A DNA stretch of 20,000 bases. It comes from an uncultured virus (IMG/VR IMGVR_UViG_3300020036_003824) (taxonomy: Duplodnaviria; Heunggongvirae; Uroviricota; Caudoviricetes). How positions within the stretch are numbered: position 1 is the first letter of the stretch; every line of letters begins with the position of its first letter. The stretch lies in the IMG/VR virus record IMGVR_UViG_3300020036_003824; one strand, 5' to 3'. The notes beneath the pieces were generated by a model, which searched no databases, had not been told where the DNA came from, and was given only the letters and a program-made list of their open reading frames with translations. This document shows positions 1 to 20,000 of the stretch, in pieces. A program made the position numbers and the translations under genes.

Positions 1-34
1 TAAACCCTGTTTTGTTTGTCTTTTGTTTCGCCCC

Positions 35-268
35 TTAGTTTGCCGTCGGTTCCGTTTCCTCTTTTCCTTTACCTGCCGTTTTGCCGGTAGTTACCGGGCG
101 CTCTTTTTCGGTTTTTTGCGTGATGTCATCTTCGTGACGGTCAACAATTAACCAGTTTTGGGAAGTCCGGCGAAGGTCTTCGTACTGCTCAACAGTTACG
201 GCGCGTTCATGCTTCGTGATGTTGTGGCGAATCGTAAAGGATTTGTAAGTTTTAGCCTGTTTAGCCAT
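35..268 (-). CDS. hypothetical protein, 77 aa (head module)
   Basis: ATG-started ORF co-directional with the structural operon; charged low-complexity C-terminus. Confidence 0.7.
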   Translation of the reverse strand: MAKQAKTYKSFTIRHNITKHERAVTVEQYEDLRRTSQNWLIVDRHEDDITQKTEKERPVTTGKTAGKGKEETEPTAN

Positions 269-280
269 GATGGAAAAGTG

Positions 281-499
281 TTAAATGCCTTCGTTAATAA
301 GATCGGCGGTCATTCTGAAAACTTCGCGGTACATCGCCTCGTCGCATTCTATCTCGTCGGGTATGTTGTAGCGCTTTTTAAACTGAATGATCGTTTCCCT
401 CCAGTCTTCGTTCGGATGTTCATCCCGTCTCGATGTTGCGTATCCATGCAGCAGCATGTAAATCGGAGAACGGCGCAAAAACGCCGTAATGCCCAACAT
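281..499 (-). CDS. hypothetical protein (likely ATG start at 499, MLGITAFLRR...)
   Basis: The track start at 544 (TTG) lies inside the promoter motif; an in-frame ATG follows downstream. Confidence 0.6.
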   Translation of the reverse strand: MLGITAFLRRSPIYMLLHGYATSRRDEHPNEDWRETIIQFKKRYNIPDEIECDEAMYREVFRMTADLINEGI

Positions 500-541
500 C
501 TTATCGGGAGCCGCCCGTTGCCTTGTTTTTACTTCCCTTTG

Positions 542-549
542 CAAAGTTA
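542..549 (-). promoter_or_regulatory. Bacteroidota sigma-70 -7 element TAACTTTG
   Basis: Matches TAnnTTTG; intergenic and AT-rich context. Confidence 0.6.
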
Positions 550-580
550 TATACTTTTTCGGTTAAACAAATAAATAGCC

Positions 581-1039
581 TCAAAAAGCATCGAATTCGC
601 CCTCGTATGCAGCGCCCGGCACACGCCACGCCTCCAAAATGGTGATGATGGTCGTACCGTAGTCGGTAGAGTATGCTTCGCAGGGTAGTTTCTTGCCATT
701 CTGGTACAGGCGGAACTTCGTACACATCGAAGCGGGCAGCCTTCCTTCATTGATGTCCGAAAAGTCAAGTTCGGATATGGTATCATCCGTTTCATTCGGG
801 AAATACTTCCTGAATGTCACTTCCAGATTGCCCAGCGGCGGCGCTGATTGCCCTTGCCCATTGTTTCCGGATGCGTAAGGGTATAAAGTCCACCGGCTTT
901 TCGGCCACGCATCGCAGTCACGCGAAATCTCAACCCACCCGTTGCCCGGATCGGATGCCTGCAACAGGTCGAATGTGCCGCACTCCCAATTTCGGAGTAT
1001 GGCAGTCCCGCCGATGATCTTTGATGCGATTACGCCCAT
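581..1039 (-). CDS. hypothetical protein, 152 aa (MGVIASKIIGG...)
   Basis: ATG at 1039 after A-rich leader, just downstream of the upstream stop at 1048; the track's extension to 1234 overlaps the neighbouring gene. Confidence 0.7.
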   Translation of the reverse strand: MGVIASKIIGGTAILRNWECGTFDLLQASDPGNGWVEISRDCDAWPKSRWTLYPYASGNNGQGQSAPPLGNLEVTFRKYFPNETDDTISELDFSDINEGRLPASMCTKFRLYQNGKKLPCEAYSTDYGTTIITILEAWRVPGAAYEGEFDAF

Positions 1040-1047
1040 CTCTTTTT

Positions 1048-1455
1048 TTAGTTGAGGCCCAAAATGCCGCCGCCCATTGGGCGCTCTATCAGTAACATTG
1101 AGGTGCTTGTAATTTTTACGTCGTACCTGACCTTCCCGTCGATGCGCTCCATCTTGCGTGTGGTATTGGTGAATTTCACGCCGGGCATGTGCGGCGGTTC
1201 GTAAGACTGCTGCATAACGCCCGTCTCTACCCATCCGACGCCGAACTGCTGTTCCATATCCTCTACAACGCCTGCCAGGTAGCGCGCAAAATCAGTCATC
1301 ATGTCGATTTTTATCTGCGTACGCTTGGCGCTCTTGCCCTTGACGTAGTACATATCTTCGTTGTACTCTTCGATGGATGCTTCCAGTTTAGAAATCTTCC
1401 TTTCTATTCCTGAAATGATCTTCAGCGCTTTTTCCTGCTCTTGTGTCATGTCCAT
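1048..1455 (-). CDS. hypothetical protein, 135 aa, N-terminal coiled coil
   Basis: Tightly packed ORF downstream of the head morphogenesis gene. Confidence 0.75.
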   Translation of the reverse strand: MDMTQEQEKALKIISGIERKISKLEASIEEYNEDMYYVKGKSAKRTQIKIDMMTDFARYLAGVVEDMEQQFGVGWVETGVMQQSYEPPHMPGVKFTNTTRKMERIDGKVRYDVKITSTSMLLIERPMGGGILGLN

Positions 1456-1464
1456 TGCTTTTGG

Positions 1465-2424
1465 TTATTGATTTGCGTTGATTACTCCATAACTCTGCCG
1501 TATCTGCTCTACCTTTTTCGGGTCTAACTGCATTGCCAGTTCCTCGGTGATGTAGCGTATGCGGTGTCGGCAGTTCCACCTTCCACGGTCTATACGCGGC
1601 GTGTACGGGATACCGGAAGTTTTGCCCGGCAGATCAGGATCGCCCGGCCATTCCGTATCCGCTTCAATTACAGCAAACACCTTGCCCGCTTTTTTGATGC
1701 AGAAAGGCCGGCTGTCGTGAATGATGCCGCCAACGTAGATAAAGTACGGCAGTTCCAAATTCTCCCGGAACTGCTCATTTTTTATTTCTGCTACCTTGTT
1801 GAACAGATCGTACGCATAGCCCGATGCTTTGTTGTTGAAGTTGGCGTTGATCGCTCCGGGCTGTCCTGCATGTCCGCGTATAAAGTCCTTTACCGTCGCG
1901 TTCAACTCCTTCAATGTGCCGCCCGATTGCAGTTCCTGCAAAAATAGCATTTTCGCCTGCTGCCGGACGGATGGTATTTTGGATATGTCGGAAATCATAC
2001 CGCCCTTTATCATGTTGCCTCGCGCATCTATGCCAAGCGCGGCCCGCAGTAGTTCGTTCGACGTGGCGATATCGTTGATGATCTTTTCCGCTGCAAAGTC
2101 TTTGTAGCACATGCCCGTCATGTCGGCAATGGCAAGTAAGTCTTGCACAAAGCCCCGCATAAGCGGATTCATTACCTCCATTTGCCAGGCGTCGAATACC
2201 TCGTCTATCCTGTACAGTAGCAGGTAGTTGGGTATCGAATTGACAAGGGCGCCGTTCGAAAACTCCAAATCGGAAAACACATTGTCTATCAGGCGCAAAA
2301 ACAGGTCGCGTTCCGCTCTGGATACCGATCCCGACAGCGATGACTGCCGACGCTCGATAGCATCTGCAATTTCCTGTGCGTCTTTCGACAGCCTTGCGAG
2401 TAGTTGGGCAGCGGATTCGGCCAT
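1465..2424 (-). CDS. phage head morphogenesis / minor capsid protein (SPP1 gp7/MuF-like)
   Basis: C-terminal DSRPFC...GRWNCRH motif; position just after portal. Confidence 0.8.
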   Translation of the reverse strand: MAESAAQLLARLSKDAQEIADAIERRQSSLSGSVSRAERDLFLRLIDNVFSDLEFSNGALVNSIPNYLLLYRIDEVFDAWQMEVMNPLMRGFVQDLLAIADMTGMCYKDFAAEKIINDIATSNELLRAALGIDARGNMIKGGMISDISKIPSVRQQAKMLFLQELQSGGTLKELNATVKDFIRGHAGQPGAINANFNNKASGYAYDLFNKVAEIKNEQFRENLELPYFIYVGGIIHDSRPFCIKKAGKVFAVIEADTEWPGDPDLPGKTSGIPYTPRIDRGRWNCRHRIRYITEELAMQLDPKKVEQIRQSYGVINANQ

Positions 2425-2579
2425 TATGCCTGTTTTTTCTTCTTTTTACGTTTTTTCTTCGCCTCTTCGGCTGTGCTAAGTGCAATGGCGACGGCCTGCT
2501 TTTGCGGCTTGCCTTTCTTCATTTCGTGCTTTATATTCTCCGAAATGGTTTTCTTTGAAAATCCCTTTTTGAGTGGCAT
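2424..2579 (-). CDS. small basic protein, 51 aa (DUF6496-like), [51 protein letters not shown]
   Basis: Hand translation; TAATG coupling to the next gene; QKQAVAIAL motif; absent from the ORF track. Confidence 0.8.
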
Positions 2580-2590
2580 GGATGGGTGTT

Positions 2591-4426
2591 TTATTGTTGC
2601 TGATTCTGGTTGAGCGCGGGTGCATTTCCTGCGAGTTGCTGTTTTATCAGCAGTACCTGCGCGTCGATCAGTTTCTTTTGGTCTATACGCGGCATGTCGT
2701 AGAAGTTGGGGTTCTCCGAAAGTATCACCTCCATGATGTCGGACTTATTCAGGAAAAACAACTTCTTATCTTCCGGCACAAGCGCATTGTTCAGGGCGAC
2801 AATGATCTGCGCTTCCGTCATGCCCCGGAACGGATTGTGCTGATCGTCGATTTGCGCGCGTCTGAGCGCTTCGGGATCATCTTGCAGCATGACTTCCATG
2901 ATTCGCAGTTGCAGGATCGCACAGGCGTCCGTGCTTGCCCCTGCCGTTCGTGCGGCGGTCAGTTCGTCGAACAGGTCGTATACCGTCTCAAAACGCAGAT
3001 TGGATGGAATGATCGGCTTTGCCATGCCGCCGGCTACTTTGACAGCGGAAGCGATTGCGCGTGACAGTTCAGAGCATACGGAAGAAATGTGATTGGAATA
3101 GGGCCAAAGCGCATCATTCACGCCCTGTTCCGCCCGGCTGTGAAAACGCGCCGTCTGCGCCACTTCGCTTTTCGTGGTCAGTTCCGAATTGTAAACTGCC
3201 AGGTTGGCTTTTTCTATCCACTTATCCCAAAGAGTGATGAGCAGCGCGGCGGCTTCCGGCGGGAAGTGTATGTATGCCAGCATTCCCGACAGTTCAACTA
3301 TCAGTTCTTCCTTCGAATCCGGCATATCCACCGTAATTTCTTCCTGCACCGACGTAGGCCGGTTTTTCCTGCCCGTACCGCCGCATACCTTGCAGGCTGT
3401 GCCGTCGGATCGTTCCCCTCCGATACAGTCTTTTGCCCCGCATTTATCCGCAAACCGGATCGGGATAGGACTTGCAACGAGCGCAGCCGTCAGATCGACC
3501 TCACTGTTTGTTTTCAGCAGTTTCTTTGCGAAGGGAAGGGCAGCATGAAAGATGGAAAGTTTTGTCGCCCCGTCGTCGATCGGATTGTCGATGTACCCCG
3601 TACGCACGGCAGGTGTTTTGGCGTACCCGTGCGGGATTGGGATGACAGCCTCGTAAATCCGGTTGTCGATCTGTACCAGGTACCCGTTTTGGATAGTAAC
3701 ATTCAGCGGGAACATCTCGTTTTTGCCGGGCGCGTTCCGCATGGAGATGTACGTCTGTGCCAGCCGTGGCGGCAACTCTTGCAGCACAACCGTTTGCAGC
3801 GGGCGGTACATGGTCAGGCGCTCCAGTTTGTAGCGTGTCCCGTCTTCATCCTGCTCAACGATTTGACGGCAACACAGGTACAGCAGTTCGGATTGTTTGT
3901 ACTGGAAATCGACTGCCATTTCTGCCGTCACCTCGAAAGGGTAAGGCTTCGCGTTGTTTTTATTGTTGTCGAAGTCTTTCCACTCCACGACTGAAAAGCA
4001 GTTCGGGTCGTAGATATTCCAGTAGCGCACCCGCTCAAAGCAGTACGGGAAAAGCCCCTTCGTGCCGAATGCGGAAAGAACGTTGCGGTTAAATTCGTTT
4101 GCCCGCTTTCCATCTTCGTCACCATCGACGACGACATACTGCTTCCAGTTGGAGCGCTCGATCTTTGCGACCGGCTTTTCCAGCATCATGCCAAGCGCAC
4201 TTTGCACTTCCGCCGTTATTTCTTTGCGCTGTAAAAAGAGTTCGTCGGATTCGCGGCGGGTAAATATGCGCATGTACTTGTCCAGGTTCACCCCGCCAAA
4301 GTATGCTTTCAGTTCGGCCCCGTACTCAACCGTCCATGCGTATCCGGGATGGTAGGACGTGGCGCCGTACCTGGCGATGTTGAAAAGGTGGTTGAGCGCT
4401 TCGTTATTCGTCATTATGGCTGCCAT
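2591..4426 (-). CDS. portal protein (start may be 4414)
   Basis: About 610 aa between TerL and the gp7-like gene; internal CxxxxC...CxxCGGTG insert. Confidence 0.8.
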
Positions 4427-5822
4427 TGCTGCTTAATAGTTTCTCAAACCGTTTGTATTGCGATTTGAGTATGTAGGTTACCAAATACCGCAGAGCGTCC
4501 GACGTATGGCCGTAACGCTCGAATGATACCCCGCCTTCCGTTACCCTTTGTTTCAGCACCCCGCCATTTGCGTCCTGTTTGATGTAAAGCAAATCCTGTA
4601 TGAGATGATAGCAGTCCCGGTCGATAATCAGTTCAACGCCCGGCACACGCCCTTCGAAGATTGCGCACAAAAATAACACACTTTTACGGACTTCCGGGTT
4701 TTGCGCCTGAATCCGTAAAGAATTGCTATCCGCTTTTGTCCATAATGCCGCTTTTGCGATCTGGTAATCCGATCTTGCCGCCCTCGTATCGCGTTTATTG
4801 CCCGAAGCATCGCCGTAAATGTACACTTTGTCGATCTTATCTGCCCAATCGATCAGGAAGTCTTCACAAAGCGCCTGTGTTGTAGAGCGCGGGTTTTTCA
4901 GGCAGTATTCCTTCAGTATGCGTATTTGCAGCGTTCCGTCTTCCTTATACCTGCACTGGCAAACAAGCAGTGTGATGTATGGAACTACGTTTTGGTCAAA
5001 AGACAGGTGCAGCACAGGTACCGATGGATCGAAGAGCAGTGAGGCCGTATGTTTACCCTGGTCGAACGAATAGAACGCTTCGTTACCCGTACGCGCTACC
5101 GCATCATAATCGCCGTCAAGCAGGCGCTGACGTTCAAGCAGTGGCAACTTTTCCAGTTGCTTGCGGTATGCCTTTCTAAATTCAGGATCCGGATTGTCTG
5201 AAAGCAGCGATCGGATAACCATTTGGTAATCCTTCAGAGAAACGATGTTGCCTTTTTCGTCTTTGATGTATCGCTTTCGTGTCCATCCGGGGTCAGGGTT
5301 TCCGGTAAGCAGCAGTTTTGGCGCATTGAAAGGTACCTGCCCCAGTTTGTAGCGGATACGGCTTGAAATGATGTCAATGATATGCTCTTCCACTTCCGGC
5401 GATTCATCCACCGCCGCGTCGGTCAATTCCAGCGAGCCGAAGTTATGCGAATTGGGATTCGATGGTTGATAGGAAAGGGCTTTTAGCAGCGTCTCGCTGC
5501 CGTTGCTCCAAAATATCTCATTCTCACCTCCCTTCCTCCATGTAACGCCCATTTGGTTGTATTTCCATACCGCTTCCCATCTTTCCTGAAAGGTCTTCCA
5601 CGTGGTCGTCATCAGGTCGGTGAACTGCTTACGCCCGATCAGGCCGCGTGTGCCGGGATACATCAAACGTCGGTAGATATGCCAGTCGCAGAGAAGGCGG
5701 GATTTGCCACCTCCAGCCGCACCGCCGTAGAACAACTCTTCTATCGACGGGTCGTTTTCCAGATATTCCCATGCCAGACTTTGCTTATAGGAAAGGTCTA
5801 CGTTCAGTATGTTAGCGCCCAT
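4404..5822 (-). CDS. terL: terminase large subunit
   Basis: Walker A YGGAAGGGKS, Walker B AAVDE, coupling motif TGNP, nuclease motifs SFD, GDASG and HTSDALRY. Confidence 0.93.
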   Translation of the reverse strand: MGANILNVDLSYKQSLAWEYLENDPSIEELFYGGAAGGGKSRLLCDWHIYRRLMYPGTRGLIGRKQFTDLMTTTWKTFQERWEAVWKYNQMGVTWRKGGENEIFWSNGSETLLKALSYQPSNPNSHNFGSLELTDAAVDESPEVEEHIIDIISSRIRYKLGQVPFNAPKLLLTGNPDPGWTRKRYIKDEKGNIVSLKDYQMVIRSLLSDNPDPEFRKAYRKQLEKLPLLERQRLLDGDYDAVARTGNEAFYSFDQGKHTASLLFDPSVPVLHLSFDQNVVPYITLLVCQCRYKEDGTLQIRILKEYCLKNPRSTTQALCEDFLIDWADKIDKVYIYGDASGNKRDTRAARSDYQIAKAALWTKADSNSLRIQAQNPEVRKSVLFLCAIFEGRVPGVELIIDRDCYHLIQDLLYIKQDANGGVLKQRVTEGGVSFERYGHTSDALRYLVTYILKSQYKRFEKLLSSNGSHNDE

Positions 5823-6242
5823 TTATTCCTCTTGTGGGGGCTGTGACTGCAAACGAACGGTTATAATGGTAGGGATTAAGGCTTCGCCGTCTTTGCCCGT
5901 ATGCTCGTTAACCTGTTTTGGTTTTCCGTGCGCCCTGTTCAACTGCTTGTCGATGAAGTCGCCTATCTCTTTGTCTGTGGCAGTTACTAACCTTCGGGAT
6001 ATTCTTTGCACATAGATAGGCTGCTTTGCGTCCTCTGCCAATTGCTTTACCCGGTCTTTATTAAGGTTCAAAAGAAGGGAGATAACGTCCGATATTTGGC
6101 CGTTTGTCACACCCTCGTAACCTTCCTCTTTTAGTTGGGCGATAAGTGAGGACACGAGTTTTTTAGGGCGGCCAGGGCTTAATTGGTCGCCTTTTTCAAA
6201 CCTGTTTAGTTTCCCGCCGTGAGGCTGCTCTACCTTTTCCAC
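5823..6242 (-). CDS. putative terminase small subunit
   Basis: Immediately upstream of TerL; FEKG..PGRPKK N-terminus and HGKPKQ..EHTGKDG C-terminus typical of TerS-like proteins. Confidence 0.7.
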   Translation of the reverse strand: MEKVEQPHGGKLNRFEKGDQLSPGRPKKLVSSLIAQLKEEGYEGVTNGQISDVISLLLNLNKDRVKQLAEDAKQPIYVQRISRRLVTATDKEIGDFIDKQLNRAHGKPKQVNEHTGKDGEALIPTIITVRLQSQPPQEE

Positions 6243-6247
6243 CTTAT

Positions 6248-7303
6248 TTATGCCTTATTTATTTTGATTAACCATTGAATCCAAATTTGATGCGCTATTT
6301 GCGCAGTCATTACTGGGGGAACGGACATGCCGATTAAGTAACGAGCATGTAACCCTTTAAAATTATAATCTATTGGATAGCTACCACACAAACAACATTC
6401 TTTATCATTTATTTGACGTGGCAATTCATACAGCATAAAACTACCACCTTGACTATTGATTGTAGGGCAAACTTCATCAGAATGTAAAATTGGATTAGTA
6501 AAGCCAGATAATCGGCTTTCTAATCTCATAACAGTATCTCCGTTTGATTTGTCTGATTTTATTCTATTTTTCCATAAATACAATTGCCTTTCCGTTAAAT
6601 CTGAAACGTTGTTTTTTTCAATTATTTCAGAAAACAAAATCGCTTCTTCGTTAAACGCCAATTCCAACTTCGGCAACAAAAACTCCTTTTTATGCCCAAT
6701 AAAAAACACTCTTTCTCTTTTTTGCGGCACGCCCATTGATGCAGCATTAAGACAAAACACCTGCACCCTATATCCCGCCTCGGTCATCCGTGCTACAATC
6801 TGCTTTGAATAGTATTTTGCGTTGCCTTGTATTATTCCCTTCACATTTTCCAGCAAACAAACTTTAGGCCGTAGTTTTTTAATAGTTTCAATGTAGACAA
6901 AAACCAGGTCATCCAAAGTTTGTTTTGCCTGACCTTCACGGAAAACCTTTTCTTTGCCCCATGCGCTTTCCCGGCTTCCTGCCATTGAGAACGTAGAACA
7001 CGGCGGCGAACCGTCTAAAATGTCAAGATTGTAAAGTTCCTCGGGTAAATTTTCGCGCTCGTTAAATTTCCGTATATCTTCAACAAACAAGTGTTTAGGC
7101 TTATGGTTGCCCTGATATACATCCGCCACCTTTGGGTCAATTTCAACACCCCCAAAATGCGTAAACCCGGCCAATTTGTAGCCCATTGTAGAACCGCCCC
7201 CACAAATAAAAGTACCAAACACTTTGCAGCCGTTTGGTTCAATTCCTTTTGCCGGATAACCGTCCGACAAGTTCCATTTATACGGAAATTTGTGTTCCTG
7301 CAT
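6248..7303 (-). CDS. DNA (cytosine-5)-methyltransferase
   Basis: Motif I FICGGG, catalytic GSPPC, ENV, QKRERVF, motif X GMSVPP. Confidence 0.93.
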   Translation of the reverse strand: MQEHKFPYKWNLSDGYPAKGIEPNGCKVFGTFICGGGSTMGYKLAGFTHFGGVEIDPKVADVYQGNHKPKHLFVEDIRKFNERENLPEELYNLDILDGSPPCSTFSMAGSRESAWGKEKVFREGQAKQTLDDLVFVYIETIKKLRPKVCLLENVKGIIQGNAKYYSKQIVARMTEAGYRVQVFCLNAASMGVPQKRERVFFIGHKKEFLLPKLELAFNEEAILFSEIIEKNNVSDLTERQLYLWKNRIKSDKSNGDTVMRLESRLSGFTNPILHSDEVCPTINSQGGSFMLYELPRQINDKECCLCGSYPIDYNFKGLHARYLIGMSVPPVMTAQIAHQIWIQWLIKINKA

Positions 7304-7835
7304 TTTCCAGTAGTTTTAACAGGGCATCTTCCGGCGTATCTGCAATTTCAGATAATGCGGCTTTTATTTCAAAAAACTGTGAAGGTTGAAATTTAAAAGT
7401 AAGTGTCATTTCATCCTCCATTTCATCGGTATCAATCTCTTTGTTTTTGTCTGAAAAATCCTGATCTCCAAATACCGGCAAATCCACGCCCCATTCCTGC
7501 AACTCTTCCGCGTCCCATTCATTCGCCAGCGCGTCCATATCAAAATCTCCAAAACCAACATTATCAACGACGATAAACCGGCGTTGCTGATCTTCCGTTA
7601 ACTCACTTGCTCGAATGATCGTTACCTCTTTCATCCCGGCTTCTATGCAAGCCCTTAAACGCATATTGCCGCCAAGAACCTCTAACTGGTCATTGACGAC
7701 AATAGGCCGTATTTCGAGCATTTGCGGAAAGTCCTTTACTGACTGCACAAGTTTATGAAACTTATCATCCCGGATCGTTCGCGGGTTTGCCGGATTTGGC
7801 TTTAGTTTCTTTATGTTTATCGTTTCCGTGTTCAT
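7278..7835 (-). CDS. ParB/Srx N-terminal domain protein
   Basis: LKPNPANPR, RPIVV, VLGGNMRLRA and DN motifs. Confidence 0.88.
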   Translation of the reverse strand: MNTETINIKKLKPNPANPRTIRDDKFHKLVQSVKDFPQMLEIRPIVVNDQLEVLGGNMRLRACIEAGMKEVTIIRASELTEDQQRRFIVVDNVGFGDFDMDALANEWDAEELQEWGVDLPVFGDQDFSDKNKEIDTDEMEDEMTLTFKFQPSQFFEIKAALSEIADTPEDALLKLLENAGTQISV

Positions 7836-8086
7836 TTGTTTGGGTATTTAGGCATATAGGCCCAAAATTCAATATCTTGTGTGTCTATCGGTAAAGCGTC
7901 ATCAGAATAAAAGCGCTTTGCGTGTGTTTCAAATTTGGCAGATACAACTATTCCCCGGAATCCAATAAGAACATCAACTAAGTCCAGTGCTGCATCCAAT
8001 GTGCTTTGCGCTTCCGGCAACATCCATTCCGGTTTGTTCCATGTGAGCGGAACCGTTCTTTGCATTAATTCGGCTGTGTCGTTCAT
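7832..8086 (-). CDS. hypothetical protein, 84 aa
   Basis: Overlaps with both neighbours; C-terminal WAYMP resembles DUF551-like phage proteins. Confidence 0.7.
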   Translation of the reverse strand: MNDTAELMQRTVPLTWNKPEWMLPEAQSTLDAALDLVDVLIGFRGIVVSAKFETHAKRFYSDDALPIDTQDIEFWAYMPKYPNK

Positions 8087-8385
8087 AATTTTACCGGGTT
8101 ACCCAAAAGTGATTTTTTGACATTTTTCAAAGTTCTTATCATCACGTCAACGGATTCGACTTTATCGAATTTGAGGCAAACTTTTATGCCTTCGATGTCG
8201 TCTGTGGTTTCTCCGGGGCCTATAGGCTTCTTTGTCCCTATCGGGGTTTGTGTTTGTTGCCCCAAATAGATAAGATTGTACGTTTCCTCATCTGGCATTT
8301 TTGACAACGTTATACCGATGTCTCCATAGCCAAACTCAACTACCTCGACTTGGTGGATTCCGATTTGTATTCTTTCTATTGGCAT
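8083..8385 (-). CDS. hypothetical protein, 100 aa (MPIERIQIG...)
   Basis: ATG 20 nt downstream of the promoter motif at 8405-8412; the track start at 8454 lies upstream of the promoter. Confidence 0.7.
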   Translation of the reverse strand: MPIERIQIGIHQVEVVEFGYGDIGITLSKMPDEETYNLIYLGQQTQTPIGTKKPIGPGETTDDIEGIKVCLKFDKVESVDVMIRTLKNVKKSLLGNPVKL

Positions 8386-8404
8386 AATTTCCGTTTTTAC
8401 TTCA

Positions 8405-8412
8405 CAAAGATA
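8405..8412 (-). promoter_or_regulatory. Bacteroidota -7 element TATCTTTG
   Basis: Matches TAnnTTTG upstream of ATG 8385. Confidence 0.6.
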
Positions 8413-8487
8413 CACTATTTCAGTCTTTTGATAGGGTTTTGATATTGAACGCAAATAACGCGCCGAAAAAGAGGATGAGTTAGAGGG

Positions 8488-8664
8488 TCATACATGAATA
8501 AGATCAAGTAGTCCAACGCCTTTCCGCGACCTTAATCTTTCCTCTGAATCGTAATACCATATTTCAGAAACGCCCATATTGTAAGATAGCCCCTGAAAGG
8601 TATAAACTTCCTGACTATCAAAAAACCTAAACCTTTGACCTGTACTAAATGCTTGTGCTGACAT
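8488..8664 (-). CDS. hypothetical protein, 58 aa (MSAQAFSTGQRFRFFDSQEVYTF...)
   Basis: Hand translation; fills the gap just after the upstream stop; below the track cutoff. Confidence 0.65.
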   Translation of the reverse strand: MSAQAFSTGQRFRFFDSQEVYTFQGLSYNMGVSEIWYYDSEERLRSRKGVGLLDLIHV

Positions 8665-8670
8665 ATTCGT

Positions 8671-8940
8671 TTATTTTATTGGCTCAACCGTTGGCCCTTC
8701 ATTTTCGGGATGCGACCATTCGAAATTCCCGGCTCTGACTTTCTGCGAGGTTAGCGCGTTCCACGCTTCGGAAGCGTCGCACCATTCGGTAACAGATTCT
8801 TTTTGGATGTTAAGAATTTCTGGCCTGCCTAAATCGGTGTAAAGGAACACTACTAAATGCTTTTTTACTACGCCTTGCCTTAGCGCGCCGGTTCCCGGGT
8901 GCTTAAAAATGATCTGTTGCCCTTCCCTTAATTTTGCCAT
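8671..8940 (-). CDS. hypothetical protein, 89 aa
   Basis: ATG-started ORF in the co-directional gene run. Confidence 0.7.
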   Translation of the reverse strand: MAKLREGQQIIFKHPGTGALRQGVVKKHLVVFLYTDLGRPEILNIQKESVTEWCDASEAWNALTSQKVRAGNFEWSHPENEGPTVEPIK

Positions 8941-8988
8941 AGTTGTAAGGTTTGTTCGATTTGATAAATTGTGAGATTCGCCCGGTTT

Positions 8989-9249
8989 TTAGGCCGTTTC
9001 GTTGGTCTTATGATGGGAAATGATATTTTCACTGTCGTTCCTTTCTTCGATGGTGCCATAGTATCTTATGTTTGTTTCGGCCTCTATGCTGGCAAGTGAT
9101 GAGGCGTGTAATTCATCCGCAACTATCAGGCCGTTTTGATAATTATGCTCACAAATAGAACACGGTTTACCCTTATTGCCTTTGCAGCCGTTTCGCTGCC
9201 TGAATACCGGCTTTCCGATATGGTCGATGAAAAATTGTAGGCGGGTCAT
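8989..9249 (-). CDS. hypothetical protein, 86 aa, Cys/His-rich
   Basis: C...CSIC motif; preceded by a promoter motif. Confidence 0.7.
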   Translation of the reverse strand: MTRLQFFIDHIGKPVFRQRNGCKGNKGKPCSICEHNYQNGLIVADELHASSLASIEAETNIRYYGTIEERNDSENIISHHKTNETA

Positions 9250-9280
9250 TTGCGGTGTGAAATTATTGCGCCGACCAATC

Positions 9281-9288
9281 CAAATGTA
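9281..9288 (-). promoter_or_regulatory. Bacteroidota -7 element TACATTTG
   Basis: Matches TAnnTTTG, TTG about 19 nt upstream, intergenic. Confidence 0.6.
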
Positions 9289-9322
9289 TACACAAAGACA
9301 AGTATCACAATTAGTATTTTTA

Positions 9323-9565
9323 TCATCCTGCTTTTATTTTATCCCTCAATACCGCCGCCCGTTCGTAATCTTCCGATTCGATTGCCCGGCGTAGTTGAGA
9401 CTGTAAAGAATTGTCAGGCTTTTCAAAAGCGCAGCCGATGGTGAATGATATTGCGCCCATTATTTGCAGCCACATTGCCAGGCGTTCCATTTCCTCCCTT
9501 TCTTTTTGTAGCCGCTTTCTTTTGTGGCGAAGGAAAAAGAGTTTGATTTTTCGGTATAGGTTCAT
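9323..9565 (-). CDS. small protein with C-terminal UVR (UvrB/UvrC) coiled-coil motif
   Basis: LQSQLRRAIESEDYERAAVLRDKI matches the UVR motif; ATGA overlap at 9562-9565. Confidence 0.75.
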   Translation of the reverse strand: MNLYRKIKLFFLRHKRKRLQKEREEMERLAMWLQIMGAISFTIGCAFEKPDNSLQSQLRRAIESEDYERAAVLRDKIKAG

Positions 9566-9789
9566 TCCCAAAATCCTTGTTTAATAAATTTTCCGTTTGC
9601 ATCAAAAATCACGTCCGAACGAAAAGGCGTGTAGCCATCAAAGTCGCTATTTTCTTCGTCCGGTTCGGCCCACATGGTAATAACTATTTTTGCATTTGGA
9701 TAGCGGCGAATATCATCCTGGATTTCTTTTGGCTTCAATTCTATGCCAAAGGACTTATAAAGATCAATAAATTTTTGTAGGTCTGTCAT
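9562..9789 (-). CDS. hypothetical protein, 75 aa
   Basis: ATGA-coupled on both sides; C-terminal FDANGKFIKQGFWE. Confidence 0.75.
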   Translation of the reverse strand: MTDLQKFIDLYKSFGIELKPKEIQDDIRRYPNAKIVITMWAEPDEENSDFDGYTPFRSDVIFDANGKFIKQGFWE

Positions 9790-10271
9790 TCTCCTGGAAA
9801 GTTAAGGTTTGCAAATTCGCCAAATAACTCTTTGGCCTTTTGATCGTAAGCGCGGGCGGCCTGTTCGGGGGTGTTGTATGTGCCTATGTAAAGCCTTATC
9901 CCGTTAGCCATTAATTTTGACTGCCATCTTCCAGCAGGCGTTCTGTATGCGCCTTTAAGGCCATGTACATTTTCTTTACGGGGCTTTCTATTCATAAGGT
10001 TTTGAGCCTGGCTACAAAGCCTTAAATTTTCGCGTCTGTTATCGAGTTGATTTCCGTTAATGTGGTCAACTTTTATATTTATATCCGTAACCCCCATTAT
10101 TTGCCTGTGCAAATATATATTGCCGTTCTTTCCGAATTCAGTGGGCTTGTACCTCTTTATGTATATTCCATGTCTCCGAACGTCTACAAACCACCTGTAC
10201 TTCATCAACTCTTCAAAATCGCAGTCATCAACTAAAGCGAAATAACCCTTTGTAAGTGGTACCTGTTTCAT
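9786..10271 (-). CDS. HNH endonuclease with C-terminal AP2 domain
   Basis: LHRQIM..VDHINGNQLDNRRENLR (HNH_3) and YIGTYNTPEQAARAYD (AP2); likely start MKQVPLTKG. Confidence 0.92.
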   Translation of the reverse strand: MKQVPLTKGYFALVDDCDFEELMKYRWFVDVRRHGIYIKRYKPTEFGKNGNIYLHRQIMGVTDINIKVDHINGNQLDNRRENLRLCSQAQNLMNRKPRKENVHGLKGAYRTPAGRWQSKLMANGIRLYIGTYNTPEQAARAYDQKAKELFGEFANLNFPGE

Positions 10272-10360
10272 AAAAAAGAAAGCGCCATACAAAAAACGAT
10301 ATGTATCAGATACCGAAAATGTATAGCGCAATTTGTCTTTGCCGATCTGATACATCGGTT
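10272..10360 (-). promoter_or_regulatory. structured 5' leader with two interleaved inverted repeats and a U-rich tail
   Basis: Stem A 10301-10311/10345-10355; stem B 10282-10291/10320-10329. Confidence 0.55.
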
Positions 10361-10374
10361 GCCGTTTGGCTTTC

Positions 10375-10382
10375 CAAAGATA
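10375..10382 (-). promoter_or_regulatory. Bacteroidota -7 element TATCTTTG
   Basis: Matches TAnnTTTG directly after the stop of the upstream gene. Confidence 0.6.
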
Positions 10383-11801
10383 CTATTTCTTTTTCAAACT
10401 TTCAACATAATTTTTAACCGCATACCAAGACGGTTTTTCGCTCCATCCGCTTTCTTTGTTTCTCAAAACCCCACTACTTTGCCACAAACCGCCATTACTT
10501 CCGGGTTCGTCGGCTGCCATGAAAACGTAGCACCTCGTTACCCCGGCTTTGAAATATTCTTTGTAGGTTTCTACGATCAATTTGCCTTGCGCTTCTTCAT
10601 CGGTCATTCCCGGCAGGGTTATGTGCATCCAAGACGGCCCGCGTGAATCAGCGCCAAATTCTGTTAACCATGTTTCTAAACCTAAACTTTTGCCCCATGC
10701 CACAACTTCATAAACGGTTGGGAAGTCTTTATCTTCACTTGGTAGGCAAGCGCTTGAGTTTTTCCACGTCGGCGGGTGAACGCCTTTCAGATTGAATTTG
10801 CTGGAATAATGGTGAATTGACAATGCATCTGACTGGAAAGGTAAACCCAATTGATCGAATTTGGCCTTCATTGCTTTCAGGTAGGGCAACTCAAAATTAG
10901 TAGTCCCGCCCATTATTACCTTTATATTCGGGTCGGCTCTTTTACAGGCTTTGTAAACGGCTGCCAACATTGCAGCCTGTTCTTCCGGGTGCAGGTAGGT
11001 TAGGTCTTTTTCGGTGCCACGATTCCACCACATTTGCCATTCATTCCCTATCTCAACTGCATTTATCAGATTTAAGCCTGATTTTTTGACGTTCTTAACG
11101 TCTCCATTCCATCTGGGCGTTTCGTCAATTCTCAAATCCGAATCCGGGTGAACTTTTGAACCGTACCTACAAACGATCTGATACCAAAATTCGGCGTAAT
11201 CTTCCCAGTTTTTAGGGTCGGCCCTGTTAAGCCCTTTTTTGATAGGCGGGTAATCATTTGATCCTATGCCTTGTGAATAGCCATTATACCAGTCCGGGGC
11301 CATATTTATACATGGCAGCACATCAATACCTAACCCTTTCGCCCTGTATAGATAATCGTCTAACCCATCAGCATACGCGGTCTGAGCTTGCCAAAACGGC
11401 TGCACAAACAGCCCATTGGGTCGCCATATCCATCCGCTTGCAATGTAAAGGCGAACGGTGCTAAACATGGTTAATTTTTCCAAAGGAACCCAGGGCAGGG
11501 TGTTAATTCCTATTCCTGTAACTCTTTTGGATGTGTCAATCGGCGGCGGCACCGTTGGCGTTGTGTCCTTTGGCGGCGTTCCCGGATTTAGGTTGATAGT
11601 TATTTCACCCTCTAATCGCAGGGTAACGATATGACTACCGTCTGGCCTGACCGAATCTCTGACAATGACCGCCGGGGCCGTTTGGCTTAACGGGGTGGAA
11701 TAGGTTGTCTCTTTGGGTATCTCAAAACTTTTAGATACATCCTGTTTTTTATTGCAGGAAAAGAGCAGGAAAATGGAGAGTATGGCGAGTAGTTGTTTCA
11801 T
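10383..11801 (-). CDS. lipoprotein glycoside hydrolase, clan GH-A (GH39/GH5-like)
   Basis: Signal peptide II MKQLLAILSIFLLFS-C; Pro/Thr linker; acid/base EIGNEW; SIHHY; nucleophile WLTEFG. Confidence 0.8.
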   Translation of the reverse strand: MKQLLAILSIFLLFSCNKKQDVSKSFEIPKETTYSTPLSQTAPAVIVRDSVRPDGSHIVTLRLEGEITINLNPGTPPKDTTPTVPPPIDTSKRVTGIGINTLPWVPLEKLTMFSTVRLYIASGWIWRPNGLFVQPFWQAQTAYADGLDDYLYRAKGLGIDVLPCINMAPDWYNGYSQGIGSNDYPPIKKGLNRADPKNWEDYAEFWYQIVCRYGSKVHPDSDLRIDETPRWNGDVKNVKKSGLNLINAVEIGNEWQMWWNRGTEKDLTYLHPEEQAAMLAAVYKACKRADPNIKVIMGGTTNFELPYLKAMKAKFDQLGLPFQSDALSIHHYSSKFNLKGVHPPTWKNSSACLPSEDKDFPTVYEVVAWGKSLGLETWLTEFGADSRGPSWMHITLPGMTDEEAQGKLIVETYKEYFKAGVTRCYVFMAADEPGSNGGLWQSSGVLRNKESGWSEKPSWYAVKNYVESLKKK

Positions 11802-11814
11802 GTTTCTTTTTAAA

Positions 11815-11876
11815 ATTTGGGGCGGCTGCCAGATACCCGCCTTTTGGCTGTCGATACCCGCAACCCACCCCGAAAT
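11815..11876 (-). other. intergenic long-loop hairpin with internal direct repeat
   Basis: Minus strand GGGGTGGGTTGC...GCAGCCGCCCC pairs with G.U; GATACCCGC occurs twice in the loop. Confidence 0.5.
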
Positions 11877-11880
11877 GATT

Positions 11881-12279
11881 TTACTCCGCCGGTTCCGTGT
11901 TCAACAGTTCGTCAAAATAATCATTCGTTGCTTTTGCGGCCAACCCGTAGGAAAGTGTTTTTGTAAACAGGTCTTTCGCGGCTGCTTTCTGTTCGTCACT
12001 TCCGGTTTTCAAAAGTCGGTCAACTACTGCGTTAAGTCGTTCGGTACTTTCAGGCGACATTTGAGAATCGTCGAAAATGTCTGCCAGGTCAACGAGGCCG
12101 GAAGCAATGTCTGCCTGATCTACGTCATCGCCTGCGAGGGCCACGAAAACGTCTGCCGCATCGTCGAGTTCCAAAGCAGACGAAACGACATTTTTCAGTA
12201 CGCCTTCAGAATTGTCATCAACGAAGTTTATTTTTTCTGCTGTAAGTTGCCGGATTTGTTCGGCTAATAGGTTTGCCAT
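11881..12279 (-). CDS. acidic hypothetical protein, 132 aa
   Basis: About 28 Asp/Glu versus about 10 Lys/Arg; own promoter motif. Confidence 0.8.
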   Translation of the reverse strand: MANLLAEQIRQLTAEKINFVDDNSEGVLKNVVSSALELDDAADVFVALAGDDVDQADIASGLVDLADIFDDSQMSPESTERLNAVVDRLLKTGSDEQKAAAKDLFTKTLSYGLAAKATNDYFDELLNTEPAE

Positions 12280-12307
12280 TGTATTTGTGTTTATGTGAAA
12301 GTATAGA

Positions 12308-12315
12308 CAAAAATA
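12308..12315 (-). promoter_or_regulatory. Bacteroidota -7 element TATTTTTG
   Basis: Matches TAnnTTTG about 29 nt upstream of ATG 12279. Confidence 0.5.
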
Positions 12316-12345
12316 CGAATATTAAGTGAGAGGGTGTGTTAAATT

Positions 12346-12930
12346 TCAATACGCTTTTCCGTGCATCCGTTCCCGTGTTGCGTTGTACTTCATTTTCAAT
12401 TCGATGTGCTTTAACAGGTCGATTTCTTCGCGTTCGCAAAGTTGAATGATGAGGGCAAGCGCTGAATGAATATTGTCTTTTGATTTTTCACTGTCCCAAA
12501 TATCATTCGTAAGCGCGTATTCACCCGCTCTTTGAATTTCACCGCAAATCTGGAAAAGGTTGGCTCCAAAATTTTCAGAATCCAAAGAAATTAAAGTAGT
12601 CGAAAGTAGCGCCGGTTTGATTTCAATTTCTTGCGAAGCACAGTAGTCCAAAATTCGGATAACTACGTCTGCGATTTCGTCGGCTGTCGTATCCTTTATG
12701 CAGTTTTCAAATGATATTTTAAACCACTGCTCATCGGTCACGTTTCCGTTATTAGGCAAGGCGAATTGTTTTAAATCTGCTTTCCTTACTTTCCTATGCG
12801 CTTCCAAAGCCTCGCTTGCTTCCGAAATAATCAGCATGAAAAGTTCGCCCGTGTTCCGGGGTGAATCCCAAAAACCTTTGTCCTTTGCGTTTTGGTGGAT
12901 TGCTTTTGCTAAGTTGTTTAGTTGCTTCAT
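12346..12930 (-). CDS. MazG-like nucleotide pyrophosphohydrolase
   Basis: KGFW, LIISEASEALEAHRK, DEIADVVIRILD, KMKYNATR..HGK motifs. Confidence 0.85.
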   Translation of the reverse strand: MKQLNNLAKAIHQNAKDKGFWDSPRNTGELFMLIISEASEALEAHRKVRKADLKQFALPNNGNVTDEQWFKISFENCIKDTTADEIADVVIRILDYCASQEIEIKPALLSTTLISLDSENFGANLFQICGEIQRAGEYALTNDIWDSEKSKDNIHSALALIIQLCEREEIDLLKHIELKMKYNATRERMHGKAY

Positions 12931-13130
12931 TACATTACAATATCTTCAGCGATTGCAAAACCGCCTGTTTTGAAATTTGTGAATTTTGCAATTCCGTTTG
13001 CAAGAAGTACAATTCCAGAAATTACGGCTTCTTTGATATTCTTTTGAGCAATACAAACGCAGTTTTTTTCGTGGTACTCGCAACCCCGACATACAAAGTC
13101 GGGCGTTTCATCGGTCATTTGAATTTTCAT
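12930..13130 (-). CDS. hypothetical protein, 66 aa (CxxC..C)
   Basis: TAATG coupling to the MazG-like gene. Confidence 0.6.
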   Translation of the reverse strand: MKIQMTDETPDFVCRGCEYHEKNCVCIAQKNIKEAVISGIVLLANGIAKFTNFKTGGFAIAEDIVM

Positions 13131-13272
13131 TTTTATCTTTTTTTTCGCGTTTGAGATATTCGGTTACCTGTGTGCTTGGTTTGTCGCTGTGCTTTGGGGA
13201 TAACCTACCTGTGCCAATTCCGGTCAACCAACATTGATACTTATTCGGGTCAAAGTATTCTACTTTTTTCAT
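13108..13272 (-). CDS. hypothetical protein, 54 aa (MKKVEYFDPNKYQCW...)
   Basis: Hand translation; ATGA overlap with the upstream stop; absent from the track. Confidence 0.5.
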   Translation of the reverse strand: MKKVEYFDPNKYQCWLTGIGTGRLSPKHSDKPSTQVTEYLKREKKDKNENSNDR

Positions 13273-13730
13273 CTGAAAATATTTGTCGGCACACCCCCGA
13301 AATAATGGTTTACAAGCGCACAGTTTTTTCGGTCTTGCGCCTGTGGCCCTGTGCAGTCTCGAAAAGAGATAACCAAATACCCCATCGAAGGCGAAACAGC
13401 AAATACCGGGTTATTCTTTGGGCCTGTGTAAACCATAAACCCATCAGGCGTTACCCCTGTAAAGGTAACGATTTCACTGTAAGAATCCGGCCCGGCGGGG
13501 TCGATACTCGAAATTGAAAGCCGGTTTTTTTCTTTCGATACGATAAACTGTGACTTGTTGGTCGTGCTGTCTGTGTGAGCAACAAATTTTTGTGTCAGTG
13601 AATCTAACTTGTAACTCACGTTTAAAGAGATGTAACCCTCTGAAAAGAACGTGTAGTTAAAGTCTTTTGGCTTTGGTTCAACCTGTGCCGAAAGGGTGAA
13701 GGGTAGGAAAAAGAATAGTAGGTATTTCAT
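13269..13730 (-). CDS. secreted/periplasmic hypothetical protein
   Basis: Signal peptide MKYLLFFFLPFTLSA-Q, with Gln at +1 as is common in Bacteroidota. Confidence 0.75.
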   Translation of the reverse strand: MKYLLFFFLPFTLSAQVEPKPKDFNYTFFSEGYISLNVSYKLDSLTQKFVAHTDSTTNKSQFIVSKEKNRLSISSIDPAGPDSYSEIVTFTGVTPDGFMVYTGPKNNPVFAVSPSMGYLVISFRDCTGPQAQDRKNCALVNHYFGGVPTNIFR

Positions 13731-13906
13731 TTTTGTATTTCTCGTTTTGTATTTGTTTCAATCGCCTGACAAACGCTTTCTATCCAAACGATGTGAGTAA
13801 TTGAAAGTTGACAATCTTTTTTGAGTTTTTCGATCAAAAATTCCGCACCGGATTTGGCGGTAATTTTTTCCGTTTGTACGGTCGGCCCGCTTCCAAAGTT
13901 TCCCAT
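13727..13906 (-). CDS. hypothetical protein, 59 aa (MGNFGSGPTVQTEK...)
   Basis: Hand translation; TAATG and ATGA coupling at the two ends. Confidence 0.65.
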   Translation of the reverse strand: MGNFGSGPTVQTEKITAKSGAEFLIEKLKKDCQLSITHIVWIESVCQAIETNTKREIQK

Positions 13907-14073
13907 TATAGTTGATCTTGTTCGATTGGGTGCCAGGTTTTGCCGTCTTGTGTGTATGTGAGATTTTGAAGGTCACAAACAACCATATTAATGCCGTCCT
14001 GCCAATGGTTATCATATTCAAACCACTTTGTGAGAAATGGCGGGTTGCCGTTCATTGTTACAAGGTATCTCAT
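13906..14073 (-). CDS. hypothetical protein, 55 aa (MRYLVTMNGNPPFLTKWFEY...)
   Basis: Hand translation; ATGA and TAATG coupling at the two ends. Confidence 0.7.
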   Translation of the reverse strand: MRYLVTMNGNPPFLTKWFEYDNHWQDGINMVVCDLQNLTYTQDGKTWHPIEQDQL

Positions 14074-14447
14074 CGTCTTGCGTTTACAATAGCATTAGGA
14101 TTTGCAATACAGGCTGCAAGGTACCTTTCAATCCACGGAACAAAATTCTCGTAAAGCCCCCATCCGTTTGGAGAATTGAATGCTTTGAAAATAGCAGGAT
14201 TTGCTTTCATCAAATTAAGCCCTTTGCCCATTTGCTCAATCAGGTCACGCGCATACACATTTCCGTCCTCTGAAACAAACGATTCGTCAGGTCGCCATAG
14301 GCATTCGTAGATACCGGCCTCAATCGCCATTTTGTTAAGGTTATGGGTAATATTGGCAGAGTAAACTTCTTCGATTTCTTCTGTATGGGTTGCTCCTTCG
14401 TCGAAACTAACCCATTTTTTGCGAAATAAATATACGTCTAAACTCAT
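14070..14447 (-). CDS. conserved phage hypothetical protein, 125 aa (MSLDVYL...NITHNL...NGWG)
   Basis: Recognisable phage family motifs; ATG at 14447. Confidence 0.8.
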   Translation of the reverse strand: MSLDVYLFRKKWVSFDEGATHTEEIEEVYSANITHNLNKMAIEAGIYECLWRPDESFVSEDGNVYARDLIEQMGKGLNLMKANPAIFKAFNSPNGWGLYENFVPWIERYLAACIANPNAIVNARR

Positions 14448-14451
14448 CGTT

Positions 14452-14562
14452 TTAATATTTTGGAAGGTATCCGTTTGTTTGCAGCCATGCCACAAATACG
14501 CCAACGGCGAAAATGACCATGCAGCCGAAAAGCACTTTTCTTGCTTCTTCTGATTTGCTCAT
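14452..14562 (-). CDS. small single-pass membrane protein, 36 aa (MSKSEEARKVLFGCMVIFAVGVFVAWLQTNGYLPKY)
   Basis: Hand translation; ATGA overlap; one hydrophobic helix. Confidence 0.6.
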   Translation of the reverse strand: MSKSEEARKVLFGCMVIFAVGVFVAWLQTNGYLPKY

Positions 14563-14882
14563 TGTTCTATAATTTCAACACCGTTATTTTGAAAGAGAAG
14601 TCCAATTGCTTGCATTATCGCGTCGGAAACTCCACCCTTGTCATAACGATAAGTTATTTGAATTGTCATACTTTCGTCGGTTTCCTCTGTTATCCATGCC
14701 CACCAATCGTTAGAGATTGAATATAGGTGAATTTTGTTGCCTTCGCGCCACCAATAGCGCCCGTATTGCATTGGATTTCTTATTTCCATTTCAGTTGGAA
14801 GGTTCCCTATACCGGCAAATACAGAGGCGATATTAAAGACGTTGCGGTGTGTATTCCCATGCTTTGATACTATCAGTTTCAT
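14559..14882 (-). CDS. hypothetical protein, 107 aa
   Basis: ATG-started ORF with upstream promoter motif. Confidence 0.75.
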   Translation of the reverse strand: MKLIVSKHGNTHRNVFNIASVFAGIGNLPTEMEIRNPMQYGRYWWREGNKIHLYSISNDWWAWITEETDESMTIQITYRYDKGGVSDAIMQAIGLLFQNNGVEIIEQ

Positions 14883-14913
14883 CGTTCTTTTTGTTTAACT
14901 GTTAATTGATGTA

Positions 14914-14921
14914 CAAATGTA
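14914..14921 (-). promoter_or_regulatory. Bacteroidota -7 element TACATTTG
   Basis: Matches TAnnTTTG, intergenic. Confidence 0.6.
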
Positions 14922-14945
14922 CACACCCTATCTTACCCAAGAACT

Positions 14946-15305
14946 TTAACACTTTTTCCTAAAGTAAATTTTCACCGTCCTTTCAAAGAGGTTTTCGGTT
15001 CGATCTTTCCATTCCTGAATTTCGCCCGATTTTAGAAAAGCCTGGAATTTACTTTCGGCTTCCTGCTCACTTAACCCCTTTGCTTTGGCTTTTCGGATGA
15101 ACGTTTGATGGATGAAAAGTTCGTTCGTCGGGATAGGGTTTGAAAAAGGAACAACTGAAATCTTCTTCATCGTCTTGTTGGGGTTCAAATATTTGATAGG
15201 ACTGATTGTAAGAAGGCGGCCATAGCCGCTTCGAGCGATTATTACTATTGCCTCATTCGTTTGAATGAGATTAGCAAGAATTTGTTTTGAAGAATCTTTT
15301 GCCAT
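14946..15305 (-). CDS. hypothetical protein (alternative start 15170)
   Basis: ATG after an A-rich leader. Confidence 0.6.
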   Translation of the reverse strand: MAKDSSKQILANLIQTNEAIVIIARSGYGRLLTISPIKYLNPNKTMKKISVVPFSNPIPTNELFIHQTFIRKAKAKGLSEQEAESKFQAFLKSGEIQEWKDRTENLFERTVKIYFRKKC

Positions 15306-15338
15306 TTTTTTAAAGTTTTGTAGTGAAAAAAACGAATC

Positions 15339-15405
15339 GGCTAACCCCGCTTTCCCGCCTATGCTTCTTACACAGGCGCACGGCGGGAAAGCATCAGTTA
15401 TCAGA
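15339..15405. repeat. conserved hairpin element copy 1 (attC-like)
   Basis: TAACCCCGCTTTCCCGCC-23 nt-GCGGGAAAGCATCAGTTA. Confidence 0.85.
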
Positions 15406-15586
15406 GATCAGAAAAAAACCATAAATAGGCCAGTTGCCAAGGCTGCGTTATTGTTTGCGTTCCGGCCAAATGACGGGAAACGGTAGCGTCGTGAACTTTA
15501 ACGCCTTTTTCAGCAGCCCACCGGATAAAGTCACGGGCCGTTTTTCCCGTGACTTCAAAGTTTTGTTTTAGTTCGGTATGAGTCAT
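15401..15586 (-). CDS. small HTH DNA-binding protein, 61 aa
   Basis: VKVHDATVSRHLAG resembles an XRE/Cro recognition helix. Confidence 0.7.
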   Translation of the reverse strand: MTHTELKQNFEVTGKTARDFIRWAAEKGVKVHDATVSRHLAGTQTITQPWQLAYLWFFSDL

Positions 15587-15589
15587 CTC

Positions 15590-16036
15590 TTAGAAGGAAA
15601 TTGCAATGTATTCATCAAGAGGGATGCCCAATTCATTTGCCCGGCTTAAATGTTTTTGATAAGGCCAAATGAAATTACAAAACGCATCGGTTTTCGCAGC
15701 GATAAAGTCAAACCTGTTTTCAACCCCCAAGTCAACCAATTCCTTTCCAATCGCACAAACAAACGCCCTGTATGGCCTAACGCCCCAATGTTTTTCCGCC
15801 GCTCCATTAACAATTTTACGCAATTCTATCAATGCCAATTTTTCCACAACATTTACCTTTGCAGATTTTGCCCCGTTTGGCAAAAGCAGTAAGGCGGCGC
15901 AATGCGTTCCAAAATGGTTTACTTCGCCATTCCGGTTATCTTCCAGCCAAACAACCCGTTTCAAACCTTGCTTGCCGCAGCAGGAGCAAAAATCTTTGTC
16001 GTCATTGACTCCGAGTAATTTGTAATTGACTTCCAT
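15590..16036 (-). CDS. hypothetical protein, 148 aa, putative Zn-binding N-terminus (CSCCGK...FGTHC)
   Basis: ATG at 16036 downstream of the promoter; the track start at 16078 overlaps the promoter region. Confidence 0.75.
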   Translation of the reverse strand: MEVNYKLLGVNDDKDFCSCCGKQGLKRVVWLEDNRNGEVNHFGTHCAALLLLPNGAKSAKVNVVEKLALIELRKIVNGAAEKHWGVRPYRAFVCAIGKELVDLGVENRFDFIAAKTDAFCNFIWPYQKHLSRANELGIPLDEYIAISF

Positions 16037-16064
16037 TGCTTTTATCTTTTCGTGAATGATAGGA

Positions 16065-16132
16065 CAAAGATAAGGCAAGTTTGATTATTTGTCAAGTATT
16101 TGAGCAATTATTTTTGACAAATACTCAAATGC
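16065..16132 (-). promoter_or_regulatory. promoter TATCTTTG (16065-16072) with upstream palindromic operator-like sites
   Basis: TAnnTTTG match; TTGTCAA 16090-16096 / TTGACAA 16114-16120; AGTATTTG 16096-16103 / CAAATACT 16118-16125. Confidence 0.6.
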
Positions 16133-16165
16133 TTTTCGGGCAAATCAAAAAACGTTGAAAATCAA

Positions 16166-16231
16166 TCTGATAACCCCGCTTTCCCGCCAATAATCCCTAA
16201 GCGGTCAAAAGCGGGAAAGCCTCAGTTAAAA
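16166..16231. repeat. conserved hairpin element copy 2 (attC-like)
   Basis: TAACCCCGCTTTCCCGCC-22 nt-GCGGGAAAGCCTCAGTTA. Confidence 0.85.
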
Positions 16232-16284
16232 AAACAATGCCGCGCAATCAGAGCCGGTAAGAGCGGCAAAGAAAACACGGCATC
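16228..16284 (-). terminator. long-loop hairpin followed by a U-tract (terminator-like)
   Basis: Minus strand ATGCCGTG...CGCGGCAT then TGTTTTTTTT. Confidence 0.45.
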
Positions 16285-16318
16285 AAGTTTCTTATTACAA
16301 CCTCTTACGTTGTTTTGA

Positions 16319-16326
16319 CAAAGTTA
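16319..16326 (-). promoter_or_regulatory. Bacteroidota -7 element TAACTTTG overlapping the ninG stop
   Basis: Matches TAnnTTTG; points into a non-coding structured region. Confidence 0.5.
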
Positions 16327-16827
16327 AACTAATCCTTTCAACTTCACAAGTTTTTTAAACTCCGATTGATAAAACTTTGCAATTTCGTTTAACTCAAAAT
16401 CAGATAGTCTTTTGTTTGGCAGTTTTGCAAGTCTTTCAATTTTCAAAACCTCATCTTCGCCGTATCGCTTAACGAGGTATTGCCGCATTTTGATTTTTGC
16501 GCCCTCCATGAAATAGTTGTCTTTCAGGCATTGCACCCCGCAATTTTCTTTCATAAATCGAACGGCAAAATGTCCCCGGCTTTCAAAGTGGCCTGTTTGC
16601 GCTGAACCGTCCGGCATTTTCCATTTAATTACCTTTCCACAAGTGCAGCACCTCACTAACCCGTTTTCGTCGGCCTCATTGGCACGAAACCAAAGCGAGA
16701 ACGCCGTGTCCGCTTTTTTCAGCGCTTTTGTGTGTGCGCTAACTTCCGGCTTTTTCTTCGCTGGCTTGCTTTTCTTTTCGGCTTCCTTTCGGAGTGCGCG
16801 GTATTGTGACGCTGTTAGTGTTTCCAT
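16324..16827 (-). CDS. ninG: NinG/Rap-family recombination endonuclease
   Basis: ADTAFSLWFR, CCTCG, GHFESRG..VRF..ENCGVQC..DN, ELNEIAKFY. Confidence 0.85.
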   Translation of the reverse strand: METLTASQYRALRKEAEKKSKPAKKKPEVSAHTKALKKADTAFSLWFRANEADENGLVRCCTCGKVIKWKMPDGSAQTGHFESRGHFAVRFMKENCGVQCLKDNYFMEGAKIKMRQYLVKRYGEDEVLKIERLAKLPNKRLSDFELNEIAKFYQSEFKKLVKLKGLV

Positions 16828-16987
16828 TTTCTAAATTCCTTAAAATGTAATTTTCGACACGCTCGTATGCGTTAATTTCAGAAAGCGCTGCCGATTCTGA
16901 TATAGGCATACACTGTTCAAAATAGAGCTTAGCGTTTGACTTAGATTGCTTTTTCCAGGCTCTTATCTGTTTTAGCAGGTCTTTCAT
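16739..16987 (-). CDS. hypothetical protein, 82 aa
   Basis: ATGA coupling upstream; its tail overlaps ninG. Confidence 0.6.
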   Translation of the reverse strand: MKDLLKQIRAWKKQSKSNAKLYFEQCMPISESAALSEINAYERVENYILRNLENGNTNSVTIPRTPKGSRKEKQASEEKAGS

Positions 16988-17199
16988 ACCCCTTTCAATT
17001 TTTCAATGTCAACATTTTCCCACTCCGAAAACGCATCTAACTCCATATCGTTCGTCAGGCGGATTGAAATTCTTATGCCCCGGTCATCTATCAGTTTCAC
17101 CCTTACATTGCCTTTTTCAAAAAGGACTTTTGTGCGTTGGGTGTAGCCTGAATTGAAAAGGGTGGCAATGAGTTCGTTTTTCTTTTCGTCGGTGGTCAT
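16984..17199 (-). CDS. hypothetical protein, 71 aa
   Basis: ATGA-coupled ORF. Confidence 0.7.
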   Translation of the reverse strand: MTTDEKKNELIATLFNSGYTQRTKVLFEKGNVRVKLIDDRGIRISIRLTNDMELDAFSEWENVDIEKLKGV

Positions 17200-17402
17200 G
17201 TTATGCCTAATCGGTTTTTGAGTTTGTCCAAACTATTAGAAGCATCGTTTGCCATGTCTTCTATGTGCTGCCTGTGTCTTTCCACAATACTTTCAAAGTC
17301 AAGAAAATTTTTGCAGTCTTCAATGTCTTCATAGGATATAAGACTGTTGCCGTAAAGGTCTGTGTATCTTCTAAGTTCGCGTTTTATTTCTTCGATACTC
17401 AT
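17196..17402 (-). CDS. hypothetical protein, about 68 aa
   Basis: ATG at 17402; coupled to the downstream gene. Confidence 0.7.
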   Translation of the reverse strand: MSIEEIKRELRRYTDLYGNSLISYEDIEDCKNFLDFESIVERHRQHIEDMANDASNSLDKLKNRLGIT

Positions 17403-17404
17403 TT

Positions 17405-17656
17405 TCAATTCGGATTTTCAATTTTAAACTTACTGATTTTTTCCAGCCCTTCGCAAAGATCCAAAGCGCTGCGCAATTCTTTGTTCGTCTGTTTCAGTCT
17501 CAAAAATAATTCTGAAATTTCGCTTTTTGATATTTCGCCTGATTCGCATTTTTGCCAAAATAGCATATTTGCGGTGAGTAGTTCGCCCGATGCTGTTTTC
17601 ATGTAGTCGGCGAGCATTTTGGTTAGTGGTACGGGTGGTAGTTTTCGCTTTGTCAT
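17405..17656 (-). CDS. hypothetical protein, about 83 aa
   Basis: ATG at 17656 after an A-rich leader. Confidence 0.65.
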   Translation of the reverse strand: MTKRKLPPVPLTKMLADYMKTASGELLTANMLFWQKCESGEISKSEISELFLRLKQTNKELRSALDLCEGLEKISKFKIENPN

Positions 17657-17679
17657 TTTGTCGTTTGTTTGCAATGAGA

Positions 17680-17967
17680 CTAAAATGGAAGTTCCGATTC
17701 AATATCCATGCACCCGCTAAAGTGCCGACAATGATTAAAGTTTGGTTGTCTCCACCTATCACCTTCTAATTGAAAAAAGTACCAAAGACCATCATAGTCA
17801 AAAAGTTTTGACCCTGTTTTTATAAGCCGCGCAATCTCTATAAATTTCTGCGGATACCTTACATAAGCGTGTGAACGATAATTAATAATCAAATGAATCA
17901 ACTTTTTTGCGGGCTTTTGCGCCTCTTTTTGTGCGCGAATAATTGCGCGGTATTGTTCCTTTGTCAT
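17680..17967 (-). CDS. hypothetical protein, 95 aa, C-terminal ELPF
   Basis: ATG-started ORF with SSB-like acidic-PF tail. Confidence 0.65.
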   Translation of the reverse strand: MTKEQYRAIIRAQKEAQKPAKKLIHLIINYRSHAYVRYPQKFIEIARLIKTGSKLFDYDGLWYFFQLEGDRWRQPNFNHCRHFSGCMDIESELPF

Positions 17968-18002
17968 TTTGTTTGAATTTTAAAAGTTATCGTTTGTTTA
18001 GA

Positions 18003-19412
18003 TCAAAAAGGCACATCCAGCGGTTCTGATCTTGTTGCTGGCATTCCTGCGTTTGGCGACCAATCAGGAACGGCGTTTTGCATTATTCTTTCATCGAAAA
18101 CGGACGGAACATCGTAAAATCCTTTGATGTGATTGAATCTGCATTCCGCACCCAGCCTTCCGGTTCTGCGGCCTTTCCCGACAAAAATATCCGCATAGGC
18201 TTCCGGGTAGGCTTCAATAACACCGGGGCTTGTTTCCCGGTCTGAAACGTTCACATAATCAGGTCGATACGGCAAAAGAATTAAACTTGCATCCTGTGTA
18301 AAATTCTTACAATCGGCTATGTCGTACATGAACGCTCTTTTGTCGGGTCGTTGCATTACCTCCTGTTTCACTTGAGCGAGTACCATAACCGGGATTTCAA
18401 GTTCCAAACTTAGCGCCCTAAATTTAGCGCTTATTTCTGTCAGTTCGTTTACCCGGCCTGATTTGTATCCGTTGATGTAAACCAATTGCGCGTAATCTAC
18501 CACCGCAAACTCGATGCCTCTTTCGTACTTATGTTGTCTGATTTCTGAAATGATATTATGAAGAAACGGCCCAGGATTAACTGACTTTATCGGCAGTTCT
18601 TTTACCTTTTCCCACGCTGATTTCAATTTCATCATTTCATCAATCGGCATTTTGGAAAAGTCACTTTCAAATTTTGTGTTACAATACATTTGCCAAAGCC
18701 TTTCCTGCACGTCCATCGGCGCGTTTTCCAAGTTGATGTAAAGCGATGGAATGTTTTGGTTCGCTGAATACAAAATCTGATTCATCGCAAAGTAAGATTT
18801 ACCACCGCCGGAAAGCATTGCAACTACAATATAATCGCCGGGACGAAAAAACGGAACTTGACTTCTTAGTGAATTAAGAAACGGCTTTACCGGGTAATCG
18901 TAAACAATCCCTTCAAAAGAAGAAAACAAAGCCTGTTCAAATTCGGCCCTTCCGTCCGAATGATGCACCCTTGCACCCATACCTTTTTCCCGGCGCATCT
19001 TTTCTGCCTTTGCAATTATTTCCGTATTCGTGTCGCCATCCAAAAGCCAATTGGTTTGATGTTGCATTATTTCCGTTTCGGAGTATCGGCAATACGAATC
19101 AAAAAAGAAGTCAAACGCCGTAACCAAATCCATGCCGCTTTCCTCCATTGAAAGACTTTGCAATTCGCCCACATCCCGCGAAAGAGAAACAGCAACAGTA
19201 GATGCTGAATAACTGCCCGTTTTTTTGAATTGCTTTAAACACTCTCCGATAATTTCAGACCAAACGCCAGGCGTTAGCATCTCTTTTTTTATTTGATCTT
19301 CTATGCGGTGCATATTGTACGGCTCACCCAATACCCTTTTAGCGAGCATTTCGAGCGCCGTTTGCAGGTGTGTGTATAATTTCTGCTGCGCTGTTTGCTG
19401 AAAGTCACCCAT
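18003..19412 (-). CDS. DnaB-like (SF4) replicative helicase
   Basis: Walker A SGGGKS, INLE, Walker B VVDYAQL, LAQ..RPDKR, QDA, KGR; C-terminal DVPF. Confidence 0.85.
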   Translation of the reverse strand: MGDFQQTAQQKLYTHLQTALEMLAKRVLGEPYNMHRIEDQIKKEMLTPGVWSEIIGECLKQFKKTGSYSASTVAVSLSRDVGELQSLSMEESGMDLVTAFDFFFDSYCRYSETEIMQHQTNWLLDGDTNTEIIAKAEKMRREKGMGARVHHSDGRAEFEQALFSSFEGIVYDYPVKPFLNSLRSQVPFFRPGDYIVVAMLSGGGKSYFAMNQILYSANQNIPSLYINLENAPMDVQERLWQMYCNTKFESDFSKMPIDEMMKLKSAWEKVKELPIKSVNPGPFLHNIISEIRQHKYERGIEFAVVDYAQLVYINGYKSGRVNELTEISAKFRALSLELEIPVMVLAQVKQEVMQRPDKRAFMYDIADCKNFTQDASLILLPYRPDYVNVSDRETSPGVIEAYPEAYADIFVGKGRRTGRLGAECRFNHIKGFYDVPSVFDERIMQNAVPDWSPNAGMPATRSEPLDVPF

Positions 19413-19833
19413 GCTCCAAATGTTTTAGGTATTTGTTCAAATTTTTCCGCCCTTCCGGTTTTTCTTGCTCTAAAAGTTTCACGGTATCGCGTATGTACTG
19501 TATTTCCCTTTCGCCTCGTTCGATAAATTCACAAACTGCCTTTTGCTGCTTTTCCTGCAATGCTGCCAGGTAGGCAATGTTTCGGCGAAGTTCCGCCCGC
19601 TTTTCAGGTTTCCATATTGATAGCATTTGCGGGGCAAAGTCCAGGAACCAGGGGTAGACAGTTTGGGTAAAAAAGAAAAAGTCTATTTCCTGATTCGTCA
19701 TTTCCCGAAAACCCATCCGGTAGGCATAGTCTAAGAAAATATTGAAAGTAAAGTTTTCGGTTTGCTCTTTCAGGTTTTTGTACTGAAACAGCCAGAGGTC
19801 TACGTTTTTTTTGTCTCTTTCGGTTGCTTTCAT
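19405..19833 (-). CDS. hypothetical protein, 142 aa (replication module)
   Basis: Lies between initiator and helicase, overlapping both. Confidence 0.7.
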   Translation of the reverse strand: MKATERDKKNVDLWLFQYKNLKEQTENFTFNIFLDYAYRMGFREMTNQEIDFFFFTQTVYPWFLDFAPQMLSIWKPEKRAELRRNIAYLAALQEKQQKAVCEFIERGEREIQYIRDTVKLLEQEKPEGRKNLNKYLKHLEHG

Positions 19834-20000
19834 TTGCGGAAAATTATACCTGTTAGTTCATTGGCCGGTTGTGATTGCACGGGTTTAGTTTTCTTGAGTA
19901 AGGACGCTTGGTAGTAATCTTCAAAATGACCATTGAAAAGGGTTGAAGGTCGAAGGTATTGCCGCATTTCGTCTTTGTCTTCCCATTCCCGGCATTTAAA
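19830..20000 (-). CDS. C-terminus of phage replication initiator (Phg_2220_C-like), partial
   Basis: Hand translation FKCREWEDKDEMRQYLRPSTLFNGHFEDYY...; YLRPxTLF motif; runs off the window. Confidence 0.8.
   Translation of the reverse strand, partial: FKCREWEDKDEMRQYLRPSTLFNGHFEDYYQASLLKKTKPVQSQPANELTGIIFRK

Follow-up and report, generated by a model that had tools for sequence, protein, structure and literature searches.

Two hairpin elements bracket a small gene pair in DNA of an uncultured Caudoviricetes virus (IMG/VR record IMGVR_UViG_3300020036_003824), and it is probable that such elements are the recombination sites of a hairpin-based, integron-like phage cassette system. The DNA analyzed, hereafter the window, is a stretch of 20,000 nt. 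The original prediction had read the bracketed unit as a circularizable cassette inserted by site-specific recombination, and arrays of the elements, an empty site, end complementarity, and junctions support the insertion, with a circle as its putative intermediate. The features are listed below with scores of R1, our covariance model of the phage elements; because only copies on the gene strand went into R1, its preference for that strand is built in.

15342..15400, (-) strand: element 1; R1 75.9 bits, E 2.3e-15
16171..16228, (-) strand: element 2, the cassette's own hairpin; R1 73.3 bits; travels with the cassette in locus L006
15397..15405, no strand: cassette-proximal foot GTTATCAGA, complementary to 16166-16174
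16166..16174, no strand: cassette-proximal foot TCTGATAAC, complementary to 15397-15405
15398..16225, (-) strand: candidate mobile cassette of 828 nt (hairpin, promoter block, gene A, gene B), from identity to L006 and contigs of the metagenome runs; within the shared triplet the exact base of the cut is not placeable
15401..15586, (-) strand: gene B, 61 aa, probable small helix-turn-helix (HTH) DNA-binding protein, from weak HTH leads
15590..16036, (-) strand: gene A, 148 aa from ATG (162 aa from TTG at 16078), with an N-terminal Cys/His zinc-ribbon-like motif
16040..16165, (-) strand: conserved promoter/operator block with TTGACA-17-TATCTT at 16095-16067, match 10/12
16324..16827, (-) strand: upstream flank, a NinG/Rap-like endonuclease gene of the phage backbone outside the cassette, without element linkage elsewhere (0/125 loci)
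14946..15305, (-) strand: downstream flank, a 119-aa ORF of the phage backbone, with a 71% relative in L139 without a nearby element

The paired elements of about 60 bp with common arms have the coordinates and letters that had been claimed for them. The left arm, TAACCCCGCTTTCCCGCC, stands at 15342-15359 and at 16171-16188 with 18/18 identity, and the right arm at 15383-15400 and 16211-16228 with 17/18. Exactly two occurrences of the 13-nt arm core are present in the window, against a chance expectation of 0.71 (up to 2 mismatches), and R1 returned both elements only, besides their weak opposite-strand shadows. Both fold from a TAAC/GTTA foot through a small internal loop into a stem of 10 to 11 bp, close to the fold proposed for them, with z-scores of -3.3 to -4.6 and an equally good fold in 0 to 1 of 200 shuffles. 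Read on the gene (-) strand, element 1 consists of TAAC, a 4-nt spacer, an 11-bp stem with a 23-nt loop, a 3-nt spacer, and GTTA. The loops, 23 and 22 nt long, had been called unrelated; the lengths are right, but the loops are not wholly unrelated, since loop sequence varies across the family and yet the aligned loops show a weakly conserved central motif. The inner ends of the enclosed segment, GTTATCAGA and TCTGATAAC, are perfectly complementary over 9 bp, as had been described. The AAC foot of element 1 (GTT on the + strand, 15397-15399) is the downstream junction of the cassette, and that of element 2 (GTT on the + strand, 16225-16227) is the upstream junction. In gene orientation element 2 sits ahead of the cassette promoter, and the hairpin of element 1 would be part of the next downstream unit.

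Gene B is the conserved gene of this cassette type, with 12 related loci and presence in 19 of 125 loci. Searches of Pfam, NCBIfam, PHROGs, and Atlas gave weak HTH leads and nothing stronger for its product, which is probably a small HTH DNA-binding protein; toxin-antitoxin and excisionase-like assignments were both considered, and neither was supported. Its TGA stop (15401-15403) indeed lies within the TGATAAC of the element foot. Gene A had no family match in the same four collections, and its slot is variable, with unrelated ORFs in its place in related cassettes. When the INPHARED cultured phages were searched by blastn, the hairpins had no match, and the sole match was to a Burkholderia phage, over 119 nt of gene A. 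The promoter block is 81-91% conserved in L008-L014 and G001 and also holds inverted TTGTCAA/TTGACAA repeats. With the putative promoter listed above, the unit appears to have its own predicted promoter, in agreement with the earlier description of the gene pair as self-promoted. Across 125 loci, genes A and B are the only window genes that co-occur with elements. We also sought an empty site in the backbone via relatives of the flanks: the 119-aa ORF had three weak relatives without elements, the NinG gene had no relative, and no such site came to light.

We investigated the distribution of the elements with R1, which found 29 gene-strand copies in the 16 first sources, 81 matches in 32 IMG/VR loci, and 168 matches in 76 metagenome loci. 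There was no match in unrelated bacterial loci (603 kb), in the surroundings of Bacteroidota intI genes (14 neighborhoods, 279 kb), or in 151 sampled Bacteroidota genomes. The covariance scan proposed with the original prediction thus recovered arrays on phage contigs, and the copies envisaged in Bacteroidota genomes were not found (0/151). A 17-letter pattern scan of bacterial genomes, a specificity control that carries no information on host, gave single chance matches only, and R1 confirmed none in the 80 loci checked. The carriers are phages of wastewater and sludge, probably with hosts among the Bacteroidota. DNA methyltransferases recur as cargo near the elements, and a caspase-like peptidase and small regulators were also seen; for the metagenome loci, ORFs were scanned in 7 long loci.

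The site is structurally uniform across the family. In the main stem, changes on both sides were seen in 6/9 pairs among 13 sequences and in 9/9 pairs among 114 distinct sequences, where 89.9% of cells are paired. For the foot helix the paired share is 99.3%, and the TAAC/GTTA feet are nearly invariant, with T before AAC in 136 and A after GTT in 138 of 143 elements. Core length is 56-58 nt in 118/143 elements, with a few long forms of 77-85 nt, and the spacer is a nearly symmetric internal loop of 4x3 or 5x4 nt. An inner helix within the loop, at only 45.8% paired cells, was not retained as a feature of the family. The main stem runs without interruption in both model and alignments, with no bulged or extrahelical base, and the caveat that no such bases were obvious holds for the family. 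So does the caveat that the cores deviate from the RYYYAAC/GTTRRRY consensus: the commonest R-box 7-mers, GTTATGC (39/143) and GTTAGCC (36/143), each miss it at one place. The window has GTTATCA and GTTAGCC, and a full fit, GTTAGGC, was found in 4/143 elements. A generic scanner for a foot plus hairpin, set to require at least 6 paired foot letters, did not pick up the phage elements, since pairing between the two ends of one physical element seldom extends past 4 letters; it was used solely for chromosomal attCs.

Arrays contain up to five co-oriented copies spaced 200-1400 nt apart, and none of 63 loci has elements on both strands. The longest open frame lies on the element strand in 70 cassettes versus the opposite strand in 5. 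The hairpin moves with the genes 3' of it, and the exchanged 5' AAC strand is the coding strand. End complementarity was counted when it extended at least 4 nt beyond AAC/GTT, in two cassette sets that are not fully independent, since IMG/VR derives from metagenomes and the IMG/VR and metagenome sets were not de-duplicated against each other. In the first set, cassette ends were complementary in 30/52 cases, versus 10/84 for the two ends of a single element and 11.6% for random pairs, and in the second in 61/77, versus 11/143 and 14.4%. Complementarity of cargo ends in other copies, on which the cassette reading had been made to depend, thus lies far above the controls, and it is absent from 22/52 and 16/77 cassettes. 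The observation that each element's own ends match imperfectly extends to the family, where own-end complementarity is just 8-12%.

Comparisons between loci place the breaks at the feet. L014 has a 626-nt insert right after TCTGATAAC and L013 is without it, which gives an occupied and an empty site; the insert end CGTTGAAC is complementary to the insert's own GTTCAACG. Positions 1373-1697 of L149 and 158-485 of L155 hold one cassette with 100% identity in unlike surroundings, and the identity breaks off at AAC on either side. Both an empty site and alternative cargo, which had been named as tests of the idea, thus exist. At the junctions of these two pairs the partner hairpins are unlike, AAC being the sole shared letters. 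The window cassette is 98.3% identical to L006, with the identity confined to 15396-16228 and other flanks beyond, and G001 carries a related cassette in another context. Contigs from 4/4 metagenome runs depart from the window at 15396-15401 and 16228-16230, i.e., at the feet. Breaks at the AAC foot of the gene strand are common to L013/L014, L149/L155, L011/L163/L168, the window and L006, and the run contigs. On the + strand of the window this triplet is GTT, so that the junctions fit the G|TT exchange that had been suggested.

Among cassettes whose bodies agree at 99.6% or more but whose hairpins do not, the upstream hairpin is retained (identity 0.81-1.0) and the downstream hairpin is different (0.49-0.67). 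As judged from these alignments, exchange or rapid change occurs inside the elements too, which is shown by hybrid hairpins (L008 2534-2601, L007 2354-2421) and by diverged loops beside identical cassettes (window element 2 versus L006, 0.81). Neither a circle junction nor an empty site of the window's own phage was seen among the contigs. Two skip joints from 15363 to 16209/16210 were rejected as an empty site or circle and assigned to other hairpin copies because their shorter side spans 20-21 letters and their loop is foreign. With a foot of 9-10 bp, the predicted circle-junction site has a better folding energy, -16.5/-17.8 kcal/mol, than physical element 2, -10.4/-12.3 kcal/mol.

In the mechanism that we propose, the site would be a 56-58-nt imperfect hairpin closed by a 5'-(T)AAC...GTT(A)-3' foot on the gene strand, with exchange inside the gene-strand AAC triplet, which is G|TT on the + strand of the window. 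A cassette would comprise its own hairpin, then its gene or genes, and then 4-7 nt that pair with the letters just past its own GTT. In the excised circle these two stretches would close a foot of 7-10 bp, and in the integrated state they would be split between neighboring physical elements. Positions 15398-16225 of the window would be one such cassette with its own promoter, the variable gene A, and the conserved HTH gene B. The steps would include a circular intermediate, folding of single-stranded DNA, and catalysis in trans by a tyrosine recombinase.

How far the system coincides with integrons proper is the main question among the alternatives. The elements could be genuine attC sites, with the unit an ordinary CALIN whose cassettes come from, or are traded with, the chromosomal integrons of the host, the recombinase being the host IntI, a reading that we regard as possible though rather unlikely. 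In its favor, the logic of attC matches: the feet are AAC/GTT, a spacer is left unpaired, the loop varies, R boxes are split, and exchange falls within the triplet of one strand. IntI scored above the NCBIfam cutoff in 113 of 401 sampled Bacteroidota genomes, and the feet of Bacteroidota attCs are often TAAC/GTTA also. The sedentary chromosomal integrons of Bacteroidota further resemble the phage units in their cassette arrays, one-strand triplet exchange, and ORF stop in the foot. However, they adjoin an IntI, and their attCs are 90-130 nt long with a bulged G and a 6x2 unpaired spacer, whereas the phage sites have no bulge, a 4x3 or 5x4 spacer, and a nearly fixed core length of 56-58 nt. attC sites in general have variable terminal structures and lengths of about 57 to 141 nt. 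Polarity differs as well. In integron cassettes the ORF comes first and its own site follows, and the bottom strand, which recombines, runs antisense to the ORF, as it does to the array direction in the Bacteroidota integrons; in the phage cassettes the order is reversed, with the hairpin first and then the genes. The two site models do not detect each other's sites: R2, built from 11 Bacteroidota chromosomal attCs as a proxy for standard attC covariance models, gave 93 matches, every one in intI loci, and none in 18 element-bearing sources, and R1 had none in the 14 intI neighborhoods. No phage-type copy was present in the bacterial genomes searched.

The AAC/GTT feet, spacer, loop, split R boxes, and one-strand triplet exchange named above for attC, together with the consensus RYYYAAC/GTTRRRY, are those of a published description (PMC5027507). 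CALINs have also been reported from virulent phages, and IntI1 recombined 5/6 tested sites (Qi, Rajabal, Ghaly, Tetu, and Gillings, 2023, PMC9892861). Like the phages studied here, those phages lack an integron integrase and carry arrays of AAC/GTT hairpins between small accessory genes, with DNA methyltransferases as recurrent cargo. There the sites are canonical attCs by IntegronFinder/HattCI, mostly with genes ahead of the site; here the order is reversed, and the sites have no bulged base and a fixed length and form a distinct family. R1 finds nothing in Polaribacter phage P12002L. Mobility was assayed with IntI1 in that study and is shown by genome comparison here. By its junctions, the unit works like an integron cassette, yet its site is not a canonical attC (with R2, not standard attC models, as the yardstick), because of the missing extrahelical base, the reversed polarity, the lack of R2 matches, and the lack of an IntI.

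On that last point, no IntI was found among the ORFs of the window, in agreement with the caveat that it holds no integrase, or in 10 virus records, and tblastn of 125 loci gave nothing but short generic matches. The system might instead have its own enzyme, a phage-encoded Bacteroidota-type tyrosine recombinase that would make the array an integron-like platform of the phage, and we consider this unlikely. On three contigs a tyrosine recombinase gene is convergent with the array and overlaps an R1 match with its 3' end (L011 1332-2540; L257 1490-1990, 46-49% identical to that of L011; L218 7719-9119, the same as L272), and a check of coordinates places the stop of the L011 gene in the far foot. 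The gene may, however, be just another cassette, and Bacteroidota-type integrases are the usual enzymes of lysogeny. The complete phages G001 and G002 have elements and no PF00589 match, the integrase of G007 lies about 9 kb away from its elements, the L257 copy is a C-terminal remnant, and the L011 recombinase as query against viral contigs returned itself only. As to which enzyme acts on the sites, each of three answers falls short of an even chance: something else entirely ranks first, a host integron integrase second, and a phage- or host-encoded Bacteroidota-type integrase third.

It is distinctly improbable that the elements are repeats of a regulatory RNA or terminator type, between which homologous or illegitimate recombination would shuffle genes with no site-specific enzyme. 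The precedent is the PeSL promoter-stem-loop repeats of T4-type phages, which are reported to mediate shuffling (PMC2839356 and PMC4122927). As there, intergenic hairpins bracket small accessory genes in hyperplastic phage regions with gene gain and loss; PeSL exchange is ascribed to homology between repeats, whereas here we see 3-nt foot junctions, unlike hairpins, and complementary cassette ends. The elements are intergenic, always on the transcribed strand, and in an accessory or early region; an RNA function would give stem covariation too, and the hybrid hairpins suggest exchange within repeats. However, the interval 14800-16900 held no terminator-like site, where shuffles led us to expect 3.0, and the stems, with their 22-23-nt loops, are followed by GTTA and unrelated letters and not directly by a U-tract or T run. 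Rfam gave no family match and nothing near threshold. Homologous exchange would predict neither junction partners that share the AAC triplet only nor a cassette-end complementarity that the ends of single elements lack. Unlike the PeSL unit of promoter plus terminator stem-loop, the promoter block here belongs to the gene B cassette, outside the repeated element.

That the hairpins are ends or targets of HUH-enzyme transposition of the IS200/IS605 or REP/RAYT type, in which hairpins sit just inside the ends, cleavage is at a short conserved word next to the hairpin, and the intermediates are single-stranded circles, is highly improbable: no Y1 transposase or other HUH enzyme was found among 33 window ORFs or the 14 commonest ORF clusters of 113 loci, each unit has one hairpin and not two, and we know of no member of that family with paired feet split between neighboring units.

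We return to the reading of the elements as sites of an integron-like phage cassette system. Phage genomes are mosaics, and to our knowledge the single-base-precise entry and exit of small accessory genes in them is largely unexplained. The system offers a testable mechanism in which both the 57-nt site and the junction are defined, and the borders of hundreds of natural cassettes are known. Its reversed polarity is relevant to the coupling of strand choice with expression: a platform promoter cannot serve such cassettes, and while the window unit appears self-promoted, others would depend on read-through by phage transcription. If the enzyme is a host IntI, phages and the chromosomal integrons of a major environmental and gut phylum would share a cassette pool, a new route of gene flow. 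If it is not, the integron-style logic of single-stranded hairpin sites would have arisen or spread beyond IntI. The cargo of DNA methyltransferases, caspase-like peptidase, and small regulators points to the arms race between phage and host. Tentatively, and with the balance somewhat against it, phages of Bacteroidota-rich habitats may run an integron-like exchange network of their own, with a dedicated, fixed-length, bulge-free hairpin ahead of the genes and a non-IntI recombinase, maybe a Bacteroidota-type phage integrase or an enzyme not yet recognized. Through such a network even virulent phages without an integrase could trade self-contained units that carry anti-restriction methylases, regulators, or other accessory genes.

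Two hairpins bracket a gene pair in the window, as the original prediction had observed, and rechecking found its description exact in coordinates and letters. Both elements fold far better than shuffled sequences. On the gene strand, the - strand of the window, each reads TAAC, a 4-nt spacer, a 10- to 11-bp stem with a 22- to 23-nt loop, a 3-nt spacer, and GTTA. The features of the window are as follows:

2591-4426, - strand, portal-like gene
4404-5822, - strand, large terminase gene
6248-7303, - strand, C5 methyltransferase gene
7278-7835, - strand, ParB-N nuclease-like gene
9786-10355, - strand, HNH-AP2 gene (HNH endonuclease with AP2 DNA-binding domain)
12346-12930, - strand, MazG-like gene
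15342-15400, - strand, element 1
between the elements, - strand, gene B (61 aa; weak HTH leads only)
15590-16036, - strand, gene A (148 aa from the ATG at 16036; Cys/His motif)
between the elements, - strand, promoter-like block (TTGACA-17-TATCTT, 10/12 matches, with inverted repeats)
16171-16228, - strand, element 2
16324-16827, - strand, NinG/Rap gene, flanking the cassette
18003-19412, - strand, DnaB gene

The likely genes are all on the - strand and are all phage genes. The nearest named relatives of the terminase belong to phages of Bacteroides, Flavobacterium, Cellulophaga, and Polaribacter, and the runs containing the stretch are labeled as wastewater, sludge, or pond metagenomes. The HNH-AP2 gene, a likely homing endonuclease, lies amid small early-region ORFs. 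The nearest virus record, phage G001, is 99.9% identical to window positions 1 to 7756 (G001 51336 to 59091); a sharp mosaic boundary lies near the ParB-like gene, and the other 12 kb of the window is either unrelated to G001 or less than 85% identical to it. The cassette sits between the NinG gene and a 119-aa ORF, and the TGA of gene B is directly followed by the TAAC of the element. No known family was found for gene A. Part of it (15894 to 16012) has 73.6% DNA identity to a gene of Burkholderia phage Karil-Mokiny-1 that is annotated as hypothetical; the region had no other match in 50,697 phage records.

A covariance-model scan, proposed along with the original prediction, yielded hundreds of copies on phage contigs. 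Across the first 16 sources, the model, R1, built from 13 element copies, found 29 gene-strand copies (plus 15 weak opposite-strand shadows). A further 32 IMG/VR loci gave 81 matches and 76 metagenome loci gave 168, and whole phage records had 2 to 6 places each. No match was found in 603 kb of unrelated bacterial loci, in 279 kb surrounding 14 Bacteroidota intI genes, in Polaribacter phage P12002L, or among the part of the candidates scored in 151 sampled Bacteroidota genomes. Wherever the context had recognizable genes, it was phage-like. Covariation in the main stem affected 6/9 pairs in 13 sequences and 9/9 pairs in 114 distinct sequences, where 89.9% of cells were paired, versus 31 to 44% with the partner slid, in an alignment fitted to the covariance model. 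The foot is nearly invariant. Summed contig depth in four runs (X1, X2, X9, and X15) was several-fold higher over 15302 to 15435 and 16173 to 16239 than over the flanks, which fits many copies of the family in those metagenomes.

The elements form co-oriented arrays of up to 5 copies, 200 to 1400 nt apart, and at none of 63 loci did they occur on both strands. In 70 cassettes the longest open frame lay on the element strand, and in 5 it lay on the opposite one; cassette ORFs tend to terminate in the TAA of TAAC. Some cassette ORFs (L260 1630 to 2373, L261 6027 to 6731, and L162 1976 to 2602) start within the upstream hairpin when their first start codon is used. Recurrent cargo at 113 nonredundant loci comprised N6/N4 and C5 DNA methyltransferases, a caspase-like peptidase, and unknowns; gene B was present in 19 of 125 loci.

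Cassettes carry complementary ends: the nucleotides following the GTT of one element pair with those preceding the AAC of the next. At least 4 nt were complementary in 30/52 cassettes of the IMG/VR-based set (10/84 for an element's own ends and 11.6% for random pairs) and in 61/77 of the metagenome set (11/143 and 14.4%), two sets that may overlap, as they were not de-duplicated against each other. The end complementarity first seen in the window thus recurs in other copies, above both controls. A putative circular intermediate whose foot is fully paired would leave such a split-foot signature. The predicted junction of the window's cassette circle would have a foot of 9 to 10 bp, and it folds at -16.5/-17.8 kcal/mol, versus -10.4/-12.3 for the physical element 2.

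Empty and alternative sites, both raised by the original prediction, were also found. Loci L013 and L014 are near-identical except for a 626-nt insert in L014 directly after TCTGATAAC; it contains a hairpin and an ORF of 149 aa, and its final letters, CGTTGAAC, complement the GTTCAACG following its own hairpin. L149 (1373 to 1697) and L155 (158 to 485) are 100% identical over the whole stretch running from one AAC to the next, hairpin and ORF included, except for one 1-nt indel in the foot; on neither side are their flanks related. Among cassettes with bodies at least 99.6% alike and with differing hairpins, the upstream hairpin is retained (0.81 to 1.0) and the downstream one differs (0.49 to 0.67). 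The window and locus L006 share 98.3% identity over 15396 to 16228 and nowhere else nearby, and contigs bearing the cassette or a hairpin (4 runs, 4 studies) diverge from the window at 15396 to 15401 and 16228 to 16230. Together with the end complementarity, these comparisons place the exchange inside the gene-strand AAC, the same point as the predicted break between G and TT on the + strand; the cassette order is therefore hairpin first, genes after.

An alternative is that the hairpins are terminators or RNA repeats and that the genes moved by homologous exchange. The elements are always on the transcribed strand, and because of this they may have a terminator or RNA function as a second role. 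As the main explanation it is disfavored: no terminator-like site was found over 14800 to 16900, no Rfam family matches the elements, cassette junctions have just three letters in common, and the feet are split between neighbors. Junctions, empty site, changed contexts, and end complementarity instead support the predicted mobile, integron-like reading, in which the window unit is a mobile cassette of an integron-like phage system with a noncanonical, reversed hairpin site.

Relatives of gene B were found at 12 IMG/VR loci, in 9 of which TCTGATAAC leads into a hairpin; these hairpins represent several sequence types, and each terminates in GTT. The hairpin at L008 2534 to 2601 is a hybrid, its left half being that of L008 1615 to 1683 and its right half of another type; in a second hybrid, L007 2354 to 2421, the arms pair poorly. 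Such hybrids, with the differing loops beside identical cassettes, show additional exchange or fast change inside elements. In G001, gene B and the promoter block are 82 to 83% identical to those of the window, in a different context and with another ORF replacing gene A. The similarity ends at TCTGATAAC on one side and extends through the foot on the other, where the G001 hairpin has a different, still pairing stem. Across gene B cassettes, promoter block and gene B are 80 to 98% alike, and gene A (window 15590 to 16036) is swapped for unrelated ORFs of 58 to 162 aa (L003, in G001, 19050 to 19330; L008; L009; L012). This swapping, whose borders carry no hairpin, adds another tier of shuffling, which the hairpin sites do not explain.

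As a rule, no recombinase is linked in cis. PF00589 had no match in G001 or G002, both element-bearing phages rated complete; no window genes besides A and B co-occurred with elements, and the frequent ORF clusters of element loci included no recombinase. On three contigs, a Bacteroidota-type tyrosine recombinase gene runs convergently with the array and reaches into an element with its 3' end:

L011 1332-2540, - strand, stop codon formed by the TAA in the far foot of the element
L257 1490-1990, + strand, C-terminal remnant, 46 to 49% identical to that of L011
L218 7719-9119 (= L272), + strand, convergent with the array

None comes near the IntI cutoff. These enzymes are a lead as the candidate recombinase of the system, and the gene itself may be no more than an oppositely oriented cassette.

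According to the description in PMC5027507, the bottom, recombining strand of integron sites opens with 5'-RYYYAAC-3' and closes with GTTRRRY; further features are extrahelical bases, an unpaired spacer, and a variable terminal structure. Judged against this scheme, the coding strand of the phage elements is the bottom-like strand, the reverse of the canonical polarity. IntI scored above the NCBIfam cutoff in 113 of 401 sampled Bacteroidota genomes (G009 to G413), and attCs in Bacteroidota intI arrays are 90 to 130 nt with TAAC/GTTA feet, a 6x2 spacer, and a bulged G. The intI loci L199 to L212 hold long arrays of homogeneous attC type; in L199, the region past the 3' end of intI contains the attC together with a duplicated 1.2-kb cassette. 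R2, a model built on these attCs, gave 93 matches, all in intI loci (more than 20 in L203 alone), and none in 18 element-bearing sources; the phage elements thus share their logic with integrons and form a different site family. We do not class them as canonical attCs: they have no extrahelical base, R2 does not match them, their polarity is reversed, and no IntI is present.

Qi et al. 2023 (PMC9892861) reported 17 CALINs in 10,705 phage genomes, with methyltransferase cargo, and 5 of 6 tested sites were recombined by IntI1. Among the papers that full-text searches listed on phage attC-like sites and integron-like hairpin cassettes, none describes, by title or opening lines of the abstract, a site family that is reversed and IntI-less; related phages might be named in the supplementary material of Qi et al. 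Integron-like cassettes in phages are thus already in print as CALINs, and we rate the reversed site family as a new variant on them.
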